Part shown: positions 1-64,000 of the stretch, in pieces | How positions within the stretch are numbered: position 1 is the first letter of the stretch | How the letters are laid out: every line of letters starts with the position of its first letter | Assembly: GCA_023267435.1 (NCBI GenBank) | Contig: JAHFNH010000004.1 | Coordinates: 1,236-65,235, forward strand | DNA: 64,000 nt | Reading direction: 5' to 3' | DNA from: Candidatus Nomurabacteria bacterium | GTDB taxonomy: Bacteria > Patescibacteriota > Minisyncoccia > Phycocordibacterales > UBA9973 | The notes under the pieces: generated by a model | The model's input: the letters and a program-made list of their open reading frames with translations, nothing else | Databases searched by the model: none | Told to the model about the DNA's origin: nothing | Program-made: the position numbers and the translations under genes

Positions 1-204
1 GCTCGTGGAATAATTCAATTTGAAAAATGTCCCAATCCTAATTTATTAGGATTGTGGGCCTCGCCTCAAGCGAGGTTCAAAGAAATTTAATTTATTAAAC
101 TTCTGGATTTATTGAGTCGGTATTGTGTCGCTCAATTGACGACACAATAGTTTGCTTGAACTTAAAACAATCTGACAAGCGTGGAAAGACATGCACCAAA
201 AAAG

Positions 205-237
205 TTTCCGCCTCTACGGCGGATCAGCCGATGAGGC
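205..237. repeat. GC-rich hairpin repeat (HR family) copy 1: tttccgcctctacggcggatcagccgatgaggc
   Basis: Near-identical to 32726-32758 and the reverse complement of 53834-53866. Folds as a nested stem-loop gcctc/gaggc with an inner cggcg/cgccg stem. Confidence 0.7.
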
Positions 238-280
238 TGAAAGGAACGAAACAAAACAAAGCACAGCAAACTCCTAAAAA

Positions 281-310
281 ACCACCAAGAAATTGGTGGT
301 TTTTGTGTTT
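281..310 (+). terminator. Rho-independent terminator (accaccaagaaattggtggt followed by a T-run)
   Basis: 8-bp perfect stem followed by tttttgtgtttt. Confidence 0.55.
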
Positions 311-395
311 TCAGGTTACTATTGACTTTATATTAAAATATAGTATTCTAATATAGAAAATAATTAATAGTACAAATAATTTAAAAAATAATAAT

Positions 396-575
396 ATGAA
401 AATACCATTTTTGATTATCGGAGTCTTATGTGCTATTTCTATAGAAATAGGCATTTGTTTTTCATTCCCAGCAGTTGATAAATTTCTTACGTTTGGGATT
501 GGCGTTTTTGTTGTAGTAATAATTTATTTACTGGCTTGTATAGTAGATTATCTGCAAAAAATTGCTAAAAAATAA
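396..575 (+). CDS. small hydrophobic membrane protein (59 aa), hypothetical
   Basis: ATG at 396, stop TAA at 573-575. Translation MKIPFLIIGVLCAISIEIGICFSFPAVDKFLTFGIGVFVVVIIYLLACIV... shows two hydrophobic helices. Followed by a terminator. It is just below the track length cutoff, so it is not in the ORF track. Confidence 0.3.
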   Translation: MKIPFLIIGVLCAISIEIGICFSFPAVDKFLTFGIGVFVVVIIYLLACIVDYLQKIAKK

Positions 576-594
576 AAATTTACAAAAGTTTTCA

Positions 595-629
595 AAAACC
601 GTCTCAATATTGAGGCGGTTTCTTTTTAT
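595..629 (+). terminator. Rho-independent terminator
   Basis: aaaaaccgtctcaatattgaggcggtttcttttt: hairpin with a T-run. Confidence 0.55.
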
Positions 630-636
630 CAATTTG

Positions 637-647
637 TGTGTTATAAT
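637..647 (+). promoter_or_regulatory. extended -10 promoter (TGtgTTATAAT) for uvrA
   Basis: TGnTATAAT-like element about 80 nt upstream of the uvrA ATG. Confidence 0.45.
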
Positions 648-726
648 AGTCTCATAATTTAATAGTTACCCCTAAGCGCAAGCGGTGGGGATGTTTGCGT
701 ATTTGAGCTATTTTTAAAATAATTTT

Positions 727-3327
727 ATGAATAAAAAACAAACAACAGAAGGAGTAATAAGAGTTAAAGGAGCAAGAACTCACAATCTGAAAAATATCAG
801 TGTGGAAATGCCACGCGGTAAAATGATCGCCTTTACTGGACTTTCAGGTTCCGGCAAGAGTTCTTTGGCTTTCGATACTATATTTGCGGAAGGGCAGAGA
901 CGTTATGTGGAATCTTTGTCTTCTTATGCGCGTCAGTTTTTGAAACAGATGGCCAAGCCAGATGTGGATGAGATCGAAGGTTTGAGTCCAGCAATTTCCA
1001 TCGATCAAAAATCTCGTTCCAATAATCCTCGTTCGACAGTGGCGACTATCACAGAAATATACGATTATCTGCGTGTTCTTTATGCGCGCGTCGGTCGCCC
1101 GTACTGTCTGATTTGCGGAGATGAAATTAAAAAACTTTCTAATGAAGAAATAATCAGATTCGTAATGGAAAAGATTTCTAAACTTTCTAGTCCAAAGAAA
1201 AAAGTGATGGGTGTGGAATTCGACGATACTCCAATCCAAATATTTGCTCCGGTGGTACGAGGAAGAAAAGGTGAGTACTATCAGCTTCTTTATGATTTAC
1301 TCGGTAAAGGTTATGCGAAAGTGCGCGTAGACGGTGTGATGAAGAACTTGCGTGAACGCGTAGAACTCTCCAAAACTAAAAAACACGATATAGATGTATT
1401 AGTAGATGAATTTTCTGCGCACGAATTTGCAGTGAAAGATATGAAAGACATCGAGCTTCGTTTAGCTGAGTCTGTCGAACGAGCGCTTCTTGAGTCTGAC
1501 GGTTTGGTAAAAGTAGTCATTAATAAAGAAGAGTCGCTTTTGTCTGCGAAATTTTCTTGCCCGAAAGACGGCTTTTCATTTCCAGAAATAGAACCTCGTC
1601 TATTTTCTTTCAACTCTCCGCACGGAGCATGTCCGACTTGTCATGGTCTCGGCACGAAACATATGTTTGGAGATGATGCTTGTGATGAATGTCAGGGTAA
1701 AAGATTGCGTCCGGAAGCACTGCATGTGTACCTAGGTCACGGAGGAGAAAATAAAAATGGCATTAGTATCGTCGACTTCACTGCACTTTCCATCGAAGAC
1801 GCGGTCGAATATTTTAATAAACTAAAATTGACTCCTCAGGAAAAAGAAATTTCTGCGGTACTTTTGCGCGAGATCGAGTCTCGCCTGGAATTTTTGATGA
1901 ACGTCGGTTTGGAATATTTATCTCTCGATCGGAGGGCGAATACACTCTCGGGTGGAGAAGCGCAAAGAATTCGTCTCGCGTCTCAGCTCGGGTCTCGACT
2001 TGTCGGTGCACTTTATGTGTTAGATGAGCCGACGATTGGTCTTCATCAGCGCGACAATGAAAAACTCATCAAGACTCTTACCAACCTCCGAGATTTAGGA
2101 AATACGATTATTGTCGTCGAACACGATGAGGATACGATTTACTCTTCCGACTATATTGTGGACATCGGTCCGAAGGCGGGAGTGCATGGAGGAGAAATTA
2201 TTGTTGCCGACTATTTAGACAAATTACTCACCGCTCCGAAGAATACTTCGAAGTCTCGCACACTCGCATATTTGCGTGGAGAAGAAAAAATTCCCATTCC
2301 AGAAAAAAGGAGAGAAGGAGAGAAGGGGAGTTTGAAAGTTGTCGGTGGAAAAATTTTCAGTATAAAAAATTTGAATGCAGAAATTCCTCTCGGACGATTG
2401 GTCTCGATCACCGGAGTTTCTGGTTCCGGGAAATCTTCCTTCATGTACGAGATACTCCACAAAAATTTACAAGCGAAGTTCGAAAGAAAATACCGCAGTG
2501 CGCAAATTTTTAATTGCGCATCTTTTTCCGGTTCCGAATATTTACAGAGAGTCGTGCTCATCGACCAGTCACCGATCGGAAGAACTCCTCGCTCAAACAT
2601 CGCGACATACACCGGAGCGTTCGTGCATGTTCGTGATCTTTTTTCGGCGACCGAAGAGTCTCGTTTTCGTGGTTGGGGTCAGAGCAGATTTTCTTTCAAT
2701 GTGAAAGGCGGACGATGCGAAGCTTGTGAAGGAAATGGAGAGATAGCAGTCGAGATGCATTTCTTGCCGACAGTGTATGTGACATGCGATGTGTGTAATG
2801 GAAAAAGATTTGATAAAGAAACTTTGAAAGTAAAATATAAAAAGAAAAATATTTTTGAAGTTTTAGAAATGACAGTCGAAGAAGGTTTTACTTTTTTTGA
2901 AGACATACCTGCGATTTATGACAGACTAAAAACTTTGATGGATGTCGGACTCGGTTATGTGAAACTCGGACAAAGTGCGACGACACTTTCTGGCGGTGAA
3001 GCGCAACGTGTAAAAATTTCTAGTGAACTTTTCAGACCATACTTAGAAAAAACAATTTATCTTTTAGACGAGCCGACAGTCGGATTACATTATGATGATG
3101 TTCAGAATTTAATAAATGTTTTAGACAAGCTCGTGAACAAAGGAAACAGTGTTGTTGTCATCGAACACAATATGGATCTCATAAAATGCAGTGACTATAT
3201 ATTGGACTTTGGACCTGAAGGGGGAGACAAAGGTGGTACGTTAGTAGCGAAGGGAACTCCGGAAGAAGTCGCCAATCATCCTAAGTCTTTTACGGGTAAG
3301 TATCTTAAGAAAGTCTTGAGAAAATAA
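727..3327 (+). CDS. uvrA: excinuclease ABC subunit A (UvrA), compact 866-aa form
   Basis: Two ABC ATPase modules (GLSGSGKSSLAF and GVSGSGKSSF Walker A, LSGGEAQR signatures). Zinc-finger Cys clusters CPTCHG, CDEC, CEAC, CDVC. Confidence 0.92.
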   Translation: MNKKQTTEGVIRVKGARTHNLKNISVEMPRGKMIAFTGLSGSGKSSLAFDTIFAEGQRRYVESLSSYARQFLKQMAKPDVDEIEGLSPAISIDQKSRSNNPRSTVATITEIYDYLRVLYARVGRPYCLICGDEIKKLSNEEIIRFVMEKISKLSSPKKKVMGVEFDDTPIQIFAPVVRGRKGEYYQLLYDLLGKGYAKVRVDGVMKNLRERVELSKTKKHDIDVLVDEFSAHEFAVKDMKDIELRLAESVERALLESDGLVKVVINKEESLLSAKFSCPKDGFSFPEIEPRLFSFNSPHGACPTCHGLGTKHMFGDDACDECQGKRLRPEALHVYLGHGGENKNGISIVDFTALSIEDAVEYFNKLKLTPQEKEISAVLLREIESRLEFLMNVGLEYLSLDRRANTLSGGEAQRIRLASQLGSRLVGALYVLDEPTIGLHQRDNEKLIKTLTNLRDLGNTIIVVEHDEDTIYSSDYIVDIGPKAGVHGGEIIVADYLDKLLTAPKNTSKSRTLAYLRGEEKIPIPEKRREGEKGSLKVVGGKIFSIKNLNAEIPLGRLVSITGVSGSGKSSFMYEILHKNLQAKFERKYRSAQIFNCASFSGSEYLQRVVLIDQSPIGRTPRSNIATYTGAFVHVRDLFSATEESRFRGWGQSRFSFNVKGGRCEACEGNGEIAVEMHFLPTVYVTCDVCNGKRFDKETLKVKYKKKNIFEVLEMTVEEGFTFFEDIPAIYDRLKTLMDVGLGYVKLGQSATTLSGGEAQRVKISSELFRPYLEKTIYLLDEPTVGLHYDDVQNLINVLDKLVNKGNSVVVIEHNMDLIKCSDYILDFGPEGGDKGGTLVAKGTPEEVANHPKSFTGKYLKKVLRK

Positions 3328-3346
3328 GCTTTTAACAAATAAAAGT

Positions 3347-3371
3347 CCCACTTCTGGTGGGGTTTTTATTT
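3347..3371 (+). terminator. Rho-independent terminator after uvrA
   Basis: cccac-ttctg-gtggg hairpin followed by gtttttattt. Confidence 0.6.
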
Positions 3372-3707
3372 CTGGTTGCATGTATGAGTTCATTTAATTT
3401 TAATACTTATCCACAGTATAGTTATGTATTCTATTTACACTATATATACAGATTGATACAATATATGCACATACGTAGTTGTATGTTGTTTAGAAAGTTT
3501 TCGCGGAGTTGTTGCCCGGAAACAAAGTTAATTTTGGTTTTAAAAACCAATTTATTTTTTGTTTTCTGTTTGTTCGTTATTATTTATTAGTGTTTATTAT
3601 TAGTCGATTTGTTTTTATTAATAATTAGAGCTTTAATAATAAAAATTAAAGCCTAGCAAATTGCGCCGCGTTTCAATGGATAACGTTGCATGATTTAACA
3701 AAATCAT

Positions 3708-6700
3708 ATGTTTAAAAAAATATTTGTTTCTTCTTTTATTATCGTCGCATTAACTGTCGGCGCTTTTGGCATTTCACATAGTGTCGCTGCCGCTCAGACT
3801 TCTTTGTGGCAAGTTGCTCAGCAACAAGTCGGAGCAGGAGCATCATCCGATGCACTTGTTTCAGCTACAAAAAATCTTGCTACTAAGCACGATATAAAGA
3901 TCCCAGAATGGAGTTGGAATCTTTCTGGAAAATTTGATGTTCGAAAATTATCTTTGTCATTTTTGAAATCAATTGCATCTCTCGCTTCTTTTGGTAAATC
4001 AAATGTTGCGCAAGTAGTTCCCACTACTCCTACTTATACTTACCAATATAGTTTTGGAAGTGCTGGCCTTGGTAATGGACAACTTCGTTATACTCAGAAT
4101 CTTACCTCTGATTCAGACGGTAATATTTATGTTGCCGATGCTTACTACAATCGTCCACGTATTCAAAAATTTGATCAAAACGGAACCTTTCTATTAGGTT
4201 GGGGAGGTTACGGTACAGGTGACACTCAATTTGTTGACATAAGCAGTTTAACTTTCTTTAAAGGACAAATTTATGTTTCTGAAGTAAATGTTGATGATAT
4301 AAAAGTTTTTGATACTTCAGGAAATTTTGTTAGAAAAATAGCATTGAGTGTTTCTGGAGAAAGACAATATTTTGTGGCTAAGATAGCATTAGATTCAAGA
4401 GGTAACATTTATGTTCTTAGTAACAATACTACAAACGTTGTATATAAATTTACAAATTCTGGTACTTATGTTTCTTCTTTCCCTGTTGAGAATCCAAACT
4501 CTGCAAATGCCTTACAAGGCATCACAGTTGATTCCAATAATAATATTTATGTAACTGGATACAACTTTATTCGAGAATTTGATTTAAATGGTACTCTTGT
4601 AAAATCTTTTAATGTCAGTAGTTTATTCGGTTTTTATGGTATAACCGTTGATCTTTCTGGTTACGCTTTTGTTGGTGATAATAGTTACCAACAAGTGGAT
4701 GAATTTGACCCATCTGGAAATTATTTAGCAAGCTTTAAGAATCCAAGTGGTGCTGCAATTTATGGTGTGACTCGAATAGGTAATGGTAATATTTATGCTG
4801 CTGATTTTCCTAGTCAAGTAGATGTATTTATACCTTCTACTCCTTCTACAATTCCACCAATTATAACAATTAATGATCCACTTTATCCTACTGTTGTGAG
4901 TACTGGTCAGCAAATGGTTTTTGCTACTGCATTTACAAACGCAAGTGGTGCTGATATGGGAACTTGTTCATTTATATCAGGAGATGGAAGTATGGTTCCT
5001 ACATATATTGCTAAAGACAATAATCAGAATGATGTATTAGCTGCAAATTATACATATCTAAAAGATGGAACATTTTCAGCTTTATTTGAGTGTGTTTCTC
5101 CTCTCGCTGGTACTATTAGTAATACGCCTACTTCTATTATAGCTAGCACTTTAGACACAACTCCTCCAACAGTTGCTTCTACAAGTCCAACAGATTTATC
5201 TACAAATGTTTCTATTAATACAACCATTGAAGCAACCTTTAGTGAAGCGATAGATTGGAAAACTGCCAATAGCCAAAATGTTGTTCTTCTTGATCCGAAC
5301 GGTAATCAAGTTGAAGCAACCCTTTCTTCTAATAGTTCTATAGTAGGTGTTCTTTCTCCATCAGTACCACTAAATTACAACACAACTTATACAGTGATAA
5401 TTAAAAGAAATTTTAAAGATTTGGTTACAGGTGGCGTAGTAGCTGGTTTAACTGATCTAGCTGGAAATGAGATATCTGCTGATTTTGTTTGGTCATTTAC
5501 CACTGAAGCTAATCCAGTATCTGTAACAATTGGCGCAGTTCTTCCTACGGATACCACAGTCAATACAGCAACAGTATTTACTGCTAGTGTTACAAATCCA
5601 ACTGGCGTTGATTTAGGATCTTGTTATTTCTATGTAGGAATAAAATCTGTAGGTAATATACCTGCAACCTATGATGTGAAAGCTGGACAAGTCAGTGCAA
5701 CTTATACTTATGATACAGCTGGAGTTTATAATACCCAATTCTCTTGCAACGGTAGTCTTATAAGTGTTTCTGGTATTCCAACAGATGTAACTGTGACTAG
5801 TACTGTTCCTTCACCTTGTTCTATAACAATGGACAAAGCAAACCCAGATTTCGCTACATCATTAGGAACCATTTCTTTCGGTGGAGACGTTCTTGTTTCT
5901 TCCAACCCTAATTTATTATTCTCTTCAGATAACGGTGTTAAAAATGCTTGGAATAGTAAATATGATTTAAACTTGAATTCACCTACAGTCTACATGTTTG
6001 ACAAAGCAACAGGAGCGACTCTTCAGTTGACCAATGCCGCTTACGACGCAAAAACTCCTAGCTTTACATTCGACAAGCCAGCAGTAAATGTATTACTCTC
6101 AAAAGCAGCAGGTACTATGTCATACAAGTTTGATAATGGTGGAACAATCACCTTCGATGGTGGCGCCCTTGTTACATTTGCCGGACTAGAAGCATCTTTC
6201 GATGGTGGAACAACTTGGGTAACTTCTTACAAGACTGATCCTTATCCAAAAACATTCATTGTAAGAGATCCAAAAACACTAACAACTACAGACATCACAA
6301 ACGTATTACTTGATTCAAAAGCAGGAGCATTCTCTTTCTCAATAGCTCCAGTTTGTGTTGTTCCTCCTCCACCTTGTTCAACAACTACAACTCTTAACAA
6401 AGCAAACCCAGATTTCGCTACATCATTAGGAACCATTTCTTTCGGTGGAGACGTTCTTGTTTCTTCCAACCCTAATTTAGTAATGTCTGTAGACAATTCT
6501 CTTTGGGAAGGAAAACTTGATTTAAACCTTGTAGCCAAAACAAATATTGTTTATCTATGGGACAAACAAACAGGAGCTACTCTTCAGTTGACCAATGCCG
6601 CTTACGACGCAAAAACTCCTAGCTTCTCATTTGATAAACTACCTACAACAACTGTAGTTGAGTTATCAAAAATGAATACTACTTACACAGCATCAAATGG

Positions 6701-9059
6701 CGTAGTATTAACTTTTGATCCAAGTACATTCTCTTTAACTATCTTAAATGGATTAATGTCTGTAGATAATACAAAATTTGTAACCAGTCTAGGTAAAGCT
6801 GAATTATTAAAGTTCTCTACTTTGTATGTACAAGGTAAGTCAGGAGTAGTTACACCAGTAACTATGAAAGCTGATTCAAATCTAGGAATAATAGACTTTA
6901 CATTTACTACAGCAGATACTTGTGGAGTTTCTGATACAGTTGCACCAGTTACAACACTTACAAATGTTCCTGCAGTTGTAGACGGACAAAATGGTTGGTT
7001 TATAACTTCACCGGTTGTCGGCACACTTACTTGTGCTGATCTTCCAGCAGACAAAACTTCTTCCGGTTGTAACCAGACATTCTACACTCTTGATAAAGAC
7101 AGTGAAGTTTCAGGAGTCGCTCCAATAGATTTCAAAATGTACGACGGTATTCATTCTGTCTCTTATTACTCAAATGATAAAGCTGGAAATACAGAAGTTG
7201 CTCAAAGTGCTTCTTTCTACATAGATTCAGTTGCTCCTTCAACCAATGTTACTTTGATTGACAAGGACGCAGATAAGTTTATCGAAGCTGTTCAGGTTGA
7301 TGCAAAAGACGAAACTTCAGGTGTTGCTTATATGAATTATGTAGTCAGCCTAGGTGGAGTTGATGTTTACAAATCTGATCTTATAAAAGGATCATCCATA
7401 GCTATAGATCTTTCTCTTTGGACTAAAGCAGGTAAATCAATAACCATTACTTATTTCGCAACAGACAATGCTGGTAATACATCTAAAGATCAAGCTGTTG
7501 TTGCAAATTACGATATTTGTCCAGGAGTAGCAGGTCAATATCAAGGTTGTGGTAATAAGAATCATGTTATATCAATCGTTCATAATGTTAATAAAATTGC
7601 AAAATATGATGACAACGATGAATATAAGGGTGATCGAGCAAATTGCGGAATTACTACAGGTAAAGATGGAAAGAAATCAGTTACCGCAGAATGCGACAAA
7701 AATGTTTCAGGTGTAGTTGTTAAAGCCTTCCCATTTACTGTTGCTCAGAATATATTAAAGCCGATTAATGGTTGGGACGAAAATAATGATGGACAGCCTC
7801 GCCAGACATCTCTTGCTGCTCTCTATGCTTCAGGAGCTGAATCAAACTCATGTACTACTATTTCAGGTTCATGTGACATGGGTCTTCCAGTAGGAAAAGG
7901 TGTAGGTCAATTTACTAAATTCATTGATGTTGCTTTGTATACAGTTAAAGATCCATCTTCTGGTAAGAAGATTGATCTTTATCAATCAAAGGTAAAGAAT
8001 TTCATGGGTAAAGACCACGAGGATAATAAATCTGTTAGAGAAAGAGATGATAATCACAAGAGTTACTATAATTGTGACTCAAGTAGTAAATATCCTAACT
8101 TCAGTTCTGATGACTTAAGTAGAGAAAAAGTTTGTCAACAAGAAATTAATGACATGCATGGTACAAACGATGATAGTACAAACATAAATACTATCGTTAC
8201 TAAGACTTTCCGTTTCTTGAATCTTGTAAGTAAGGATTCAAATGGTAAAGAAAAAGATGAACCTTCTACAGCTGGTATTAAGAAAAATTCAGGATCAGAA
8301 CTAGATGTTATTTATCCAGAATATACTATTTGGGACGGTACAACAGCTCTTTATCCTTTCATTATGACTTCAGATTCTGATTGGACTACAGACGTATGTC
8401 TCCAAGTTCCAACAGGATATCAGATCTCGGCTGTTTATGATCAGGAAGGAAATATTATCTCAACTGATCAATGTCAACAGACATTTATCTCTGGTGAAAC
8501 TAAGACAGTTCTATTTTCAGTTAGCGATGTTGGTTCACCTGAACCTGATTTCACATTTTCTCTTCAAACCAAGCACCAAGAAGTTCAAACAGGAGGTGGA
8601 ACAGCACTTCAGCAAACTAACCAGACTCTTAGTGTAGGTGGTATCAGACAAGCAACTAAGGATGTTGTAGACACTCAGATAGCTCAAGCTATTGCTCCTG
8701 TAATCGCTCAGATTAATGCTGACAAGCAGGCTCAATTAGCTCAAGCTGTTCAAGTTCTAGCACCAGCTGTTAGTCCAGTTGTTATTGCTCAAGCTCCTAC
8801 ACCAATCAGCCAGGTTCAAGCAATAAACTTCTCTAATAATTTGAAATTAGGAAAGAAGGGAACTGATGTTAAGGCTCTTCAAGAATACCTTAACAATCAC
8901 GGCTTTGAAGTTTCCAAGTCAGGTGCAGGTTCAAATGGTATGGAATCTGAATACTTTGGAGGAAAAACAAAAGCTGCAGTCGTTAAATTCCAAAAGGCCA
9001 ACAAGCTTCCAGCTACTGGCTTCGTAGGAACAATGACTCGCTCGCTATTGAATAGATAA
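3708..9059 (+). CDS. giant secreted cell-surface protein (1783 aa): signal peptide, NHL-type beta-propeller repeats, Big_5-like Ig domain, duplicated internal domain, C-terminal PG_binding_1-like domain
   Basis: N-terminal hydrophobic signal. Repeated GNIYV(A/T)D/NxIxKF blades typical of NHL repeats. The TPPTVASTSPTDLSTNVSINTTIEATFSEAID segment matches the Big_5 pattern. The C-terminal LKLGKKGTDVKALQEYLNNHGF...VVKFQKANKLPATGFVG matches the peptidoglycan-binding domain pattern. Confidence 0.75.
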   Translation: MFKKIFVSSFIIVALTVGAFGISHSVAAAQTSLWQVAQQQVGAGASSDALVSATKNLATKHDIKIPEWSWNLSGKFDVRKLSLSFLKSIASLASFGKSNVAQVVPTTPTYTYQYSFGSAGLGNGQLRYTQNLTSDSDGNIYVADAYYNRPRIQKFDQNGTFLLGWGGYGTGDTQFVDISSLTFFKGQIYVSEVNVDDIKVFDTSGNFVRKIALSVSGERQYFVAKIALDSRGNIYVLSNNTTNVVYKFTNSGTYVSSFPVENPNSANALQGITVDSNNNIYVTGYNFIREFDLNGTLVKSFNVSSLFGFYGITVDLSGYAFVGDNSYQQVDEFDPSGNYLASFKNPSGAAIYGVTRIGNGNIYAADFPSQVDVFIPSTPSTIPPIITINDPLYPTVVSTGQQMVFATAFTNASGADMGTCSFISGDGSMVPTYIAKDNNQNDVLAANYTYLKDGTFSALFECVSPLAGTISNTPTSIIASTLDTTPPTVASTSPTDLSTNVSINTTIEATFSEAIDWKTANSQNVVLLDPNGNQVEATLSSNSSIVGVLSPSVPLNYNTTYTVIIKRNFKDLVTGGVVAGLTDLAGNEISADFVWSFTTEANPVSVTIGAVLPTDTTVNTATVFTASVTNPTGVDLGSCYFYVGIKSVGNIPATYDVKAGQVSATYTYDTAGVYNTQFSCNGSLISVSGIPTDVTVTSTVPSPCSITMDKANPDFATSLGTISFGGDVLVSSNPNLLFSSDNGVKNAWNSKYDLNLNSPTVYMFDKATGATLQLTNAAYDAKTPSFTFDKPAVNVLLSKAAGTMSYKFDNGGTITFDGGALVTFAGLEASFDGGTTWVTSYKTDPYPKTFIVRDPKTLTTTDITNVLLDSKAGAFSFSIAPVCVVPPPPCSTTTTLNKANPDFATSLGTISFGGDVLVSSNPNLVMSVDNSLWEGKLDLNLVAKTNIVYLWDKQTGATLQLTNAAYDAKTPSFSFDKLPTTTVVELSKMNTTYTASNGVVLTFDPSTFSLTILNGLMSVDNTKFVTSLGKAELLKFSTLYVQGKSGVVTPVTMKADSNLGIIDFTFTTADTCGVSDTVAPVTTLTNVPAVVDGQNGWFITSPVVGTLTCADLPADKTSSGCNQTFYTLDKDSEVSGVAPIDFKMYDGIHSVSYYSNDKAGNTEVAQSASFYIDSVAPSTNVTLIDKDADKFIEAVQVDAKDETSGVAYMNYVVSLGGVDVYKSDLIKGSSIAIDLSLWTKAGKSITITYFATDNAGNTSKDQAVVANYDICPGVAGQYQGCGNKNHVISIVHNVNKIAKYDDNDEYKGDRANCGITTGKDGKKSVTAECDKNVSGVVVKAFPFTVAQNILKPINGWDENNDGQPRQTSLAALYASGAESNSCTTISGSCDMGLPVGKGVGQFTKFIDVALYTVKDPSSGKKIDLYQSKVKNFMGKDHEDNKSVRERDDNHKSYYNCDSSSKYPNFSSDDLSREKVCQQEINDMHGTNDDSTNINTIVTKTFRFLNLVSKDSNGKEKDEPSTAGIKKNSGSELDVIYPEYTIWDGTTALYPFIMTSDSDWTTDVCLQVPTGYQISAVYDQEGNIISTDQCQQTFISGETKTVLFSVSDVGSPEPDFTFSLQTKHQEVQTGGGTALQQTNQTLSVGGIRQATKDVVDTQIAQAIAPVIAQINADKQAQLAQAVQVLAPAVSPVVIAQAPTPISQVQAINFSNNLKLGKKGTDVKALQEYLNNHGFEVSKSGAGSNGMESEYFGGKTKAAVVKFQKANKLPATGFVGTMTRSLLNR
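5833..5915 (+). repeat. intragenic repeat copy A (83 nt identical to 6397-6479)
   Basis: Exact nucleotide identity. Encodes KANPDFATSLGTISFGGDVLVSSNPNL. Confidence 0.9.
6397..6479 (+). repeat. intragenic repeat copy B (tandem domain duplication, ~564 nt periodicity)
   Basis: Exact identity to 5833-5915. A second shared block (caggagc.actcttcagttgaccaatgccgcttacgacgcaaaaactcctagctt) lies at 6010 and 6571. Confidence 0.9.
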
Positions 9060-9087
9060 TTATCCTTCTAGGATTCTTATTGCAAAA

Positions 9088-9120
9088 ACACTCCGACTTT
9101 CGTCGGAGTGTTTTTGTTTT
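9088..9120 (+). terminator. Rho-independent terminator after the giant surface protein gene
   Basis: acactccgac-tttc-gtcggagtgt hairpin followed by ttttgtttt. Confidence 0.7.
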
Positions 9121-9146
9121 AATTTTATGTTAATATTAAAACTATT

Positions 9147-10130
9147 ATGCCAGAAAAATTAGCCAAAAGGTTTATCGCAATATCTTTGATTTTAGTCGCA
9201 GTTTCTTTAGCTGTTGGTGTATATTTTGTTAAGCAAACATTTGATAATATTTTTAACAACATTAATACCGAAGTGGGACAGTCGGCTCGAGCAGTTGCAT
9301 TTGAGCAACAGAGTTGGGTACAGCGCAATCATCAATTAGCAGATGTTCTTTCAGTCCTTCCAGAAGTAGTTGGTAATGATATGACAAAATGTTCAAAAGT
9401 ATTATCGGATATTTTAAAGGCTTATCCGCAATATACAAATTTTGGAGTTGTAGACCTCAATGGTAATGTCATATGTTCTGGATTGCCTTACACTTCAAAA
9501 ATAAACTTTAGTAATGAATCGTGGTTTAAAAATGCAATTTCAAATAACAATTTTTCTATAGGTGATTTTCAAATTGGGCCAATTTCCAAGAAACCGATAA
9601 TTATTTTTGGTCATCCTATTTATGACAGTTCGTTGACTAGCGGAGGAAAAATAAAAAGAGTGATATCAATCGGACTTGATTTGAATTGGATTCATGATTT
9701 GCTTTCAAATATTGATATGAAACAAGGCGAAGTAGCTTTTGTGATAGATCGTAATGGCATTATATTAGCTGGTTTTCCAGATCAATATAATAGTGTTGGT
9801 AAGAACTTTACGGGAGGAGCATTTTTAGATCAAGTTATAAACAATGGCGCACATACTTTTAATATTATAGGCAGTGACGGTGTTCGTCGTATTTATGCTT
9901 CTACTCCTTTATCTGGAGAGGGAGAAAATGATTTATATTTTATATTTGGTGTTCCTGTAACTAGTATCATTACTCAGACGACTAAGGTTTCTATTCCGTT
10001 TATAATTATTTTTATGATTGGAATCTTTATTTTACGCGATGTTTTTCATCACCATCGAAAAGAAGCCATAATAAAAGAAGAAACAAAGGAAGAACCTAAA
10101 GAAGAACCTAAAGAAGAGAAACTAAGTTAA
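9147..10130 (+). CDS. bitopic membrane protein with a large extracytoplasmic (Cache-like?) domain and a C-terminal KEEPKEEPKEE tail; hypothetical
   Basis: N-terminal TM (IAISLILVAVSLAVGVYFV) and C-terminal TM (IPFIIIFMIGIFIL) flank a ~250-aa soluble domain. Tandem gaagaacctaaa repeat near the 3' end. Confidence 0.4.
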   Translation: MPEKLAKRFIAISLILVAVSLAVGVYFVKQTFDNIFNNINTEVGQSARAVAFEQQSWVQRNHQLADVLSVLPEVVGNDMTKCSKVLSDILKAYPQYTNFGVVDLNGNVICSGLPYTSKINFSNESWFKNAISNNNFSIGDFQIGPISKKPIIIFGHPIYDSSLTSGGKIKRVISIGLDLNWIHDLLSNIDMKQGEVAFVIDRNGIILAGFPDQYNSVGKNFTGGAFLDQVINNGAHTFNIIGSDGVRRIYASTPLSGEGENDLYFIFGVPVTSIITQTTKVSIPFIIIFMIGIFILRDVFHHHRKEAIIKEETKEEPKEEPKEEKLS

Positions 10131-10142
10131 TATATTTTTTAA

Positions 10143-11387
10143 ATGCAAACTCAAGAGTTAAAAAAATATAAAATTCCGGATAAGCCTGGAGTATATTTTT
10201 TCCTTAAAAATAAGGATATTTTTTATATTGGCAAAGCGACATCTTTAAAAGATAGAATAAAAAGTTATTTTAGTAATGATTTGTTTAATATGCGCGGACC
10301 TTTATTGGTGGATATGATAACCAAAGCGACAAGTATTAAATGGGTTGAAACTGATTCTGTTTTGGAAGCTCTGATTCTTGAGGCAAATTTTATCAAGAAA
10401 CATCAACCGATTTACAATACCAAAGAAAAGAGTGATAAGAGTTTCAATTATGTTTGTATTACAAGGGACACCTTACCTAAGGTAATTGTTGTTCGAGGAA
10501 AAGATTTAAATAAAAAACAAAAGAATTTTGGAGCCTTCGCCCTCGGAGGCATAAGGCAGGGAACCCACGACTCTGAAAATTCTTTTGTTTTTTACGATAA
10601 AGTTTTCGGCCCATATCCCAATGGTTCACAATTAAAAGAAGCACTAAAAATAGTGCGTCGCATTTTTCCATTTTTAGATGAAAAGAGTAAAAATAATTAT
10701 GAATTTTATAGACAATTAAAACTTGTTCCTGATGAGGGTAACTATAAGAAAAACATAAAAAATATAAAGTTATTTTTTGAAGGTAAAAAGAATAAAATCT
10801 TAAAAAATTTGGAAAAAGAAATGAGGGATTGTGCAAAAAGACATGAGTTTGAGAAAGCAGGGGAAATAAAAAAACAAATTTTTGCATTAAAACATATTCA
10901 AGATATTTCTTTAATTAAAGAAGATAAGATTACTAAAGAATTTTCTAAAGAAAATTTTCGCATTGAAGCTTATGACATAGCGCATATGAGCGGGGAAAAT
11001 ATGGTTGGCGTGATGGTGGTCATTGAAGATGGGGAAGTGAATAAAAAAGAATACCGGAAGTTTAAGATAAAAAATTACTCAAGTTCCAATGACGTTGGTG
11101 CATTAAAAGAAGTATTAGAGCGCAGGTTTGCTCATACAGAATGGATATACCCTAAACTAATGGTGATAGACGGAGGTAAGGCTCAGTTGAATATCGTTAA
11201 AAAATTCCAAAATGAAGTTGGTTTAGCAATACCAGTTGTGTCTGTGGTGAAAGACGAAAGACATAGGCCTAAAGCTATTTTAGGTGTTTCATCTGGTATC
11301 TCAGAGTCTTTGATACTTTTAGCTAATTCTGAAGCTCATAGATTTGCAATTTCGTATCATAGGAAATTACGTGGGAAGATTATATAA
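10143..11387 (+). CDS. uvrC: excinuclease ABC subunit C (UvrC), truncated form lacking the C-terminal HhH domain
   Basis: GIY-YIG motif (GVYFFLKNKDIFYIGKATSLKDRIKSYF). UvrBC-interaction motif (FEKAGEIKKQIFALKHIQ). RNase H-like endonuclease domain (RIEAYDIAHMSGENMVGVMVV...EAHRFAISYHRKLRGK). The ORF ends right after this domain. Confidence 0.8.
   Translation: MQTQELKKYKIPDKPGVYFFLKNKDIFYIGKATSLKDRIKSYFSNDLFNMRGPLLVDMITKATSIKWVETDSVLEALILEANFIKKHQPIYNTKEKSDKSFNYVCITRDTLPKVIVVRGKDLNKKQKNFGAFALGGIRQGTHDSENSFVFYDKVFGPYPNGSQLKEALKIVRRIFPFLDEKSKNNYEFYRQLKLVPDEGNYKKNIKNIKLFFEGKKNKILKNLEKEMRDCAKRHEFEKAGEIKKQIFALKHIQDISLIKEDKITKEFSKENFRIEAYDIAHMSGENMVGVMVVIEDGEVNKKEYRKFKIKNYSSSNDVGALKEVLERRFAHTEWIYPKLMVIDGGKAQLNIVKKFQNEVGLAIPVVSVVKDERHRPKAILGVSSGISESLILLANSEAHRFAISYHRKLRGKII
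10518..10587. repeat. palindromic element (AT-rich inverted arms caaaagaatttt, GC-rich core) inserted in frame in uvrC
   Basis: Arms caaaagaattttggag / ctctgaaaattcttttg are inverted complements. The core gccctcggaggc is itself a perfect palindrome. Related copies at 40132-40219 and 60207-60268. Confidence 0.75.
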
Positions 11388-11395
11388 TATTATAT

Positions 11396-12319
11396 ATGTC
11401 TCAAGATATTACTAATAAAATAAGAGTTGGAGTGTTGAGGGGTGGTGTGGATTCATGCTATAAAAAATCTTTAACAGAAGGCGGAAACGTTATAGCTCAC
11501 ATTCTTGAAAATTTATCGGATAAATATAAACCCGTTGATATTTTAATTGACACAAATGGTATCTGGCATGTGAATGGTGTCCCAATCGAACCAGAAGGAA
11601 TTGCGGGCAAAGTTGATGTTATTTGGAACACGTTACATCCTAATTTATCTAAAGTTTTTAAAGATTTATCTATTCCTATAGTTGGTGTAAATTATTTAAA
11701 TTTTTTATCACCAGATAATCGAGTTATGTTAGAAAAACACATGAAAGAAATTAATGTAAAAATGCCCAGGCATTTGATTCTTCCTTTATACAAAGAAGAC
11801 ATTGATGGAACAAAAGAAAAATATGCGACACAAAAAGCAAAAGATGTTTTTGAAAAGTTTTCTTCACCTTGGATAGTAAGGCCTTTAGTCTCTGATGTTA
11901 GTATGGGTGTTCATATAGCAAACACTTTTCCAGAATTAGTTAATGCTATAATGGATGGTATAAAACATAATCATGGAATTGTGGTTGAAGAATTAATAAT
12001 TGGAAAGTTTGCTTCGGTGCATACACTCGCTGGTTTTAGAAATAAAGATATATATTCTTTTCCAATTATTGAAAAGTTTTCTTCATTGGAAAAAGAAAAA
12101 CTTATATTTATTGCACAAAAAATATATGAACATATTGATACTAATGATTATTTGAAGACAGATTTAATTTTACATCCAACTAAAGGAATTTATCTTTCAG
12201 ATATTTCATCTTACCCTAGTTTAAGTGAAGATTCTCATTTGAATCAGTCTTGTGAATCTGTGGGTGCCAAAACTCATCATGCACTAGCTTCTATACTAGA
12301 AGCTAGTTTTAGCGAGTAA
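11396..12319 (+). CDS. ddl: D-alanine--D-alanine ligase-like ATP-grasp enzyme
   Basis: The N-terminal KIRVGVLRGGVDSCYKKSL resembles the Ddl N-terminus. ATP-grasp-sized (307 aa). Lies upstream of a secA-murE-murD-murC cluster. Confidence 0.55.
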   Translation: MSQDITNKIRVGVLRGGVDSCYKKSLTEGGNVIAHILENLSDKYKPVDILIDTNGIWHVNGVPIEPEGIAGKVDVIWNTLHPNLSKVFKDLSIPIVGVNYLNFLSPDNRVMLEKHMKEINVKMPRHLILPLYKEDIDGTKEKYATQKAKDVFEKFSSPWIVRPLVSDVSMGVHIANTFPELVNAIMDGIKHNHGIVVEELIIGKFASVHTLAGFRNKDIYSFPIIEKFSSLEKEKLIFIAQKIYEHIDTNDYLKTDLILHPTKGIYLSDISSYPSLSEDSHLNQSCESVGAKTHHALASILEASFSE

Positions 12320-12368
12320 AATATAGCTTTAATAATTAGAATATTTAACTAGCTGTTCTTTGTTTTTG

Positions 12369-12377
12369 TGATATAAT
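12369..12377 (+). promoter_or_regulatory. extended -10 promoter (TGaTATAAT) of a putative small-RNA unit
   Basis: Perfect TGnTATAAT in the intergenic region after ddl. Confidence 0.45.
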
Positions 12378-12383
12378 TTTAAA

Positions 12384-12519
12384 CGTAGAATTGTTTTTAT
12401 CTGTGGCGGGTTATCGCACTCACATAGGCACATATGTTGGAGGTTAGCCATAACCCGCCTCAAATGAAAGCAATTTTTAAAAAAACTACATTAAAGTAAA
12501 ACTTAATGTAGTTTTTTTA
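12384..12519 (+). ncRNA. candidate small RNA (~135 nt) with a 10-bp long-range stem (ggcgggttat...ataacccgcc) and an intrinsic terminator
   Basis: The promoter-to-terminator unit has no ORF. The inverted repeat at 12406-12460 encloses a 35-nt loop. Terminator ctacattaaagtaaaacttaatgtag plus T-run at 12486-12519. Confidence 0.35.
12486..12519 (+). terminator. Rho-independent terminator
   Basis: ctacattaaagt-aaaa-cttaatgtag followed by a 7-T run. Confidence 0.7.
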
Positions 12520-12774
12520 TTTTTTATCAAATATATGTTTGATGAAAAAGTTTTTATGATTTTTTATAAAAAATAAAATTATAGAGTTATCCACAGTTTT
12601 TGTTTTAAAAATGTTGTCTTATGGTTTGATATGCGCGATAATTAAATTAGTTCTCCGCAATAATTATTTTGAAAATGTTTTTTACTAAATATTTTTGAGG
12701 TCGTGATTATTGCAAACCAAATTAAAAATTTAATTTTCGCGAAATCTGTTTTTACAGATACAGCGACAAATAAT

Positions 12775-12846
12775 ATGGCAGCAAAAAAGAAAGCAAAGAA
12801 AGTGGCAAAGAAGGCCGCAAAGAAATCAGCAAAAAAGAGAGCTTAA
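12775..12846 (+). CDS. 23-aa lysine/alanine-rich micro-ORF (MAAKKKAKKVAKKAAKKSAKKRA)
   Basis: ATG at 12775, TAA at 12844. Followed by a hairpin plus T-run (12860-12890). Lies ~115 nt upstream of secA. Confidence 0.25.
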   Translation: MAAKKKAKKVAKKAAKKSAKKRA

Positions 12847-12893
12847 TACTCTTTTAAAAAATCTCTCGATGAAAATCGGGGGATTTTTTTATT

Positions 12894-12927
12894 GTGCATC
12901 TTCGGCACATCCGCCGTCGAGGCGGAT
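12894..12927 (+). promoter_or_regulatory. two GC-rich hairpins in the secA leader (tgtgc-atcttcg-gcaca; atccgcc-gtcga-ggcggat), related to the HR hairpin family
   Basis: ccgccgtcgaggcgg resembles ccgcctctacggcgg of the HR repeat. Located 36 nt upstream of the secA ATG. Confidence 0.4.
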
Positions 12928-12962
12928 TTATAATTAATGAAAATTATGTTATTATAGGGGTT

Positions 12963-15404
12963 ATGACATTATTCAGCAAAATTTTCGGGGATACGAGCTC
13001 AAAGTTCATAAAAGATGCTCAAAATATAGTGGAAAAAGTAAATGCCTGGGAGGCTGAAATTTCAAAGTTGCAGGATTTAGATTTTCCAAAAAAAACGCAA
13101 GAGTTTAAAGACAGACTCTTAAAAGATGAAACTTTAGATGATATTTTACCGGAAGCTTTTGCTTTAGTTCGTGAAGCAGGAAAGAGGTGTTTAAACGAGA
13201 GACATTATGATGTTCAGCTTGTTGGAGGCTTGGTTTTACATAAAGGAAAGATTTCTGAGATGAAAACAGGTGAAGGTAAAACTTTAGTTGCAACTTTGCC
13301 AGCATATCTAAATGCATTAACGGGTCTTGGTGTGCATATTGTTACAGTCAATGATTATCTTTCACGCAGAGATGCGGTTTTGATGGGTCAAGTATATAAT
13401 TTTCTCGGTCTTTCTGTTGGCGTTATAAATTCTCAAAATGTTTCTTATTTATATGACGCTAGTCATATTGAAGAAGACAAGGAACGTGACATTATTGGAG
13501 AATTTAAAATTTTTTATGATTTCTTAAAACCATGTTCACGACAGCAAGCTTATGCTGCAGACATTACCTACGGGACAAATCATGAATATGGCTTCGATTA
13601 TTTAAGAGATAATTTAGCGACATCAATAAATGATCTTGTTCAAAGAGAACACAATTTTGCAATCGTTGACGAAGTGGACTCTATTTTAATAGATGAAGCT
13701 CGTACTCCGCTTATTATTTCTTCTGCTTCCGGAGATTCTGAAGATTTTTATGTTAGATTTTATGAAATTGCCAAACAGCTCAAAAGAGATGTTGATTATA
13801 ATGTAGATGAAAAATTAAAGGCGATAACTTTGACTGACGAAGGTATAACTAAAGCAGAAAATTTGCTCGGTATTGAAAATATTTATACCGAAAAGGGTAT
13901 TAAATATGTGCATCATCTAGAGACTGCGGTAAAAGCTCAGGCTATTTTTGAACGTGATAAGGATTATGTTGTGAAAGAAGGTGAAGTGATTATAGTTGAC
14001 CCTTTTACTGGACGTCTTCAACCAGGCAGGCGCTGGTCTGAAGGAATTCACCAGGCTATTGAGGCGAAAGAAGGCGTAAAAATTGAAAAGGAAACACGTT
14101 CGTCTGGATCTATAACTTTCCAAAACTATTTCAGATTTTATAAAAAGTTATCAGGTATGACTGGTACAGCTTTGACTTCCGCGGAAGAATTTTTGAAAGT
14201 TTACGGTTTAGATGTAGTGGTGGTCCCAACTAATCGACCTGTTGTCCGTGCTGATCATTCAGATCTTATTTTCCAGACAGAAAAGGGAAAATTCCAAGCT
14301 ATTGCTAAAAAAGTAAAAGAGTTAAATAGTAAAGGTCAGCCAGTTCTTATTGGTACTATTTCCATTGAAAAGAATGAACTTTTGTCTGTTTACTTAAAAC
14401 AGGAAGGCGTGCCCCATACAATTTTAAATGCAAAAAATCACGAGAGAGAAGGTGAAATTATTGCTCAAGCTGGAAAAAGAGGCGCAGTGACTATTGCTAC
14501 AAACATGGCTGGTCGCGGAATCGACATAAAACTAGGTGGTAATCCAATGATTAAAGAAGAATGTGAAATTGTTAAAGATGCCGGTGGTCTTTTTGTTCTC
14601 GGTACTGAAAGACATGAAGCTCGAAGAATAGACAATCAGTTGAGAGGACGTGCAGGTCGTCAGGGAGATCCTGGTGAAACCCAGTTTTATGTTTCTCTTG
14701 AAGATGATTTGATGCGTATTTTCGGTTCTGAAAGAATAAAAACAATGATGGGACGTTTTGGTATTCCAGAAGAGCAGCCTATAGAGAATCGTTTTATCAA
14801 TAGAACCTTAGAAGGCGCACAAGCTAAAATCGAAGGTTTTCACTTTGATTCTCGTAAAAGTACTCTTGAATATGATGATGTTCTTAATCATCAAAGAGAA
14901 TCTATTTACGAGAGAAGGAGAAAAATGATTCACGCAGACAAGATGGAGATTGAGAATTTACTTCAAAAACTCACAGAAGAAAGAGAAGGTTCAGAAAAAA
15001 CAATAAAAGATAAAAGGGAAAAATTAGGAGACGAGGCTTTCCTTGAGACAGTACGAAGAATTGCATTGTATAGTACAGACGCGCTTTGGATGGAGCATTT
15101 GGAAGCGATGGATTATTTACGTTCATCTGTGAACTTAAGAGCTTACGGTCAGCGTGAACCTATTGTTGAGTATAAAAAAGAAGGGCTTAAAATGTTCAAG
15201 GAAATGGAAGAGGTCTTTGAAGATCAAGTTCTTTCATTAATTGAAACTATTACAGAGCCAGCTAAGCCTGAGAGTGCAGAACCTAAAGAAGTTCTAATCA
15301 CAAGCCATAATGAACCTTCTGAATTTTCTGATACTGAAGCAGGCAGAAATGATCCATGCCCTTGTGGAAGCGGTAAAAAATTCAAGAAGTGTCACGGGCA
15401 GTAA
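12963..15404 (+). CDS. secA: preprotein translocase ATPase SecA
   Basis: MTLFSKIFGD start. DEAD-like motor motifs. C-terminal zinc-binding CPCGSGKKFKKCHG. The track ORF begins at 12894, but the conserved SecA N-terminus starts at Met 12963. Confidence 0.92.
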   Translation: MTLFSKIFGDTSSKFIKDAQNIVEKVNAWEAEISKLQDLDFPKKTQEFKDRLLKDETLDDILPEAFALVREAGKRCLNERHYDVQLVGGLVLHKGKISEMKTGEGKTLVATLPAYLNALTGLGVHIVTVNDYLSRRDAVLMGQVYNFLGLSVGVINSQNVSYLYDASHIEEDKERDIIGEFKIFYDFLKPCSRQQAYAADITYGTNHEYGFDYLRDNLATSINDLVQREHNFAIVDEVDSILIDEARTPLIISSASGDSEDFYVRFYEIAKQLKRDVDYNVDEKLKAITLTDEGITKAENLLGIENIYTEKGIKYVHHLETAVKAQAIFERDKDYVVKEGEVIIVDPFTGRLQPGRRWSEGIHQAIEAKEGVKIEKETRSSGSITFQNYFRFYKKLSGMTGTALTSAEEFLKVYGLDVVVVPTNRPVVRADHSDLIFQTEKGKFQAIAKKVKELNSKGQPVLIGTISIEKNELLSVYLKQEGVPHTILNAKNHEREGEIIAQAGKRGAVTIATNMAGRGIDIKLGGNPMIKEECEIVKDAGGLFVLGTERHEARRIDNQLRGRAGRQGDPGETQFYVSLEDDLMRIFGSERIKTMMGRFGIPEEQPIENRFINRTLEGAQAKIEGFHFDSRKSTLEYDDVLNHQRESIYERRRKMIHADKMEIENLLQKLTEEREGSEKTIKDKREKLGDEAFLETVRRIALYSTDALWMEHLEAMDYLRSSVNLRAYGQREPIVEYKKEGLKMFKEMEEVFEDQVLSLIETITEPAKPESAEPKEVLITSHNEPSEFSDTEAGRNDPCPCGSGKKFKKCHGQ

Positions 15405-15407
15405 AAT

Positions 15408-16637
15408 ATGAGAGGATTGATAAAAAATCTTAAAATAAAAAGACGGGCGATCTCAACTCTAGCGGCGTTGCATTTTTATGGTAATCCATCAGCTAAATTA
15501 AAAATAGTCGGAGTGACAGGTACGAATGGTAAGACGACGACAGCGACACTTTTATATAAAATTGCTACTAGTTTAGGATATAAAGCAGGACTTATTGGAA
15601 CAGTAGAAAATATTTTGGTAGATGAAATTAGGCCATCGACACATACGACACCTGGGCCTATTCAACTCAACAAACTTCTTTCAGAAATGGCAGACAGGAG
15701 ATGCGAGTACGTTTTTATGGAAGTGTCTTCACATGCCATAGATCAAAAGCGCATTGCGGGAGTAAATTTTGTCGGAGGTATTTTTACAAATCTTACTCAT
15801 GATCATTTGGATTATCATAAGAGTTTCGAAAATTATTTTTTAGCTAAGAAGAAGTTTTTTGAGCATCTTCCTAAAGATTCTTTTGCTCTTTCAAATATGG
15901 ACGATGAACACGGTAAGGCGATGATTGAAAGTATTTCAGCTAGAAGATTTTTCTATGGATTTAATGGAGGCGAAGATTTTCATGGAGAAATTAATAAATT
16001 AGATTCTAAGGGATTAGAACTTATTTTTAATGAGGAAAAAATTAAGGTAAAACTTTTAGGTAAATTTAATGCCTATAATTTACTTTCAGTTTGGAGCACT
16101 GCAAAACTTTTAGGTTTTGATATGGAAAAGGTTAAAACAATTTTGGAAGATATTGATCCTCCAAGAGGTAGGTTTGATCATTTTATGTCTCCAAATGGTG
16201 TTTTAGTTGTTGTTGATTATGCTCACACTCCGGATGCATTAGAGAAGATACTTTTAGCGGTATTGGAATTAAAAATAGAAAAGGGCAGGATTATTTCGGT
16301 GTTTGGTTGCGGGGGAGATCGAGATCCTTTAAAACGAAGGATTATGGGAAAAATCGGAGTGACACTTTCTGACATAGCTATTTTTACATCGGACAATCCA
16401 AGGAGTGAAGATCCTGAAAAAATTCTTATTGAAATGAAAACTGATTTGTCTATTGCTGATTCAAAAAAAGTAAAAAAGATTTCAAACCGTCGTGAAGCAA
16501 TTCTTGAAGCAGTTCATTTAGCAAAGGAAGGGGATATAATTTTATGCGCCGGCAAGGGTCATGAAGATTATCAGGAAATAAAAGGAGTGAAGCATCATTT
16601 TAATGATTTAGAAGAACTTAAAAATGCCTTTAAATAA
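15408..16637 (+). CDS. murE: UDP-N-acetylmuramoyl-tripeptide synthetase (MurE-like Mur ligase), compact
   Basis: GVTGTNGKTTTA P-loop, DYAHTPDALEK and TSDNPRSEDP motifs typical of MurE. Confidence 0.75.
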   Translation: MRGLIKNLKIKRRAISTLAALHFYGNPSAKLKIVGVTGTNGKTTTATLLYKIATSLGYKAGLIGTVENILVDEIRPSTHTTPGPIQLNKLLSEMADRRCEYVFMEVSSHAIDQKRIAGVNFVGGIFTNLTHDHLDYHKSFENYFLAKKKFFEHLPKDSFALSNMDDEHGKAMIESISARRFFYGFNGGEDFHGEINKLDSKGLELIFNEEKIKVKLLGKFNAYNLLSVWSTAKLLGFDMEKVKTILEDIDPPRGRFDHFMSPNGVLVVVDYAHTPDALEKILLAVLELKIEKGRIISVFGCGGDRDPLKRRIMGKIGVTLSDIAIFTSDNPRSEDPEKILIEMKTDLSIADSKKVKKISNRREAILEAVHLAKEGDIILCAGKGHEDYQEIKGVKHHFNDLEELKNAFK

Positions 16638-17964
16638 TTACAAGAAAATCTTTAAGAATAAAAAAATAACAGTCATGGGATTGGGTATTTTAGGGCGGGG
16701 TCTTGGATATACTAAATTCTTGGCAGAATGCGGAGCGGATTTGATTGTGACGGACTTGAAAACAAAAAAACAATTAATAACTTCAGTGAAAGCTCTTTCT
16801 AAGTTTAAAAATATAAAATTTATCTTAGGTGAGCATAGACTGGAAGATTTTAGAGATAGAGATATGATTATCAAGGCAGCCGGTGTACCATTTGATTCTA
16901 TTTATATAAATGAAGCTAGAAAAAACAATATTCCAATTGAGATGGATGTTTCTCTTTTTGCTAAAACTGCACCGAAAGTAATGATTGTCGGCGTGACTGG
17001 CACGAGAGGGAAGTCAATGACGACAACTTTGATTTATGAAATTCTTAAAAAGAATGAAAAGTTCTTGAAAAGAAATGTTTTTATAGGAGGTAATCTTCGT
17101 GGTGTAGCTACATTGCCTTTATTAAAAAAGGTTAAAGCTGGCGATATTATAGTTTGTGAACTTGATTCATGGCAATTGCAGGGTTTTGGCGAAGCAAAAA
17201 TTTCTCCGCATATTTCTGTCTTTACTACTTTTATGCCGGATCATATGAATTACTATAAAAATAGTATGAAAAAGTATTTTGATGATAAAGCAAATGTTTT
17301 TAAATATCAGAAAAAAGAAGATACTTTAATTGTGCGTCCTGATATGAAGAAATTAATTCCGAAAGGTATTAAATCAAAATTAATAGTAGTAAACAAAAAA
17401 GATGTTTTAGGTTGGAAATTTAACGTGCCGGGGGAGCATCATCGAGAAAATTTGGCGTGTGCTGTGGCTGTGGCTAAAAATTTAGGAATTCCAGAAGTTA
17501 AAATTATCAAAGCTGTTGCTGATTTTAAAGATTTAGAAGGCCGCCTCCAGCTTTTGAAAGTGTATAAGGGTGTAAAAATATATAATGATAATAATGCCAC
17601 GACTCCCGAAGCGACTATTGCTGGAATTGAGGCATTAAAAAACGACAAGAAAAATATTGTTTTAATTTGTGGCGGAGCAGATAAAAAGCTTGATTTAACC
17701 AACTTTGTGAAAGTAGTAAATAAATACTGTAAGGCTGTGATACTAATACCTGGCACTGGAACAGATGTTTTATTAAATAACTATAAACTAAAAGTACCCA
17801 ATGAAGTTGGTAAAGATTTAAAAGATATAATAAAAAAGTCTTTAGGTCTTGCCTCAAGAGGAGATATTATTCTTTTCTCTCCAGCTTTTGCTTCATTTGG
17901 AATGTTTAATAATGAATACGAAAGAAATGATTTGTTTATGAAGATAGTTAAAAAGTTAAAGTAA
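16624..17964 (+). CDS. murD: UDP-N-acetylmuramoylalanine--D-glutamate ligase (MurD)
   Basis: N-terminal Rossmann-like ITVMGLGILGRGL, GVTGTRGKSMTT P-loop, Mur ligase architecture. Confidence 0.75.
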   Translation: MPLNNYKKIFKNKKITVMGLGILGRGLGYTKFLAECGADLIVTDLKTKKQLITSVKALSKFKNIKFILGEHRLEDFRDRDMIIKAAGVPFDSIYINEARKNNIPIEMDVSLFAKTAPKVMIVGVTGTRGKSMTTTLIYEILKKNEKFLKRNVFIGGNLRGVATLPLLKKVKAGDIIVCELDSWQLQGFGEAKISPHISVFTTFMPDHMNYYKNSMKKYFDDKANVFKYQKKEDTLIVRPDMKKLIPKGIKSKLIVVNKKDVLGWKFNVPGEHHRENLACAVAVAKNLGIPEVKIIKAVADFKDLEGRLQLLKVYKGVKIYNDNNATTPEATIAGIEALKNDKKNIVLICGGADKKLDLTNFVKVVNKYCKAVILIPGTGTDVLLNNYKLKVPNEVGKDLKDIIKKSLGLASRGDIILFSPAFASFGMFNNEYERNDLFMKIVKKLK

Positions 17965-17965
17965 T

Positions 17966-19288
17966 ATGCAACTAGATTTATCAAAAATTAAAAATGTTCA
18001 CTTTATTGGTATCGGTGGTATCGGTATTTCGGCTATTGCTCGAATGATGCTTCATGATGATAAAAATGTTACAGGTCAAGATATGCAAGAAGGTGAGGTT
18101 GTTAGAGAGCTTCGTAAAATAGGTGTTGATGTTATCATAGGCCAGTCATATGAAAATATCCCAAAAGATGTAGATTTGATTGTTTATACTATTGCAATAG
18201 ATAATTACGACCCCGAACTAGCTGAAAAAATAAAAAACCAAGATAAGATTCCCGTCAGGTCATATCCACAAATGCTTGGAGAAATAACTAAAAATAAATA
18301 TACTATCGCAATTTGTGGAACTCATGGAAAAACGACAACTACTGGAATGATTGCAAAAGTCTTATGTGATGCAAATAAAAAACCAACAGTAATTATTGGA
18401 AGCTTGTTAGCTGGAAAGACTAATTTTATTTCGGGTGAAGGTGATTTATTTGTCGTAGAAGCTTGCGAATACCGCAGATCATTTTTAAATATTAATCCAA
18501 AGATTTTAGTTGTTACAAATATTGATGAGGATCATTTAGACTATTACAAAGACATAGAAGATATTAAAGATGCATTTCGTGAGATGGCGATGAAAGTCCC
18601 AATTGATGGGTTTGTTGTCTGTAACCCAAATGATCCGAATATTACTGATGTACTAAAAAATATAAATGCTCAAGTAATAAACTATCACGATTTTTTTGAT
18701 GATCATTTGAAATTAAAAATTCCTGGTATCCACAATAGAAAAGATGCAGCCGCAGCTCAGGCGGTGGCAAATATTTTAGAAATTTCAAAAGAAGACTCAC
18801 AAAAATCTGTGGCTCAGTTTCCTGGGACTTGGAGGAGATTTGAACATAAAGGGGAGATTAAAGAGAGGGCGCAAGTTTACGATGATTATGCTCATCATCC
18901 AACAGAGATATCTGCGACCTTGGAGGGCTTTCGCGAACTTTATCCTAAAGAAGCCGGCTGGAATATAACCGTAATTTTTCAACCGCATCTTTTTAGTCGC
19001 ACAAAGCTATTATTGAATGAATTTGCTCAGAGTTTTGTCTTGGCTGACAACATTCTTTTGTTGCCGATTTACTATGCTCGAGAGGAAGATGATGGCACTA
19101 TTTCGTCAAAAATACTTTCCTATGAGATTAATAAATTTCAGAACAATCAAAACTCTCAAGCCTTTAATAGTTTTGAAGAGGCTGAAAAAGCTTTAAAACA
19201 AAGGGTCTTTACAGATAAAGATATTATTGTGACGATGGGAGCAGGGGAAGCTTTTAAGATTGGTGATGATTTGCTCAAATCTCAGTAA
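17966..19288 (+). CDS. murC: UDP-N-acetylmuramate--L-alanine ligase (MurC)
   Basis: VHFIGIGGIGISAIARMM N-terminus, CGTHGKTTTT P-loop. Confidence 0.85.
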   Translation: MQLDLSKIKNVHFIGIGGIGISAIARMMLHDDKNVTGQDMQEGEVVRELRKIGVDVIIGQSYENIPKDVDLIVYTIAIDNYDPELAEKIKNQDKIPVRSYPQMLGEITKNKYTIAICGTHGKTTTTGMIAKVLCDANKKPTVIIGSLLAGKTNFISGEGDLFVVEACEYRRSFLNINPKILVVTNIDEDHLDYYKDIEDIKDAFREMAMKVPIDGFVVCNPNDPNITDVLKNINAQVINYHDFFDDHLKLKIPGIHNRKDAAAAQAVANILEISKEDSQKSVAQFPGTWRRFEHKGEIKERAQVYDDYAHHPTEISATLEGFRELYPKEAGWNITVIFQPHLFSRTKLLLNEFAQSFVLADNILLLPIYYAREEDDGTISSKILSYEINKFQNNQNSQAFNSFEEAEKALKQRVFTDKDIIVTMGAGEAFKIGDDLLKSQ

Positions 19289-19412
19289 AACCTTGCATTT
19301 TAAGCTGAATATGACCATATTTAAGCCTTATTTGTCAAGGAGTATAGTGTAAAATACCCTTATTTTACAAGCTACTTTTCATTTGACAGATGACAAAAAT
19401 GTTGTTTAACTA

Positions 19413-19441
19413 TTGACTTTTGAACCCGGACATGCTAGTAT
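19413..19441 (+). promoter_or_regulatory. sigma70-type promoter TTGACT-17-TAGTAT
   Basis: Consensus-like -35 with a 17-nt spacer, upstream of the 19543 gene. Confidence 0.5.
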
Positions 19442-19542
19442 GTACGAGTATCCTTATTGAAGTCTAAAAAGACTTATCAATAAGTGATCTTCAGTCACAG
19501 CTGAATACAGATATATGGTTGGCGGAGCAAAATCGCCTTACT

Positions 19543-20166
19543 ATGCAAAATAAAAAATTAATACGGTTTGTGGAGGCGGTTATTCTTATGCCTATGATGT
19601 CAGTATCAATGTCTTCTGGAAATGTTCCAAAAGGACCAGTGATTACTGAAACTCCCCAGGTTGTATTATCACAACAAATGAATAAAGGTTTTAATGGTCT
19701 TTTAGCTTTTAACCAAGCTGAAGATCAAAAAGCCGACAAAACTCTTGAAGCTCAAGCGAAAGCCATTGATGCATATTTCAAGGCTCATGATATGCCTTTA
19801 GAAGGCACAGGTATGAAAATGGCTGTTGAGGCTCAAAAGAACAATATTGATTGGCGTCTTTTGCCAGCTATTGCCGCTCGTGAGTCAACTGGTGGCAAGC
19901 ATGCTTGTAAGAAAGTAGCTCATAGTTTTATGGGTTGGGGTTCTTGTAAGATTAGCTTTAAATCAGACGAAGAGGCGATTGAAATCGTGGCAAATAATTT
20001 AGGAGGTAATAATCCAAACACTGATCAGCATTATGCTGGTAAAACCACAAAAGAAATTCTCCGTAAGTATAATTCCGTAATACCAAAATATGTCACTCAG
20101 GTTATAACCATAATGGATGAAATAGGTGATGAAACAATTAATGTAGACCAAAAAGCCCAGGCGTAG
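19543..20166 (+). CDS. hypothetical protein (possible cell-wall-acting enzyme)
   Basis: The ORF track starts at TTG 19519; the first ATG in frame is 19543. No confident family assignment. Confidence 0.4.
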   Translation: MQNKKLIRFVEAVILMPMMSVSMSSGNVPKGPVITETPQVVLSQQMNKGFNGLLAFNQAEDQKADKTLEAQAKAIDAYFKAHDMPLEGTGMKMAVEAQKNNIDWRLLPAIAARESTGGKHACKKVAHSFMGWGSCKISFKSDEEAIEIVANNLGGNNPNTDQHYAGKTTKEILRKYNSVIPKYVTQVITIMDEIGDETINVDQKAQA

Positions 20167-20188
20167 CCGCTCGGGCTTTTTGTTTTTT
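20154..20188 (+). terminator. Rho-independent terminator overlapping the stop codon
   Basis: agccc...gggct hairpin followed by ttttgtttttt. Confidence 0.55.
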
Positions 20189-20246
20189 AGTGTATACTTA
20201 AGATATTAAAATTTAACTGTAATTAATTATTAATTTAAAAAACAAT

Positions 20247-21164
20247 ATGAAAAACAATAAAGGTTTTACGATGGTTGCGATAGCTCTGATTATGTTAGCT
20301 GTTTTTGTTGTGGGTGGCAGTGTTATTTATTTGATTACAAAAGGTTCAACACCTTCTTCACAAAATACAAACACATCAGTAAATAATTCTCCACAAGTGA
20401 ACCAGAACAGTGTTACAAATACAAATACACCTGTTCAAAATAATCCAGTTTCTAACAATCCAGCACCGACTGTCATAGGTAGTAATGCAGATATAAGTAA
20501 ACCTAAAACAGACTGTTTACCAACAACTACTCCTTCAATAACAGTTCTTTATCCAAATGGTGGAGAGGCATTTACTGTTAATCAAAAGATCATAATCAAG
20601 TGGTCGAGTTGTAATGTAAATAATGTAAATATTGCTTTACTAAGTGGAGGAAAAGATTTTGGAAATTTAACAATGACACCCATTTCTGCATCACCAGGTT
20701 CATTCCAATGGATGGCTTCGAATCCTGCTCAGGCTTTTACTCAATCAGGTACTAATAACTATCAGATTGGTATTACAAGTCAGTCACCTAATGTTCTGGT
20801 AAAAAGTAATACATTTACAATTCAACCTCAAGTTCAAACACAACCAATCACATTAATACAACCATTAGATCAAGTTGTGTGGACTGGCGGAAATCAATAC
20901 GATATAAGCTGGATTGCAGGTACAGGAAATGTAGCATTATCTGCTTGCAGTACAAACTATACAAATACAGGATATTCTCCTCAGCAATGCGTGCCTATCG
21001 TAAGCAACCTATCTTCTAGTGGTAGTTATAATTACAGTCTTCCTTCCAGTACCAGTTCGAATTCCGGTTTTGTAGAAATAAAAGCGACAGATTCAACAAG
21101 CACTTATGATAGTCATATTGTGAAAGTAAATAACTCTTCAATATTACCTTTAATAGGTGAGTAA
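20247..21164 (+). CDS. secreted pilin-like paralog 1 (prepilin-like N-terminus MKNNKGF...)
   Basis: Short basic leader ending in G then F plus a hydrophobic helix (class-III-signal-like, but no Glu at +5). Conserved DCLPTTTPS...PNGGEAFTVNQKIIIKWSSCN module shared with the next two genes. Confidence 0.55.
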   Translation: MKNNKGFTMVAIALIMLAVFVVGGSVIYLITKGSTPSSQNTNTSVNNSPQVNQNSVTNTNTPVQNNPVSNNPAPTVIGSNADISKPKTDCLPTTTPSITVLYPNGGEAFTVNQKIIIKWSSCNVNNVNIALLSGGKDFGNLTMTPISASPGSFQWMASNPAQAFTQSGTNNYQIGITSQSPNVLVKSNTFTIQPQVQTQPITLIQPLDQVVWTGGNQYDISWIAGTGNVALSACSTNYTNTGYSPQQCVPIVSNLSSSGSYNYSLPSSTSSNSGFVEIKATDSTSTYDSHIVKVNNSSILPLIGE

Positions 21165-21176
21165 TAATTAATTTTT

Positions 21177-21782
21177 ATGAAAAAATATTCAAAAGGATTT
21201 AGTAGTATTACGCTCATTGTTTTAATTGTACTGGTAGTAGGTTTTTATTATTTTTCAACAATAAAAACGAATACAAATACGAACCAAGTAAATAAAAATA
21301 TTGTTACAAATAATTCTGTAAATAGTGCAGACAGTAATGCAGAAATAAATAAACCTAAAACAGGTTGTTTATCTTCAACAACTCCCTGGATTAAGATTTT
21401 GTCCCCAAACGGTGGAGAGATATATTCTGTTGGTCAGCAGATTACAGTAACCTGGACGAGTTGTAATATACCTTCGAATTCTCTAATTTCATTTCGTCTT
21501 TATTTTAACAATAGTAGTACTATACTTGAAAATTCACTCACAGGTCCTGGTCCTGGAAATGCTGTAAATAATGGAATAAAAAATATTATTATTCCTAATA
21601 TTACAAATAACCCAACACATGGTTTAAACATTATGTGGTCTGGATGGAGTTTAGGCGGGTCTTATTTTAAAATTAAAGCATTTGTAGTTGCACCTATTTC
21701 TGTTAATGGTACTATTGTTGGCACTCCTACTTCTTCTGGAATAGAGGATTTATCTGATAATACGTTTACAATAAATCCTTAA
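21177..21782 (+). CDS. secreted pilin-like paralog 2
   Basis: MKKYSKGFSSITLIV... N-terminus. Shares the KPKTGCLSSTTPWIKILSPNGGEIYSVGQQITVTWTSCN module. Confidence 0.55.
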   Translation: MKKYSKGFSSITLIVLIVLVVGFYYFSTIKTNTNTNQVNKNIVTNNSVNSADSNAEINKPKTGCLSSTTPWIKILSPNGGEIYSVGQQITVTWTSCNIPSNSLISFRLYFNNSSTILENSLTGPGPGNAVNNGIKNIIIPNITNNPTHGLNIMWSGWSLGGSYFKIKAFVVAPISVNGTIVGTPTSSGIEDLSDNTFTINP

Positions 21783-21875
21783 TTAATTTATCTAGATTGT
21801 CTTTTTAATAGGTGAGTAAGATTATAAGTGTGTTATTACTAAATAAGTTATTAATAGTTAATAAAAAAATTTTAA

Positions 21876-22946
21876 ATGAAAAACAATAAAGGTTTTATAG
21901 GTATGGGTTTGATATTAGCAATTATTGCTGTATTAATTATCGGTGGCTGTGCGTATTACGTAGGAAAGAATTCGAATACTACTTCTAAAAATACAAATGT
22001 AAATAATTCTCAACAGGAAAATCAAAATACTGTTACAAATACTCCTGTGCAAAATAATTCAACATCTGTTGTTGTGGGTGGTGCACAAATTAATACTAGC
22101 ACTTCTTCATCACAGCCATGTGCGAAAGGTGATACACCTTGGATAAAAGTTATTTCTCCAAATGGTGGGGAAACATTTACTGCTGGTCAACAAATTACTG
22201 TAAAGTGGACGAGTTGTAATGTAACACCACCAGTTAGTCTTATGCTTGTTAAACACGATTCATCTGTAGCATATACACAAAGTGAAGGACAAAGTGATTA
22301 TGCAGGGTTTACTCTTGGTGGTTTTAATTCTAACACTGGAACACCAGATGATGGTATTCAACAAATAACATTACCTAGTAGTTTAAATACTAATTTAACA
22401 TTAGGTCAGCATTATTTTATTATAGTTGCTGGTCAAGACAATCCATCTTTCGGACCAGGATTTAGTCCAAGAGATTTGTCGGACAATTTATTTACAATAA
22501 ATAATTCAATAAAGGATGAACCGAAGATAAAACCATTTGGAGGAGTTTCTGCTCTTGCACCAGTGGTTATTTATAAGCCAAAGAACAATAATTATGCTAA
22601 TTTGGTTTGGGTTAATTTAGATTCTAGTAAAACACAAATAACATCTTTTCCTGGTCCAGGTGATGTAAGAAGTCCAGTCTCTTTACATGGTGGTTATTTT
22701 GTTAAGAGTTTTGGTGGAAAGGATTCAGTTCCTTTAAATTTAATAATTTCAACATATGCCACGTATACTTCCACTTTATCTCTTGCACAGATGTTTAATT
22801 TAATTTTGGATATGAATCCAATACTTGAATTATATGATTGTACAAATAGTTACCACCAAGATTTTATTGCAGAGGATGTTAAGGCTTCTAATTTAAATAC
22901 CTATATTGATAACAATCAACTATCTGTTAAGTGTGTACAATATTAA
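21876..22946 (+). CDS. secreted pilin-like paralog 3
   Basis: First 24 nt identical to paralog 1 (atgaaaaacaataaaggtttta). Shares the PWIKVISPNGGETFTAGQQITVKWTSCN module. Confidence 0.55.
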   Translation: MKNNKGFIGMGLILAIIAVLIIGGCAYYVGKNSNTTSKNTNVNNSQQENQNTVTNTPVQNNSTSVVVGGAQINTSTSSSQPCAKGDTPWIKVISPNGGETFTAGQQITVKWTSCNVTPPVSLMLVKHDSSVAYTQSEGQSDYAGFTLGGFNSNTGTPDDGIQQITLPSSLNTNLTLGQHYFIIVAGQDNPSFGPGFSPRDLSDNLFTINNSIKDEPKIKPFGGVSALAPVVIYKPKNNNYANLVWVNLDSSKTQITSFPGPGDVRSPVSLHGGYFVKSFGGKDSVPLNLIISTYATYTSTLSLAQMFNLILDMNPILELYDCTNSYHQDFIAEDVKASNLNTYIDNNQLSVKCVQY

Positions 22947-22996
22947 CTAATCAAATTAAAAAACCACCCGTATGGGTGGTTTTTTAATTTGATTAG
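22947..22996. terminator. bidirectional Rho-independent terminator (perfect 50-nt palindrome)
   Basis: ctaatcaaattaaaaaaccaccc-gta-tgggtggttttttaatttgattag between convergent genes. Confidence 0.8.
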
Positions 22997-23004
22997 TATT
23001 TAGA

Positions 23005-24093
23005 TTATTCTAAATACATCAATGTCATTTTGTGATCTTTTGGTTCGAACAATGTGATCTGGAAGTTGTAGGTCTTACCAAGTTCCAATTTTTCACGAAG
23101 TTTTGCTTCAGATCCAAAGGTTGAGTTGTGGACAAGTCCAGCTACTCCTTCTTTGATTGAAACTAATGCACCGTGCTTGTTGTATTTAATAACTACGCCT
23201 TTGATGATATCGCCCTTCTTTAATTTGTCTTCGTACTCTTTCCATGGGTTTTCTTTTAGAGCTTTGATAGAAAGGGAAATCTTACCATCTTTTATTTCAA
23301 TAACCTTAGCACGAACAGGATCGCCAACTTTGAATAGGGTACGAGGATCTTCTACGAGACCCCAATCAAGTTCAGAGATGTGTACGAGACCTTCTAGACC
23401 ATCTTCAAGTTTCAAGAATACTCCGAAGTCGACAAGACCTGCGACTGTACAATCTAGATCATCACCAACATTGTATTTACTTAGGATTTCTTTTTTTTCT
23501 TCAGGATTGTTGTCTTTTTCAGAGAAGATTAGTTTACCTTCTTTTGGAAGAGTAGAAATAATCATAACTGAAATTTTCTGGCCAATGAGTTTCTTTAATT
23601 CTTTTAATATTTTATCTTTATCAGAATCTAGAACGCGAGGGTAGTGATCTGCTTTAAGCTGGGAAGCTGGTAGGAATCCTTGGATACCTTGCCATTCCAA
23701 AATAAGTCCGCCTTTGTTTGCATCCTTGATTTCCAAATCCATGACAGTCTTAGCCTTGATTGCTTTCTCGGCTTCGCTCCATGTGAGGGCTTGTTTAGCT
23801 TCCTTTAGAGAAAGTTCTACATAACCGTCTTCGTTTTCTATGTCAACAACTTTTGCTTTGATAATATCACCAAGATTTATTTTCTTGATTATATCTTTTG
23901 CGTTGATAAATTCTCGTCCGTAAATAATACCTGTTCTGAAAGGTGACAAATCAACAAAGACTGATGATTTTTGGATAAGAATGACAGGACCTTCCACAAG
24001 AGAATCGACTTCCAATTTACTGGAACTTCGATCGACGATAGATTTTAAAACTGGGTTTTCTATTACTTCTACGATTGCTTCTTCTTTTTTCAT
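23005..24093 (-). CDS. rpsA: 30S ribosomal protein S1 (four S1 domains)
   Basis: Repeated S1-domain signatures (GDIIKAKVVDIE..., GDDLDCTVAGLVDFGVFLKL, VGDPVRAKVIEIKDGKISLSIK). Confidence 0.85.
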   Translation of the reverse strand: MKKEEAIVEVIENPVLKSIVDRSSSKLEVDSLVEGPVILIQKSSVFVDLSPFRTGIIYGREFINAKDIIKKINLGDIIKAKVVDIENEDGYVELSLKEAKQALTWSEAEKAIKAKTVMDLEIKDANKGGLILEWQGIQGFLPASQLKADHYPRVLDSDKDKILKELKKLIGQKISVMIISTLPKEGKLIFSEKDNNPEEKKEILSKYNVGDDLDCTVAGLVDFGVFLKLEDGLEGLVHISELDWGLVEDPRTLFKVGDPVRAKVIEIKDGKISLSIKALKENPWKEYEDKLKKGDIIKGVVIKYNKHGALVSIKEGVAGLVHNSTFGSEAKLREKLELGKTYNFQITLFEPKDHKMTLMYLE

Positions 24094-24110
24094 ATTATTT
24101 GCAACTTAAT

Positions 24111-24135
24111 AAAAAAATCCGCCAATAAAGCGGAT
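24111..24135 (-). promoter_or_regulatory. hairpin plus U-tract in the rpsA leader (possible attenuator or translational operator)
   Basis: On the minus strand, atccgctttattggcggat is followed by ttttttt, 17 nt before the rpsA ATG. Confidence 0.3.
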
Positions 24136-24254
24136 ATTAGGCTTAGGTTCTCTAAGATCGAAATCTTTGGAGGGTTACCCTAAATCCATGCTTTTAATAA
24201 ATATTTAAGTTGTACCAACATACTACTACAAAACCATAAAAATGCAACCTTTAC

Positions 24255-24322
24255 CTTGTCTATTTTGCATCCCACCCGCCTCACCCCTGACCCCTCTCCA
24301 AAATAAGATTTTAGAGAGGGGA
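24255..24322. repeat. GC-rich repeat A flanking the DUF559 cassette (…ttgcatcccacccgcctcacccc…cccctctcc-N13-gagagggg)
   Basis: About 80% similar to the left arm of 24975-25064. Contains an internal inverted repeat. Confidence 0.55.
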
Positions 24323-24394
24323 GAAATACAACCTCTTGACGTGCAGAGAGAGAGAGTATTATGAGGGTATTATTATTTTAAATAAAAAATATAT

Positions 24395-24610
24395 ATGGAA
24401 AATGCACCTGTTTCTTTAGAACAAAAAAGAAAAGATATTATCAATAATGCCAAGGGTCTGTTCGCGACTGCTCTCGATGAACTTGGGTCTACGTATGGGA
24501 CACCGATGAAAGGTATGGAAGATGACCAAAAGAATATGATAGAAATGCGTTTGAAAAATTTGGAATCTCTCATAAAAATGATAAACGAAAAACTAAAAGA
24601 GGTTTCTTGA
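24395..24610 (+). CDS. hypothetical small protein (71 aa)
   Basis: ORF with an upstream TTGACG...TATTAT promoter-like element and an (ag)5 run. No family recognised. Confidence 0.35.
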   Translation: MENAPVSLEQKRKDIINNAKGLFATALDELGSTYGTPMKGMEDDQKNMIEMRLKNLESLIKMINEKLKEVS

Positions 24611-24625
24611 TCTAATTAAAATTTT

Positions 24626-24979
24626 TTAAGAGGTATATTTTTTAATTTTCTCCAATGATTTATCTAAGTCTTTTTCTATTTCTGAATTCCAAAATCGGAT
24701 GACTTGGATATTCTTTGATTTTAAATATTCCGTGCGTGCTTTATCGTACTCTTTATTTTCTTTATGAATAGAGCCGTCTAATTCAATGGCGAGTTTTATT
24801 TTTGGTGCATAAAAATCAAGAATGAATTTCTCTATTGGGTGTTGCCTGCGAAATTTTACTCTGAGTTTATTGTTTCGTAGTTCTTTCCAAAGAATTTTTT
24901 CTGCTTCTGTTTCTTCTTTTCTGAGATAACGAGCTTTTGTTATTGATTGTAATTTTGGCATAAGATAATTATACCTCAC
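24626..24979 (-). CDS. DUF559 (Vsr/restriction-endonuclease-like) domain protein
   Basis: FRRQHPIEKFILDFYAPKIKLAIELDGSIHKENKEYDKARTEYLKSKNIQVIRFWNSEI matches the DUF559 endonuclease-domain pattern. Confidence 0.7.
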   Translation of the reverse strand: MRYNYLMPKLQSITKARYLRKEETEAEKILWKELRNNKLRVKFRRQHPIEKFILDFYAPKIKLAIELDGSIHKENKEYDKARTEYLKSKNIQVIRFWNSEIEKDLDKSLEKIKKYTS

Positions 24980-25064
24980 CCTGTCTGCTTCGCATCCACC
25001 CTCCCCATTTTTTTAAAAAAATGGGGAGGGGAAAGGGGTGGGGTGCATTTGTTTTCCTGTCTGG
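24975..25064. repeat. GC-rich palindromic repeat B (gcatccaccctcccca-T7A7-tggggagggg...ggggtggggtgc), flanked by cctgtctg direct repeats
   Basis: Near-perfect hairpin in an AT-rich context. Related to the in-frame palindrome in mnmA (60679-60724) and to repeat A. Confidence 0.65.
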
Positions 25065-25085
25065 TTTTGTTATAATATATCAACG

Positions 25086-25712
25086 ATGATAATCACATAT
25101 TTCGGCAAGCAATTTTTTAAGATAACCCAGGGCGAGATGGTTTTAGCCTTTAATCCTGTTAGCAAGAATTCCAAGTCTGGCATTTCAGCTCACTTCGGTG
25201 CAGATATAGCATTAATTACGACTAATCATCCCGACTACAACGGCATAGACCAACTTTCTCACGGAGAGAGGGAACCTTTTGCTATTAAAGGTCCAGGAGA
25301 TTATGAAGTAAAAGAAATTTTTGTTAAAGGTGTTATGTCTGAGACAACATTGTCTGGTAAAAATTATATCAACACTATTTATGCGCTTTCAGTTGATAAT
25401 ATAAATATCGCTTTTTTAGGAGCGTTATCAAATGCAGAAATTTCAAAAGAAGCGCGTGAAGCAGTCGGCGAGCCGGATATTCTTTTTGTGCCAGTCGGTG
25501 GAAATGGTTTGCTTGATACAAAACAATCCGCAAAACTCGCTTTGTCTTTCGAACCAAAAATGATTATACCGATGGATTATGATAGTGCATCGCTTAAAGC
25601 TTTCTTAAAAGAAATTGGAGAAGAAAAAGCTGAAGCAGTAGACAAGCTCACACTTAAGAGAAAAGATTTAGAAGGCAAGGAAGGGGATGTTGTAGTTTTA
25701 AAATATGATTAA
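25086..25712 (+). CDS. MBL-fold metal-dependent hydrolase (UPF0173-like)
   Basis: ITYFGKQFFKI...LITTNHPDYNG...ILFVPVGGNG... pattern of the small MBL-fold hydrolases. The track ORF starts at 25038, inside repeat B; Met 25086 is the more likely start. Confidence 0.5.
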   Translation: MIITYFGKQFFKITQGEMVLAFNPVSKNSKSGISAHFGADIALITTNHPDYNGIDQLSHGEREPFAIKGPGDYEVKEIFVKGVMSETTLSGKNYINTIYALSVDNINIAFLGALSNAEISKEAREAVGEPDILFVPVGGNGLLDTKQSAKLALSFEPKMIIPMDYDSASLKAFLKEIGEEKAEAVDKLTLKRKDLEGKEGDVVVLKYD

Positions 25713-25977
25713 TTATACTAAAACAAAAGTTAAAAAAGCAGTCCATCATTTGAGACGTCAGCCAGAAGAAACTAGAAGGCACATTTCTCATGTCATTACA
25801 GCCATAGCAGCTGTTATCATGATAATTTTGTGGACCTATTCTTTAGGCAGGAGTTTGAGTAATCCTGAAAAAAAGGTTCAAATAAAAAATGATTTGCAGC
25901 CGTTTTCAGTTTTGAAAGATAATTTAGTTGGTGGGTATAATAGTATTTCAGTACCAAGTGGTAATGTGGTAAGATAA
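25705..25977 (+). CDS. small membrane-anchored protein, hypothetical
   Basis: Single TM ([15 protein letters not shown]), immediately upstream of gyrA. Confidence 0.35.
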
Positions 25978-25982
25978 TTTTT

Positions 25983-28445
25983 ATGGCAAAGAAACCTGTA
26001 GCACCAGTTGAAGAAACACCTCGCACAGACGGAATCCTTCCAGTCAATATTGTGACAGAAATGAAAGAATCGTATTTGGCATATGCCATGTCGGTTATCA
26101 CTGCGCGTGCCTTGCCAGATGTCAGAGACGGATTGAAGCCAGTGCATAGAAGAATTCTTTTCGCTATGAATGAAATGGGCTTGACTTCTTCTTCACGTTT
26201 CAGAAAATCTGCAGCAGTAGTGGGAGATGTGTTGGGAAAATATCATCCTCATGGAGACGTCGCTGTGTATGATTCGATGGTGAATATGGCGCAAGAATTT
26301 TCTTATCGTTATCCTTTGATTTTAGGACAAGGAAATTTCGGTTCGATAGATGGCGATAACGCCGCGGCGATGCGTTATACCGAAGCCAAGATGTCAAAGA
26401 TTTCCTCTGAACTTCTACGAGATTTAGAAAAAGAAACCGTTGATTTTAGACCAAACTACGACCAGACTCGCAAAGAACCCATTGTGCTTCCTTCAGCTGT
26501 TCCAGCGCTTCTTTTGAACGGTACATTGGGTATTGCTGTCGGTATGGCGACAAATATCCCTTCACATAATTTAGCGGAGGTAATAGACGCCACAACTCAT
26601 TTAATCGATAACGAAGATGCAACCACCGAAGATTTAATGCAATTTGTGAAAGGTCCCGATTTCCCAACAGGCGGAATAGCTTATGGATACAAGGATATGC
26701 TTCATGCGTACTCGACAGGGCGCGGAGGGGTTGTTTGTCGTGGAGAAGCAGAAATCATAGAGCAAAAAGGCGGATTATTCCAAATAATAATTACGTCAAT
26801 TCCTTTCCGTGTTAATAAAGCCAATTTAATAATGGCTATTGCTGAATTGGTTCAAGAAAAGAAACTGGAAGGCATAAAGGGTTTGCGAGATGAATCTACG
26901 AGAGATATTAGAGTTGTGATTGATTTGAAGTCTGGCGCGCACCCTGAAAAAGTTTTAAATTATATTTATAAAAATACCCAGCTTGAATCAAATTTCAATT
27001 TTAATATCGTGGCCTTGGTAGATGGCGTGCCTCAGACACTCTCACTCAAATCAATTCTTTCTGAATTTATTTCACACAGAAAGGAGGTTGTAAAAAGGAG
27101 ATTACAATACGATTTACGCAGAGCAGAAGAGCGTGAGCATATTTTGCTTGGCTTGAAAAAGGCGCTCGATAAGATAGATAAAGTTATCAGTATTATTCGT
27201 GCATCCAAAGATGCAGGGCTTGCAAAACTTAATTTAATAAAAGAATTTAAATTCTCTGATTTACAAGCGACTGCAATTCTTGAAATGAAGTTGCAGAAAT
27301 TGGCAGGCCTTGAGAGGAAAGCAGTTGAGAATGAATTGGCAGAAAAGCAGAAATTCATAAAAGAAGTAAAAGAACTTTTAGCAAATGCAAAGAAGATGTT
27401 GAAAGTTATTTCAGATGAATTAAAAGAAATTCGCGATAAATATGCCGATGAAAGAAGAACCAAGATAGTGAAAGGCGGAATAAAAGAAATTTCCGACGAA
27501 GATTTAATTCCAGAAAAAGAAACAATGCTGGTGTTTACTGCGGGCGGTTATGTAAAACGCACAGATCCTTCTGAATACCGCTCACAAAAAAGAGGCGGTG
27601 TTGGAGTTGTTGATCTTGAAACAAAAGAAGAAGATTTTGTGACGATGTTGGTCAGTGGTTCTACTCATAGTGATTTATTATTTTTTACCAATTTAGGTAA
27701 AGCTTATCAGATAAAAATGTATGACATTCCAGAAGGTCGCCGTGCGACAAAAGGCAAGTCGATTATGAATTTCCTTTCACTTTCAGGCGATGAAAAAGTG
27801 ACTTCTATTTTGCCAATGCCAAAGGAACTTAAAAAATCCCCAATCTCATTGATGTTGGTTACAAAAAATGGAACAGCTAAAAAAATGTCTGGAGAGAGTT
27901 TTAAAGATGTACGCCGAAGCGGAATTATTTCTATTCGCTTGGATAAGGGCGATGAGCTTTCAACTGCTCTTTCTGTAGATAAAGGTGATGAAGTTATGAT
28001 TGCGACTGAAAATGGACAATCTATCAGATTTAAAGAATCAGATATTCGTGAAATGGGACGCACAGCCGGAGGTGTCAGAGGAATAAATCTTGGAAAAGGT
28101 GATACTGTTATCGGTGTGGATGTTGTTAAAAAAGAAAACAAAGCTGGAGCATTTTTGACAATGAGTGCAAACGGCTTGGGTAAGAAAACAAAACTTTCTG
28201 AATACAAAGTCCAGAAGCGCGGAGGTTCTGGTATTAAGACAGCGAAAGTTACTCCTAAAACAGGAAAGTTAATCGTTTCCAAAGTTCTAACAGGCGAGGA
28301 GGAAGAAATCATCGCTATGTCCAAAAAAGGACAAGTCATCAGAACAGCTCTAAAAGATATTCCATCTCTCGGCCGTCAGACACAAGGTGTTACCATAATG
28401 CGTCTACGCGGTGGCGATGGTATTGCATCTATCGCTTGTGTTTAA
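25983..28445 (+). CDS. gyrA: DNA gyrase subunit A
   Basis: [31 protein letters not shown], and GyrA box-like C-terminal repeats. Confidence 0.95.
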
Positions 28446-28473
28446 AAAGCTTTTTTAGTGTTATTATATAAAT

Positions 28474-29007
28474 ATGTTTGCCGATCCGGAAAAAATTTTA
28501 AAGCAAATTGGTATTCAGGATAATATGATTGTCGCGGACTTGGGCGCTGGTTCAGGCTTTTATTCTATTTTGGCTGCGCAAATGGCGTCAAACGGAAAAG
28601 TCTACGCTGTTGAAATACAGAAAGATTTTTTGACGACAATTAAAAATAAAGCAAACGATGCGCATTTGAATAATTTGGAAACTATTTGGGGAGATGTTGA
28701 GCAAGTTGGAGGTACAAAATTAAAAGATGAAATTATAGATAGAGTAATCGCTTCAAATGTTTTATTTCAAATCGTAAATAAACAGAAATTTATAGATGAA
28801 GCTTTTAGAATTTTAAAACCGGAAGGGAAGATACTTCTGATTGATTGGACAGATGCAATGGAAGTTTTGAGACCAAAAAAAGAGGTTATTATAAACAAAG
28901 AACAAGCCCGTGAAATGTTTGAGAAAAAAGGTTTTGTTTATGAGCGGGATATTGATGCTGGAATGCACCATTATGGTATGATATTAAAGAAGGTTGTAAA
29001 TGCGTAG
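28474..29007 (+). CDS. class I SAM-dependent methyltransferase
   Basis: VADLGAGSGFYSILAA motif I, short Rossmann-fold MTase. Confidence 0.6.
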   Translation: MFADPEKILKQIGIQDNMIVADLGAGSGFYSILAAQMASNGKVYAVEIQKDFLTTIKNKANDAHLNNLETIWGDVEQVGGTKLKDEIIDRVIASNVLFQIVNKQKFIDEAFRILKPEGKILLIDWTDAMEVLRPKKEVIINKEQAREMFEKKGFVYERDIDAGMHHYGMILKKVVNA

Positions 29008-29014
29008 ATAATAT

Positions 29015-30301
29015 ATGAAAGGAAATTTTCAAATAATACTTTTAATAGTTTTTGTTGCCGCAGCTGTTTTAGGACTTTTGGTGTTTTCAGGAGCGATACC
29101 ACTTGGTAAAAATAGCAACACAGCCGGTGGGCAGGGCACTGTCGTTTTATGGGGCACTGTTGGTCAGCAATTTATATCCAAACCCCTCGATATTCTAAAT
29201 CGTGCCAATCCAAGCTTTGTTGTGAAATATGTTCAAAAAGATCCAGCGACATTTGATCAGGATTTACTCGAAGCTTTGGCTTCAGGCAACGGTCCTGATT
29301 TATTTTTCTTGCCTGATAATTTAGCATTTCATTATAGTAATAGAATATCTGTCATACCATACGCCAGTTTTTCTTTGGCATCTTTTAAGAATTATTTTGC
29401 CGGAGCGGGCGAGGTTTTTTTAACCTCAAAAGGCATTCTTGCTTTTCCTATGTTTATTGATCCGATGGTTATGTATTACAACCGAAGCATTTTAGATTCA
29501 AACAACATAGTCAATCCTCCTGCATCTTGGGATGAATTACAAAATATGGCTCAAACTTTAACTCAAAAAGATCAGGGTAAAAAAATCATCCAGAGCGCGG
29601 TTGCTATGGGACAATTTTCAAATATAACTCATGCTAAAGACATTATCTCCACTCTTTTCATGCAAGCTGGTAATCCTATAACAACTGAAAAAAACGGTTT
29701 GTTTTCTTCGGCTTTGAAAGATACAGCTGATTTAGGTCCCGTTCTTAAGTTCTACACAGATTTTTCCGATCCATTGAATCCTGTTTATTCTTGGAATAAA
29801 TCTTTACCTCCATCCATAAATGTTTTTAGTTCTGGAGATCTGGCTTTTTATTTCGGCTATGCGAGCGAGTTACCATCTTTGATAAATCGCAATCCAAATG
29901 AAAACTTCTTGGCTGCACCTATGCCTCAATTAAAAAATTCAAATACAAAAATCACATCTGCCAGAGTCACCGGTATCGCTATTTCATCTTTTTCAAAAAA
30001 TCCGACAGCTGCTTTCACTGTGATGGGTCTTATCGCGACAGGAGATTTTGCTAAAGATCTCGCTAATGCACTTTCTACCGTACCAGCGAGACGCGATCTT
30101 TTAGCAACGAAACCAACCGATGCTTATTTCCCGATTTTTTATTCCTCCGCTCTTTTTGCTAAAAGTTGGATCGATCCATCTCCGTCAGATACTGATGATA
30201 TTTTTAGAGGAATGGTTGATAAAGTTCTTTCCAACGATATGTCACCTAGCAATGTAGTCAGCGACGCATCTGCTAAATTAGGACTTTTATTAGCTAGATA
30301 A
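29015..30301 (+). CDS. membrane-anchored extracellular solute-binding-like protein (SBP family 1-like)
   Basis: N-terminal TM anchor. PDLFFLPDN, FIDPMVMYYNRSIL and PASWDELQ resemble MalE-type SBP motifs. Confidence 0.4.
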   Translation: MKGNFQIILLIVFVAAAVLGLLVFSGAIPLGKNSNTAGGQGTVVLWGTVGQQFISKPLDILNRANPSFVVKYVQKDPATFDQDLLEALASGNGPDLFFLPDNLAFHYSNRISVIPYASFSLASFKNYFAGAGEVFLTSKGILAFPMFIDPMVMYYNRSILDSNNIVNPPASWDELQNMAQTLTQKDQGKKIIQSAVAMGQFSNITHAKDIISTLFMQAGNPITTEKNGLFSSALKDTADLGPVLKFYTDFSDPLNPVYSWNKSLPPSINVFSSGDLAFYFGYASELPSLINRNPNENFLAAPMPQLKNSNTKITSARVTGIAISSFSKNPTAAFTVMGLIATGDFAKDLANALSTVPARRDLLATKPTDAYFPIFYSSALFAKSWIDPSPSDTDDIFRGMVDKVLSNDMSPSNVVSDASAKLGLLLAR

Positions 30302-30305
30302 AATT

Positions 30306-31799
30306 GTGCCAAACATGATTTTGGTAAATCAAATGAAAAATTTAAAGAAAAAAATATTATTAATAAGCACACTTTCAATATTATTTTTTTCTTTTTTGTT
30401 TACTAATTATGCTTTTGCAAATGTTGCACTTACTAAAACATTTTCTGGATCAACCAAGGTTACAATAAAAGCAACAGGTCTTTTTTCTGGTGGAGATTAC
30501 AGTTTGGCTGTTCATAGTTCTTCTGCTTCAACTCCCGCATACAATAAAACTTTACAGCTTAAAGCAGACAGCGCTGGCATGGTTCAAGGGGATTTTATCG
30601 ACTTAGCTCCAAATGGTAGCTACTCAGCTTTCGTTATGATATATGACTCTACCAGCAGTAATGTTCAACCAGCGCTCGCTACGATTGATTTCACAGCACC
30701 AATAGCCGGTTCGGGTTCTGTTGTCATCACCACTTCATCTATAACGCAAACCTCTGCCATATTTAGGGTTTCAGGTCTTATTCCTCACAATCAATATACG
30801 ATAGGGGTTTATAATACCGATTCATCTACGCCTGCATATAACCAGCAAGTACATTTTACCGGAGCTAGCAATGACAGAATAATTTCTATTCCAAATTTAA
30901 CTCCTGATGGTCACTATACGGCTTACATAACTCCTTTTGATAATACCAGTAATGTGCAACCCAGAATTGCTACGGTTGATTTCGCGACGCTCACAAGCAA
31001 TATCACCGCTCCGAAAATTACTGCGAGTGTTTCAGAAATAACTTCAACCAGTGCAAAGATTACCGTAAACATAGAACAATTTGATCCATCTTTATTTCCA
31101 ATCAGACTCGGTTTGGCTTCCGGCAAGACCGGCGGAACAGTTTCTGTTAGATCTTTTAATACAGAAAATTTAATTCCTACTGACATTCCTCATAGCGTGG
31201 ATATCACTTTAACTTTAGATCCAGGTTCTGATTATTCATTTAGAATTATAAAATTAGGTAGCAATGCTCCTTACACAGATATTCAGACTTTCTCAACTCC
31301 AGCCACAGTCGTTACTACTCCGCCAAACAATACTCCACCAGACAATACCACTACGACAAATACTTACACTCCTCCGGCTATTTATGAACCAGTTGGCGGT
31401 CTAGTGCCATGCGGTACTGCTCGCTATAAAGCAGGAGACGTCGCTCCTAATGGAAAGGTAATTCCAAAAGATAGGCCTACAAATGATCAAGCACTTTTAG
31501 ATACTTATGCATATTTAGGACAAGTAAAAAATCCTTGTGATTTTAATTATGCTCTTACTTTGATAAATAATGTTGTTAAGTTTATTCTTTTCGGTTTAGC
31601 CATACCTCTTGCTGCGATTATGTTCATGTATGCCGGATTTGAAATGGTGACAGCTGGCGGAAGCGAGGAAAAGGCAGGGAAGGCAAGGAGAATATTCACC
31701 AACGCTGTCATAGGTTTAGCACTCGCAGCTGCTGCATGGCTTATCGTAGAGTTAATATTAACAACACTCGGGTACGACGGGTCTTGGATTGGATTTTAA
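30306..31799 (+). CDS. fusion protein: signal peptide + three ~95-aa Ig/FN3-like repeats + Pro/Thr linker + C-terminal two-helix TrbC/VirB2-like (T4SS-pilin-like) domain
   Basis: Repeats each carry ...TPAYN...NVQP(A/R)(L/I)ATxDF. The C-terminal VVKFILFGLAIPLAAIMFMYAGFEMVTAGGSEEKAGKARRIFTNAVIGLALAAAAWLIVELIL aligns with the four small proteins downstream. Confidence 0.55.
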   Translation: MPNMILVNQMKNLKKKILLISTLSILFFSFLFTNYAFANVALTKTFSGSTKVTIKATGLFSGGDYSLAVHSSSASTPAYNKTLQLKADSAGMVQGDFIDLAPNGSYSAFVMIYDSTSSNVQPALATIDFTAPIAGSGSVVITTSSITQTSAIFRVSGLIPHNQYTIGVYNTDSSTPAYNQQVHFTGASNDRIISIPNLTPDGHYTAYITPFDNTSNVQPRIATVDFATLTSNITAPKITASVSEITSTSAKITVNIEQFDPSLFPIRLGLASGKTGGTVSVRSFNTENLIPTDIPHSVDITLTLDPGSDYSFRIIKLGSNAPYTDIQTFSTPATVVTTPPNNTPPDNTTTTNTYTPPAIYEPVGGLVPCGTARYKAGDVAPNGKVIPKDRPTNDQALLDTYAYLGQVKNPCDFNYALTLINNVVKFILFGLAIPLAAIMFMYAGFEMVTAGGSEEKAGKARRIFTNAVIGLALAAAAWLIVELILTTLGYDGSWIGF

Positions 31800-32180
31800 A
31801 TGATGTATAATATAGGAATGAATAAAAAACTTTCGAAATTAATGCTTTTGGCTGTTGTGTTTTTAATGCCAGTTATTTCTTTTGCCGATGTCATAGGTGG
31901 TGCACCTGCTGATCTTTCAGGTAAAATAGTGAATCCTATAAGCTCTAGCACTTTAAATGATTTTATACAACTAATACTTAAAGGTGCCATAAAAATCGGC
32001 ATACCGATCATAGCATTAGCCATCATTTACTGTGGTTTTCTTTTTGTGAAAGCTCGTGGTAATCCGGGAGAAATAGAAGTGGCTAAAAAATCTTTGACTT
32101 ATACTATTATCGGAGCAGCGATACTTCTAGGCGCATGGGCTATCGCTCAGCTCGTGGCTAATACAATTTTAGCACTTTAA
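31800..32180 (+). CDS. TrbC/VirB2-like (T4SS-pilin-like) small protein, paralog 1
   Basis: Signal peptide (…VISFA), two hydrophobic helices separated by KARGNPGEIEVAKKS. 126 aa. Confidence 0.5.
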   Translation: MMYNIGMNKKLSKLMLLAVVFLMPVISFADVIGGAPADLSGKIVNPISSSTLNDFIQLILKGAIKIGIPIIALAIIYCGFLFVKARGNPGEIEVAKKSLTYTIIGAAILLGAWAIAQLVANTILAL

Positions 32181-32211
32181 TTTTTATTAATTTTAAACAC
32201 TATTTAAATAC

Positions 32212-32649
32212 ATGAAAAATTTTAAAAAATTTATTTACTCACTTTTAATATTATCTATTTTTATTTTACCAGCAATTTCTTTGGCTCAATATACAGGTGG
32301 TCCAGGTGGTGGCAGTGCTTCTTCAAATGTAGTCAGTTCTTCTTGTTCCTTTCCAGCCAGTCCCACATTTGGAACTTTTGTAGATTTTATTACTTGCAAT
32401 ATTAATAAATCAATTCTTCCTCTTTTGTTTACTTTAGCTTTTGCAGCTTTTGTCTGGGGAATAGTGCAGTATGTCATTCTAGGTGCTGAAGAAGAGGCGA
32501 AAAGGGAAAAAGGCAGGCAGTTTATGATTTGGGGTATTATCGCTTTGGCCGTGATGATCTCAGTTTGGGGTATTGTTAATATATTCACTAATACTTTCGG
32601 TATAAAAAACACCAGTGTTCCCATTATTCCACAGCTTCCGACGCACTAG
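32212..32649 (+). CDS. TrbC/VirB2-like small protein, paralog 2
   Basis: Signal (…AISLAQ). Helix-loop-helix with GAEEEAKREKGRQFMIWGIIALAVMISVWGIVNIFTNTFGI. Confidence 0.5.
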   Translation: MKNFKKFIYSLLILSIFILPAISLAQYTGGPGGGSASSNVVSSSCSFPASPTFGTFVDFITCNINKSILPLLFTLAFAAFVWGIVQYVILGAEEEAKREKGRQFMIWGIIALAVMISVWGIVNIFTNTFGIKNTSVPIIPQLPTH

Positions 32650-32670
32650 TGTTTGTTTCCAAGGGTTTTA

Positions 32671-32679
32671 TGTTATAAT
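32671..32679 (+). promoter_or_regulatory. extended -10 promoter (TGtTATAAT) for the 32787 pilin-like gene
   Basis: Perfect extended -10. The predicted TSS places the HR hairpin in the 5' UTR. Confidence 0.45.
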
Positions 32680-32725
32680 TAAGTCACCTATAAATATTTA
32701 GGAAATTATTATTAACAGGTCGTTT

Positions 32726-32758
32726 TTCCGCCTCTACGGCGGATCGCCGATGAGGCGA
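32726..32758. repeat. HR hairpin repeat copy 2 (ttccgcctctacggcggatcgccgatgaggcga) in the 5' UTR
   Basis: Stem gcctc/gaggc with inner cggcg-gat-cgccg. Lies 28 nt upstream of the ATG at 32787. Confidence 0.7.
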
Positions 32759-32786
32759 TATTATTAATTAGGTTTTATAAAATTAT

Positions 32787-33182
32787 ATGAAAAAGAAATT
32801 CGCTTCATTAGTCGGTTTAGGTCTAGTTATGTCAGCTCCATTATTAGCTTTCGCTCAAAGTCAGCTTCAAACTACTTGTAGTAATGCGACAGGAACAATC
32901 CAGGGAATAATTTGCGATATCAGTAAAATTCTAAATACTGTTATCCCAGTTATCATCGTCTTGGGTGTTGTTTATTTCGTTTGGGGTGTTGTTACTTATG
33001 TTATCTCCAGTGAAGAGGAAGCAAAAGCAGCTGGTAAAAACAGAATGATTTGGGGAATCATCGGTCTTGTTGTTATTGTATCAATGTGGGGCTTGGTAAA
33101 TATTGTTGTTAATACTTTCGGATTACAGAGTTCTTCCATCCAAGTAAACGTCCCTTGTATTACCGGCACACCTGGCTGTTAA
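32787..33182 (+). CDS. TrbC/VirB2-like small protein, paralog 3
   Basis: Signal (…LLAFAQ). SSEEEAKAAGKNRMIWGIIGLVVIVSMWGLVNIVVNTFGL. Confidence 0.5.
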   Translation: MKKKFASLVGLGLVMSAPLLAFAQSQLQTTCSNATGTIQGIICDISKILNTVIPVIIVLGVVYFVWGVVTYVISSEEEAKAAGKNRMIWGIIGLVVIVSMWGLVNIVVNTFGLQSSSIQVNVPCITGTPGC

Positions 33183-33186
33183 TCTT

Positions 33187-33564
33187 ATGAATTTTTTATT
33201 TACCAATGTCGCTTATGCAGCCAATGCAGCGAGTGGTGAAAGTTTGGATAAGTTCATTCAGAATGTAAACAAGCTCATCATCAATCCGCTCATCATGTTG
33301 TTGTTCGCTTTGGCTCTAGTTTATTTTGTTTATGGACTTGTTCAGTTTATTGCAAATGCTGAAAACGAAGAGGAAAGATCAACAGGCAAGAAGCATATGA
33401 TTTGGGGGGTGATTGGTTTGACTATCATGCTGGGAGTTTGGACTCTTATAGCAATCATTACGAATACTTTAGGTATATCTTCATCAGATATAAATCCTCA
33501 AACAGGTACGGTAGATCTAAAGAATTATACTCCACCTCCAGGAAGCGGATTGTTAAATTTTTAA
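33187..33564 (+). CDS. TrbC/VirB2-like small protein, paralog 4
   Basis: ANAENEEERSTGKKHMIWGVIGLTIMLGVWTLIAIITNTLGI, same topology. Confidence 0.5.
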   Translation: MNFLFTNVAYAANAASGESLDKFIQNVNKLIINPLIMLLFALALVYFVYGLVQFIANAENEEERSTGKKHMIWGVIGLTIMLGVWTLIAIITNTLGISSSDINPQTGTVDLKNYTPPPGSGLLNF

Positions 33565-33624
33565 TTAGAAAATAAAAAGACCATTCACAATGTGTGAATG
33601 GTCTTTTTGCATCGGGCAATGCGA

Positions 33625-34530
33625 TTATACGCCCTCTTTGATCTCTACAACTTTGAATACTTTAGCCCAAACACTCGGTTTGTTTTCATTGTTGGAAGTT
33701 ATGACAGCATTTCCAGAAAGATAATTCGGAGGAACGTTAATTTCTCCTTTTCCTGAATATGCTACCGGATCTCTTATTCCCTGTAGTTTTACATTAATAG
33801 GTTCTCCATCTGTTTGGATGTGGAACGCGTATTCAATATCAACTGTAAGGGGAGTCCATCCTTCCTGCATAAGTACCAGAGCTGTCGGAACTTTTTCTGT
33901 CTTTTTTGTACTGTTATCAGCCTTGTTGCCGCTTTGAGATAAGTCTTTCATAAACTCTTTCATTTCTTTTGAAAGCTCATCTTTTTTTGCAGCGCTAGTG
34001 CTGGATGGGTATGAAAAATTTAAAAAAATAATTGCTACCATCGCACTTACAGCAAGTTTCCATGACTCTTTAAAGGCAAACAAAACAATGACAACGATAA
34101 CATTTGTGATCCAGAATAATTCCGCAGGGTTGTTCCACGCTTCCCAAATTCTTGGGAATTGTGTATATATGAGCCGTAGGCTTAATACATATATAGCAAA
34201 CGCTGCGATTCTTTTAACTAAATTACCTTGTTCCACTTTTCCGTTAAAAAAATCAATTACTCCAAAGTAAATCTTTAGTATTAAAGAACTTAAAAGCATG
34301 AAAGCTGTTATGTCGAATATAACCGCATTCATAGCGCTAAAAACATGTAATCCTTCTTCCTTTCCTTTGAATGATTCTGAAATTACAGGATAGGAATCAG
34401 CTGCTATAAATAACCAGATGTGCCAATTAAAGATGATTGATTCAGCAAGTTCTTTTAGCTTTTCTGCGCTACTCATCGCTCCCTTTATTCTTTTAAGGAA
34501 GTTGATGAATTTTTCAAACAATTTTTTCAT
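33625..34530 (-). CDS. polytopic membrane protein with a C-terminal beta-rich soluble domain (NfeD-like partner of an SPFH protein?)
   Basis: Four to five TM helices, then a ~90-aa C-terminal domain. Overlaps the upstream SPFH-like gene by 4 nt. Confidence 0.3.
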   Translation of the reverse strand: MKKLFEKFINFLKRIKGAMSSAEKLKELAESIIFNWHIWLFIAADSYPVISESFKGKEEGLHVFSAMNAVIFDITAFMLLSSLILKIYFGVIDFFNGKVEQGNLVKRIAAFAIYVLSLRLIYTQFPRIWEAWNNPAELFWITNVIVVIVLFAFKESWKLAVSAMVAIIFLNFSYPSSTSAAKKDELSKEMKEFMKDLSQSGNKADNSTKKTEKVPTALVLMQEGWTPLTVDIEYAFHIQTDGEPINVKLQGIRDPVAYSGKGEINVPPNYLSGNAVITSNNENKPSVWAKVFKVVEIKEGV

Positions 34531-35663
34531 TTTCGTGTCCTCCTTTTAGGTTTAGTTTTTTTACCATCAACACTTGTTGTGGCCATTACTTTAACATCAG
34601 ATGATGCTCCTCCTCCATAGCTTAGTAATTCAGTATCCTTTACTTGTTCCAGTTTCATAAACTCTGCAAGTTGAGGATTATTTTTCATTACTTTACCCAT
34701 TGAGTTAAAATAAGCTCCATCTGCATCTGCATCAATTAAACGAGCTTCTCTTCTTTTTTCAGCTGTTTTAACCAAAGCAGAACCTTCATTCTCTGCTATA
34801 AGTTTGGCAACTTGAGATTTCTCCACCTCTGCATTTGCGGGGCTCTTAACCATTTCATAGAATTTAAGCTCTACAAGATGAACTTTGATACCGAGCGCTT
34901 TTTCTGTAACAGCATCCACAGCTTCTATGATTGTTGTAGCAAGCTTAGAATTTTGGTCAAGCTTTCCCATATTTTGAAAAGTTTCCCAATCTTGATCGTT
35001 TGCAAAATCTTCAAAAGCTGTTTCTACGGCAGTTGAGGCTTGAGTAAAAATGATTCCCTGAGGGGGAACTTTAAAGATAACTTTAATAATGTTCATTACT
35101 TGAAATGTAACAATTAGAACAGCATTAATTTTAATAGTACCTTCATCTTTACCATCAACATTTTTACTAGCACCTTTTTTGCTTCTTGTGGCAGTTTTTT
35201 TAGCAGGTTTTGATTTCATTGCTTTCATTTCTACATCTGTAATTTCTACAGCGTGGGCATAAAAGCGGCTAAAAGAAGTACAATCTTCTTTTTCTTCCAA
35301 TTTTATGAAAGATTTTGCTTCAGGTGTTCTGTTTTCTACAAACTCACACCAAGAACGTTTGAAATGCATAATGCTAAAAATAGGACTTAAACCGATGTCA
35401 GTTATTCCAAGAAAGTTGAATAAACGACCTAATTTTTGTTTTTCACCAGGTTTCCAATCACCATGTTCGTCATAATGACCATCTTCTGAGTTAAATAATA
35501 TTTTTACAACATTTTCTCCTTTTACGACAACTTTCCCAGTTTCTGGTGCAAGTTGTGTATAGTTCCAGTCTCTTTTTGCCCAAGCTTTTAAAACTTGTAT
35601 AATAATAACAACTACTGTCATTATTCCAAAAAGAATGCTAAATGTAATAATGTGCGTTTCCAT
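34527..35663 (-). CDS. SPFH/band-7 (stomatin/HflC-like) membrane protein
   Basis: N-terminal TM. Central beta/alpha SPFH-like region and a C-terminal coiled coil (AKLIAENEGSALVKTAEKRREARLIDADADGAYFNSMGKVMKNNPQLAEFMKLEQ). Confidence 0.4.
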   Translation of the reverse strand: METHIITFSILFGIMTVVVIIIQVLKAWAKRDWNYTQLAPETGKVVVKGENVVKILFNSEDGHYDEHGDWKPGEKQKLGRLFNFLGITDIGLSPIFSIMHFKRSWCEFVENRTPEAKSFIKLEEKEDCTSFSRFYAHAVEITDVEMKAMKSKPAKKTATRSKKGASKNVDGKDEGTIKINAVLIVTFQVMNIIKVIFKVPPQGIIFTQASTAVETAFEDFANDQDWETFQNMGKLDQNSKLATTIIEAVDAVTEKALGIKVHLVELKFYEMVKSPANAEVEKSQVAKLIAENEGSALVKTAEKRREARLIDADADGAYFNSMGKVMKNNPQLAEFMKLEQVKDTELLSYGGGASSDVKVMATTSVDGKKTKPKRRTRK

Positions 35664-35705
35664 TGTTTGTTTCTCCTTTTTATTTTAGGTTAGTTTATTA
35701 TTTTT

Positions 35706-35762
35706 AGTTATGTTCAGCTAAATGCTCAAAATGAATTGAGCTACTTGGCTGAACATAACTAT
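35706..35762. repeat. nested inverted repeat (agttatgttcagc ... gctgaacataact, enclosing ctcaa-aatgaa-ttgag)
   Basis: 13-bp perfect outer stem with an inner 5-bp hairpin. Intergenic, upstream of the SPFH gene. Confidence 0.6.
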
Positions 35763-35816
35763 TTTTCTAACCAGTTTTCAAATAACTTATTACGCTTAAA
35801 GTATATCATAAACAAA

Positions 35817-35850
35817 CAAAAAAGTCAAGCCTTTCGGCTCGACTTTTTTG
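35817..35850. terminator. bidirectional-type terminator (A-run, gtcaagcc-tttc-ggctcgac, T-run)
   Basis: Hairpin flanked by A6 and T6, downstream of the minus-strand IPT gene. Confidence 0.5.
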
Positions 35851-35867
35851 TTATATTTTATAGCTTT

Positions 35868-36596
35868 TTAAGCGTGTTTTGGATGCAGTTCTTGTTTGGG
35901 TTTTTCTTGGGCGAAAGCCTTTCGAGCCAATATTACTATCAAGAGAATTAGGGCCAAAAGCAGTAACCATTGAGTCAAAGTTGTAGGCATTAAACCATTT
36001 GCTCCGAAGAGTGCGCCTGCAGCAAGACTGTTGCCGGTATTAGTTGATTTAGTTGGTGTACTTTTAGTGGTTGCAGCTGGAGGTGTTTTCTTTGGAGTTG
36101 TAGTTGTTGCAGTAGTAGTTGGTTTGTTTAAATGAAACAAAGCTGCGTTTGACATTCCGCCTCCTGGTTGAGGGCTTAATACAGTTACTGAGTAAGCACC
36201 TACACCCGCCATATCTGATGTGGTAAGAGTCATGGTAAGAGTGTTTGAATTTATAAAAGTTGTAGCTCTTTCTGCACTATTCCATCTAGCCATAGATCCA
36301 GGTACAAAGTTTGCTCCAGTGATCACTACGGTTACAGGATTACTTGTTGTATTTGCAGAATTTGGACTGATTGAATAGATAACTGGAGTAGGGTTGCTGT
36401 AAGTTGGTGTTGGGTTTGTAACAGGAGGATAGGAAGGATTTGGATTGGTAGGATTAGATGGTGCTGAAGTTCCACTACCTGCAGAATAGAAGCCTGCATT
36501 AGCATGCATAGGCAAGACAAACATAACACTGAAAATAGAAACAGCCAGTATCCCCAAGGCGTTTAATATTAAGTTGTTATTTGTTTTAGTTTTCAT
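35868..36596 (-). CDS. cell-surface protein with an IPT/TIG-like domain and C-terminal membrane anchor
   Basis: Signal peptide. Pro/Thr/Asn-rich linker. IYSISPNSANTTSNPVTVVITGANFVPGSMARW is IPT-like. The C-terminal TTLTQWLLLLALILLIVILARK resembles a sorting-signal/TM anchor. Confidence 0.5.
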   Translation of the reverse strand: MKTKTNNNLILNALGILAVSIFSVMFVLPMHANAGFYSAGSGTSAPSNPTNPNPSYPPVTNPTPTYSNPTPVIYSISPNSANTTSNPVTVVITGANFVPGSMARWNSAERATTFINSNTLTMTLTTSDMAGVGAYSVTVLSPQPGGGMSNAALFHLNKPTTTATTTTPKKTPPAATTKSTPTKSTNTGNSLAAGALFGANGLMPTTLTQWLLLLALILLIVILARKAFAQEKPKQELHPKHA

Positions 36597-36652
36597 ACAG
36601 AAAGTATATCATATATAAATACAAAAGTCAAGCCTTACGATAACCTATTTTG

Positions 36653-36734
36653 TGCCGGGAGGGAGACTCGAACTCCCAAGGGTTGCCCCACTAGTTCCTA
36701 AGACTAGCGCGTATACCAATTCCGCCATCCCGGC
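36653..36734 (-). tRNA. tRNA-Leu (anticodon TAG)
   Basis: Cloverleaf read manually: acceptor GCCGGGA/TCCCGGC, anticodon stem CTAGT/ACTAG, loop CTTAGGA, long variable arm, T-arm GGGAG-TTCGAGT-CTCCC. Confidence 0.8.
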
Positions 36735-36737
36735 AAT

Positions 36738-36916
36738 GTATTAAACTCTAACATTAAAACAGTGCTTACGCACTCCGTCTCGCACAAGGATATTGTGGTC
36801 ACAAGTATTTTTCTACTGAAAAATCTCGCGAAGCCTATCGTATTAATAGGCACCTGTAGACGGCCCGCTCTCGGCACCGTCGTGCCTGCGGCTCGCACAA
36901 AGCATCCCATGCTTTG
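36738..36916 (-). ncRNA. 179-nt highly structured spacer between tRNA-Lys and tRNA-Leu (candidate small RNA)
   Basis: On the minus strand: GCACAAAGCAT-GGG-ATGCTTTGTGC, GGCAC-GACG-GTGCC, CCTAT-TAATACG-ATAGG hairpins. GC-rich relative to surroundings. Confidence 0.3.
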
Positions 36917-36989
36917 TGCGCCCACCAGGGATCGAACCTGGGACATTCTCCTTAAGAGGGAGCTACTCTACCAGCTGAGTTATGGGCGC
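36917..36989 (-). tRNA. tRNA-Lys (anticodon CTT)
   Basis: Acceptor GCGCCCA/TGGGCGC, D-stem ACTC/GAGT, anticodon loop CTCTTAA, T-arm CCAGG-TTCGATC-CCTGG. 73 nt. Confidence 0.8.
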
Positions 36990-37036
36990 ATGAAATATTC
37001 AGTTATCGGCGTATAAAAACAAAACTTAAACACCGG

Positions 37037-37118
37037 TGCCCGGAGTGGGGGTCGAACCCACATCCCTTGCGAGACACGATTTTAAGTCGTGCGCGTATAC
37101 CAATTCCGCCATCCGGGC
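37037..37118 (-). tRNA. tRNA-Leu (anticodon TAA)
   Basis: Acceptor GCCCGGA/TCCGGGC, anticodon stem CACGA/TCGTG, loop CTTAAAA, long variable arm. Confidence 0.8.
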
Positions 37119-37166
37119 AATTTTTAAATTATAATTCAAAACTATTCTTTTCTCAAATTACAATTG

Positions 37167-37238
37167 AGGCCTGGGGCGGAATTGAACCGCCGCATAGAGA
37201 TTTTGCAGATCTCTGCCTTACCACTTGGCTACCAGGCC
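37167..37238 (-). tRNA. tRNA-Cys (anticodon GCA)
   Basis: Acceptor GGCCTGG/CCAGGCC, anticodon stem GAGAT/ATCTC, loop CTGCAAA, T-arm GGCGG-TTCAATT-CCGCC. Confidence 0.8.
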
Positions 37239-37268
37239 TAATATTATATTTATACTAACCAACTCATC

Positions 37269-37592
37269 TTACTTTTCTCTCAGCAATTCGTCAATTTTTT
37301 GTCTGTTCTTTTCTCCGCGATCTATCTCAATATCAATAAAAGGAATTGTCTTTACTTCCATATTCTTTTTTAAATAATCTCGCAAGTCTGCTCTTTTGCG
37401 TTTTGCGAAGTCTAATGCATCGTGTTCTTTTGATTCTGGCAGGACTGTGATAAATATAGTTGCGCGTTTCATATCAGGAGAGGTATTACAAGAGGTGACG
37501 GTGATGAGTGAAGTTCTATTATTTTCACGTGCTAAAAATTGAGCTGCGAGCTCTTTGACATATTGCGCTATTTTTTCATTTCTTGGAATCAT
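37269..37592 (-). CDS. rbfA: ribosome-binding factor A
   Basis: RNEKIAQYVKELAAQFLARE...SLITVTSCNTSPDMKRATIFITVL pattern of RbfA. The track start at 37631 overlaps infB; Met 37592 fits the family. Confidence 0.7.
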   Translation of the reverse strand: MIPRNEKIAQYVKELAAQFLARENNRTSLITVTSCNTSPDMKRATIFITVLPESKEHDALDFAKRKRADLRDYLKKNMEVKTIPFIDIEIDRGEKNRQKIDELLREK

Positions 37593-37593
37593 A

Positions 37594-39099
37594 TTATTTT
37601 TGTGTGATTGAGAACGATTCAAGAATATCACCGGATACTATTTCGATCTTTGATTCGATCATAGTACCGAATTCAGATCCTTCTTCGACTTTGCTTGTTT
37701 TCTGTTTACTCTTTTCAAGATTTACTATTTTACCTTTGCCTATTTCGAATTCTCGGCGAATTATTTTTACAGTTTCACCCAGAGAGATGCTTCCTTCGGT
37801 GACTTTTCCGCCGACAACTTGTCTTTCTTTTGTACGACTGAACGCTTTGATTATTTTTGCTCGTCCGGTCGTTTCAACTGTTTCCACTCTTGGGCGTCTT
37901 TTTTCCATTTCTTCTGCAAGCCACTCGGTCATTTTATAAATAATATCAAAGAAAAGAACCGGTATGTTTTGTTTTAACGCTAGGTCATTTGCACCTTTGT
38001 CAGCTTTGACATTGAAACCGATTACGATAATGTCTGAACTTCCTTGAGATGATTTTATATCAGATTCATTGATAGGCCCGACACCTTTTTGAATTATTTT
38101 GAATTCTGCACCATCACTTTTGATTTTACCTATTTCTTTTTCAATCGCTTCAATGGATCCCATGACGTCTGCACGTAAAATTATCGGAATGATTTTTTTA
38201 TCGCTTACTTCTCTTTTTTCAGTTTTTGTTATTTTTCCAGTTAGTATGTCTTTTGCATATTCTTCCGCATCACTTTTCTTTTCAAAAGATTTAAACATTG
38301 CTCCAACTTTGGGAACTTTATTAAAACCAACGAGTCGGACAGGGGAGGAAAATGTAGCATCGTTAACCATCTTACCTAAAAAGTTTTCCATGATGCGGGT
38401 AGAACACAAAGCATCTTCCACTGCCACAGTCATTCCTTTTTTGAGTTTTCCATCCTTGATTACTAAAGTTGCTTGAACTCCACGTTTTGAATCCAAATTT
38501 GCTTCTATCACATAACCACTTGCTCCTTCTTCAGTGTTTGCTGTGAAATTTTCCATCTCAGCAAGTAAAAGAATAAGAGTTAAAAGATTATCTACACCAG
38601 TGCCTACTTTGGCAGATATTTCTGCGACAGGTGTTTTACCTCCATAACCCTCAATATATATTTCATTTTCTGCGAGCTCCATTTTTGTTTTTTCAATATT
38701 GGCTGCTGGTCTGTCGATTTTATTAATAGCAACGATAAATGGAATCTTGCTTTCCAGAATTGTTTTGTAAGCTTCCACTGTTTGTGGTTTTACTCCGTCT
38801 TCAGCTGAGACGACTAAGATAGCAATATCAGCAGCTTCTGCTCCGCGTTCGCGCATTTTGGAAAAAGCTTCGTGACCGGGAGTATCTAGGAATGTTATTT
38901 TTTTATCTTTGCCGTGCTCATCTTTATGAACAACTTCATAAGCGGAAATATGCTGGGTAATTCCTCCAGCTTCACGGTCTACTATATTTGTCTTTCGAAT
39001 ATAATCCAACAATGTAGATTTACCGTGGTCGATATGACCCATAACCACCACGATTGGCGGACGCTCTGTTATATTTGTTTTTTCTTTTGAATCTTTCAT
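37594..39099 (-). CDS. infB: translation initiation factor IF-2 (short form lacking the N-terminal domains)
   Basis: G-domain GHIDHGKSTLLD, DTPGHEAF, NKID. C-terminal beta-barrel domains. 501 aa. Confidence 0.9.
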   Translation of the reverse strand: MKDSKEKTNITERPPIVVVMGHIDHGKSTLLDYIRKTNIVDREAGGITQHISAYEVVHKDEHGKDKKITFLDTPGHEAFSKMRERGAEAADIAILVVSAEDGVKPQTVEAYKTILESKIPFIVAINKIDRPAANIEKTKMELAENEIYIEGYGGKTPVAEISAKVGTGVDNLLTLILLLAEMENFTANTEEGASGYVIEANLDSKRGVQATLVIKDGKLKKGMTVAVEDALCSTRIMENFLGKMVNDATFSSPVRLVGFNKVPKVGAMFKSFEKKSDAEEYAKDILTGKITKTEKREVSDKKIIPIILRADVMGSIEAIEKEIGKIKSDGAEFKIIQKGVGPINESDIKSSQGSSDIIVIGFNVKADKGANDLALKQNIPVLFFDIIYKMTEWLAEEMEKRRPRVETVETTGRAKIIKAFSRTKERQVVGGKVTEGSISLGETVKIIRREFEIGKGKIVNLEKSKQKTSKVEEGSEFGTMIESKIEIVSGDILESFSITQK

Positions 39100-39146
39100 T
39101 TGATTTATTTTATAGCCTAGCTACGAATTTACTAATTCGAATCACG

Positions 39147-39620
39147 CTAGGCGTGAACTTCTGCTCTTTTAAGAGTTTCTTTTTCTTCCGCCGTTAATTC
39201 ATATTCTGATTTTCCTTTTTTAACAGGCTTGGCGAATACACTCATGCGTTCACGGGAATATAAACTTGAAATAACCACACCATCGCCTTCTTCGTTTAAT
39301 AATCCAATTGCAAAACTTTGATTACTGCCTTGGTCAGGGAATGGATTGAAGCGCACAGTCTCAAGTCCGCGAATACTTTTCTTGAGTTTTGAATTTATTA
39401 AGACTAACTCTTTCTCGTGTTCTTCTTTTGATTTTTTTAACTTAGCAATGTCACTCTCTAGAGCAATAATAGTATCTTCCAAATCTTTAGCCTTTTTGCC
39501 GATAAAAAATCTTTTCAAGCGTTTTTCGGTTTTAATAACCCAAATAACGCCGACAATGATGGCGATCCCAGTTAAAACAAAAAAAGCCAAGAAAATAATA
39601 TTGTCGAGCTTTATATTCAT
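39147..39620 (-). CDS. membrane-anchored protein, DUF4446-like
   Basis: N-terminal TM, coiled coil, RFNPFPDQGSNQSFAIGLLNEEGDGVVISSL motif. Confidence 0.3.
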   Translation of the reverse strand: MNIKLDNIIFLAFFVLTGIAIIVGVIWVIKTEKRLKRFFIGKKAKDLEDTIIALESDIAKLKKSKEEHEKELVLINSKLKKSIRGLETVRFNPFPDQGSNQSFAIGLLNEEGDGVVISSLYSRERMSVFAKPVKKGKSEYELTAEEKETLKRAEVHA

Positions 39621-39644
39621 GCCTTTTCAATATATACTATTTTT

Positions 39645-40868
39645 ATGGTTAAATCAAACAAAATATATATGGATTACGCCAGTGGCGCTTGTTCAGATCC
39701 AGCCAACCCGGGGGCTATCCATGAATTTGGAGTAAAAGCAAAGAAAAGATTGAATGAAGCAAGAGAAGAAATTGCTGGAATTTTAGGCGCGCATTCTGAT
39801 GAAATAATTTTTACCTCTGGAGCAACTGAAAGTAACAATTTGGTGATTTTAGGTGTTTTGAAAAAGTATCTTCAAAATTTTTCCCATTTGCCACACATTG
39901 TAACTACCAACATAGAACACGCATCCGTATTGGAAGTTTGTAAATATTTAGAGAAAACAAAACAAGCAGAGATAACTTTTGTGCCAGTTGAATCAAACGG
40001 AATAGTTTCTCCAGAAAAAATAAAAAAAGCGTTGAAAAAAAATACTATTTTAGTTTCTGTGATGTATGCGAATAATGAAATTGGCACAATCCAACCAATA
40101 CGAGAAATTGCAAAAGAAATTAGGCACTTTAGGAAAACGAAAAATTCAGCAGAATTTTCTCGGGTCCTCGGAAGGGGGTCAGCCAGACCACTCGAAAATT
40201 CTCTGAATTTCTCGTTTCCCATTTTTCATACTGATGCTACTCAGGCGATAAATTATTTGCCGATCAATGTCGAGAAGCTCGGTGTTGATTTGTTATCCTT
40301 CAATGGATTAAAAATTTACGGACCGAGCGGTGTTGGAGTTTTGTATGAAAAAAGGAATACGCCCATCAGTAGTATTATGTTTGGTGGTGATCAAGAAAGA
40401 GGATTGAGACCCGGAACAGAAAATATTAATGGAATTATTGCTTTGGCTAAAGCTTTGAAAATTACTGAACAAATAAAAGATAAAGAAGTAAAACGCTTAA
40501 CCAAGCTTCGAGATTATTTTACTAAAAAATTATTAAAATTTAATTTTGTTGTTAATGGTAGTTTGGAAAATAGATTACCCAATAATATAAATATCACTAT
40601 TCCAAAAACCCCGAGTGATCTTTTAGTAATAGAACTTTCAGCAAAGGGAATTATGGCTTCTGTAAAAAGCGCTTGTAAGTCTGGCGATGAAAAATCTTCT
40701 CATGTCATACAAGCTATTCGTGAAGCGAAAACAGGGAAGTCTTTGTTGGATAAAGAAGTAGACGGATCTATTAGATTTTCTCTGGGCAGACAGACGACTA
40801 AGGCTGATATTGATTACACAGTTAAAGCTTTGTCTCAAATTTTGACTAAACTAAAAAAATGGTACTAA
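39645..40868 (+). CDS. cysteine desulfurase (IscS/NifS, class V aminotransferase) with an internal palindromic-element insertion
   Basis: TSGATESNN, HASVLE, FHTDATQA, SFNGLKIYGP (PLP-Lys) motifs. An extra ~30-aa segment (FRKTKNSAEFSRVLGRGSARPLENSLNFSFP) sits between the conserved EIRH and FHTDATQ. Confidence 0.8.
   Translation: MVKSNKIYMDYASGACSDPANPGAIHEFGVKAKKRLNEAREEIAGILGAHSDEIIFTSGATESNNLVILGVLKKYLQNFSHLPHIVTTNIEHASVLEVCKYLEKTKQAEITFVPVESNGIVSPEKIKKALKKNTILVSVMYANNEIGTIQPIREIAKEIRHFRKTKNSAEFSRVLGRGSARPLENSLNFSFPIFHTDATQAINYLPINVEKLGVDLLSFNGLKIYGPSGVGVLYEKRNTPISSIMFGGDQERGLRPGTENINGIIALAKALKITEQIKDKEVKRLTKLRDYFTKKLLKFNFVVNGSLENRLPNNINITIPKTPSDLLVIELSAKGIMASVKSACKSGDEKSSHVIQAIREAKTGKSLLDKEVDGSIRFSLGRQTTKADIDYTVKALSQILTKLKKWY
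40132..40219. repeat. palindromic element (arms ggaaaacgaaaaattcagcagaattttctcg / cgaaaattctctgaatttctcgtttcc, GC-rich core) in frame inside the cysteine desulfurase gene
   Basis: 27 of 31 arm positions are complementary. The core cctcggaag...ccactcgaaaattct resembles the uvrC copy. Confidence 0.75.
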
Positions 40869-40890
40869 AGTACTGCGATTTCTACAATCC

Positions 40891-40919
40891 TTGAGGGATT
40901 AAGAAATCGGGAGTATAAT
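40891..40919 (+). promoter_or_regulatory. promoter TTGAGG-17-TATAAT, 7 nt upstream of the ATG (leaderless mRNA likely)
   Basis: The -10 ends at 40919; the ATG is at 40927. Confidence 0.45.
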
Positions 40920-40926
40920 TAAAACT

Positions 40927-41736
40927 ATGGACATTCAAGATTTAAATAAAACACAACTAATACTATTAGCTTTACTTTTAAGTTTCGTTACTTCGATCGC
41001 GACAGGTATAACGACTGTGACTTTAATGCAACAAGCTCCAGCATCCGTGACTGTGCCTATTAATAGAATTATCAGACAAACAGTTGAAAAGATTGTGCCA
41101 GCAGAAATAGGAAAGCCAGCAGTGCAGACAATAGTCATAAAAGAAGAAGATTTAGTGGTGGATGCAATTGCAAAAAATCAATCCGCTATTTTTTCAATAA
41201 TCAAAGAGACGACCGATGGGTCTGGTCTTGTTACTGAAGTTTCTGCCGGTAGAGGATTTGTTATTTCAACTGACGGTATGATTGTAGCCGATGCGGCATT
41301 GGTGCCGGATAAGGAGGTCTATTACGTAAGCAATGATTCAGGAAAATTTAAAGCAGATTTTGTTTCTGCTAAAGATGGATTTTCATTTTTAAAAATAGGC
41401 GCACCGTTGGATGAAAAAAATAAAGTGTCGTTTGCAGTGCCAACTTTCGGTGATATTAAAAATATGAAAATAGGACAAAAAGTGATAACACTAGGGAGTT
41501 CGATATCTTCATTTATTTATGACGGATCGAAAGATCTTAAATTGAATGTTACAAAATCAAATGCAGGAGGCATGATACTCGACCTTGATGGAGATGTTCT
41601 TGGCATTGCTTTGTCTGGTGAGACTGCATCCTTTGCTTCAATTTCTACTATTACTGATGCGTTAAAAACAGCAACGATAGTAACACCAGTATCAACAGGC
41701 GCAGCGGCAGCGATAGAGGCTCCAAAAGTACAGTAG
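40927..41736 (+). CDS. membrane-anchored trypsin/HtrA-like domain protein with a degenerate catalytic triad (pseudo-protease)
   Basis: GRGFVISTDGMIVADAALV aligns with the GSGFII.dGyIlTNaHVv of HtrA but lacks the His. NAGGMILDLDGDVLGIAL sits in the place of GNSGGPL, with the Ser replaced. Confidence 0.4.
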   Translation: MDIQDLNKTQLILLALLLSFVTSIATGITTVTLMQQAPASVTVPINRIIRQTVEKIVPAEIGKPAVQTIVIKEEDLVVDAIAKNQSAIFSIIKETTDGSGLVTEVSAGRGFVISTDGMIVADAALVPDKEVYYVSNDSGKFKADFVSAKDGFSFLKIGAPLDEKNKVSFAVPTFGDIKNMKIGQKVITLGSSISSFIYDGSKDLKLNVTKSNAGGMILDLDGDVLGIALSGETASFASISTITDALKTATIVTPVSTGAAAAIEAPKVQ

Positions 41737-41737
41737 C

Positions 41738-41765
41738 TTGACATTTAGTCTGTTTATTTTATTAT
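41738..41765 (+). promoter_or_regulatory. sigma70-type promoter TTGACA-16-TATTAT for clpB
   Basis: Consensus -35. Overlaps the stop codon of the upstream gene. Confidence 0.5.
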
Positions 41766-41782
41766 CTAGTATCTAAAAACAT

Positions 41783-44479
41783 ATGCCACCATTAACCAGA
41801 TTTACAACTAAAGCTAAAGATGCGATAAAAAAAGCTCACGAGCTGGCTATTGAACGCGGGCAAAATCACGTTTCTTCAATGCATTTACTAGCGGCACTCT
41901 TATTACAAGAAGAAAGCATGGTGAATTCTATTTTAGATAAAATGGAAATAGATACTATGCTTTTGACTGATTCCGTATTAGAAGCGATTGAATCACCTGA
42001 AGCACAGACAACGATGTCTGCTTCGTATCAGATTTATCTCAATCCTGACTTGGCTCAGTCTATCGAGCATTCAGTGAAAATGGCGGAATCTTTAAAAGAT
42101 GAATTTGTTTCAACTGAGCATCTTTTTATTGCTATGCTCGATGTGCCCAGCGAGGCGCGCGAGACTTTAGCGAGATTTAGAATTCATAAAGATTTAGTGA
42201 TGAAGATTTTGGAAGAACTTCGCAGTCAAAATATTACCGACACGACAGAGACAAAAAAGTTTCGTTTACTTTCGAAATATACTCGCAATTTAACCAAACT
42301 TGCGAAAGAAGATAAGCTTGATCCAGTCATTGGGCGTGATAATGAAATTATGCGCATAATGCAGATTTTATCTCGACGAACAAAAAACAATCCTATCTTG
42401 ATAGGCGAAGCGGGGACTGGTAAGACTGCTGTCGTAGAAGGACTAGCGCAGAGAATTGCTAAGAATGACGTTTCTGAATCTTTGAAAGAAAAAGAACTTG
42501 TTTCTCTTGACTTAGGTTCACTCATTGCCGGTACAAAATATCGCGGAGAATTTGAAGAAAGATTGAAGGGTATTATGAAAGAAATAGAAAGGGCTGATGG
42601 AAAAATAATTCTTTTTATTGATGAGATACACACCATCGTCGGTGCTGGAGGTGCAGAAGGAACGATGGATGCTTCAAATATGTTAAAGCCCGCACTGGCT
42701 CGTGGAGAATTGCGTGCTATTGGAGCGACGACCTTAAAAGAATATCAGAAACATATTGAAAAAGATCCAGCCTTGGCTCGTCGTTTTCAGCCTGTTTATA
42801 TAGATGAACCTTCGTTGGAAGATACGATTGCTATTTTGCGCGGACTGAAAGAAAAATATGAACTTTTTCATGGTGTGCGCATTACTGATGACGCGATACT
42901 TTCAGCTGTTAATTTGAGCACTCGATATATTACAAATAGATTCTTGCCGGATAAAGCTGTCGATTTGATCGATGAAGCTTCTTCTTCATTGAAAATAGCT
43001 CTTGAAAATAAGCCTCCAGTTTTAGAAGAAGCTCATAGAAAAATAATGCGTTTGGAAATTGAAAAAGAAGCATTAAAAAAGGAAAGTGAAGAAAATAAAG
43101 ATGCTAAAATTAGAGTGAAAGATATCGATAAAGAAATAGGAAATTTGCGTGAGAAAACAAAAGAGCTTGAATTAAAATGGCAGAATGAAAAAAATATTGT
43201 TATTGAAATACGTTCTATTAAAAAAGAACTTGAAACTTTACGTTTAGAAGCGGAGAGTGCTGAAATGCGCGCGGATCTTTCTCGTGCGGCAGAAATACGT
43301 TATGGCAAAATTCCTAGTTTGAAAAAAGATCTTGAAACAAAACTTACTCGTTTAAAAAAATTACAGAAGTCTCGCAGAATATTAAAAGAAGAAATTAACG
43401 CTGAGGATATTGCAGAAGTTGTCGCACGTTGGACGGGTATACCACTTGCGAAAATGCTAGAAGAAGAACGCGCGAAGTTGGAAAAAATGGAAGAAGAATT
43501 GCGAAAGCGTGTCATTGGACAAGATGAAGCTATCAAGCGCGTGGCAGATGTTATACGCCGTTCACGAGCTGGAATTTCTGATCCAAATCGTCCGATCGGT
43601 TCCTTCATTTTCTTGGGTCCGACGGGTGTCGGGAAAACAGAGCTTACCAAAGCTTTGGCACAATTTATGTTTAATGATGATAAGGCTCTTATCCGAGTGG
43701 ATATGTCAGAATATATGGAACGTCATTCTATTTCAAAACTTATTGGTTCTCCACCAGGATATGTCGGTTATGATGAATCTGGTCAATTAACAGAATCAGT
43801 CAGACATCGTCCTTATGCGGTGATACTTTTTGATGAAGTTGAAAAAGCGCATCCGGAAGTTTTCAATATGCTTTTGCAAGTTCTTGATGAAGGCAGATTG
43901 ACCGATGGAAAGGGTAGAGTGGTTAATTTCAAAAATACAATTATCATTCTTACATCAAACATCGGTTCTCAATTTATCGATAAGATGGAGTCTATTGGAT
44001 TTTCCAATAATTCAGATAAGCAAAATTACAGCAATATGAAAGAAAAAGTAATGGAAACATTAAAGGACCATTTTCGTCCGGAGTTTTTGAATCGTCTGGA
44101 TGAAACTATTGTCTTCGATGTTTTGCCTGAAGAAGCAATCAGAGAAATTGTGAACTTAAGAATTAAAGTTGTGAAAGAGCGCTTAGCTTCTAAAGATATC
44201 GGATTGGAGATTTCAAATGAAGCTCTCGATTATCTGGCAAAGGAAGGATACAATCCGCATTACGGTGCAAGACCATTAAATCGTCTGATTCAAAATAAAA
44301 TTCTAAATCCTGTAGCCTCATATATTCTTTCTAGTGGAGCAAAGAAAGGTGATGTTGTTCATGTTTCGGTAAAAGCGAGAGAGCTTTTGATTGAAACTAA
44401 AAAAGGGAAAAGCTCGTCCCGCCCTGGCGGGGTAAAAAGTTCTGTGCGAGTTCGGGCTAGTTCTGGAGCTAGGTCATAA
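41783..44479 (+). CDS. clpB: ATP-dependent chaperone ClpB with a ~25-aa basic/Ser-rich C-terminal extension
   Basis: N-domain, two AAA+ modules ([24 protein letters not shown]), long middle coiled coil. The C-terminal [26 protein letters not shown] is encoded by a GC-rich stretch. Confidence 0.92.
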
Positions 44480-44567
44480 ATTTTTACAGTAAAAAAGATG
44501 CAAAAATAATAATTTTATGCTATTTTATAGTCTATGGAAGGTGATCAGTAAATAAATAAAAACTAAT

Positions 44568-44650
44568 GCGTCGGTGGTGGAGTGGTCTATCACAACAGAC
44601 TGTAAATCTGTCGGCTTCGGCCTTCGAAGGTTCGAATCCTTCCCGACGCA
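44568..44650 (+). tRNA. tRNA-Tyr (anticodon GTA)
   Basis: Acceptor GCGTCGG/CCGACGC, anticodon stem ACAGA/TCTGT, loop CTGTAAA, long variable arm. T-arm GAAGG-TTCGAAT-CCTTC is near-identical to E. coli tRNA-Tyr. Confidence 0.85.
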
Positions 44651-44772
44651 CAATTGACAAATAAACTTAATAATGCTATTATTTTAATGTAATAATAGTT
44701 CTTTGATATTTGTTTTTATTGGTTTCCAGAGTAGGTTTATACCTTTTATGGTAACTAATAAAAACTATTCAT

Positions 44773-45264
44773 ATGAAGAAAATTATATGTTTGTTAATTC
44801 TTTGTTTTAATTTTTTATGTGGCCAGTCACAAATTTATGTGACAAAAACAAAAACTTCATCAAATAATAATGGTGATAATTTACATAAAATAGCAAATGA
44901 ATTTTCTAAAGAAGTCGGGAATAAATTAAAAGAATTATATCCCGCTAAGATAAATAATATTTCAGTCAAACTCAAAGTAGTTAATGGAATGTTGAGTCTA
45001 ACTTACATAGCACAAATAATAAAGTGCAATAAACAGGAAGCTCAATATTATTTTGATCACCGAGGAGCATTAAGTGCAAGCAATAAAAAATTAAATGCCC
45101 TTAATAATGCAAAAAGTCGTGTTGAACAACAAAAAACAGAGGTTGTTTTTGAGTTTAAAAAATTTTATAACAACGTGACTGTTGTTTCTCAAAATATTGA
45201 TCAAATAGAATATTCAGGTATGTTTTGGGTAATAAATGAATTATTTATAGCAAGTAGTAAATAA
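44773..45264 (+). CDS. secreted hypothetical protein (very AT-rich)
   Basis: Signal peptide MKKIICLLILCFNFLCGQSQ. No family recognised. Confidence 0.35.
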   Translation: MKKIICLLILCFNFLCGQSQIYVTKTKTSSNNNGDNLHKIANEFSKEVGNKLKELYPAKINNISVKLKVVNGMLSLTYIAQIIKCNKQEAQYYFDHRGALSASNKKLNALNNAKSRVEQQKTEVVFEFKKFYNNVTVVSQNIDQIEYSGMFWVINELFIASSK

Positions 45265-45289
45265 AACAATAATTTTAAAATCACAAATC

Positions 45290-45508
45290 ATGGGAAAGAA
45301 AAATAAAAATTTTCTAAAGGAAATACAAAAAGACCCTGAGCTTTTAGGAATCTATGAAGCCAGAGTAAATGAAAAAGGATCAGTAGAAAAATCATTCAAA
45401 CAGGAAATGAATGATTCTATTAAGCCGACGGATTGGATGAGAGTGAGTAAGTTTGAGTTTGAATTTAACAATTCCGGTTTTACAGGAAAATGCAGATCAG
45501 CAATGTGA
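45290..45508 (+). CDS. hypothetical small protein (72 aa)
   Basis: ORF followed by a strong terminator. Confidence 0.3.
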   Translation: MGKKNKNFLKEIQKDPELLGIYEARVNEKGSVEKSFKQEMNDSIKPTDWMRVSKFEFEFNNSGFTGKCRSAM

Positions 45509-45521
45509 CAAAATTATTATA

Positions 45522-45556
45522 AAAGAGCGACGTAATATTATGTCGCTCTTTTTTAT
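45522..45556 (+). terminator. Rho-independent terminator
   Basis: aagagcgac-gtaatattat-gtcgctctt followed by tttt. Confidence 0.7.
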
Positions 45557-45596
45557 ATACTAACGTTTTTTTTCTAGTCTATGTTATTATGTTTTA

Positions 45597-46454
45597 GTGA
45601 AAAAGTTTTTAATTATAATTTTATTGCTGATAGCCGTCTTAATAATAGGATTTCCAGCTCATACTGTTGAAACACTTAAGACGACAGAAGGTTTTCCAGA
45701 TTATCTTAAAGGTTTACCGAAAGAGCTTTCTGTACAAGAAATTCCATCTAATGAAAAAGTATCAAGTCATTCTATAAGAGTGCCTATTTTGGTTTATCAT
45801 AGTATTAGGCCAGAACGTCCGACTGATACCGATTTTATTAAAAGTTTTAATACCGAGCCTCAATCTTTTGAAAAACAAATGCAATATTTAAAAGATAATG
45901 GCTACTCAGTTGTTTCTTTAAACGATCTTTACGACGCTTTGACTGCCGGTAAAAAATTACCAGAAAAATCAGTTATTCTAAATTTTGATGATGGTTGGCA
46001 AGATCAATACGACAACGCTTTTCCTATTTTGAAAAAATTTAATTATACTGCCACATTTTTTATTTTTTCTAGTGCGCCTGAACATAAATATTTTATGACT
46101 TGGGATGAAATAAAAGAGCTGGATGCTGCTGGTATGACGATAGGCAGTCATACATTGAATCATCCATATCTTGAAAAAATAACCGACGAAAAAGAATTAG
46201 AAAAACAGATTTTTTATGGTAAAAAATCTTTAGAAAAGCATATCGGCAAAACTGCTGATTTATTCGCTTATCCTTTCGGTGAATATAATGATCAAATAAT
46301 AAGTGTGGTAAAAAGTGCCGGTTTTAAAATGGCCAGAAGTATTCACAATGGCAGATATCATAGTTTAGAGGATCTTTATACTATCAAGGCCATTATTACC
46401 AATAGCGATTACAATAGATTTGTAAGAGAATTGGAAAAAGTTACTAAATCGTAA
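45597..46454 (+). CDS. polysaccharide deacetylase (NodB-homology domain), secreted
   Basis: ILNFDDGWQDQYDNAFPILKKFNYTATFFIF...MTIGSHTLNHP NodB motifs. N-terminal signal/TM. Confidence 0.7.
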   Translation: MKKFLIIILLLIAVLIIGFPAHTVETLKTTEGFPDYLKGLPKELSVQEIPSNEKVSSHSIRVPILVYHSIRPERPTDTDFIKSFNTEPQSFEKQMQYLKDNGYSVVSLNDLYDALTAGKKLPEKSVILNFDDGWQDQYDNAFPILKKFNYTATFFIFSSAPEHKYFMTWDEIKELDAAGMTIGSHTLNHPYLEKITDEKELEKQIFYGKKSLEKHIGKTADLFAYPFGEYNDQIISVVKSAGFKMARSIHNGRYHSLEDLYTIKAIITNSDYNRFVRELEKVTKS

Positions 46455-46476
46455 ATATATAGCATATAATATAACT

Positions 46477-49104
46477 ATGAATTGGCTTCGGCATATTTTT
46501 CTAAAAATCAAAGAAGGAGGAGATGAAACAAATTCTTCTAAAAAAGAGTTTTTGGATAAATTGTTGGAATTTGCAAAAAATGATTCTAATTTTGCATTAG
46601 ATAGATTGGATTCTCGAGTAAATGGATTAAACGATGAAGAAGTAAAAAAAAGAATAAAAACTTTTGGCTTCAATGATTTAAATGGTGAGAAAAAAACAAA
46701 CCATCTTTTAAGATTATTAATAATTTTAAAAAATCCGTTAAATTTACTTTTGTCTATTTTAGCGATAGTTTCTTTGTTTGTCGGTGATGTTAAAGCAGCT
46801 ATCATTGTGGTGGTGATGGTATTACTCAGCGTAGTTTTGAATTTTTATCAAGAAACAAAAGCTGAAATAGCTGCGGATAAATTAAAATCAATCATTCATG
46901 CGAAAGCTACCGTTATAAGAAATGGAATTAAAAATGAAGTTCTTTTAAGAGATGTTGTTCCGGGAGATATTGTGTCTCTATATTCTGGAACGATTATACC
47001 GGGTGATGTAAAAATACTTTCTTCAAAAGATTTATTTATAAACCAAGCGATGCTGACTGGTGAATCAATGCCGGTAGAAAAACATGTTCTCGATGCTGAT
47101 TTAGAAAATAAAAGTATAATAGAATTTAATAATTTGTGTTTCTTGGGAACCAGTGTCGAGAGCGGTATGGCGATGGCCCTTGTTTTAAGCACTGGAAAAA
47201 ATACTTATCTAGGCAGTATTGCTTCTGATATTAATAAAAACGATCATGTTTCTGATTTTAATAAAGAACTGCAGCAATTTGTAATTTTGATTTTGAAGTT
47301 TATGGCCGTGATGGTGCCGGCAGTATTTTTATTGAACGGAATTTTTAAAGGGAATTGGTTTGAAGCATTTTTGTTCGCATTGGCTGTGGCTGTCGGCATG
47401 GCTCCAGAAATGATTCCGACGATTGTAGCTGTGAATTTATCAAAAGGAGCTTTAGCTTTGGCAAAAAATAAAGTAATTGTAAAACATTTGGAAGCGATAG
47501 AAAATCTAGGTGTGATGGACGTATTGTGTACAGACAAGACTGGTACCTTAACAGAAGGGAAGATTGTTTTGGAAAAACACTTGGATATTAATGGTAAAGA
47601 AAGCACTGAAGCATTACATTACGCTTTTTTAAATAGTTATTTTCAGACGGGTCTTTATGACATTATTGATGACGCTATTTTGAAACACGAAGAAATAAAA
47701 GAAAAATCAGAAATATCAAATTATAAAAAAATAGATGAAATTCCTTTTGATTATGACAGGAGAAAAATGTCAGTAATAGTATCAAATAACGTGGATAAGC
47801 ATTTATTTGTTTGTAAGGGAGCTGTGGAGGAAATTTTCAATTCTTGTACAAGTGTCTTGGTTGATAATAAAAAAGTTACCTTGAGTAATTTCAGTGAAGA
47901 TAAAAAAATACTAATAGAAAAAGAATTAAACAAAGAAGGTTTTCGAGTTATTGCTGTCGCTTATAAGGAAGTTGATAAGAATAAAAAAGTTTTTACAGTT
48001 GATGATGAAGAGGGTCTGACTTTTGTCGGATTTTTAGCTTTTTTTGATCCTCCGAAACAAAGTGTCACTGAAACGATAGAAGATTTGAAAGAATTAGGTG
48101 TGACGGTAAAAATTTTAACAGGGGACAATGAGATAGTTACCAATAAGATATGTGAGGAAGTCGGTATGCATGTTGACAGAATTCTTTTAGGCAAAGATAT
48201 AGAACATATGACTGATGAGGAACTGGCAAAAGAAGTAGAACTAGTGTCAATTTTTGCAAAACTTTCTCCTTATGATAAAGAAAGAATTATAAAAACTTTG
48301 CGTAAGAATAATCATATTGTCGGTTTCTTAGGAGACGGTATCAACGATTCTCTTTCTTTGATTGCGGCGGATGTCGGTATATCTGTCGACACTGCGGCAG
48401 ATATTGCCAAAGAATCTTCCGACATGATTTTGCTCGAAAAAAGCTTATTGGTTCTAAAAGATGGAATAAAAGAAGGAAGAAGAATTTTCGACAATATAAT
48501 CAAATATATAAAGATGGCGGCTAGTTCGAATTTTGGAAATATGTTTAGTGTTGTCGGTGGTAGTATTTTCTTACCATTTTTGCCTATGTTGCCGGTGCAA
48601 ATTTTGACCAATAATATGCTTTATGATTTTTCTCAGATGACCATACCGACGGATAATGTAGATGAGGAAAGATTGTTGAAACCTAAAAAATGGGATTTTA
48701 AAAATATCAAAAGATTTATTTTATTCTTTGGTCCGATAAGTTCCTTGTTTGATTATGCTACATTTTTCGTAATGCTTTATGTATTTCATGCTTGGGGTAA
48801 TCCAGAACTTTTCCATACTGGTTGGTTCGTAGAATCGCTTCTTACTCAGACTTTGATCGTGCATATTATCAGAACGAGCAAGATCCCATTTTTCCAAAGT
48901 ATGGCGAGCTGGCCACTCGTTGTCTCGACTTTGTGTGTGATTGGAGTTGGAATTTATCTACCATTTTCACCATTTGCGGGAGCATTTAAAATGGTCGCAT
49001 TACCGCCATTGTATTTCTGTTTGTTGTTTATCGGTCTTGTTTTGTATTTCTTAATAACTCAATTCCTAAAAATGTGGTTTATTAAAAAATACGAGTGGAT
49101 ATAA
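46477..49104 (+). CDS. mgtA: P-type ATPase, Mg2+-importing MgtA-like
   Basis: DKTGTLT phosphorylation site, TGDN, GDGINDSL hinge. N-terminal LLRLLIILKNPLNLL typical of MgtA. Confidence 0.7.
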   Translation: MNWLRHIFLKIKEGGDETNSSKKEFLDKLLEFAKNDSNFALDRLDSRVNGLNDEEVKKRIKTFGFNDLNGEKKTNHLLRLLIILKNPLNLLLSILAIVSLFVGDVKAAIIVVVMVLLSVVLNFYQETKAEIAADKLKSIIHAKATVIRNGIKNEVLLRDVVPGDIVSLYSGTIIPGDVKILSSKDLFINQAMLTGESMPVEKHVLDADLENKSIIEFNNLCFLGTSVESGMAMALVLSTGKNTYLGSIASDINKNDHVSDFNKELQQFVILILKFMAVMVPAVFLLNGIFKGNWFEAFLFALAVAVGMAPEMIPTIVAVNLSKGALALAKNKVIVKHLEAIENLGVMDVLCTDKTGTLTEGKIVLEKHLDINGKESTEALHYAFLNSYFQTGLYDIIDDAILKHEEIKEKSEISNYKKIDEIPFDYDRRKMSVIVSNNVDKHLFVCKGAVEEIFNSCTSVLVDNKKVTLSNFSEDKKILIEKELNKEGFRVIAVAYKEVDKNKKVFTVDDEEGLTFVGFLAFFDPPKQSVTETIEDLKELGVTVKILTGDNEIVTNKICEEVGMHVDRILLGKDIEHMTDEELAKEVELVSIFAKLSPYDKERIIKTLRKNNHIVGFLGDGINDSLSLIAADVGISVDTAADIAKESSDMILLEKSLLVLKDGIKEGRRIFDNIIKYIKMAASSNFGNMFSVVGGSIFLPFLPMLPVQILTNNMLYDFSQMTIPTDNVDEERLLKPKKWDFKNIKRFILFFGPISSLFDYATFFVMLYVFHAWGNPELFHTGWFVESLLTQTLIVHIIRTSKIPFFQSMASWPLVVSTLCVIGVGIYLPFSPFAGAFKMVALPPLYFCLLFIGLVLYFLITQFLKMWFIKKYEWI

Positions 49105-49118
49105 GCCGGTTTATTTTT

Positions 49119-50285
49119 CTAATGATGATGTTCATAATGTTCTAAATTTTCTTTTTCTTTTTCCAACATTGAATTATTTTCCGATTTTTTTATTTTAACT
49201 AATATAAAAGTCGCTAAAAGTGTTGTGATTGGAACGGCAAGTACTAATCCTATGCTTCCAATTAGTATTCTTATTATCTCTGTAGCAAAGATTTCTCTAT
49301 TCATAGTCATTAATATATTAATTGGCGGAGTTGAAAAGAAAAGAAGAAGTGGTAATGAAGCACCTACATATGCAATAGCCAATGTATTCACTAAAGCCCC
49401 AATATGTTCTCGTCCCATCCTCATTGCTCTTTTGAAGATTATTTTTCTTGGAATATGGGGAGCAATATGATGAAGTTCTTCTACTGAAATTGCCTGTCCA
49501 ATAGCCACATCATATAAAACACCCAAAAGACCAATCATTATTCCACCAATTAATACTCCAACTAAATTAATATTTCCATGAGTATTTAAATTTAAATAAA
49601 CCGCCTCTTCGCTTGCAAAACCACTAAATTCTGACATATGCACAGCTGAGTAAGCCATAATTCCAGTAAAAATAACTGTAATAATCATTCCAATAACGGC
49701 AGAAGAAGTTGTCTTGTTAAATCCATGTGTTACATACGATCCTAAAATTATAATAAAAGAAGAAACAGCAATACTTATTAATACCGGCGAATAACCATGA
49801 AGAATGCCTGGTAAAAGAACATACATAATCAATACAAAACTTCCTGCTAAACTGATAAGCCCACGGATTCCCTGTATGCCACCAATCAATAAAACTAGAA
49901 CAACAAACAATATAGCAAAAAAATAAATTACTGGCAGACGATAAGTATCTTCTACGTTGTAATAGGTTTCACCCGTATCTGCTGATACGGTATAGTTTAA
50001 ATAAAAAATATCACCCTTTTTAAGCTGAGTAAAGTCATTATTAAATGTTGCTGTTTCTCCTTCTTTTTCTCCTTCTAAAATTTGTGCTGTAATTATTTGA
50101 CTAGTACTCGGTACATCTAATACAGGTATATTTTCTGTACCTTTAGCTTGTACTTCTAAAACTTTAGCTTTGACTATGTCAGTTTTGTCTGGGACTATTT
50201 CTGAAGCTTTTACTTGGTAAGGAACAAGTAAGGAGTATAAAAAGATGGAAAAAAGTATTAATGAAAATATTTTTAATTTTGTCAT
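49119..50285 (-). CDS. YibE/F-family polytopic membrane protein
   Basis: N-terminal extracytoplasmic segment, then ~7 TM helices with YibE/F-like pattern (…GIQGIRGLISLAGSFVLIMYVLLPGIL…AYVGASLPLLLF). His-rich C-terminus. Confidence 0.5.
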   Translation of the reverse strand: MTKLKIFSLILFSIFLYSLLVPYQVKASEIVPDKTDIVKAKVLEVQAKGTENIPVLDVPSTSQIITAQILEGEKEGETATFNNDFTQLKKGDIFYLNYTVSADTGETYYNVEDTYRLPVIYFFAILFVVLVLLIGGIQGIRGLISLAGSFVLIMYVLLPGILHGYSPVLISIAVSSFIIILGSYVTHGFNKTTSSAVIGMIITVIFTGIMAYSAVHMSEFSGFASEEAVYLNLNTHGNINLVGVLIGGIMIGLLGVLYDVAIGQAISVEELHHIAPHIPRKIIFKRAMRMGREHIGALVNTLAIAYVGASLPLLLFFSTPPINILMTMNREIFATEIIRILIGSIGLVLAVPITTLLATFILVKIKKSENNSMLEKEKENLEHYEHHH

Positions 50286-50322
50286 TATAAATTTATAACA
50301 TATTTAATATACTAATACTAGT

Positions 50323-50337
50323 TGCAAATCATTTGCA
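50323..50337. promoter_or_regulatory. perfect 7-1-7 palindrome TGCAAATcATTTGCA: candidate Fur/Zur-family operator in the divergent promoter region
   Basis: Located 20 nt upstream of the Fur-family gene start, between divergently transcribed YibE/F and the fur-znu operon. Confidence 0.45.
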
Positions 50338-50356
50338 TTTATGATAAATTTTATTC

Positions 50357-50755
50357 ATGAGAAATTTATTAAAAGGTAAGGGATATAAGGCTACGCCAGC
50401 AAGGATTGAAATACTTGATATTTTAAACAAAAGTAAGAAGCCACTTAATGCAGAATTGGTGTACCAAAAAATAAAAAATAAAAATATCAACAAAACAACT
50501 GTGTATCGAACCCTCTCTTCTCTTTCAGAATCTGAAATTTTGAAAATAGTTGATTTACATAAAGATTCTGTATTTTTTGAACTGCAAAACAAGCACCATC
50601 ATCATATAATTTGCACCGACTGTGATTTGGTGGAAGACATAGAAAACATAGAGGTGGAAAAAGTATTATCAAAAATTAAAATAAGCTCGTCGAAATTTAA
50701 AAACATTAAAGAACATTCATTGGAATTTTTTGGAATTTGCAAAGAGTGTTCGTAA
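50357..50755 (+). CDS. Fur-family metalloregulator (probably Zur-like, given the linked transporter)
   Basis: The winged-helix N-terminus ATPARIEILDILN..VYRTLSSL is Fur-like. HHHH and CxxC...CxxC metal sites. Confidence 0.65.
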   Translation: MRNLLKGKGYKATPARIEILDILNKSKKPLNAELVYQKIKNKNINKTTVYRTLSSLSESEILKIVDLHKDSVFFELQNKHHHHIICTDCDLVEDIENIEVEKVLSKIKISSSKFKNIKEHSLEFFGICKECS

Positions 50756-50766
50756 GATTAAAAAGT

Positions 50767-51696
50767 ATGAATATTAATAAAAAATATATTATTGTTGGGG
50801 TTTTAATTGTTCTAGTTATTTTTATTTTAGCTTTTTCGTTGCGCGGGCAAAAACAAATATCAAATCAATCTGGTAAGTTACAAGTTGTTACGAGTTTTTA
50901 TCCTTTGTATTTTTTCTCTTCAGTAATTGGCGGAGATAAGGCAGATGTTAAAAACATTACACCCTCTGGCACTGAACCTCATGATTATGAACCTACTTCC
51001 GGTGATATTGCTAACATAGAAAATAGTAAACTTCTTATATTACAAGGTACCGGTCTTGAAGCGTGGGGAGACAATATAAAAAAAAATATTAATCCGAATC
51101 ATACAACCGTTGTTGTTGCAGGACAGGAATTTATGAATCTCTCTATTTTAGAGAATGGTGTAACTATCACCGACCCGCATGTGTGGCTCTCTCCGCCACT
51201 CGCAGAAAAAATGGCAGATAAGATACTTGCTGGATTTATAGCTGTTGATCCTTTAAATGCGACTTATTATACAATTAATGAAACAAAACTAAAGACAGAT
51301 TTGTCTGCGCTTGATTCTGAGTATAAACAGGGACTAGCAACCTGCGCTTCAAAAGATATTATTACTTCTCATGCCGCCTTTGGGTATCTAGCGACAACTT
51401 ACGGGCTTAATCAAGTATCAATTGCCGGACTTTCTCCCGATGCCGAGCCGTCACCGAAACAATTGGTAGATATTGTAAATTTTGCTAAACTTAATAATGT
51501 TAAGTATATATTTTTCGAGAGTCTGGTCAGTCCGAAATTATCAGAGACAATAGCCAATGAAATAGGCGCGCAGACGAGTGTATTGAATCCAATTGAAGGT
51601 TTGACTACAAATGAATTAGCACAAGGCAAAGATTATTTTTCTGAAATGGAAAATAATTTATTAAACTTAGAAACAGCTTTACAATGCAAAAAGTAG
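50767..51696 (+). CDS. metal (Zn/Mn) ABC transporter substrate-binding protein (ZnuA/TroA family)
   Basis: VVTSFYPLYFF...PHDYEP...DPHVWLSP cluster-9 SBP motifs. Start taken as Met 50767 (the track ORF starts at 50737, overlapping fur). Confidence 0.65.
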   Translation: MNINKKYIIVGVLIVLVIFILAFSLRGQKQISNQSGKLQVVTSFYPLYFFSSVIGGDKADVKNITPSGTEPHDYEPTSGDIANIENSKLLILQGTGLEAWGDNIKKNINPNHTTVVVAGQEFMNLSILENGVTITDPHVWLSPPLAEKMADKILAGFIAVDPLNATYYTINETKLKTDLSALDSEYKQGLATCASKDIITSHAAFGYLATTYGLNQVSIAGLSPDAEPSPKQLVDIVNFAKLNNVKYIFFESLVSPKLSETIANEIGAQTSVLNPIEGLTTNELAQGKDYFSEMENNLLNLETALQCKK

Positions 51697-52454
51697 ATCA
51701 TACAAAAAATATTATCGAAGTTAATGATATTTCATTTTCTTACAATAAAGAAAAGGTTTTAAAAAACATTACGCTGGGCATACACCAAGGCGACTATCTT
51801 TGTCTTGTCGGTCCGAACGGAGCAGGGAAGACAACATTATTGAAAATAATGCTTGGGCTTCTTTCTAGTGAAACTGGATCGGTTAAATTATTTAATCAAG
51901 ATATAAAAGATTTCAAAGATTGGCAGAGGATAGGTTATGTTCCGCAAAAAGCTACGAGTTTCGATATCAATTTTCCAGCGACAGTGAAAGAGGTAGTACT
52001 AATGGGCAGATATGCGCACGCGGGACTTTTTCATAGAATGACGGAAAAAGATTTAGAATTGGTTAAAAAATCTTTAGAACAAGTTGAAATGTGGGAATAT
52101 CGAGACAGGCTTATCGGAGATCTTTCCGGTGGACAGCAACAGCGCGTATTTATAGCACGAGCGCTTGTCACGGAGCCAGAAATTATTTTTCTAGATGAGC
52201 CGACAGCTGGTGTTGATGAAAAAACTCAAAATGAATTTTATGCGCTTCTGAAAAAATTAAATCAGGAATTTTCTTTGACGCTTGTTTTGATATCGCATGA
52301 CATAGAAAGAATTACTAAAGAGGTGATGCACATAGCTTGCATCGATAAGACTTTGGTTTGTCATACCTCACCGGAAGAATATTTAAAAGATAGTCATTCA
52401 CTAGATATATCCGGTCAGCCAGTAAAAATTATTACTTCACATCATCACAATTAA
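51684..52454 (+). CDS. metal ABC transporter ATP-binding protein
   Basis: GPNGAGKTTLL Walker A, LSGGQQQRV signature, ILDEPT Walker B. Confidence 0.75.
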   Translation: MQKVDHTKNIIEVNDISFSYNKEKVLKNITLGIHQGDYLCLVGPNGAGKTTLLKIMLGLLSSETGSVKLFNQDIKDFKDWQRIGYVPQKATSFDINFPATVKEVVLMGRYAHAGLFHRMTEKDLELVKKSLEQVEMWEYRDRLIGDLSGGQQQRVFIARALVTEPEIIFLDEPTAGVDEKTQNEFYALLKKLNQEFSLTLVLISHDIERITKEVMHIACIDKTLVCHTSPEEYLKDSHSLDISGQPVKIITSHHHN

Positions 52455-52457
52455 TAT

Positions 52458-53261
52458 ATGTTAGAAAATCTTTTACAATATGGTTTTGTGGTCAGGGGAT
52501 TGGAAGCTGGTATTATCGTGGCTATTATTGCTCCACTTATTGGTATTTTTCTAGTGCTTAGACGCTACTCACTCATTGCTGATACTCTCGCTCATGTATC
52601 ACTCGCAGGTATTGCTGTTGGATTACTCTTTGGTTGGAACCCAGCAGTGACTGCATTGGGTTCGACCCTTTTGGCTTCATTCGGTATAGAAAGACTTAGA
52701 AATTCTAAAAAAGTATATGGCGAATCTGCCTTGGCTTTATTTCTTTCCGGTAGTTTAGCTTTAGCTATCGTTTTGCTCAGTCTCTCTCATGGTTTGAATG
52801 CAAATCTTTTTAATTATTTATTTGGTAGTATTGTGACAGTAACTTCAAATGATGTATTATCTATTGCGTTGGTAGCTATTCTGGTAGTTGTAACTTTATT
52901 TAGTTTTTATAAAGAGCTTGTCTATGTTTCTTTTGACGAAGAAGCTGCGAAGGTGAGTGGTATTCCTGTTCGTTTTATAAATACAGTTCTTATTTTCTTA
53001 ACTGCCCTCACTGTTTCTCTGGCAATACCGATCGTTGGAGTTCTACTTATTGCTGCATTGATAGTCGTTCCAGTGGTCACCGCGCTTCAGTTGAAAAAAA
53101 GTTTTATTAAAACAATTTTCTGGGCGGAAATAATTTCTATTTTTTCAGTTATTTCAGGAATTATAATTTCTTTTTATCTCAACCTTGCTACAGGTGGAAC
53201 AATAGTTCTCCTAATGCTTTCAATTTTCTCTATTGTTTTTTTCCTAAAGCGTAATAATTAG
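52458..53261 (+). CDS. metal ABC transporter permease (ZnuB-like)
   Basis: Eight hydrophobic helices. ABC-3 family pattern (…DTLAHVSLAGIAVG…). Confidence 0.65.
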   Translation: MLENLLQYGFVVRGLEAGIIVAIIAPLIGIFLVLRRYSLIADTLAHVSLAGIAVGLLFGWNPAVTALGSTLLASFGIERLRNSKKVYGESALALFLSGSLALAIVLLSLSHGLNANLFNYLFGSIVTVTSNDVLSIALVAILVVVTLFSFYKELVYVSFDEEAAKVSGIPVRFINTVLIFLTALTVSLAIPIVGVLLIAALIVVPVVTALQLKKSFIKTIFWAEIISIFSVISGIIISFYLNLATGGTIVLLMLSIFSIVFFLKRNN

Positions 53262-53419
53262 CTATTGACTTTTTAGATAAAACGTTATAAACTGTTGAAT
53301 AGTAATTGTTATTTGAAATTAGTGATTTTAATTTATATTTGTTTGAGTTATTTTGTATTTCTCTATGTTGGAATTCAAGATAATTCAAATAAATAGTAAT
53401 AATCTAAAAATCACAAAAA

Positions 53420-53713
53420 ATGAAAAAGCCTATTTCACATCAAGCTAAATTTGGTATAACCTTATTGCTTGCAGTTATCATCTTCTCTACATCTTGTGAG
53501 AAAAGACGCCCAACAACAATTTATGACAATCGATATCAGAATGCTAATGTAATAATTAATGATACATCAAGAAGTAGAATTGACACTTCTTCAGATGGAA
53601 ATATTACAGTTTATGATAATACAAGACAAAACGCTAATGTTATTATTAATCAACCGCAGGTAAATAATATTGATATTGATTCTAATGGAAAGATTGTAAC
53701 ACGGCGAAAATAA
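53420..53713 (+). CDS. small secreted/lipoprotein-like protein with two internal repeats (YDN(R/T)xQNANVIIN)
   Basis: Signal peptide with Cys (…IFSTSC). Duplicated 25-aa module. Confidence 0.4.
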   Translation: MKKPISHQAKFGITLLLAVIIFSTSCEKRRPTTIYDNRYQNANVIINDTSRSRIDTSSDGNITVYDNTRQNANVIINQPQVNNIDIDSNGKIVTRRK

Positions 53714-53726
53714 AAAATAAGTTTTT

Positions 53727-53763
53727 TAAAAACCTTACTTAATATTAAAAGTAAGGTTTTTTT
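53727..53763 (+). terminator. Rho-independent terminator
   Basis: aaaaaccttactt-aatattaaa-agtaaggttttttt. Confidence 0.7.
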
Positions 53764-53785
53764 ATTTGCTGTTTTATAAAAAGTA

Positions 53786-53794
53786 TGCTATTAT
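53786..53794 (+). promoter_or_regulatory. extended -10 promoter (TGcTATTAT) for typA
   Basis: TGn-TATTAT about 100 nt upstream of typA. Confidence 0.4.
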
Positions 53795-53833
53795 GGATCT
53801 ATTCGAATGAAGCCCTTGGGCTTTTTTTGTTTA

Positions 53834-53866
53834 TCGCCTCAACGGCGATCCGTCGAAGAGGCGGAA
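53834..53866. repeat. HR hairpin repeat copy 3 (reverse orientation) in the typA leader, preceded by a hairpin plus T-run (53808-53830)
   Basis: tcgcctcaacggcgatccgtcgaagaggcggaa is the reverse complement of copy 2 with a few mismatches. Lies 28 nt upstream of the typA ATG. Confidence 0.65.
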
Positions 53867-53893
53867 TTATTATTTTAAAAGAAATATACAAAA

Positions 53894-55708
53894 ATGGAAA
53901 TCAGAAATATCGCAATCATAGCTCACGTGGACCACGGCAAGACGACCTTGACCGACGCTTTAATGAAGCAAAATGGAGGACTTCAAGATGAAGGAATATC
54001 AATGGACTCAAACGCCCTAGAAAAAGAGCGCGGTATTACTATTTATTCAAAAAATACTTCGATCAATTACAAGGGAACAAAGATAAATATCGTTGATACG
54101 CCAGGGCACGCTGATTTCGGTTCTGAAGTTGAACGCGTTTTAAGAGCGATTGATTCTGTGCTTCTTTTAGTTGACGCTGTTGAAGGACCTATGCCTCAAA
54201 CTAGATTCGTTTTGAAGAAATCTTTAGAGTTAGGTTTGAAGCCAATCGTTGTTATCAATAAAATTGATAAGCCAGCTGCTGATCCGCATAGAGTTCATGA
54301 TGAAGTCTTGGAATTATTTTTCGAGCTTGGTGCTAATGAAGATCAGGCAAATTTCGAAACAGTCTATGCTATCGGGCGCCAAGGTCTAGCGAAGAAAAAA
54401 CTTACAGATGAATCTTCTGACCTTTCTCCTTTGTTAGATGTAATTTTAGAAAAAGTTCCGCCGGCTTCCGTCAACGAAGAAGGAAAAATGTCTGCGCAGG
54501 TTTTCAATCTTGGTTATGACAACTTCTTAGGCAGAATGGCTGTCGCTAGAATTTACTCTGGAAAAATGACACAAGGAAGCCAGCTTTTTATAAAAGGTGA
54601 GAATGGTACAAGAACAGGAAAGATAACGAAACTTTTCACTTTTGAAGGAATAAACAGAAAAGATGTTTCAGAAGCGACGTCAGGTGATATCGTGCTTCTT
54701 GCCGGTATTCCAGATATTTATATCGGTGAGACAATTTGCGGAGATGAGAGCGTTGAACCATTACCGCATATCGCGATCGATGAACCAACTATTTCGTTGA
54801 ATTTTTTAGTGAACGATTCTCCGTTTGCCGGTAAAGAAGGAAAATTTGTCACCTCCAGACAAATCAAAGAAAGATTAGAAAAAGAACTTGAAATAAACGT
54901 CGGACTTAAAGTTGATTTTTCTCCCGACCAAGGAGAGGCGAAGTTCGGTCCAAGCTTCTTTAAGATTTATGGAAGAGGCGAACTTCACATTGCAATACTT
55001 TTGGAAAATATGCGCCGAGAAGGATTTGAAATGCAGGTCTCTCAACCAGAAGTAATTATTAAAGAAGAAAACGGACAAAAGACGGAACCTTATGAAGAAT
55101 TAGTTATTGATGTTCCGATGGAATCTTCTGGAGGAGTTATTGAAAAAATCGGCAAGCGCCGAGGTATCATGAAAGACATGACAGAGAAGGAAGGCATAGC
55201 TAGAATTGTTTTTGATATACCGACACGCGGACTTCTGGGTTATCGCGGAGAATTTACTGTCGATACGAAAGGTGAGGGCATAATGTCTTCACGAGTTATC
55301 GGTTTTAAGGAGTATGCGGGAGAAATAAAGAAACGCGAATACGGTTCCATGACTTCCATGGTTTCCGGCAAGGCGGTGGCTTTTGCACTTGCAAATTTAC
55401 AGGAACGTGGTATTATGTATATTGAACACGGAACGGAGGTTTACGAAGGTATGGTTATCGGAAATGTTCTTAAAGGAGAAGATATGGCTGTGAACCCCAC
55501 AAAAGGCAAGCAGCTTACCAATATGCGAGCTTCGGGAACTGATGAAGCCTTATTTTTAAAGCCTGCTTTCATTTTAACCATTGAAAGAGGTCTTGAGGTT
55601 ATGAATGCCGATGAGTACCTAGAAATCACTCCAAAGTCAGTCAGACTCCGAAAAAAGTACTTAACAGAGCTGGATCGCATCAAAGCCGGACGAGGAGGCA
55701 AGAATTAA
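53894..55708 (+). CDS. typA: translational GTPase TypA/BipA
   Basis: [39 protein letters not shown]-like domains. 604 aa. Confidence 0.9.
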
Positions 55709-55820
55709 CACAATTATGTCAATAGTAAGTTTGACATCGAATTAAAAGAGTGTAATATATATAGTATAAAAAGAAATAAAGTTTTATTAAAAATCATTAT
55801 AAATTATTTTATCAAAAATT

Positions 55821-56849
55821 ATGTCAACAATATCATTTAAACCAAAACAAGTTACCAAAAAAATCACATCACATCTTCAAGACCGCGCCAGCGATGTCAT
55901 CATGAATCGTTTTGGTTTAACTTCCGAAGCTGAAAGAAAAACTTTGGAAGAGATAGGCAAGAAATACGGCATCACTCGAGAACGTGTCAGACAGATAGAA
56001 GACGCAGCTTTATCTTCGATCAAAAAATCTGATTCTTATAAAGCTGAACAAGCGATTTTTGATGAAATAAAACAATTGATAAATTCTTTAGGTTCAATCG
56101 TAGCAGAACACGAATTTTTGCCTAGCATCTCAAAAGACAAAGCTACTCAGAACCATATACATTTTTATTTGGTTTTAGGAGATGCTTTCAAGAAACACCG
56201 CGAAGACGATCATTTTCAGACACGATGGAGTGTTGATGATGAAATGGCAACCAAAGTCCATGATTCTTTGAAAAAACTTTACTCAAGTTTGAGTGATGTT
56301 GATCTTGTTCCTGAAAGTGAAATGATTAAAAGATTTTTTGATCAAATGAAAGATGTTTCTGATCAATACAGAGATGAAGAAGTTGCTCGAAGATGGCTTG
56401 CTATTTCTAAAAATATTTCTAAAAATCCTCTTGGTGAATGGGGTAAATCTACATCACCAAACGTTCACACGCGCGGAGTCAAAGATTACGCATTCTTAGT
56501 TATGAGAAAACACGGTTCTCCTATGCATTTCCGAGAAGTAGCTGATTCCATTTCTAAAACTTTCGGCAGAAAGACACATTATGCGACTTGTCACAATGAA
56601 CTTATTAAAGATCCTAGATTCGTTTTGGTTGGACGCGGAATGTATGCTCTAGCTGAATGGGGTTATAAGACAGGCATTGCACGTGAAGTTATTCGCGATA
56701 TTCTAAAAAGAGAAGGACCGCTTTCTAAAGAAGATGTGGTAGATCGAGTGATGAAAGAAAGATATTTCAAGAAAAATACTATTTTGGTAAATCTTCAGAA
56801 TCCAAAATATTTCAAGAAGAATAAAAACGGACTTTATACTTTAGCTTAA
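55821..56849 (+). CDS. protein with an N-terminal sigma-70 region-4-like HTH (TLEEIGKKYGITRERVRQIEDAAL) and an uncharacterised C-terminal domain
   Basis: The motif matches the sigma70 region 4 helix-turn-helix. No regions 2 or 3. Confidence 0.35.
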   Translation: MSTISFKPKQVTKKITSHLQDRASDVIMNRFGLTSEAERKTLEEIGKKYGITRERVRQIEDAALSSIKKSDSYKAEQAIFDEIKQLINSLGSIVAEHEFLPSISKDKATQNHIHFYLVLGDAFKKHREDDHFQTRWSVDDEMATKVHDSLKKLYSSLSDVDLVPESEMIKRFFDQMKDVSDQYRDEEVARRWLAISKNISKNPLGEWGKSTSPNVHTRGVKDYAFLVMRKHGSPMHFREVADSISKTFGRKTHYATCHNELIKDPRFVLVGRGMYALAEWGYKTGIAREVIRDILKREGPLSKEDVVDRVMKERYFKKNTILVNLQNPKYFKKNKNGLYTLA

Positions 56850-56855
56850 TTGATC

Positions 56856-56990
56856 ATGAAAGATAATAGGGGTATCGCTCATATTATTATAATAATAGTT
56901 GGTATCCTGGTTATCTTGGTGCTTTTTGGTTTTTTCTCTGTAAAGCGCGGATCAGGTTCTGGTCCCAGCTCTTTGCAAGCTGGACAATAA
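56856..56990 (+). CDS. 44-aa small membrane protein (MKDNRGIAHIIIIIVGILVILVLFGFFSVKRGSGSGPSSLQAGQ)
   Basis: ATG at 56856, TAA at 56988. One strong TM helix. Not in the ORF track (too short). Confidence 0.3.
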   Translation: MKDNRGIAHIIIIIVGILVILVLFGFFSVKRGSGSGPSSLQAGQ

Positions 56991-57045
56991 TAATCTGTCC
57001 CCAATTTATTTTGATTTACTTCTATTTTGTATTAAAATATAACCA

Positions 57046-58308
57046 ATGATTAATTCATTGGGTTTTTTTGTTTCTTATGTTTTTTCGGCAGTTTGGCCTG
57101 TCCTTGGATTGGCGTTTCTTGGCTATCTTGCTTGGCTTTTTTGGCATCATTATGTAGAACACGATTTTATTTCTGGAATTGATTGGGTCTTGCTTGAAAT
57201 AGTTCCTCCACGAGATGTGTTAAGGTCTCCCAAGGCAATGGAACTTTTTTTCACTAACGGTCTTTACCATTTGAGCAATAAGGGGTTTGTTGAAAAATAT
57301 TGGCTTGGAGCAGTTCAGTTGTGGTTCTCGCTTGAGATAGTTTCAATTGGCGGACAAGTTCATTTTTATATTAGAACACCTTCTCGTTTGAAAGGATTGA
57401 TTGAAACGCAGTTGTACGCGCAATATCCTCAAGCACAAGTAAAATTAGCCGAGGATTATACTTTAGCTGTAAATAATATTTCCCCTGAAAGCGGATGGGA
57501 TCTTTGGGGCTGTGAATTTACTTTGGCAAAACCTGATGCGTATCCGATAAAAACTTATGTTGATTTCGGTTTAGATAAAGATCCAAAAGAAGAATATAAA
57601 GTTGATCCTATTTCTCCGGTAATAGAACTTTTTGGTTCTATCGAAAAAGGTGAACAAGTATGGATGCAGATAGTCATAGCGCCTTCACAGAAAAAATATC
57701 ATACTCACGGCACATGGTTTGGACATCATGGATGGGTGGAAGAATCAGAGCATATGATGAAGGAGCTGACAGAAAAATATACAAAGAGTAAAGAAGCAGG
57801 TGAGGATGGTTTTGCTCAAATGTTACCAAAGTGGGTAAGTCCAGTTTTGGAAGGTATGAATACTAAAAGTACTAAAGCTGGATTTGATACTGGTATCAGA
57901 GTTTGTTATGTGGCAAAAAAAGAAAATTTTCAAAACAACAGCAAGCGTAATCTACGTTTGATTTTTCGACAATATGATATATCGACTCTCAATAGTTTCA
58001 AGCGTGTGAATACGACGAGCTTCAGTCATTTTTGGCAGTTTTCTCCATCTGCGCTTTTTAAATTGAAAGAAAGAATGCTTTTAGAATACAGAGAAAGAGC
58101 TTTTCTTTATCCTCCGCTTATTCATCATATTCCTATTCCGTTTCCTGTTTCATTATTTTTTCCAAAATATAATCATTCCAATATTAGCGTTCTAAACACA
58201 GAAGAGCTGGCTACGATTTTCCATTTCCCAGGTCAGATATTGAAAGTACCTACCCTCGAACGTATCGAGTCCAAAGAAGCTGCTCCTCCAACTAATTTGC
58301 CTATGTAG
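57046..58308 (+). CDS. hypothetical membrane protein (420 aa)
   Basis: Two N-terminal TM helices then a large soluble domain. No family recognised. Confidence 0.4.
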   Translation: MINSLGFFVSYVFSAVWPVLGLAFLGYLAWLFWHHYVEHDFISGIDWVLLEIVPPRDVLRSPKAMELFFTNGLYHLSNKGFVEKYWLGAVQLWFSLEIVSIGGQVHFYIRTPSRLKGLIETQLYAQYPQAQVKLAEDYTLAVNNISPESGWDLWGCEFTLAKPDAYPIKTYVDFGLDKDPKEEYKVDPISPVIELFGSIEKGEQVWMQIVIAPSQKKYHTHGTWFGHHGWVEESEHMMKELTEKYTKSKEAGEDGFAQMLPKWVSPVLEGMNTKSTKAGFDTGIRVCYVAKKENFQNNSKRNLRLIFRQYDISTLNSFKRVNTTSFSHFWQFSPSALFKLKERMLLEYRERAFLYPPLIHHIPIPFPVSLFFPKYNHSNISVLNTEELATIFHFPGQILKVPTLERIESKEAAPPTNLPM

Positions 58309-58311
58309 TTT

Positions 58312-59253
58312 ATGGAAACTTCTCCAACAAATAATCCAGTTATTTTTCCCGATAATAATTTTAACCAAGATAACTTTTTAAAGAAGGCGATCTTTTATGT
58401 TTTTGGAATAATTTTTGTTTTAATTTGTTTTTATTTTTTATTTTTCAGTGCACCTGGTAATTTTCCAGCAGGTCAAATATTAAACATCGAACAGGGAGCA
58501 AGCTTGAGACATATCTCCAAAGATTTTCAAGCAAAGCATATTATTACTTCCAGAATAGCTTTTGAAACCTTTGTTATTTTTTATGGAGGTGAAAAACATA
58601 TAGTGCCCGGAGATTATCTTTTTGAAAATAAAACTTCTGTTTTTGAAGTGGCTCGAAGAATTTCATACGGAGATCATCATTTATTGCCGAATAAAGTTAC
58701 AATTCCGGAAGGATTTAATGTTTCGGATATTAGTAATGCTATGTCTTTGAAATTGCCAAGTTTCAATAAAGATAAATTCTTGTCAGAGGCAAAACCTAAA
58801 GAAGGTTATCTTTTTCCAGACACTTATTTTTTCTTCTCCACAGCAAATGAAGGAGATGTTTTAAAAGCGATGAGTGATAATTTTGATAAAAAAATAAAAC
58901 CTATTTTGCCTGAAATTAATTCTTCCGGCAAGTCTGAAAAAGATATTATTACCATGGCATCAATCATTGAACGTGAAGCGAAAGGTGATGCGGACAGAGG
59001 AGTTATATCTGGTATTCTTTGGAATAGGTTGAGTAAAGACATGCCACTTCAGGTGGATGCTGCACCGGAGACTTACAAGACAAAAGGATTACCAAGTAGT
59101 CCGATTTCAAACCCAGGACTTGAAGCGATAAAGGCTGCAATTCATCCAGAAAATTCACCTTATCTTTTTTATCTACATGACAAAAATGGTATTATTCATT
59201 ATGCAGTTAATTTCACTGAGCATAAGAAAAATATTGCAAAATATCTCAAATAG
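58312..59253 (+). CDS. mltG: endolytic murein transglycosylase MltG (YceG-like)
   Basis: N-terminal TM. IIEREAKGDADRGVISGILWNRL...LQVDAAPETYKTKGLPSSPISNPG...HYAVNFTEHKKN matches the YceG pattern. Confidence 0.7.
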   Translation: METSPTNNPVIFPDNNFNQDNFLKKAIFYVFGIIFVLICFYFLFFSAPGNFPAGQILNIEQGASLRHISKDFQAKHIITSRIAFETFVIFYGGEKHIVPGDYLFENKTSVFEVARRISYGDHHLLPNKVTIPEGFNVSDISNAMSLKLPSFNKDKFLSEAKPKEGYLFPDTYFFFSTANEGDVLKAMSDNFDKKIKPILPEINSSGKSEKDIITMASIIEREAKGDADRGVISGILWNRLSKDMPLQVDAAPETYKTKGLPSSPISNPGLEAIKAAIHPENSPYLFYLHDKNGIIHYAVNFTEHKKNIAKYLK

Positions 59254-59258
59254 ATATC

Positions 59259-59789
59259 ATGAAAAAACACAACTTATCTTTTATTGATATAGAAACCACT
59301 GGGCTCAATTTAGTTGAAAATGAGATTATTGAAATTGGTTGTGTTATTGTGGATACTTCTTTAAATATAGTCGAAGAGTTTGAGTTAAAAATAAAACCAC
59401 TACATATTAAAACTGCTGATCCTGTATCTCTTAAAATAACTCACTATGATCCAAAAAATTGGGAAGAGGCTATTACCCTGAATGAAGCTATAAAAATTTT
59501 AGCTGATAAAACAGAGAACACTACATTGGTTGGACATAATATTTCTTTCGACGCTTCTTTTTTAGAAAAAGCTTTTTGTGATACTGGAATTAAAAAGAAA
59601 TTTTTCCATTATCATTTGCTTGATACTGTTTCGATTGCTTTTACTAAGTTGCATGACAAAAGTGATATTGAGAAACTTACTCTTCATGAATTATGTGAAT
59701 ATTTCAATATAAAAAATGAACATGAACACACCGCGCTTTCAGATGCTCGTGCAGACTTCGAGCTTTACAAAAAGCTGATGAACTTGTAA
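59259..59789 (+). CDS. DnaQ-like 3'-5' exonuclease (DEDDh, Pol III epsilon family)
   Basis: Exo I SFIDIETTGL, Exo II VGHNISFDASFL, Exo III HTALSDAR. Confidence 0.65.
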   Translation: MKKHNLSFIDIETTGLNLVENEIIEIGCVIVDTSLNIVEEFELKIKPLHIKTADPVSLKITHYDPKNWEEAITLNEAIKILADKTENTTLVGHNISFDASFLEKAFCDTGIKKKFFHYHLLDTVSIAFTKLHDKSDIEKLTLHELCEYFNIKNEHEHTALSDARADFELYKKLMNL

Positions 59790-59801
59790 AATCGAAACAT
59801 C

Positions 59802-60950
59802 TTGATAAAGCAAAAGAAAACTATATTTGTCGGTATGTCGGGTGGGGTGGATTCTTCTGTTTCCGCTGCTATTTTAAAAGACCAAGGATATGATGTCGTT
59901 GGGGTTTTTATTCGTACCTGGCATCCTGATTTTTTGGTTTGTAATGAAGAAGACGAACGCCGCGACGCTATGCGCGTCGCGGCGCATTTAGATATTCCAT
60001 TTCTGACTTTCGATCTTGCAGATGTATATAAAAAAGAAGTGGCTGATTATATGATTTCTGAATATAAGGCAGGACGCACTCCAAACCCAGATGTGATGTG
60101 TAATAAAGAAGTGAAGTTTGGCGCTTTTCTAAAAAAGGCACTAGAGATGGGTGCGGATTATGTGGCGACAGGGCATTATGCGCAGGTTTCATTAAATAAA
60201 AATTTAAAAGATTTTGGAGCCTTCGCCCTTGGAGAATTAAAGAGAGGGGGCTCTAAAAATCTTTCAAATTTTTCTTTAATTAAAGGCAAAGACCCTTCCA
60301 AAGATCAATGTTATTTTTTGTGGACATTAAAACAAGAACAACTAAAACATATTTTATTTCCAGTGGGACATTTAAATAAAACAGCTGTGAGAAAACTGGC
60401 GAAGAAATATAAATTACCAGTAGCAGAAAAGAAAGATAGTCAGGGTATATGTTTCTTGGGTGATATTGATTTGAAAGATTTTTTGAAACACTATATTAAA
60501 GAAAAAAGAGGGAAAATTTTGCTAGAAAATGGTGAAGAAATTGGATTCCATGACGGTGCGGTTTTCCATACTCTCGGTGAACGTCATGGTTTTACAATTA
60601 CCAAAAAAGGTCCGAATGATAGTGCGTATTATATTGTCGGAAAAGACGTAAAGAAAAATATTTTAGTTGTTTCGCAGAACCCCTCCCAACCCTCCCCTTA
60701 TCAAGGGGAGGGCGAGGGTGGGGTAATTAAAAAATTAGATAATGTGAATTTTATTTCAGGTATTCCAAATGAAAATAAAAATTATACAGCGCAGATAAGA
60801 TATCACGGAGAATTTTTAGATTGTAAAATTAAAATTACTGGAAAAACAACCGTTGAAGTAATTTTTGAAAAACCAGTATTAGTAGCGGGAGGTCAATCGG
60901 TAGTCTTTTATGATAAAGATATTTGTCTTGGCGGGGGAGTAATTATTTAG
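59802..60950 (+). CDS. mnmA: tRNA-specific 2-thiouridylase MnmA, carrying two in-frame palindromic-element insertions
   Basis: PP-loop VGMSGGVDSSV. CNKEVKFGAFL…ATGHYA, DPSKDQCYFL motifs. Extra segments FGAFALGELKRGGSKNLSNF and PSQPSPYQGEGEGG. Confidence 0.85.
   Translation: MIKQKKTIFVGMSGGVDSSVSAAILKDQGYDVVGVFIRTWHPDFLVCNEEDERRDAMRVAAHLDIPFLTFDLADVYKKEVADYMISEYKAGRTPNPDVMCNKEVKFGAFLKKALEMGADYVATGHYAQVSLNKNLKDFGAFALGELKRGGSKNLSNFSLIKGKDPSKDQCYFLWTLKQEQLKHILFPVGHLNKTAVRKLAKKYKLPVAEKKDSQGICFLGDIDLKDFLKHYIKEKRGKILLENGEEIGFHDGAVFHTLGERHGFTITKKGPNDSAYYIVGKDVKKNILVVSQNPSQPSPYQGEGEGGVIKKLDNVNFISGIPNENKNYTAQIRYHGEFLDCKIKITGKTTVEVIFEKPVLVAGGQSVVFYDKDICLGGGVII
60207..60268. repeat. palindromic element (arms aaaagattttggagcc / ggctctaaaaatcttt) in frame inside mnmA
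   Basis: Shares ttttggagccttcgccct with the uvrC copy. Inverted AT-rich arms around a GC-rich core. Confidence 0.75.
60679..60724. repeat. GC-rich palindrome (cccaaccctcccc-ttatcaa-ggggagggcgagggtgggg) in frame inside mnmA
   Basis: Same arm motif (accctcccc / ggggaggg..gggtgggg) as repeat B at 24975-25064. Sharp GC spike within an AT-rich gene. Confidence 0.7.
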
Positions 60951-60958
60951 AAATGAAG

Positions 60959-61001
60959 CATACGGAGGAAAATCCTCCGTATGTTGAGCTTGCTTTTTGA
61001 A
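60959..61001 (+). terminator. Rho-independent terminator after mnmA
   Basis: gcatacggagg-aaaa-cctccgtatg followed by a T-rich tract. Confidence 0.5.
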
Positions 61002-61069
61002 CTTTTTATGGTATACTTTTTGTAGATAGCAATATTGCTATTTGATAATTAAAAAAAGGAGGACAAACC

Positions 61070-61804
61070 ATGAAAAATGGAACCGATTCCCAAAAGCCGA
61101 GCCTGTCAGACAGAATACAGCAACTCGGATCACTTGCTGGATTTATCGTAGATTTTCTAGCAACAATTTTATCCTATGAACAAGTCAAATATTGGCTTGA
61201 ACATAAAACAGAATTAAAGAAAAATCTTATAGAAGCTTTTAAAATTGTAGATGAGTATGCTGATACCCGCGAAGAATGGCAAGAATTTTACAAAATAAAA
61301 TTTGGTTGGGATGTAGATTTTAGTCGAGTAATTATTCCAACAATGCCAATAGAAGGCAAATGGAGATTACTTATTCTTCCGAGAAGAATGGGACTCGATC
61401 TTGCTTTTGAAGCTTGCACAAAACTTTTTAAAACATGTAGGTATAATGATAACTTGGATGGTGCAGTTACAGAAAATATTCGCACAACTAGTGACCATTA
61501 TGCAGTGTGGGTACGAGATGAAATAGAACCCGATAAAGAATTTTTAGGAAAATCCACTCGTCAAGCGGATCCTGATATGAAAATCGGTGTTACTCTACTA
61601 GAAAGAATTATTTTTGAAATTAAGTATTTTACCGAAACAGGTAAGCATCTTGATGTAAAAGGATTAACTTTTTGTAGCGGTTCTCGGCCTTCCGTGGGTC
61701 TTGTGCCGTGCGCGGATTGGTACGGTGACAAGTTCAGGGTGGACTGGAGCGGCCTAGACAATTCTGATTCGGGCTACGGTATCCGTTCAGCAGTTGCTCT
61801 TTAG
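61070..61804 (+). CDS. hypothetical protein (244 aa), preceded by a canonical AAAGGAGG Shine-Dalgarno; GC-rich 3' end
   Basis: Only strong SD in the window (aaaaaaaggaggacaaaccATG). The 3' third is notably GC-rich. No family recognised. Confidence 0.5.
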   Translation: MKNGTDSQKPSLSDRIQQLGSLAGFIVDFLATILSYEQVKYWLEHKTELKKNLIEAFKIVDEYADTREEWQEFYKIKFGWDVDFSRVIIPTMPIEGKWRLLILPRRMGLDLAFEACTKLFKTCRYNDNLDGAVTENIRTTSDHYAVWVRDEIEPDKEFLGKSTRQADPDMKIGVTLLERIIFEIKYFTETGKHLDVKGLTFCSGSRPSVGLVPCADWYGDKFRVDWSGLDNSDSGYGIRSAVAL

Positions 61805-61825
61805 TTTTTTAACTTTTAATATTAG

Positions 61826-61860
61826 AACCGTTTGCAAAATTTGCAGGCGGTTTTTTCTTT
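61826..61860 (+). terminator. Rho-independent terminator
   Basis: aaccgtttgcaaaatttgcaggcggtt followed by ttttttcttttt. Confidence 0.6.
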
Positions 61861-61889
61861 TTGCATTCATTTTTGGCTTAAAGTATAAT
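61861..61889 (+). promoter_or_regulatory. sigma70-type promoter TTGCAT-17-TATAAT, 6 nt upstream of the mgtC ATG (leaderless)
   Basis: The -10 ends at 61889; the ATG is at 61896. Confidence 0.5.
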
Positions 61890-61895
61890 GGTTCT

Positions 61896-62366
61896 ATGTC
61901 TCAATATTTAATGCAAAATAGTGATTTAATTTTAAGGTTAGTGGTGGCTGTAGTGCTCGGTATGGTTATCGGAGCAGAAAGGCTTTTAGTGCACAAAGAA
62001 GCTGGAATGAAGACTCACGCGCTTGTTTCTATGGGTGCAGCGGTTTTTATGTTGGTCTCTGAAGCAATGGTAGTTAAATATATTAATCTTCCCGGTATGA
62101 ATCCAGTAATGATGCCTTCACAGATTATCGTCGGTATCGGTTTTCTTGGTGCTGGTTTAATTATTTTACAAGGCAATAGACTTATGGGCCTTACGACAGC
62201 TGGAGGGCTTTGGGTTACAGCTGGCATAGGTATGGCGGCAGGTTTCGGACTTTATAGTCTCGCAATTATTTCAACTATTTTGGTACTCTTTATTTTTATT
62301 GCTATGAATATTTTAGAGAAGCCACTCAGAAAAATTTCAGACGGTATGGAAAATCATTCTGATTAG
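61896..62366 (+). CDS. mgtC: MgtC/SapB-family membrane protein
   Basis: VVAVVLGMVIGAERLLVHKEAGMKTHALVSMGAAVFMLVS matches the MgtC N-terminal motif. The track ORF starts earlier, at 61794. Confidence 0.6.
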   Translation: MSQYLMQNSDLILRLVVAVVLGMVIGAERLLVHKEAGMKTHALVSMGAAVFMLVSEAMVVKYINLPGMNPVMMPSQIIVGIGFLGAGLIILQGNRLMGLTTAGGLWVTAGIGMAAGFGLYSLAIISTILVLFIFIAMNILEKPLRKISDGMENHSD

Positions 62367-62381
62367 ATAATCATCTTTTAA

Positions 62382-64000
62382 ATGGAATCAAAAAAGTTTT
62401 TGGATTATCTAAATAAAAAGTATTTTAATCTTCATAAAAATTACGAAGAACTTTTTTGGATTTCTTATATGGGTGATCATTCTGTCGACAATAAAAAAGA
62501 TGAAGCTCAAAAATTGCGCGATGAATTTAGGTCAGATCCAATACTTCTCGATAAGGTAAATATTTTTTTACGAAAAGACAATAATAAAGACAAGAAGCGC
62601 CTTTTGGCTTGGAAAATGTTTTTTGAAAGACACCAGACTCCGATAGAGCTCTTGAGTTTGAAAAATAAAATTATCAAATTAGAATCCGAAATAATGCGCA
62701 AAAGGGCTGCAAGAAAGGAAGGATATATCGAACCAAAAACAAAAAAATTCGTTAATGCATCCGAGAATGAAATGAGAATGATTAAGAGCACTCATTCGAA
62801 CGAAGATGTTCGCAAGGCCGCCTTTTATGCGATGGAGAACCTTGCTGTAACGTCTCTAAAAGAATATGTTCAATTGGTGGCATTGTTAAATCAATATGCC
62901 AAGAAAATGGGTTTTGAAGATTTTTATGCTTATAAGATAAACATAGAAGAAGGTTTAACTAAAAAAGAACTTTTTAAAATATTTGATGAGATTTTTGAAA
63001 AAACAAAATATGCCTATAAAGATATCAGAAAAATGGAAAAAAAAATACAAGGCTTGAGAAAGCCGTGGAATTTCAGTTATATGCTTTCGGGTGATTTTAC
63101 TAAAGAAGAAGATCCATATTTCCAATTTGAAGATGCGCTTATGAGATGGGGTCAATCTTTTTCAGCTTTAAATATAAAATATAGGGGCGGGGAATTGAAA
63201 CTTGATTTACTCGACCGCAAGGGAAAATGGAGTAATGGTTTTTGTCATTGGCCGAGGATAGTTTATTACGAAAATAATAAGAGATTTCCCGGTGCTTCGA
63301 ATTTTACTTGCAACGTTGTTTTTGGGCAAGTCGGTTCTGGTGCTCAAGGAATACACACTCTTTTCCATGAGGGCGGACATGCAGCACATCTTTTGAATTC
63401 TACTGAAACAGAATCATGTTTAAATCAGGAATATCCTCCAATGTCGACAGCTTGGGCTGAAACTCAAAGTATGTTTCTAGATACGCTTTTTTCAAGTATT
63501 GAATGGAAAACAAGATATGCTAAAAACAAAAATGGAGATCTTTATCCTTTTAGTTTATTTGAACGCAAAGCGAAAAAACTTTATCCTCTTTGGCCTCTCT
63601 CTATGAGAAGTATAATGTATGTCATGAATTTTGAGAAAGAAATTTATGAAGCGAAAAATTTAACTGAAGATAAAGTGAAGCTCATTTCTAAAAAGATTTA
63701 TAAAAAATATATGGATTTTACCGAAGACTCGCTTTCTATTCTCAATGTTCCGCATATTTATTCTTGGGAAAGTATTTGTTCTTATCATTCGTACGGTTTA
63801 GCTGAAATTTCTTTGTCACAATGGAGGGATTATTTTTATAAAAAATACGGATATATTGTAGATAATCCTAATGTGGGAAAAGAAATGACTAAAGTTTGGA
63901 AATTCGCGGCTTCAAAAAGTTATAAAGAAACAGTGAAGATTGCCACAGGGGAAAATCTTTCCGCGAAAAGTTATATAAATAATGTTACGATGAGTTTATC
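62382..64000 (+). CDS. M3-family oligoendopeptidase (PepF-like), 3'-partial (runs off the window)
   Basis: Open frame from ATG 62382 to the window end. HEGGHAAH zinc-binding HExxH motif at ~63365. Confidence 0.55.
   Translation, partial: MESKKFLDYLNKKYFNLHKNYEELFWISYMGDHSVDNKKDEAQKLRDEFRSDPILLDKVNIFLRKDNNKDKKRLLAWKMFFERHQTPIELLSLKNKIIKLESEIMRKRAARKEGYIEPKTKKFVNASENEMRMIKSTHSNEDVRKAAFYAMENLAVTSLKEYVQLVALLNQYAKKMGFEDFYAYKINIEEGLTKKELFKIFDEIFEKTKYAYKDIRKMEKKIQGLRKPWNFSYMLSGDFTKEEDPYFQFEDALMRWGQSFSALNIKYRGGELKLDLLDRKGKWSNGFCHWPRIVYYENNKRFPGASNFTCNVVFGQVGSGAQGIHTLFHEGGHAAHLLNSTETESCLNQEYPPMSTAWAETQSMFLDTLFSSIEWKTRYAKNKNGDLYPFSLFERKAKKLYPLWPLSMRSIMYVMNFEKEIYEAKNLTEDKVKLISKKIYKKYMDFTEDSLSILNVPHIYSWESICSYHSYGLAEISLSQWRDYFYKKYGYIVDNPNVGKEMTKVWKFAASKSYKETVKIATGENLSAKSYINNVTMSL

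What the first reader, a model, noticed from the sequence alone, without database searches (positions are those of the whole stretch)
32726..32758. Recurrent ~33-nt GC-rich hairpin (HR) in 5' leaders and small-RNA positions
The sequence ttccgcctctacggcggatcgccgatgaggcga folds as a nested stem gcctc/gaggc with an inner cggcg-gat-cgccg stem. It occurs (i) here in the predicted 5' UTR of a pilin-like gene, downstream of a TGnTATAAT promoter; (ii) at 205-237 within a structured, terminator-ended region upstream of uvrA; and (iii) in reverse orientation at 53834-53866 in the typA leader. A related hairpin (ccgccgtcgaggcgg) precedes secA at 12909-12927. A conserved GC-rich structure at the 5' end of several unrelated mRNAs in an AT-rich genome suggests a shared post-transcriptional regulatory or RNA-stability element, or a REP-like repeat.
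Basis: seen in the sequence. Interest (0 to 1): 0.6.

Follow-up and report, generated by a model that had tools for sequence, protein, structure and literature searches.

The report
Mobile double-hairpin repeat of CPR bacteria
The hairpin is real, but it is not a leader-RNA switch: it is one of four copies of a 32-34-base GC-rich mini-palindrome that is scattered through the genomes of Patescibacteria (CPR), inserts even in frame into essential genes, and is physically tied to a tiny GIY-YIG nuclease gene.

Summary
The window holds exactly four copies (32727-32758 +, 207-240 +, 53834-53865 -, 12893-12926 -) of a 32-34-nt GC-rich pseudo-palindrome; chance predicts none. It is not a window-specific leader hairpin. 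The same element occurs in about 100 fetched loci from dozens of Patescibacteria (CPR) MAGs. Covariation supports two adjacent hairpins (GCC-TCNNC-GGC, then GCC-GNNGA-GGC), not the nested fold.

Copies occur in several settings:
- in intergenic DNA, in both orientations;
- 1-4 nt before tRNA genes;
- in a 16S rRNA trailer (the copy at 207);
- upstream of a predicted promoter (the copy at 12893);
- in frame inside housekeeping genes such as GyrA, SMC, RNase R, TrmD and GluRS (about one copy in five). Orthologues of these genes, including this window's GyrA, show empty A-run sites.

One copy precedes the start of nearly every 86-aa single-domain GIY-YIG nuclease gene found. That gene is itself a cassette inserted at nucleotide 13 of tRNA-Ser.

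The closest known systems are Ssn/NTS (GIY-YIG ssDNA nucleases with hairpin repeats) and, by behaviour, REP/RAYT and Rickettsia palindromic elements. My best reading is a mobile, nuclease-associated mini-palindrome. The shared 5'-UTR-regulator idea is not supported; the "REP-like" alternative is. The link to the nuclease rests on association only.

The parts
32727..32758 (+). Copy 1, type A (32 nt core): TCCGCC-TCTAC-GGCGGA + TCGCC-GATGA-GGCGA, flanked by TT...T. It lies 28 nt upstream of the ATG of the 131-aa pilin-like ORF (32787) and about 48 nt downstream of TGTTATAAT (32671-32679).
   Evidence: 60.1 bits
32727..32743 (+). Hairpin 1 of copy 1: 6-bp stem TCCGCC/GGCGGA, loop TCTAC.
32744..32758 (+). 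Hairpin 2 of copy 1: 5-bp stem TCGCC/GGCGA, loop GATGA. The outer pairs of this hairpin covary across the family.
207..240 (+). Copy 2, type B (34 nt): TCCGCC-TCTAC-GGCGGA + TCAGCC-GATGA-GGCTGA. It lies in the 3' trailer of a 16S rRNA gene whose 3' end is at about window position 20. The intrinsic terminator at 277-304 follows. Position and flanks are conserved in L081.
   Evidence: (57.6 bits)
53834..53865 (-). Copy 3, type A, on the minus strand: TCCGCC-TCTTC-GACGGA (one C/A mismatch; a G-T pair on the plus strand) + TCGCC-GTTGA-GGCGA. It starts 9 nt after the terminator-like hairpin 53809-53824 and ends 28 nt before the typA ATG (53894).
   Evidence: (52.3 bits)
12893..12926 (-). Copy 4, type B, on the minus strand: TCCGCC-TCGAC-GGCGGA + TGTGCC-GAAGA-TGCACA (one mismatch). 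It lies between the T-rich terminator-like end of the upstream Lys-rich gene and the -35-like TTTATA (12927) of the predicted secA promoter. L059 has the same arrangement upstream of secA.
   Evidence: (51.5 bits)

Best explanation
The four sites are solo copies of a dispersed repeat family of Patescibacteria (CPR).

Anatomy. The unit is a 32-34-bp GC-rich pseudo-palindrome built from two directly adjacent short hairpins of opposite polarity: T-(0-2 nt)-GCC-TCNNC-GGC-(0-2 nt)-A, followed by T-(0-2 nt)-GCC-GNNGA-GGC-(0-2 nt)-A. Either DNA strand, or any transcript, therefore folds into two tandem stem-loops.

Behaviour. The element behaves as a small non-autonomous mobile insertion. At a given orthologous site it is present in some genomes and absent in close relatives. 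Filled sites differ from empty ones by a 33-nt insertion within an A-run (type A). It survives in frame in surface loops of essential proteins as well as in intergenic DNA.

Likely partner (inferred). Its probable trans-acting partner is an 86-aa single-domain GIY-YIG nuclease. The gene for this nuclease almost always carries one copy of the double hairpin 7-24 nt before its start codon. The gene is itself a cassette inserted after nucleotide 13 of tRNA-Ser genes. By analogy with Ssn/NTS and RAYT/REP, the nuclease would recognise the hairpins in single-stranded DNA.

Consequence for this window. The copies are passengers in AT-rich intergenic DNA. Any effect on the neighbouring genes (a stable 5' hairpin, weak terminator-like activity) is incidental and not a shared regulatory programme.

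Shown versus inferred. Shown: the repeat family, the tandem-hairpin covariation, the in-frame insertions, the filled/empty sites and the physical linkage to the GIY-YIG/tRNA-Ser cassette. Inferred: that the nuclease acts on the element, that the substrate is ssDNA, and that insertion is an active, enzyme-driven process.
For: (1) Repeat family. In 100 of 101 low-GC loci, the 3' strand of hairpin 2, which the search pattern left free, is complementary to its 5' strand. It is complementary in 0 of 13 high-GC chance hits. Most loci come from MAGs labelled Nomura-, Paceibacterota, Saccharibacteria, Magasanik-, Shapiro-, Wildermuth-, Moranii-, Colwell-, Levyi-, Staskawicz- or Zambryskibacteria.

(2) Structure. 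The two outer pairs of hairpin 2 covary: GC 41 / CG 19 / AU 2 / UA 1, and CG 70 / AU 18 / UA 13 / GC 4. That gives 57 double-change cells against 11.8 in shuffles, with 0 of 500 shuffles reaching the observed value. The nested fold shows no covariation, and its internal-loop dinucleotides are complementary no more often than chance, 8 of 113.

(3) Insertions in genes. 20 of 112 copies have at least 60 in-frame codons on both sides. They lie inside Pfam domain matches of RNase R, TrmD, GluRS, the CCA-adding enzyme, a GT4 glycosyltransferase, a methyltransferase and SMC; two further copies lie near the N-terminus of ArgRS and in the FtsK linker.

(4) Filled versus empty sites.
- GyrA: L089 carries ...AAA[TCGCC..GGCGGA]A AGA, while this window's GyrA reads GTT AAA AAA GAA.
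- RNase R site 1: L022 is filled (AAA + 33 nt + AAT), while L066 is empty (AAA AAT).
- There is a patchwork of presence and absence at RNase R sites 1 and 2, TrmD, SMC and TatD among genomes 60-80% identical at the protein level.
- Only about 5 of 111 SMC orthologues carry the insert, one of them degenerate and two expanded.

(5) Flanks. Type A copies have T at positions -2 and -1 (0.83, 0.98) and at +1 to +3 (0.98, 0.93, 0.81).

(6) Nuclease link. A GIY-YIG (PF01541) 86-aa gene starts next to the element in 16 of 17 strong hits among pattern-found loci. The same holds in 3 of 3 families found starting from the protein. The stop codon lies in the D-arm of tRNA-Ser, and 7-25 nt of the tRNA-Ser 5' end (12 nt or more in 9 of 20 cassettes) are repeated upstream of the hairpins. 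Two cassettes occur in tandem in L122. The AlphaFold model (pLDDT 84) has a GIY-YIG fold.

(7) Precedent. Single-domain GIY-YIG nucleases (Ssn) bind and cut ssDNA next to genome-wide hairpin repeats that flank their genes (PMC11893778).
Against: - No GIY-YIG gene lies in the 64-kb window, and the source genome could not be retrieved. So co-occurrence in this organism is not shown.
- The nuclease link is by adjacency only.
- The element does not match the published SRM consensus (0 of 121).
- The protein's nearest annotated or solved relatives are UPF0213/YazA-type proteins, not a demonstrated Ssn.
- No very recent insertion (near-identical genomes differing only by the element) was found, so the exact target duplication and the activity of the element are inferred from diverged orthologues.
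- Copies at some sites (16S trailer, upstream of secA, tRNA-Gln, TrmD) are shared by different genera. This could mean a host function rather than a hot spot.
- All family statistics come from loci ascertained with a strict pattern. Intact copies are therefore over-represented, and hairpin 1 looks more invariant than it is (one search shows variants).
- Gene calls were crude longest-ORF calls.
Confidence: 0.6

Rival explanations
1. Cis-acting RNA element: the hairpins are transcribed in 5' leaders and act as a shared stability, translation or attenuation signal for unrelated mRNAs.
For: 69 of 112 family copies have a candidate start codon within 150 nt, with many candidates within 30 nt. In the window the distances to the ATG are 28, 28 and 36 nt. 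The second hairpin plus its T-rich tail scores as weakly terminator-like at all four copies. Hairpin covariation fits RNA as well as ssDNA.
Against: - Orientation relative to the downstream gene is mixed: 2:2 in the window, 57:22 in the family including the GIY-YIG cassettes.
- One window copy is in a 16S trailer, and one is upstream of the predicted secA promoter.
- At least 18% of copies are inside ORFs.
- Orthologous genes do without it.
- There is no Rfam match.
- Intergenic spacers in these genomes are so short that any intergenic insertion falls near a start codon, and the start-distance measure is biased towards small values.
Confidence: 0.1
2. Host-serving DNA site: a recognition sequence for a conserved CPR DNA-transaction system. 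Candidates are control of incoming single-stranded DNA during natural transformation (as proposed for NTS/Ssn in Neisseria), or a chromosome-organisation or recombination site. On this reading selection keeps the sequence constant across the superphylum, and the GIY-YIG gene is a domesticated partner.
For: The core sequence is nearly identical in MAGs labelled as many different CPR classes. Some sites are shared between genera: the 16S trailer in the window and L081, upstream of secA in the window and L059, tRNA-Gln in three loci, and TrmD in four loci. In Neisseria, Ssn/NTS modulates transformation (PMC11893778). No copies were found in 2.9 million viral contigs.
Against: - Presence at any one site is sporadic, and copies decay. 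Examples are the SMC peptide KSPERQSAEEGEM in P0125 and the TrmD copy in L109.
- A host site would not need to arrive as a 33-nt insertion in essential proteins.
- The apparent sequence constancy is inflated by the pattern-based ascertainment.
- No functional data exist.
Confidence: 0.15
3. A mobile or self-propagating palindrome that is unrelated to the GIY-YIG gene. It would spread through another, unseen transposase (for example an HUH/Y1 enzyme) or through replication or repair template switching. The copy in front of the GIY-YIG gene would be one more insertion, or an expression signal of that cassette.
For: Most copies (96 of 112) are not near a GIY-YIG gene. The window has none. The element also sits directly before tRNA-Gln and tRNA-Ile genes without any nuclease gene. 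Other palindrome-like in-frame inserts with different sequences occupy the same SMC linker, which suggests a general tolerance or mechanism.
Against: - The double hairpin is present at the same place and in the same orientation in essentially every cassette examined, across distant lineages and two GIY-YIG paralogues. One chance insertion would not be kept like this.
- No other gene recurs next to the element in about 780 kb of flanks, but this was judged by inspection only, not by a systematic scan.
Confidence: 0.13

Closest known systems
Ssn nucleases and their NTS/SRM hairpin repeats (Chenal et al., Nat Commun 2025, PMC11893778)
   Same: A roughly 90-aa single-domain GIY-YIG protein whose gene is physically linked to a 20-50-nt GC-rich hairpin repeat that is also dispersed through the genome. 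A short conserved sequence containing GTC..CAT lies 5' of the gene-linked hairpin here (GGTCGCAT; compare CGTCAT in NTS). The authors themselves note the IS-like architecture.
   Different: - The CPR element is a doublet of two inverted hairpins and does not match the SRM search sequence (0 of 121).
- It flanks the gene only on the 5' side; the 3' side is tRNA-Ser.
- At least 18% of copies are inside genes, against 2% reported for NTS.
- CPR is not mentioned in the paper.
- Membership of the protein in cd10448 could not be tested. Its nearest solved or annotated relatives are UPF0213/YazA.
REP / REPIN elements and RAYT transposases
   Same: Short GC-rich imperfect palindromes in many copies. 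The mobile unit is a pair of inverted hairpins (REPIN). A single-copy nuclease or transposase gene is flanked by the repeat. Some positions are conserved between related genomes.
   Different: There is no GTAG or CGTC tag. The associated protein is GIY-YIG, not an HUH/Y1 enzyme. The two hairpins abut without a spacer. Copies are frequently intragenic and in frame.
Rickettsia palindromic elements (RPE), and GC clusters / 'byp' elements of yeast mitochondria (own knowledge)
   Same: Palindromic GC-rich mini-insertions in AT-rich, reduced genomes. They persist in frame inside conserved protein-coding genes and add a short peptide in tolerant loops.
   Different: RPEs are about 100-150 bp and confined to Rickettsia. 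Mitochondrial byps are skipped by the ribosome and need not be in frame. Here the insert is 33 or 36 nt, the reading frames stay open, and a nuclease gene is linked.
IS200/IS605-type single-strand transposition
   Same: Hairpin recognition on single strands. Insertion occurs next to a short specific sequence, with the same short sequence at the far end of the element: the tRNA-Ser 5' end ...GTCGCAT flanks the hairpin + GIY-YIG cassette on both sides.
   Different: No Y1 transposase was seen. The chemistry of GIY-YIG (hydrolytic, with no covalent intermediate) does not by itself rejoin DNA. This is purely an architectural analogy.
Free-standing GIY-YIG homing endonuclease genes near tRNA genes (e.g. 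T4 SegB, PMC2330249)
   Same: A GIY-YIG gene lodged in or next to tRNA genes, with site-specific placement.
   Different: Homing endonucleases carry a DNA-binding domain and are more than 200 aa; this protein is the bare 86-aa catalytic domain. It also comes with a genome-wide repeat.

Membership tests
Ssn / SRM system | The partner is a single-domain GIY-YIG protein of about 90-100 aa. | tested here: met
   86-88 aa, with PF01541 over residues 1-71. GIY-YIG fold, pLDDT 84; Foldseek hits to UPF0213, Slx1, UvrC and I-TevI.
Ssn / SRM system | The protein belongs to CDD cd10448, or is a homologue of N. meningitidis SsnA (E<1e-10). | not testable with these tools
   No CDD library or SsnA sequence was available. 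The nearest relatives found are UPF0213 BH0048 (E 3.5e-7) and YazA on plasmids. The afdb50 library was unavailable.
Ssn / SRM system | Hairpin repeats flank the nuclease gene. | tested here: met
   On the 5' side only: 16 of 17 strong hits and 3 of 3 protein-first families. The 3' side is tRNA-Ser.
Ssn / SRM system | The repeat matches the SRM search sequence HGTCWYN(0-2)YYVSBRHN(0-5)WNVSBRGN(0-2)RNCYNB. | tested here: not met
   0 of 121 copies with 15-nt flanks match on either strand. The NTS control matches.
Ssn / SRM system | Tens to hundreds of copies per genome. | tested here: inconclusive
   4 copies in 64 kb here. Up to 9 loci from one MAG in a truncated scan. No whole genome could be counted.
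Ssn / SRM system | Specific binding and cleavage of ssDNA (not dsDNA or RNA) next to the hairpin. | not testable with these tools
   Needs biochemistry.
REP / REPIN-RAYT | A 20-40-nt GC-rich imperfect palindrome, dispersed, often as an inverted doublet. | tested here: met
REP / REPIN-RAYT | A conserved GTAG or CGTC tag at one end (PMC3733652 abstract). | tested here: not met
   Flank profiles show only a T-run for type A and no conserved tag for type B.
REP / REPIN-RAYT | An associated Y1 (HUH) RAYT gene flanked by the repeats. | not tested
   Flanks were not scanned systematically with a Y1 profile. The only gene seen recurring next to the element was GIY-YIG.
REP / REPIN-RAYT | Extragenic location. 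| tested here: not met
   20 of 112 copies are deep inside ORFs, within Pfam domains.
Rickettsia palindromic elements | In-frame insertion into conserved protein genes. | tested here: met
   GyrA, SMC, RNase R, TrmD, GluRS, ArgRS, CCA-adding enzyme and others.
Rickettsia palindromic elements | A sequence family of about 100-150 bp specific to Rickettsia (own knowledge). | tested here: not met
   The unit is 32-34 nt and is found in MAGs labelled Patescibacteria. No sequence comparison with RPEs was made.
Cis-regulatory 5'-UTR RNA motif | Constant position in the leader and fixed orientation relative to the regulated gene. | tested here: not met
Cis-regulatory 5'-UTR RNA motif | Match to a curated RNA family. 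| tested here: not met
   Rfam at gathering threshold finds only tRNAs. An E-value search of positions 1-720 finds only noise.
Intrinsic terminator | A GC-rich hairpin immediately followed by a U-run, at gene ends. | tested here: inconclusive
   Hairpin 2 with an interrupted T-rich tail passes a lax scan at all four copies. But copies also lie inside ORFs, and canonical terminators already precede copy 3 and follow copy 2.

The most novel reading that the evidence does not exclude
The bare 86-aa GIY-YIG domain is the mobilising enzyme of a previously undescribed class of single-strand mini-transposon (or homing system) that is ancestral to, or has spread through, the whole CPR radiation. On this reading its double hairpin is both the end of the autonomous tRNA-Ser-targeting cassette and a non-autonomous 33-nt element. 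That element writes 11-residue peptides into essential proteins such as GyrA, SMC, RNase R and aminoacyl-tRNA synthetases. GIY-YIG would then join DDE, HUH, serine and tyrosine enzymes as a transposition catalyst in bacteria.
Probability: 0.3. Interest if true: 0.8.

Novelty: new variant of a known kind. Interest (0 to 1): 0.62.

Why it matters
If the reading holds, it has four consequences.
- CPR bacteria have among the smallest and supposedly most streamlined genomes, yet they carry a superphylum-wide selfish or semi-domesticated repeat. It reshapes intergenic regions and inserts short peptides into core replication, translation and chromosome-segregation proteins. This matters for annotation, because GC-rich 11-codon blocks and spurious ORF extensions appear. 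It also matters for phylogenetics of CPR marker proteins, and for reading 5' UTRs in these genomes.
- It would extend the recently discovered Ssn idea (tiny GIY-YIG ssDNA nucleases paired with hairpin repeats) to a new repeat architecture and a new superphylum.
- It provides a clean natural cassette (hairpins + nuclease + a rebuilt tRNA-Ser 5' end) in which the open question "are these systems mobile, and how?" becomes directly testable.
- These organisms depend on DNA uptake, so a nuclease that cuts hairpin-tagged single strands could also bear on how they handle incoming DNA.

Tried and rejected
- **Nested fold as the selected structure.** It is pairable in 97% of cells but shows no covariation, and its internal-loop dinucleotides are not complementary.
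- **Known RNA family.** Rfam at gathering threshold and by E-value gave nothing.
- **Small ribozyme (hammerhead-like GAUGA) and Shine-Dalgarno sequestration (GAGG).** Dropped by inspection. GAUGA is only a variable hairpin loop. The 16S 3' end of this lineage appears to lack CCUCC.
- **DNA-uptake-sequence idea.** The copy density is far too low, and copies arrive as insertions rather than by point mutation.
- **SRM consensus of the Ssn paper.** 0 of 121 copies match.
- **Placing the GIY-YIG protein relative to Ssn.** PDB sequence and fold searches and a plasmid tblastn return only UPF0213/YazA, Slx1, UvrC and I-TevI. NCBIfam returned only a sub-threshold hit to a group I intron endonuclease model. 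The afdb50 library was not available.
- **Recovering the source contig, to look for a GIY-YIG cassette in the same genome.** Three look-ups by exact protein failed.
- **Orthology of the typA-upstream copy with L017.** I assumed it, then tested it. The L017 ORF is not TypA, so the claim was withdrawn.
- **Phage carriage.** There were 0 matches in IMG/VR.
- **'Purifying selection' inferred from identical stems in four SMC genes.** Withdrawn as ascertainment bias once 111 SMC orthologues showed that most lack the insert and some copies decay.
- **Literature searches for a prior description in CPR.** None was found in the held library.
Full report
**1. Checking the observation**

The other sites it named are also real:
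- 205-237 is a plus-strand copy whose core runs 207-240. It is two bases longer, and the two extra bases (A and T) pair with each other.
- 53834-53866 is a minus-strand copy with three substitutions.
- The "related hairpin" at 12909-12927 is the better-conserved half of a complete fourth copy on the minus strand, 12893-12926.

Dinucleotide-preserving shuffles of the window gave no match to either search pattern. A covariance model built later from 109 family members finds exactly these four places at 51-60 bits; the next best hit in the window scores 8 bits. Every copy folds far better than its shuffles, with z between -3.1 and -4.6 on either strand.

**2. Which fold**

The element is a palindrome of palindromes: TCCGCC-TCNNC-GGCGGA followed by T(N0-2)GCC-GNNGA-GGC(N0-2)A. 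It can fold in two ways. The other is two adjacent hairpins. The minimum-energy prediction is nested for copies 1 and 3 and tandem for copies 2 and 4.

On an alignment of 109 distinct copies, the two outer pairs of the second hairpin covary strongly. One pair shows GC 41, CG 19, AU 2, UA 1; the other shows CG 70, AU 18, UA 13, GC 4. That gives 57 double-change cells against 11.8 in shuffles, and none of 500 shuffles reaches the observed value. Sliding the partners destroys the signal.

The nested fold is pairable in 97% of cells, but only because its columns never vary. It shows no compensatory change, and one of its pairs is broken or wobble in 39 sequences. The two variable dinucleotides that would face each other in the nested fold are complementary in 8 of 113 copies, which is the chance level. 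The selected structure is therefore the tandem pair of hairpins.

Because the second hairpin is the reverse complement of the first hairpin type, both DNA strands, and transcripts of either strand, form one TCNNC-loop hairpin and one GNNGA-loop hairpin.

**3. It is a family, not a local feature**

I scanned one genome per prokaryotic species for TCCGCCTCNNCGNCGGATN{1,3}GCCGNNGA.

The pattern left the 3' strand of hairpin 2 free, which provides an internal control. That strand is complementary to the 5' strand in 100 of 101 low-GC loci. It is complementary in none of the 13 high-GC hits (Streptomyces, Arthrobacter and others), which are chance matches.

Most bona fide loci come from MAGs labelled Patescibacteria/CPR of many classes: Nomura-, Paceibacterota, Saccharibacteria, Magasanik-, Shapiro-, Wildermuth-, Moranii-, Colwell-, Levyi-, Staskawicz- and Zambryskibacteria. 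About a dozen low-GC MAGs are labelled "uncultured Gammaproteobacteria"; I did not verify that label.

Several MAGs contribute up to nine loci. The model finds about 125 sites in 710 kb of these loci, including diverged and single-hairpin variants. Nothing was found in 2.9 million viral contigs. Rfam has no matching family. By nucleotide similarity of secA and uvrA (about 70-72%), the window itself is from a Paceibacteria/Nomurabacteria-like organism.

**4. Anatomy and subtypes**

There are two main classes:
- Type A: second stem TCGCC/GGCGA, 32-nt core, 42 of 113 copies. It is flanked almost invariably by TT on one side and TTT on the other.
- Type B: a 6-7-bp second stem, usually TGCGCC, TCAGCC or TGTGCC. 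Its flanks are looser.

Window copies 1 and 3 are type A; copies 2 and 4 are type B. The apparent invariance of the first hairpin is partly imposed by my search pattern. A looser search finds CCCGCC, TCTGCC, TGCGCC and other versions.

**5. Where copies sit**

Among 112 pattern-defined sites:
- 20 have at least 60 in-frame codons on both sides;
- 16 are next to the start of a GIY-YIG gene;
- 4 are within 12 nt of a tRNA gene (tRNA-Gln three times, tRNA-Ile once);
- 72 are otherwise intergenic or at ORF edges.

The intragenic copies are not artefacts of ORF calling. They lie inside Pfam domain matches of RNase R, TrmD, GluRS, the CCA-adding enzyme, a GT4 glycosyltransferase, an RNA methyltransferase and SMC, and also in GyrA, the ArgRS N-terminal domain, the FtsK linker and the S1 tail. 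They add peptides such as KSPxRRSAxEAE, IASSAIRRGGGK or VRLxGGSADEAE, depending on the frame.

Type A copies in genes are always in one orientation, 14 of 14, with the A-flanked strand as the coding strand. I attribute this to insertion into A-runs (Lys/Glu-rich loops), to tolerance of hydrophilic peptides, or to both. This is inference.

**6. Evidence that copies are insertions that come and go**

- This window's GyrA is 67% identical to that of L089 but lacks the 9-11 residues encoded by the element. The empty site reads GTT AAA AAA GAA. The filled site reads GTC AAA [TCGCC...GGCGGA] A AGA.
- At RNase R site 1 the comparison is cleaner. L066 has TCC AAA AAT. L022 has CCC AAA + 33 nt + AAT, which is the 32-nt core plus one A inserted in an A-run, so the frame is preserved.
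- Across RNase R sites 1 and 2, TrmD, SMC and TatD, related genomes show a patchwork of filled, empty, degenerate and expanded (three-hairpin) states.
- Of 111 SMC orthologues (62-85% identical to the query segment), two carry an intact insert, two an expanded one and one a decayed one. The rest have unrelated Lys/Glu-rich linkers.

This corrected an earlier impression of mine. The identical stems in four SMC genes looked like purifying selection, but those four loci were ascertained by the intact pattern.

**7. The linked gene**

In L004 the element is followed after 9 nt by an 86-aa ORF. The ORF's last codons and stop (GGAGAGGTCGCATAG) are the first bases of a tRNA gene, and GGAGAGGTCGCAT is repeated just upstream of the hairpins.

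The ORF is a GIY-YIG domain and nothing more: PF01541, E about 1e-13 to 1e-17. The AlphaFold model has pLDDT 84, and its best structural matches are UPF0213, Slx1, UvrC and I-TevI.

A profile search of all six-frame ORFs in the loci finds 17 strong members, and 16 have the double hairpin at their start. I also approached from the protein side. Homologues of at least 67% identity were abundant. All three families whose contigs I fetched show the same layout.

The layout is [7-25 nt of the tRNA-Ser 5' end...GGTCGCAT] - [TGCGCC-TCNNC-GGCGCA][TCCGCC-GNNGA-GGCGGA] - 7 to 24 nt - ATG...GIY-YIG...TAG inside the D-arm of tRNA-Ser (anticodons gga, tga, gct, act). L122 carries two such cassettes in tandem with different GIY-YIG paralogues.

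The cassette therefore looks like a site-specific insertion after nucleotide 13 of tRNA-Ser that rebuilds the tRNA's 5' end. No GIY-YIG gene is present in the 64-kb window. The source genome could not be retrieved for a wider look.

**8. The four window copies in context**

- **Copy 2 (207-240).** It lies about 185 nt after the 3' end of a 16S rRNA gene. Rfam places the SSU 3' end at L081:3257, which aligns to about window position 20. It also lies about 37 nt before the terminator at 277-304. Position and flanks are conserved in L081, so this copy is in the rRNA trailer.
- **Copy 4 (12893-12926).** It lies between the T-rich terminator-like end of the upstream gene and a predicted extended -10 promoter (TTTATA-17-TATTAT, 12927-12955). 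The -10 hexamer ends 7 nt before the secA ATG. This copy is therefore upstream of the promoter. L059 has the same arrangement.
- **Copy 3 (53834-53865).** It is antisense to typA. It starts 9 nt after a terminator-like hairpin and ends 28 nt before the ATG.
- **Copy 1 (32727-32758).** It is the only copy that plausibly lies in a leader. TGTTATAAT is at 32671-32679 and the ATG at 32787.

In each copy the 3' hairpin plus its T-rich flank passes a lax terminator scan. Local effects on transcription are therefore possible, but the contexts have nothing in common beyond being AT-rich intergenic DNA. Family-wide, many copies lie within 30 nt of a candidate start codon. However, spacers are short in these genomes, my start calls are biased towards short distances, and orientation is mixed.

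**9. Comparison with what is known**

The closest described system is Ssn/NTS (PMC11893778). In that system, 94-aa single-domain GIY-YIG proteins of CDD family cd10448 bind and cut single-stranded DNA just upstream of a hairpin repeat. The repeat flanks their gene and occurs in hundreds of copies. The authors note the IS-like layout and the parallel with REP/RAYT.

The shared features are the bare GIY-YIG domain, the gene-linked hairpin repeat, genome-wide dispersal, and a GTC..CAT motif 5' of the gene-linked hairpin.

The differences are these:
- the CPR repeat does not match the published SRM search sequence (0 of 121; the NTS control matches);
- it is a doublet of inverted hairpins;
- it flanks the gene on one side only;
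- it is often intragenic, whereas NTS is intragenic in 2% of cases.

I could not test whether the protein falls in cd10448. Its nearest solved or annotated relatives are UPF0213/YazA-type proteins.

In behaviour it resembles REP/REPIN elements, but it lacks the GTAG/CGTC tag, no Y1 gene was seen, and it is not extragenic. It also resembles Rickettsia palindromic elements in its in-frame insertions, but it is far shorter and occurs in a different lineage. I found no description of this element in CPR in the held literature. I therefore file it as a new variant of a known kind (nuclease-associated hairpin repeats), not as a demonstrated member of the Ssn/SRM family.

**10. Mechanism, with status of each step**

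Shown:
- a dispersed family of double hairpins with covariation;
- sporadic presence at orthologous sites;
- a 33-nt in-frame insertion in A-runs;
- decay and expansion of copies;
- constant linkage of one copy to a GIY-YIG/tRNA-Ser cassette.

Inferred:
- the GIY-YIG protein recognises the hairpins as single-stranded DNA, by analogy with Ssn;
- it promotes spread or maintenance of both the cassette and the solo copies;
- the window copies are passengers without a common regulatory role.

I put 0.6 on this package. The rivals are a leader-RNA regulator (0.1), a host-serving DNA site such as control of transforming single strands (0.15), and a mobile palindrome unrelated to the GIY-YIG gene (0.13). 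None is excluded, and the report states what would decide between them.

**11. Caveats**

- All family statistics derive from loci found with a strict pattern, in a scan that was truncated. This favours intact copies and hides variation in the first hairpin.
- Gene calls were longest-ORF heuristics.
- MAG taxonomic labels were taken as given.
- Filled/empty comparisons are between diverged orthologues, so exact target duplications are not established.
- One assumption of mine, that L017 carried TypA, was tested and found wrong. It is not used.

Noticed in passing
window 1-20 (and L081 3257-3290, minus strand): The window starts about 20 nt before the 3' end of a 16S rRNA gene. The terminal sequence reads ...GGTCGTGGAATAATTCAATT where E. 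coli has ...GGTTGGATCACCTCCTTA, so the CCUCC anti-Shine-Dalgarno seems to be absent in this lineage. No 23S gene follows (uvrA does), so the 16S gene is unlinked.
   Followed up: partly
window 12385-12520 (+); L059 3168-3246: A candidate small RNA. A 79-nt segment (12391-12469) is 91% identical to L059. It has a long stem (GCGGGTTATCGC...GCCATAACCCGC), is preceded by TGTGATATAAT and is followed by a hairpin with a T-run. Rfam gives only noise. In L059 it directly abuts the double-hairpin element.
   Followed up: partly
window 36735-36915 (-): An unusually GC-rich spacer of about 180 nt lies between tRNA-Lys and tRNA-Leu. It is covered only by a spurious 80-aa ORF that overlaps both tRNAs. It is possibly a structured RNA or a remnant of an inserted element. 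There is no GIY-YIG gene there.
   Followed up: no
window 12927-12965 (+): The predicted extended -10 promoter of secA (TTTATA-17-TG-TATTAT) ends 7 nt before the ATG. This suggests a leaderless or nearly leaderless secA mRNA, consistent with the missing anti-SD.
   Followed up: no
proteins P0131, P0139, P0171, P0186 and P0136, P0155, P0162, P0163 (SMC linker): The same SMC loop that takes the double hairpin carries other recurrent inserts in other CPR genomes (REKVEPLxxSRFDLEE; PADAxxRYAESFGEA). They look like translations of different palindromic elements. CPR genomes may host several families of in-frame mini-insertions.
   Followed up: no
L056 2825-2886; proteins P0121, P0167: These are composite copies with a third hairpin: TCGCC..GGCGA + TCCGCC..GGCGGA + CAAG + TCCGCC..GGCGGA. 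They encode IASTAIRRIGGQVRRGGGK in RNase R and KSPRRRSAALADKSAEEAE in SMC. This shows that units can duplicate or insert into one another.
   Followed up: partly
L118 and L119 4232-5842 (-), versus sibling contigs L115 and L116: Immediately downstream of the GIY-YIG/tRNA-Ser cassette, near-identical contigs differ. Some carry a 536-aa large serine recombinase and others carry unrelated genes. The same tRNA-Ser therefore appears to be an integration hot spot for a larger element.
   Followed up: no
L004 1446-1462 (-); L097 2084-2100 (+): Single hairpin units of the same type (TCCGCC-TCATC-GGCGGA; TCTGCC-TCTAC-GGCAGA) lie inside the tmRNA match of L004 and directly before GAGGAAAGTCCG (an RNase P RNA-like CR-I) in L097. 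Either the unit also invades stable-RNA genes, or this hairpin type is a native building block of CPR RNAs.
   Followed up: no
L004, L034, L037, L040, L045, L050, L054, L057, L095, L099, L107, L111: MAGs titled 'uncultured Gammaproteobacteria' (38-50% GC) carry bona fide copies, and two of them (L004, L057) also carry the CPR-type GIY-YIG cassette. The taxonomic labels of these bins are probably wrong.
   Followed up: no

What the first reader, a model, noticed from the sequence alone, without database searches (positions are those of the whole stretch)
40132..40219. Cysteine desulfurase interrupted in frame by an 88-nt palindromic element
A ~30-aa segment (FRKTKNSAEFSRVLGRGSARPLENSLNFSFP) splits the highly conserved ...EIRH | FHTDATQA... 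region of the class V cysteine desulfurase. It is encoded by a unit with 27/31-complementary inverted arms and a GC-rich core. Because of the palindrome, the antisense frame encodes nearly the same peptide (RENSAEFF…). This is the same family as the uvrC and mnmA copies.
Basis: partly seen in the sequence, partly recalled or inferred. Interest (0 to 1): 0.8.

Follow-up and report, generated by a model that had tools for sequence, protein, structure and literature searches.

The report
Hairpin DNA parasite inside essential gene
A short GC-rich hairpin-forming repeat, one of a widespread and apparently undescribed family in ultra-small Patescibacteria (CPR) bacteria, sits in frame in a surface loop of a cysteine desulfurase gene, adding about 21 amino acids without breaking the enzyme, much as the palindromic elements of Rickettsia do.

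Summary
Window 40132-40220 is an imperfect palindrome (26/31 arm positions pair; RNA fold -35 kcal/mol, z -4.1). It lies in frame in a class-V cysteine desulfurase, between helix IAKEIRH and strand FHTDATQ. The net insertion is about 63 nt (21 aa, A169-F189), not 88 nt, because the outermost arm bases are native codons. Its 27-nt core (GGTCCTCGGAAGGGGGTCAGCCAGACC) belongs to a dispersed repeat family of Paceibacteria-type genomes. I found more than 20 copies. Some are intergenic. Others are in frame in cysteine desulfurase (two sites), LigA, a TruB-like gene and one other gene. Copies occur in both orientations and several reading frames. Among 121 homologs this site is empty in 47, holds this family in 23, and holds other inserts in the rest; wherever I had DNA, those were unrelated hairpins. 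The state barely follows phylogeny. Outer arms are specific to each copy yet self-complementary. In one pair of relatives an arm is an inverted copy of flanking native codons, which suggests template switching during replication. AlphaFold places the insert in a low-confidence excursion of an otherwise intact IscS fold. The uvrC and mnmA copies share the architecture but show no detectable sequence homology. Closest analogue: Rickettsia palindromic elements. I found no report of this for CPR.

The parts
39645..40868 (+). Host gene: NifS/IscS-type (class V aminotransferase) cysteine desulfurase, 407 aa. The PLP lysine K223, catalytic Cys C344, and H92/D197/Q200 are invariant in the homolog alignment.
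   Evidence: ORF. Pfam PF00266, E 5.8e-61, in two stretches. PDB cysteine desulfurases, E 1e-74. Invariant columns. Foldseek TM 0.76-0.84 to IscS/Nfs1/NifS.
40132..40220 (+).
   Evidence: -35 kcal/mol, z -4.1. Arms pair at 26/31 positions.
40163..40189 (+). Conserved GC-rich core, short form: GGTCCTCGGAAGGGGGTCAGCCAGACC. This is the family-defining part. GGTC/GACC and GG/CC pair around an asymmetric internal loop (CTC versus A).
   Evidence: The identical 27-mer occurs three times in L130 and once in L171. Longer variants occur in at least 15 other loci. Family HMM hit on the window, E 4e-11.
40155..40162 (+). Left inner arm and internal loop (TTTTCTCG). Semi-conserved across the family (TTTTCTCA consensus).
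   Evidence: Family alignment.
40190..40198 (+). Right inner arm and internal loop (ACTCGAAAA). Semi-conserved (ATTCAAAAA consensus).
   Evidence: Family alignment.
40132..40154 (+). Left outer arm, specific to this copy. It overlaps the codons R163-K-T-K-N-S-A-E, which resemble the native R-K-x-K motif of insert-free CPR homologs.
40199..40220 (+). Right outer arm, specific to this copy. Its last 8 nt (TCGTTTCC, S-F-P) are the native [FY]-P motif that precedes FHTDATQ.
40149..40211 (+). Inferred net insertion relative to insert-free CPR homologs: 63 nt, 21 codons (A169-F189, AEFSRVLGRGSARPLENSLNF). The boundaries are uncertain by 1-2 codons.
   Evidence: 33 aa between IRH and HTD, against 11-13 aa in insert-free homologs. 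pLDDT is 56-57 over residues 171-190 and 92-95 in the flanks.
39872..40222 (-). Antisense open frame of 116 aa. It is probably not a gene: it is open through the element only because the GC-rich core and the A-rich and T-rich arms lack stop codons.
   Evidence: Five of the six frames of the family consensus are open.
10498..10607 (+). Separate palindromic family, in frame in uvrC. Same architecture, different core (TTTTGGAGCCTTCGCCCTCGGAG...).
60187..60284 (+). Second copy of the uvrC-type family, in frame in mnmA.

Best explanation
The insert is a copy of a dispersed, non-autonomous, hairpin-forming DNA repeat found in Paceibacteria-type Patescibacteria. It behaves like the Rickettsia palindromic elements: it lands in intergenic DNA and in genes. 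Within genes, the copies that survive keep the reading frame, contain no stop codon and sit in tolerant surface loops. Here the copy is translated as about 21 extra residues between helix 152-166 and strand 193-197 of a still-functional cysteine desulfurase, and it is most likely neutral for the host. The conserved, presumably mobile, part is a 27-58 nt GC-rich core with a bulged 'neck' (GGTC-CTC-GG ... CC-A-GACC) plus a short A/T inner stem. The long AT-rich outer stem is specific to each copy. I infer that DNA-polymerase template switching within the hairpin creates and maintains the outer stem. That process copies one flank in inverted orientation, keeps the two arms identical, and can invert the core. 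Shown: family membership, dispersal across hosts, both orientations and several frames, presence/absence among homologs, copy-specific self-complementary arms, an arm built from native codons, and location in a low-confidence loop. Inferred: translation of the insert, neutrality, the template-switch mechanism, and how the core reaches new sites (no transposase was seen).
For: (1) The same core occurs in more than 20 places. It is in frame in cysteine desulfurase at site A (window, L003, L009, L156, L283) and site B (L006, L007), in the LigA zinc-finger loop (L182, L171, L121), in a TruB-like gene (L126) and in a 734-aa protein (L143). Intergenic copies are in L095, L119, L149, L165, L175, L186, L130 (three copies in 5.6 kb), L016 and L020. 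(2) By tblastn, 23 of the 121 site-A peptides are translations of this one DNA family, 10 in '+' and 13 in '-' orientation, and 3 more lie at site B. (3) Site A is empty in 47, short in 23, holds other inserts in 28 and this family in 23 of 121 homologs. Nearest-neighbour concordance of state is 0.35, against 0.25 +/- 0.05 for random labels. (4) In the first set of loci examined, inserts of 16 aa or more were hairpins in 8 of 9 cases (z -4.7 to -11.5; exception L010, 17 aa, z +0.9); the two 11-aa sites gave z about 0 and -1.2. (5) Arm complementarity within a copy scores 43, against 13 +/- 4.5 between copies. All three left-arm differences between L006 and L007 are compensated in the right arm. 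(6) L003 and L283 (86% aa identity over the conserved columns) carry the core in opposite orientations with unrelated arms. In L003 the right arm is the native VFPVF codons. In L283 the same codons lie outside the hairpin, and the right arm is an inverted copy of the native KKIKKDS flank. (7) At site A the net insertion roughly equals the core plus inner arms plus one outer arm: window 66 = 44 + 22; L156 72 = 51 + 21. (8) A frame-agnostic search located the site in 28 loci. All 28 are in frame, including about 10 with inserts of 30 nt or more. (9) AlphaFold gives pLDDT 56-57 over the insert and 92-95 in the flanks. Foldseek TM is 0.76-0.84 to IscS/Nfs1. Catalytic residues are invariant. (10) Template switching between inverted-repeat arms is documented to homogenise arms, invert spacers and create perfect stems (PMC8604942 and PMC8794818, abstracts as listed; not read in full).
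Against: I saw no transposase or other mobilising gene next to any copy (for example L130). I found no consistent target-site duplication. The 64-kb window holds only one copy of this core. I had no closely related filled/empty pair of genomes, so no insertion event is reconstructed base by base. In LigA neither outer arm is obviously native, so flank copying is not demonstrated for every copy. Translation of the insert is inferred from frame conservation only; no proteomic or transcript data were available. Five of the six frames of the core are stop-free simply because it is GC-rich, so the absence of stops alone is weak evidence.
Confidence: 0.78

Rival explanations
1. The hairpin arose on the spot through replication template switching or quasi-palindrome formation, and no mobile element was involved.
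For: The outer arms are specific to each copy and can be inverted copies of flanking native codons. Template switching is known to create perfect stems (PMC8794818). Core-less 'arm-only' hairpins exist at the same site in L004 and L012.
Against: The 27-nt core is identical in unrelated contexts (three intergenic sites in L130; LigA in L171). Recognisable variants occur in at least 20 sites in at least 5 genes. Local copying cannot produce the same GC-rich sequence at unrelated loci.
Confidence: 0.04
2. The insert is a selected, lineage-specific protein loop, for example a partner-binding surface of the desulfurase, and its palindromic DNA is incidental.
For: The insert is in frame. It lies at a surface position occupied by extra residues in about 60% of homologs. 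The host enzyme interacts with several partners in other organisms (established knowledge of IscS).
Against: At the same site the same DNA is read in both orientations and at least four frames, giving unrelated peptides. Other homologs carry unrelated hairpins or nothing. The site's state hardly follows phylogeny. pLDDT over the insert is low. The same DNA also sits in intergenic spacers.
Confidence: 0.05
3. The element acts at the RNA level. One version: the perfect hairpin is removed from the mRNA by nuclease cutting and religation, as in the inverted-repeat-triggered 'SOS splicing' of animals, or is bypassed by the ribosome. Another version: it serves as a regulatory, RNase III or terminator structure.
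For: The long near-perfect stems would form dsRNA. Intergenic copies lie between genes where terminators are expected; for example, L130 copy 2 occupies the position of an ordinary terminator in the syntenic locus L095. Excision of inverted-repeat transposons from mRNA exists in animals (PMC12779559, abstract as listed).
Against: If the insert were removed precisely, its length need not be a multiple of three. Yet all 28 loci in which the site was located by a frame-agnostic search are in frame, including about 10 with inserts of 30 nt or more (chance about (1/3)^10). All 120 homolog proteins read through. No Rfam family matches. No such system is known in bacteria.
Confidence: 0.08
4. The insert is an assembly or sequencing artefact, such as a chimeric or fold-back read.
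For: Palindromes can be generated by library artefacts.
Against: An identical protein occurs in a second public assembly (P0001). Related copies at the same site occur in dozens of independent metagenomes and MAGs.
Confidence: 0.01

Closest known systems
Rickettsia palindromic elements (RPE; Ogata et al. 2000; summarised in PMC10969869)
   Same: Short (about 100-150 bp) palindromic repeats of a reduced-genome bacterium. They occur both intergenically and in frame inside unrelated housekeeping genes, are tolerated because they land in surface regions, and have no identified transposase.
   Different: The phylum differs (Patescibacteria, not Rickettsiales), and I could not test for sequence similarity. 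Here the conserved part is the central GC-rich core, and the outer arms are specific to each copy and partly native. The same loop of one gene is hit again and again, in both orientations and several frames.
Bacterial MITEs with in-frame insertions (e.g. Coxiella QMITEs, PMC5896051; ERIC, Correia and Nezha elements)
   Same: Small, non-autonomous, hairpin-forming dispersed repeats that can fuse in frame with host ORFs.
   Different: MITEs are defined by conserved terminal inverted repeats, direct target-site duplications and a parent IS. Here the termini are the variable part, no consistent duplication was found, and no parent IS was seen.
Template-switch-generated hairpins and inverted-repeat homogenisation (PMC8794818, PMC8604942)
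   Same: This explains perfect, copy-specific arms, compensatory changes without selection, extension of a stem into flanking sequence, and inversion of the spacer.
   Different: Template switching alone does not give a shared core at unrelated loci. Here it appears to act on top of a dispersed element.
Coding palindromes in Nematomorpha mitochondrial genes (PMC6649704)
   Same: Long, near-perfect inverted repeats embedded in functional protein-coding genes, with arm codons that also encode protein.
   Different: Those lie in conserved coding regions of a mitochondrial genome. The abstract I read does not describe a dispersed conserved core. Here most of the hairpin is extra sequence in a loop.
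GC clusters / translational-bypass 'byp' elements of yeast mitochondria (recalled from my own knowledge, not checked here)
   Same: GC-rich palindromic mobile modules in a very AT-rich genome, sometimes inside coding regions.
   Different: Byps are skipped by the ribosome and need not be in frame. Here strict frame conservation argues for translation.
REP/BIME elements mobilised by RAYT transposases (PMC3733652)
   Same: Abundant short GC-rich hairpins that are recognised as structures.
   Different: REPs are extragenic, 20-40 nt, and tagged by GTAG or CGTC. None of these applies here.

Membership tests
Rickettsia palindromic elements (RPE) | Dispersed repeat with several copies per genome | tested here: inconclusive
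   Three copies within 5.6 kb of L130 and at least 20 copies across metagenomes. Only one copy of this core lies in the 64-kb window. No complete genome was available.
Rickettsia palindromic elements (RPE) | Palindromic, hairpin-forming sequence | tested here: met
Rickettsia palindromic elements (RPE) | In-frame insertion into unrelated protein-coding genes with the ORF preserved | tested here: met
   Cysteine desulfurase (two sites), LigA, a TruB-like gene and a 734-aa protein. All located sites are in frame.
Rickettsia palindromic elements (RPE) | Sequence homology to the RPE consensus families | not testable with these tools
   No RPE consensus sequences were available. The RPE insertions described in the literature read here are all in Rickettsia.
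Rickettsia palindromic elements (RPE) | Host is Rickettsia (or other Rickettsiales) | tested here: not met
   Closest homologs are annotated Minisyncoccia, Paceibacterota or Nomurabacteria (Patescibacteria).
MITE | Conserved terminal inverted repeats shared by all copies | tested here: not met
   The outer arms are specific to each copy: arm-complementarity score between copies 13 +/- 4.5, against 43 within a copy. Only the core and about 8-12 nt of inner arm are shared.
MITE | Direct target-site duplication | tested here: inconclusive
   No consistent direct repeat flanks 20 copies. Element ends are not sharply defined, so short duplications cannot be excluded.
MITE | Related autonomous IS or transposase with the same ends | not tested
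   None lies beside the copies inspected (L130 ORFs). No genome-wide search was possible.
REP/BIME (RAYT-associated) | Extragenic, 20-40 nt, GTAG/CGTC head | tested here: not met
   Many copies are intragenic, the unit is 45-75 nt, and the family alignment shows no GTAG or CGTC head.
Purely local template-switch hairpin | No sequence shared with hairpins at other loci | tested here: not met
   The identical 27-nt core occurs in L130 (x3), L171 and the window.
Known structured RNA families (Rfam 15) | Match at or near the gathering score | tested here: not met
   No match at gathering score in the window. Only generic hairpin-like matches to miRNA models, 14-18 bits against gathering scores of 70-100. 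Nothing at the copies in L130, L165 or L095.

The most novel reading that the evidence does not exclude
Patescibacteria carry several families of a previously undescribed kind of hairpin parasite. In this kind the mobile, conserved part is the apex, a bulged GC-rich 'neck' that a structure-specific enzyme may recognise on folded single-stranded DNA. The stem is built afresh at each site from the host's own flanking codons by replication template switching. No transposase is involved. The elements insert, flip, grow and are deleted so quickly that the same surface loops of essential enzymes are rewritten repeatedly. This would make them a major and so far unnoticed source of protein-length variation across the CPR.
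Probability: 0.3. Interest if true: 0.85.

Novelty: new variant of a known kind. Interest (0 to 1): 0.62.

Why it matters
CPR/Patescibacteria make up a large share of bacterial diversity and are known almost only from metagenomes. Several consequences follow if the elements are as common as the loci held here suggest. In 908 kb of those loci I counted about 12 strong hairpins per 100 kb, roughly a third of them inside long open frames, against 2 in shuffled sequence. Many 'lineage-specific insertions' in CPR housekeeping proteins would then be selfish DNA rather than adaptations. That affects annotation, alignment, phylogenomic marker trimming and structure prediction for the whole group. The family would also be an independent second example, after Rickettsia, of palindromic repeats colonising the coding sequences of a reduced genome, which bears on the old question of whether such elements seed new protein segments. 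The unusual architecture (conserved apex, stem derived from the host sequence, frequent flips) makes template switching as a driver of palindrome growth directly testable with population metagenomes.

Tried and rejected
(1) Other copies of the IscS element in the window by blastn-short or nhmmer: none.

(2) Homology between the IscS copy and the uvrC and mnmA copies: none by pairwise nhmmer or by a 16-copy family HMM.

(3) Rfam, at gathering score and at permissive E-values: no family.

(4) The metagenome pattern scan returned 120 stretches. Most were chance matches in GC-rich contigs. About 15 were real after HMM filtering.

(5) Viral contigs: 82 pattern matches, none convincing. One was the 3' half of a tRNA-Pro. 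I followed this up with ARAGORN on 187 tRNAs from the loci. Only one tRNA shared the 9-mer and none shared both motifs, so a tRNA origin for the core remains only a weak hint.

(6) Idea tested: the core inserts into the loop of an existing hairpin or terminator. At the one orthologous pair available (L130 copy 2 against L095), L095 has an unrelated ordinary terminator, so there is no support.

(7) Target-site duplication search: nothing consistent.

(8) Empty-site search with joined flanks of nine intergenic copies: no empty allele among the loci held.

(9) DNA for P0073 could not be fetched.

(10) Intein, intron and CRISPR readings were dismissed on size and sequence without further tests.
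Full report
**1. The observation**

The window is AT-rich (35% G+C). Its best protein matches are to Patescibacteria annotated as Minisyncoccia, Paceibacterota or Nomurabacteria.

ORF 39645-40868 (+) encodes a 407-aa NifS/IscS-type cysteine desulfurase.
- Pfam PF00266 matches at E 5.8e-61, but in two stretches that break at residue 161.
- Solved cysteine desulfurases match at E down to 6e-74. Query residue 160 aligns to chain residue 175, and query 193 to chain 182. So 32 residues stand where solved enzymes have 6.

The DNA at 40132-40220 is an imperfect palindrome.
- The repeat finder reports 18-nt arms that are 89% complementary.
- The full 31-nt arms pair at 26 positions with one gap.
- As RNA the region folds at -35 kcal/mol, z -4.1, and 0 of 200 shuffles fold as well.

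The antisense frame is open and resembles the sense peptide over the arms. An identical protein is present in another public assembly (P0001).

**2. Presence and absence among homologs**

The 120 best homologs (58-69% identity over the full length) range from 352 to 478 aa. I aligned them and looked at the stretch between IAKEIRH and HTDATQ, called 'site A' here.
- 47 of 121 sequences are empty (EIRHFNKINxKKIFFHTDATQ).
- 23 carry a short extra segment.
- 51 carry 20-34 extra residues that fall into several apparently unrelated peptide families.

For loci where I had DNA, inserts of 16 aa or more were strong hairpins in 8 of 9 cases (z -4.7 to -11.5), the exception being L010 (17 aa, z +0.9). 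The two 11-aa sites gave z about 0 and -1.2, and the 12-14-aa sites z +1.3 to -2.0.

Non-CPR outgroups have an even shorter loop. Many CPR lineages have a native R-K-x-K...[FY]-P-[FLY]-F motif of 12-13 aa. Against that baseline the window gene carries a net insertion of about 21 codons (A169-F189, about 40149-40211). The outermost 8-9 bp of the palindrome (GGAAAACGA / TCGTTTCC, encoding R-K-T ... S-F-P) are native codons.

Other length-variable hot spots lie near residues 19, 75-78 ('site B'), 298 and 360-370. The last four fall at helix ends or loops of the model; residue 19 lies in the low-confidence N-terminal segment.

**3. A dispersed family**

nhmmer with the element found related sequences in the same gene of other genomes:
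- site A, same orientation: L003;
- site A, opposite orientation: L009;
- site B: L006 and L007.

The shared part is a GC-rich core, TTTTCTCA-GGTCCTCGG-(variable mini-hairpin)-RGCCAGACC-ATTCAAAAA.

A metagenome scan for GGTCCTCGG(N8-38)RGCCAGACC, filtered with a family HMM, added about 15 real copies in AT-rich contigs.
- Intergenic: L095, L119, L149, L165, L175, L186, and three copies within 5.6 kb around ftsK in L130.
- In frame in genes: cysteine desulfurase site A again (L156); the loop of the LigA zinc finger in three independent contigs and in both orientations (L182, L171, L121); a TruB-like pseudouridine synthase (L126); and a 734-aa protein (L143).

The HMM also found two further intergenic copies, at orthologous positions in genome loci L016 and L020.

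The exact 27-nt core of the window copy recurs in L130 (three times) and in L171. No viral contig carried a convincing copy, and no Rfam family matches.

**4. One DNA element, many peptides**

Translating the family in six frames explains the peptide 'families' seen at site A. FSRVLG..., FFQVLGSP..., FLRSSVL..ARPFKN, VFEWSGW.RDPENRGPEKT and FLNGLAG..RGPEKN are all the same DNA read in different frames and orientations.

tblastn of the site-A and site-B peptides against the element DNA assigns 23 site-A inserts to this family, 10 in '+' and 13 in '-' orientation, and 3 site-B inserts. Among the copies translated, the one frame seen to contain stop codons (a minus-orientation frame, L009) does not appear among the inserts.

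The state of site A (empty, short, this family '+', this family '-', or other) barely follows the gene phylogeny. Nearest-neighbour concordance is 0.35, against 0.25 +/- 0.05 for shuffled labels. Proteins that are 84-88% identical over the conserved columns can differ in state. This indicates rapid gain, loss, replacement and inversion at a tolerant loop. It does not fit one ancient insertion or a selected peptide.

**5. Architecture and the origin of the arms**

Only the core and about 8-12 nt of inner stem are shared between copies. The 15-25 bp outer stems are specific to each copy, yet nearly perfectly self-complementary within a copy (local alignment score 43 within a copy, 13 +/- 4.5 between copies).

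L006 and L007 carry orthologous inserts. Their left arms differ at three positions, and all three differences are compensated in the right arm.

The clearest case is L003 against L283, whose proteins are 86% identical over the conserved columns.
- The core is in opposite orientations and the arms are unrelated.
- In L003 the right arm consists of the native VFPVF codons (GTTTTTCCTGTTTT), and the left arm is their reverse complement.
- In L283 the same native codons lie outside the hairpin, and the right arm is the reverse complement of the native left flank (KKIKKDS).

Consistently, the net insertion at site A roughly equals the core plus inner arms plus one outer arm: window 66 = 44 + 22; L156 72 = 51 + 21.

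Hairpins made of arms only, with no core, occur at the same site in L004 and L012. They look like central-deletion remnants.

These features match what is documented for polymerase template switching between inverted-repeat arms: homogenisation of arms, inversion of the spacer, and creation or extension of perfect stems (PMC8604942 and PMC8794818; abstracts only, as listed). I therefore infer that template switching shapes the stem.

How the core reaches new sites remains unknown.
- No transposase lies next to the copies inspected.
- No consistent target-site duplication was found.
- In the LigA copies neither outer arm is obviously native, so flank copying is not shown for every copy.

**6. 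Is the insert translated?**

A frame-agnostic search located site A in 28 loci. All 28 are in frame, including about 10 with inserts of 30 nt or more, and all 120 homolog proteins read through. If the hairpin were removed precisely from the mRNA, there would be no reason for its length to be a multiple of three.

AlphaFold (42-sequence alignment; mean pLDDT 79, pTM 0.80) predicts an intact fold. Foldseek TM is 0.76-0.84 to IscS, Nfs1 and NifS. pLDDT is 92-95 on both sides of the insert and 56-57 over residues 171-190, which form a helical extension followed by coil between helix 152-166 and strand 193-197.

The PLP lysine, the catalytic cysteine and the HTDATQ motif are invariant. The most economical reading is a translated, tolerated surface excursion. 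No direct expression data were available.

**7. The 'same family' claim**

The uvrC element (10498-10607) and the mnmA element (60187-60284) are significantly similar to each other (E 6e-6 to 1e-4). They share TTTTGGAGCCTTCGCCCTYGGAG. Neither matches the IscS copy or the family HMM. They share the design, an A/T stem around a GC-rich core in frame in a housekeeping gene, but not demonstrable ancestry.

A third family, a nested GC hairpin of the form CCTCACCC..CACCCTCCCC / GGGGAGGG..GGGTGAGG, occurs in three places:
- in the intergenic region at 24972-25045;
- in frame in mnmA at 60678-60725;
- at site A of L007.

**8. How common?**

A simple census looked for stems of at least 16 bp with at most 2 mismatches and loops of 3-70 nt.
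- In 908 kb of CPR loci it finds 111 hairpins, against 2 in shuffled sequence.
- 35 of the 111 lie well inside long open frames.
- GC-rich non-CPR contigs give 2.7 hairpins per 100 kb, against 12.2 in the CPR loci.

The CPR sample is biased because every locus contains the hot-spot gene, and the ORF test is heuristic. So this is only an order-of-magnitude indication.

**9. Comparison with known systems and novelty**

In function and evolution the element behaves like the Rickettsia palindromic elements and like MITEs that insert in frame (PMC10969869, PMC5896051).

It fails MITE-defining features: the termini are not conserved, and no target-site duplication or parent IS was seen. It is not a REP, and it occurs outside Rickettsiales. 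So it should not be filed as a member of any of these families.

Full-text searches found no paper that links palindromic elements, RPEs or MITEs with Patescibacteria or the CPR. The library does not cover most subscription journals.

I rate it a new variant of a known kind: RPE-like coding-sequence colonisation in a new phylum, with a distinctive design of conserved apex and host-derived stem, and very fast turnover at recurrent loops.

**10. Verdict**

The boundaries of the element and the 'same family' statement need correcting. The mechanism of stem formation is reasonably supported. The mechanism of dispersal and the translation of the insert remain inferences.

Noticed in passing
window 10498-10607 (uvrC) and 60187-60284 (mnmA): A second palindromic repeat family sits in frame in two housekeeping genes. 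Both copies share TTTTGGAGCCTTCGCCCTYGGAG, and the arm differences between them are compensated (ACA/TGT versus TTT/AAA). It is not detectably homologous to the IscS-type core.
   Followed up: partly
window 24972-25045 (intergenic), 60678-60725 (in mnmA); L007 10548-10602: A third family: a nested GC-rich double hairpin (CCTCACCC..CACCCTCCCC loop GGGGAGGG..GGGTGAGG). In mnmA it encodes NPSQPSPYQGEGEGGV. The same family fills site A of the cysteine desulfurase in L007 (THLTRFQHPLLGKERVGVRF).
   Followed up: partly
L004 5071-5118, L012 4075-4114, L006 10538-10579: Short perfect hairpins made of arms only, without any GC core, sit at the same loop of the cysteine desulfurase. They are possibly what remains after central deletion of an element.
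   Followed up: no
L230 8755-8790 (viral contig); family consensus: The search pattern hit the 3' half of a tRNA-Pro (AGGTCCTCGGTTCAAATCCGAGTAGCCAGACCA). The long-form core shares AGGTCCTCGGTTC and GCCAGACCA with it, which hints that the core could be tRNA-derived. Only 1 of 187 tRNAs in the loci shares the 9-mer, so the hint is weak.
   Followed up: partly
L022 4910-4982: A perfect 23-bp inverted repeat whose loop contains the native FHTDA codons (TTTTCATACTGATGCA). Here the hairpin encloses conserved active-site coding sequence instead of lying beside it.
   Followed up: no
L130 1330-1372 versus L095 4121-4189: At an orthologous intergenic site downstream of ftsK, one genome has the family element and its relative has an ordinary GC-stem/T-run terminator. 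Intergenic copies may act as terminators or replace them.
   Followed up: partly
window 12389-12475 and 35705-35761: Two further long intergenic hairpins (z -8.4 and -9.8) with unrelated sequences. I did not assign them to any family.
   Followed up: no
window 14806-14915 (secA): A conserved native SecA segment (SRKSTLEYDDVLNHQRESIYER) folds as a hairpin with z -5.1. It may be chance, or arm homogenisation acting on native codons.
   Followed up: no
window 37594-44479: The gene order infB - DUF4446 - cysteine desulfurase - unknown 269-aa protein - clpB is conserved in related Patescibacteria contigs such as L283. A cluster of four tRNA genes lies just upstream at 36652-37238.
   Followed up: partly

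What the first reader, a model, noticed from the sequence alone, without database searches (positions are those of the whole stretch)
60207..60268. mnmA carries a copy of the AT-arm/GC-core palindromic element
Between the conserved GHYA and DPSKDQCYFL motifs of MnmA lies an extra FGAFALGELKRGGSKNLSNF. It is encoded by inverted arms aaaagattttggagcc / ggctctaaaaatcttt around a core that shares ttttggagccttcgccct with the uvrC copy. This is the third member of the family in 64 kb, and all three are in frame in essential genes.
Basis: partly seen in the sequence, partly recalled or inferred. Interest (0 to 1): 0.75.

Follow-up and report, generated by a model that had tools for sequence, protein, structure and literature searches.

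The report
Degenerate mobile hairpin cassette inside mnmA
The extra 25 residues in this MnmA come from a worn copy of a roughly 100-base hairpin repeat that is common in Patescibacteria, sits between genes or in frame inside housekeeping genes, and is swapped quickly at a few tolerant protein loops.

Summary
The palindrome in mnmA spans 60187-60284 (29-nt arms, 90% complementary). It shares an exact 18-mer, orientation and reading frame with a copy in uvrC (10498-10607).

A metagenome scan found at least 120 further stretches, and about 126 unique copies were analysed. These have a roughly 45-nt core that is about 95% conserved. The arms differ at every locus but stay complementary.

- About 70% of copies fill whole intergenic spacers.
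- About 25% lie in frame and in sense inside MnmA, LeuRS, UvrC, RsmH, a CCA/HD-type enzyme and an FAD oxidase-like protein.
- The same core nucleotides are read in two frames, so the constraint is on the nucleic acid, not the peptide.

The mnmA copy is the most degenerate one detected. It lacks the ACCCACGAC block.

In 120 Nomurabacteria-like MnmA orthologues, two loops are hot spots. They are empty, hold this element, or hold one of a dozen or more other hairpin inserts. Orthologues 90-95% identical already differ there. AlphaFold gives both loops pLDDT below 50.

Best reading: a Rickettsia-palindromic-element-like selfish hairpin cassette, translated as a disordered loop. The mobility mechanism and any RNA function are unresolved. 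No Rfam match or literature report was found.

The parts
59802..60950 (+). mnmA (tRNA 2-thiouridine synthase) ORF, 382 aa, host gene of the element
   Evidence: ORF list. PDB MnmA hits at E about 1e-85. 100% match to P0001, and Nomurabacteria/Paceibacterota orthologues carry Pfam PF03054, PF20259 and PF20258.
60187..60284 (+). Hairpin element, degenerate copy of the 'FGAFALG' family. It encodes roughly residues 129-161 (SLNKNLKDFGAFALGELKRGGSKNLSNFSLIK). The net insertion is about 25 aa relative to empty-site orthologues.
   Evidence: Inverted repeat. Fold at -30.5 kcal/mol, z = -3.85. Covariance-model hit 60184-60287, 61.6 bits, E 1e-11. nhmmer score 32.9 bits against about 70 for typical copies. 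AF2 pLDDT below 50 for residues 133-155.
60187..60215 (+). 5' arm (AT-rich)
60212..60235 (+). Retained 5' half of the conserved family core (TTTTGGAGCCTTCGCCCTTGGAG)
   Evidence: Exact 18-mer shared with uvrC. Alignment to the family model.
60236..60255 (+). Diverged 3' half of the core. The family's GGGRACCCACGAC block is missing, and the sequence partly mirrors the 5' half (GGAGCC / GGCTCT).
   Evidence: Covariance-model alignment shows a 7-nt gap and mismatches. Read directly from the sequence.
60256..60284 (+). 3' arm (AT-rich)
10498..10607 (+). Intact family copy, in frame in uvrC (ORF 10143-11387). Same orientation and same reading frame as the mnmA copy (LNKKQKNFGAFALGGIRQGTHDSENSFVF).
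   Evidence: (93.6 bits)
40128..40225 (+). Distant relative, or a separate family with the same architecture. In frame in a class-V aminotransferase / cysteine desulfurase ORF (39645-40868). Arms GGAAAACGAAAAATTCAGCAGAATTTTC / GAAAATTCTCTGAATTTCTCGTTTCC.
   Evidence: (25.4 bits, E 0.007). Its core was not found in the other held loci.
60679..60724 (+). Unrelated GC-rich hairpin (NPSQPSPYQGEGEGGV) occupying the second MnmA hot spot. Other orthologues carry the FGAFALG element or other cassettes at this position.
   Evidence: (-34.8 kcal/mol). AF2 pLDDT below 50 for residues 297-306.

Best explanation
The insert is a decaying copy of a small, non-autonomous, mobile hairpin repeat of Patescibacteria (Paceibacteria / Nomurabacteria-like genomes). 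It resembles the Rickettsia palindromic elements in behaviour.

The unit is about 100-110 nt. It has a conserved core of about 45 nt (consensus GAG CCTTCGCCCTCGGAGTCATAAGGACAGGGGACCCACGAC TC). The core is flanked by semi-conserved A/T-rich inner arms (AAAATTCAAAAAATTT / AAAATTTTTTAATTTT). Outside these are outer arms that differ at each locus but are complementary to each other.

Copies land in the short spacers between genes, or in frame in tolerant surface loops of housekeeping proteins. In frame, they are transcribed and translated as a 24-30-residue disordered loop. In MnmA the tip of a beta-hairpin between GHYA and KDQ is one such tolerant site.

Shown: family membership, structure, genomic distribution, the nucleotide-level rather than peptide-level constraint, rapid gain, loss and replacement at the two MnmA hot spots, and the degenerate state of this copy.

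Inferred: that it spreads as selfish DNA; that the arms are kept complementary by templating from the opposite arm or the upstream flank rather than by selection on each pair; and that this particular copy has no function of its own. The enzyme or process that moves the element is unknown.
For: Family and conservation:
- At least 120 metagenome stretches and 3 species-representative genomes carry the core.
- nhmmer finds 151 copies in 0.96 Mb of held Patescibacteria-like DNA. Only 12 deviate from the exact pattern, and the window's mnmA copy scores lowest.

Hairpin:
- P1 is 92.6% paired against 76.8% in shuffles.
- 493 cells have a change on both sides against 163 in shuffles.
- Slid controls give 40-60% pairing.

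Behaviour like a mobile repeat:
- 88 copies are intergenic. They fill the spacer: the upstream ORF ends 26-43 nt before the core and the next ORF starts 29-47 nt after it.
- 30 copies are in frame in sense, at recurrent sites in MnmA, LeuRS, UvrC, RsmH, a CCA/HD-type enzyme and an FAD oxidase-like protein (host names other than MnmA and UvrC were assigned from the flanking peptide motifs, not from a family search).
- Only 9% of intergenic copies are open in the frame used by 28 of 30 coding copies.
- Coding copies are enriched for the GCG-closing type (22/30 against 21/88) and the 38-nt core (15/30 against 2/88).

The peptide is not what is conserved:
- The same nucleotides are read as IGQGTHD or as KRTGNPRR, and as FLSLRPRS in LeuRS locus L104.
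- Core identity is 86-100%, against 47-66% at third codon positions of the flanking mnmA sequence.

Turnover:
- Among 120 orthologues, site 1 is empty in 6 (21 aa from GHY to KDQ). Of the 111 that could be scored at both sites, 25 hold this family at site 1.
- The rest hold many other inserts.
- Orthologue pairs 90-95% identical share the same site-1 insert in 25% of cases. Below 90% the figure is 1-3%.
- Two mnmA alleles that are 97-100% identical elsewhere differ across the whole 105-nt hairpin.
- The other insert types examined are also hairpins at the DNA level.

Tolerance: AF2 gives pLDDT below 50 at residues 133-155 and 297-306, between beta-strands.

Known precedent: Rickettsia palindromic elements insert in frame into many unrelated genes (PMC10969869).
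Against: - No transposase, target-site duplication or conserved terminal repeat was identified. The most conserved part is the centre rather than the ends, which is the reverse of a classical MITE.
- Copies within one genome have different outer arms, so simple copy-and-paste of the whole hairpin is not evident.
- Copies are about 95% co-oriented with transcription, and a loop motif A-GGA-C is conserved although the search pattern did not require it. Both would also fit an RNA function.
- The core is far better conserved across genomes than a neutrally decaying repeat would be, unless turnover is fast.
- Translation of the insert is inferred from ORF continuity only.
Confidence: 0.62

Rival explanations
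1. The element is a host-functional structured RNA module, for example an mRNA processing, stability or termination signal, or a protein-binding hairpin. It would act in the transcripts of many operons, and the in-frame copies would be the same module embedded in coding sequence.
For: Orientation is strongly biased with transcription. Flanking genes are (+,+) in 45 cases and (-,-) in 2, and there are 30 sense in-frame copies against 8 antisense overlaps, all with 107-315-aa ORFs whose reality was not checked. The core is near-invariant across genomes whose synonymous sites are close to saturated. The apical A-GGA-C is conserved. The long stem shows massive covariation. The element replaces the whole spacer between cistrons.
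Against: On the sense strand, stem mismatches are mostly A.C (88) rather than G.U (35). The antisense strand folds better in 113 of 118 copies, by a mean of 7.4 kcal/mol. That is the opposite of what is expected for a sense-strand RNA structure. The inner helices show almost no informative variation. There is no Rfam family match on either strand. Copies are gained, lost and swapped for unrelated hairpins among near-identical strains, and the mnmA copy has lost half the core. A required signal would not behave this way.
Confidence: 0.22
2. The element is removed after transcription. It could be a small self-cleaving or spliced RNA, or it could act from an antisense transcript, so that the protein is not really interrupted.
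For: The long stem brings the two flanks together. The core is conserved and folds into a multi-helix junction on the antisense strand. Patescibacteria are known for unusual introns (PMC13011429 abstract).
Against: 28 of 30 coding copies keep one open frame, while 91% of intergenic copies have stops in it. This shows selection for read-through translation. No ribozyme or intron family matches even at E up to 10. Element boundaries are not fixed relative to the flanks.
Confidence: 0.06
3. The extra residues are a lineage-specific functional loop of MnmA, selected at the protein level, and the DNA palindrome is incidental.
For: The insert is in frame, lies on the surface and is present in several orthologues.
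Against: The same nucleotide core occurs in unrelated proteins and in intergenic DNA, and it is read in different frames. Close orthologues carry an empty site or unrelated inserts. The loop is predicted to be disordered.
Confidence: 0.03
4. The finding is an assembly or chimera artefact that creates a spurious shared 18-mer.
For: None beyond the a priori possibility in metagenome assemblies.
Against: An identical MnmA protein is on record from three sources (ncbi, lgn, ena), on one contig of 75.7 kb. The element is found on more than 120 independent contigs from many studies, with conserved context.
Confidence: 0.01

Closest known systems
Rickettsia palindromic elements (RPE-1 to RPE-10; Ogata et al. 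2000; reviewed in PMC10969869)
   Same: Both are short palindromic repeats (about 100-150 bp) in a small, AT-rich, reduced genome. Both have tens of copies, a large fraction of them inserted in frame into unrelated housekeeping genes. In both, the insert adds a peptide segment at positions compatible with the protein fold, and several families coexist.
   Different: The host phylum is different, and no sequence relationship was tested. Here the centre is the conserved part and the outer arms are unique to each locus. Coding copies use a specialised subtype. Copies at the same protein loop are exchanged between near-identical strains, whereas RPE copies are described (my own knowledge) as old and slowly decaying. 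Core identity between genomes is about 95%.
Classical bacterial MITEs (Correia, ERIC, RUP, Nezha and others)
   Same: Both are small, non-coding, hairpin-forming, multi-copy repeats, mostly intergenic and occasionally fused in frame to ORFs (PMC10969869).
   Different: MITEs are defined by conserved terminal inverted repeats matching a parent IS, plus target-site duplications. Here the termini vary and the centre is conserved, and no duplication or parent IS was seen.
REP/BIME elements with RAYT (Y1 HUH) transposases; IS200/IS605-derived palindromic elements
   Same: Both are structure-defined, strand-specific hairpin repeats. Their orientation bias could follow from single-strand DNA intermediates, and the recognition features lie within an imperfect hairpin.
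   Different: REPs are 20-40 nt, extragenic and tagged by GTAG or CGTC (PMC3733652 abstract). This element is about 100 nt, often lies within genes and has no such tag. No RAYT or TnpA gene was looked for systematically.
Coding palindromes in Nematomorpha mitochondrial genes (PMC6649704)
   Same: Both are long inverted repeats embedded in protein-coding genes and translated through both arms.
   Different: Those are gene-specific perfect repeats in organelle genomes, not a dispersed family with a shared core. Only the abstract was seen.

Membership tests
FGAFALG-type hairpin repeat family defined here (model R1) | Significant match to a covariance model built from 118 independent copies | tested here: met
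   The mnmA copy scores 61.6 bits, E 1e-11, over the full model length. uvrC scores 93.6 bits.
FGAFALG-type hairpin repeat family defined here (model R1) | Complete conserved core (CCTTCGCCCT ... GGGRACCCAYGAC) | tested here: not met
   The 5' half is present. The 3' block is absent or rearranged. It is therefore a degenerate member.
Rickettsia palindromic elements (works-like comparison) | Dispersed palindromic repeat of about 100-150 bp with tens of copies per genome | tested here: inconclusive
   The repeat is dispersed and about 105 nt. Density is about 2-4 copies per 100 kb on contigs holding several copies. No closed genome was counted.
Rickettsia palindromic elements (works-like comparison) | A large fraction of copies inserted in frame in unrelated ORFs, at structurally tolerant sites | tested here: met
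   30 of 118 copies are in frame in sense. AF2 places the inserts in low-confidence loops.
Rickettsia palindromic elements (membership) | Sequence homology to an RPE family consensus; occurrence in Rickettsiales | not tested
   No RPE consensus was available in the tools. The hosts here are Patescibacteria, so membership is not claimed.
Classical MITE | Conserved terminal inverted repeats shared by all copies | tested here: not met
   Outer arm columns show every pair type. Conservation rises towards the centre.
Classical MITE | Direct target-site duplication flanking the element | tested here: inconclusive
   None is apparent in the empty versus filled MnmA sites, but the boundaries are fuzzy.
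REP / BIME | 20-40 nt extragenic palindrome with a GTAG or CGTC tag | tested here: not met
   The element is about 105 nt, a quarter of copies lie within genes, and no tag is seen in the consensus.
Any Rfam 15 RNA family, including self-cleaving ribozymes, introns and known Patescibacteria motifs | Covariance-model match at the gathering score, or at least a suggestive E-value | tested here: not met
   The window at gathering threshold gives only 5 tRNAs. Searches at E up to 10 on an intact coding copy and an intergenic copy give only generic long-hairpin (miRNA precursor) noise.
MnmA (host protein) | Full-length similarity to solved MnmA structures and the Pfam tRNA_Me_trans domains | tested here: met

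The most novel reading that the evidence does not exclude
Patescibacteria may carry a dedicated hairpin-cassette system. An unknown trans-acting enzyme, or a new catalytic or processing RNA formed by the conserved core, would recognise the roughly 45-nt core. It would insert or exchange about 100-nt hairpins at A/T-tract sites, templating the outer arm from the neighbouring sequence. The result would be rewriting of intergenic spacers and of surface loops of essential enzymes on population time scales. This would be a new class of mobile element or RNA module rather than an RPE look-alike.
Probability: 0.25. Interest if true: 0.85.

Novelty: new variant of a known kind. Interest (0 to 1): 0.62.

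Why it matters
In-frame palindromic repeats have been treated as a curiosity of Rickettsia. This result shows the same phenomenon in another lineage of tiny, reduced genomes, and in a more dynamic form.

- **Protein variation.** At least a dozen hairpin families compete for the same two loops of an essential tRNA-modification enzyme and differ between nearly identical strains. This explains part of the length variation and the 'insertions' seen in Patescibacteria proteins, which affect annotation, alignment and structure prediction.
- **Strain markers.** The hot spots could serve as natural markers for strain tracking.
- **A testable question.** The core is conserved at about 95% across genomes, and the arm structure hints at hairpin-templated DNA synthesis. 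It becomes possible to ask what machinery moves such elements in organisms with very few known mobile-element enzymes.
- **A possible new RNA class.** If the core turns out to be a functional RNA, it would be a new and abundant RNA class that is absent from Rfam.

Tried and rejected
- **blastn-short of the two copies against the window.** It found no third close copy. The third member appeared only with the covariance model, and weakly.
- **The 18-mer scan of species-representative genomes.** It returned 60 loci, of which 57 were coincidental matches inside GC-rich genes of Verrucomicrobiota, Bacteroidota and others. The source genome is not among the representatives.
- **A viral contig scan.** It found nothing.
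- **Rfam searches at permissive E-values.** They gave only miRNA-like hairpin noise.
- **Literature searches by sequence strings and by topic.** They found no description of this element.
- **A first crude count that favoured G.U over A.C.** It was an artefact of pairing across the internal loop. A proper arm-to-arm alignment reversed the result.
- **An alternative inner helix (GAGUCAUA / CACGACUC) suggested by antisense folding.** It is not kept in the GCG-type subfamily, so I dropped it.
- **Single-linkage clustering of insert peptides.** It merged families through the shared arm-encoded residues and gave no usable family count.
- **A fuzzy-regex search.** It timed out.
- **P0020, the closest filled partner of an empty-site orthologue.** No DNA was available for it.
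- **Intein, group I or II intron and CRISPR-repeat readings.** I considered and rejected these on size, open-frame continuity and the lack of any model match.

Full report
**1. What is in the window**

The ORF at 59802-60950 (+) is MnmA. It matches solved MnmA structures end to end at E about 1e-85. It is identical to a public protein found on a 75.7-kb contig, and its nearest relatives (66-78% identity) are labelled Candidatus Nomurabacteria, Paceibacterota or Minisyncoccia. The window has about 35% G+C.

The quoted arms and the extra peptide FGAFALGELKRGGSKNLSNF are present. The inverted repeat is larger than reported: 60187-60215 pairs with 60256-60284 (29 nt, 90%). It folds at -30.5 kcal/mol with z = -3.85.

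This repeat and the uvrC copy (10498-10529 / 10576-10607) are the two longest inverted repeats in the 64 kb. The shared 18-mer occurs only at these two places, against 0.05 expected by chance. The two copies have the same orientation and the same reading frame:
- uvrC: LNKKQKNFGAFALGGIRQGTHDSENSFVF
- mnmA: LNKNLKDFGAFALGELKRGGSKNLSNFSL

**2. It is a large family**

An exact 18-mer scan of one genome per species gave three genuine copies, all in Patescibacteria-type low-GC contigs. One is in frame in LeuRS and two are intergenic. The other 57 hits were coincidental matches in GC-rich genomes.

After de-duplication I analysed 126 copies. The consensus is:

[locus-specific arm] AAAATTCAAAAAATTTCTGAG CCTTCGCCCTCGGAGTCATAAGGACAGGGGACCCACGAC TCTTAAAATTTTTTAATTTT [complementary arm]

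A profile search that does not depend on the pattern found 151 copies in 0.96 Mb of held Patescibacteria-like DNA. Only 12 of them deviate from the exact pattern. The conservation is therefore real and not imposed by the search.

The window's mnmA copy is the lowest-scoring of all. It keeps the 5' half of the core, lacks the GGGRACCCACGAC block, and its 3' half partly mirrors its own 5' half. The uvrC copy is intact.

A covariance model built from 118 copies also picks up a weak third hit at 40128-40225. It lies in frame in a class-V aminotransferase / cysteine desulfurase ORF and has the same arm-and-core layout but a different core. That core was not seen in the other loci.

**3. Structure**

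The long stem is strongly supported:
- 92.6% of cells pair, against 76.8% in shuffles.
- 493 cells have a change on both sides, against 163 in shuffles.
- Pairing falls to 40-60% when partners are slid by 1-3 columns.
- The closing pair switches from A-U to C-G in 46 sequences.

The inner helices (UCG/CGA and CCCU.G/C.AGGG) are almost invariant and so carry no covariation information. A few variants are compatible with them, such as CCCUU with AAGGG, and G-C changing to U-A. An apical A-GGA-C is conserved although the search pattern left it free.

There is no Rfam 15 family match on either strand, even at E up to 10.

**4. Where copies sit**

88 copies are intergenic and essentially make up the whole spacer. 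The upstream ORF ends 26-43 nt before the core, and the next ORF starts 29-47 nt after it. Flanking genes are co-oriented with the element in (+,+) 45 cases against (-,-) 2.

30 copies are inside long ORFs in sense. 28 of them are in one frame, at recurrent positions: MnmA (two sites), LeuRS, UvrC, RsmH, a CCA/HD-type enzyme and an FAD oxidase-like protein. I named the hosts other than MnmA and UvrC from conserved peptide motifs flanking the insert, not from a family search.

Only 9% of intergenic copies are open in that frame, because the consensus carries an in-frame TGA. Coding copies are enriched for a GCG-closing subtype and a 38-nt core.

A 1-nt length difference makes the same nucleotides read as DIGQGTHD or as DKRTGNPRR. 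One LeuRS copy uses a third reading.

At MnmA site 1 the core is 86-100% identical between genomes, whereas third codon positions in the flanking mnmA sequence are 47-66% identical. The constraint therefore acts on the nucleic acid and not on the peptide.

**5. MnmA has two hypervariable hot spots**

In 120 orthologues, two segments vary wildly. One lies between GHYA and L.KG.DPSKDQ. The other lies between NIL.VSQ and NTNWI.

Site 1 is 21 residues long from GHY to KDQ when empty, in six orthologues (for example GHYAQNKKNSLVKGKDPSKDQ). It is about 45 residues with this element. Of the 111 orthologues that could be scored at both sites, 25 hold this element at site 1 and 14 hold it at site 2. 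Elsewhere the two sites hold at least a dozen other recognisable inserts.

The window's MnmA carries the degenerate element at site 1 and an unrelated GC-rich hairpin (60679-60724, -34.8 kcal/mol) at site 2. DNA recovered for several orthologues shows that the other insert types examined are also hairpins.

Turnover is fast:
- Orthologue pairs at least 95% identical outside the hot spots usually share inserts.
- At 90-95% identity, only 25% share the site-1 insert and 0% share the site-2 insert.
- Below 90% identity the figure is 1-3%.
- Two alleles that are 97-100% identical in nucleotide sequence elsewhere differ completely over about 105 nt at site 1. Each carries a different hairpin, and the total length is the same.

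AlphaFold2 with a 36-sequence alignment gives mean pLDDT 76.5. It places residues 133-155 and 297-306 in loops with pLDDT below 50, between beta-strands.

**6. How it most likely works**

Shown: a dispersed, multi-copy, structure-defined element. It is tolerated between genes and in disordered protein loops, it is gained, lost and replaced rapidly, and it includes a coding-competent subtype.

This is the behaviour described for Rickettsia palindromic elements (PMC10969869). I rate a selfish, RPE-like hairpin cassette as the best explanation, at about 0.6. The mnmA copy would be a decaying relic that is simply translated as a loop.

Inferred: the arms are regenerated by templating rather than preserved pair by pair. 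Three observations point that way.
- At site 2, the 5' arms of three unrelated families run into the conserved Gln codon of VSQ, and the 3' arm is its inverted copy.
- At site 1, the filled allele keeps the empty-site upstream sequence as its 5' outer arm and adds an inverted copy downstream.
- The window copy has been partly palindromised.

The L188/L189 swap includes the arms, so whole-hairpin exchange also happens. This could occur by recombination through the conserved gene flanks.

**7. What does not fit**

Orientation is tied to transcription, yet stem mismatches are A.C (88) rather than G.U (35) on the sense strand. The antisense strand folds better in 113 of 118 copies. This argues against a sense-RNA structure under selection. 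It would fit a DNA-level or bottom-strand intermediate, or selection to weaken the hairpin in the mRNA.

The centre-conserved, ends-variable layout is the reverse of a MITE. No mobilising gene was identified.

A host RNA function (about 0.2) and post-transcriptional removal (about 0.06) remain possible. A protein-level function and an artefact are effectively excluded.

**8. Novelty**

I found no Rfam family and no paper describing this element. The paper library is incomplete, so earlier mention cannot be ruled out.

I class it as a new variant of a known kind. It is an RPE-like in-frame palindromic repeat, but in a different phylum, with a different architecture and with striking hot-spot cassette turnover.

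Noticed in passing
window 60679-60724: A GC-rich hairpin (-34.8 kcal/mol) encodes NPSQPSPYQGEGEGGV at the second MnmA hot spot. Similar 'PSPxxGEGxxG' peptides occupy the same loop in other orthologues (P0009, P0014, P0043, P0076, P0095, P0097). It is probably another repeat family.
   Followed up: partly
window 40128-40225: An in-frame hairpin insert in a cysteine desulfurase-like gene has the same arm-and-core layout but a different core. It matches the family model only weakly (25.4 bits), and its core was not found in the other held loci.
   Followed up: partly
window 61070-61804: A 244-aa ORF with no Pfam match lies between mnmA and the MgtC-like gene. Relatives have RNase_T, MnmA and MgtC directly adjacent, so this ORF looks like a strain-specific insertion.
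   Followed up: partly
window 10143-11387: UvrC is only 414 aa. It has GIY-YIG, UVR and the RNase H-like endonuclease domain, but no C-terminal helix-hairpin-helix region was detected.
   Followed up: no
window 12389-12475: An intergenic inverted repeat with 29-nt arms (83% complementary) around a GC-rich centre has no Rfam match. It could be a small RNA or another hairpin element.
   Followed up: no
window 22946-22997: A perfect 24-nt palindrome (ACTAATCAAATTAAAAAACCACCC / GGGTGGTTTTTTAATTTGATTAGT) looks like a bidirectional terminator. It scores weakly with the family model on both strands simply because it is a long AT-rich hairpin.
   Followed up: no
L094 7809 and 7920: Two nearly identical element copies lie in tandem, 111 nt apart, which suggests local duplication of the whole unit.
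   Followed up: no
L148 12193, L174 1753, L140 7900: A core sub-variant closes with GAAAC...GUUUC and has UGCG / CACAC in place of CCUUCG / CACGA. This may be compensatory change in the inner helix.
   Followed up: no
L001-L060 (most): The 18-mer TTTTGGAGCCTTCGCCCT also occurs in one conserved context in many Verrucomicrobiota, Bacteroidota and Planctomycetota genomes. It is unrelated to the element and serves as a caution for motif-only searches.
   Followed up: partly
L184 (P0031), both MnmA hot spots: The same three-hairpin GC-rich cassette, about 100 nt long (KEGVGGGNSRNNHLAFGTPPQRGGE), is present at both hot spots of one gene. This shows that other families also insert repeatedly into the same protein.
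   Followed up: partly
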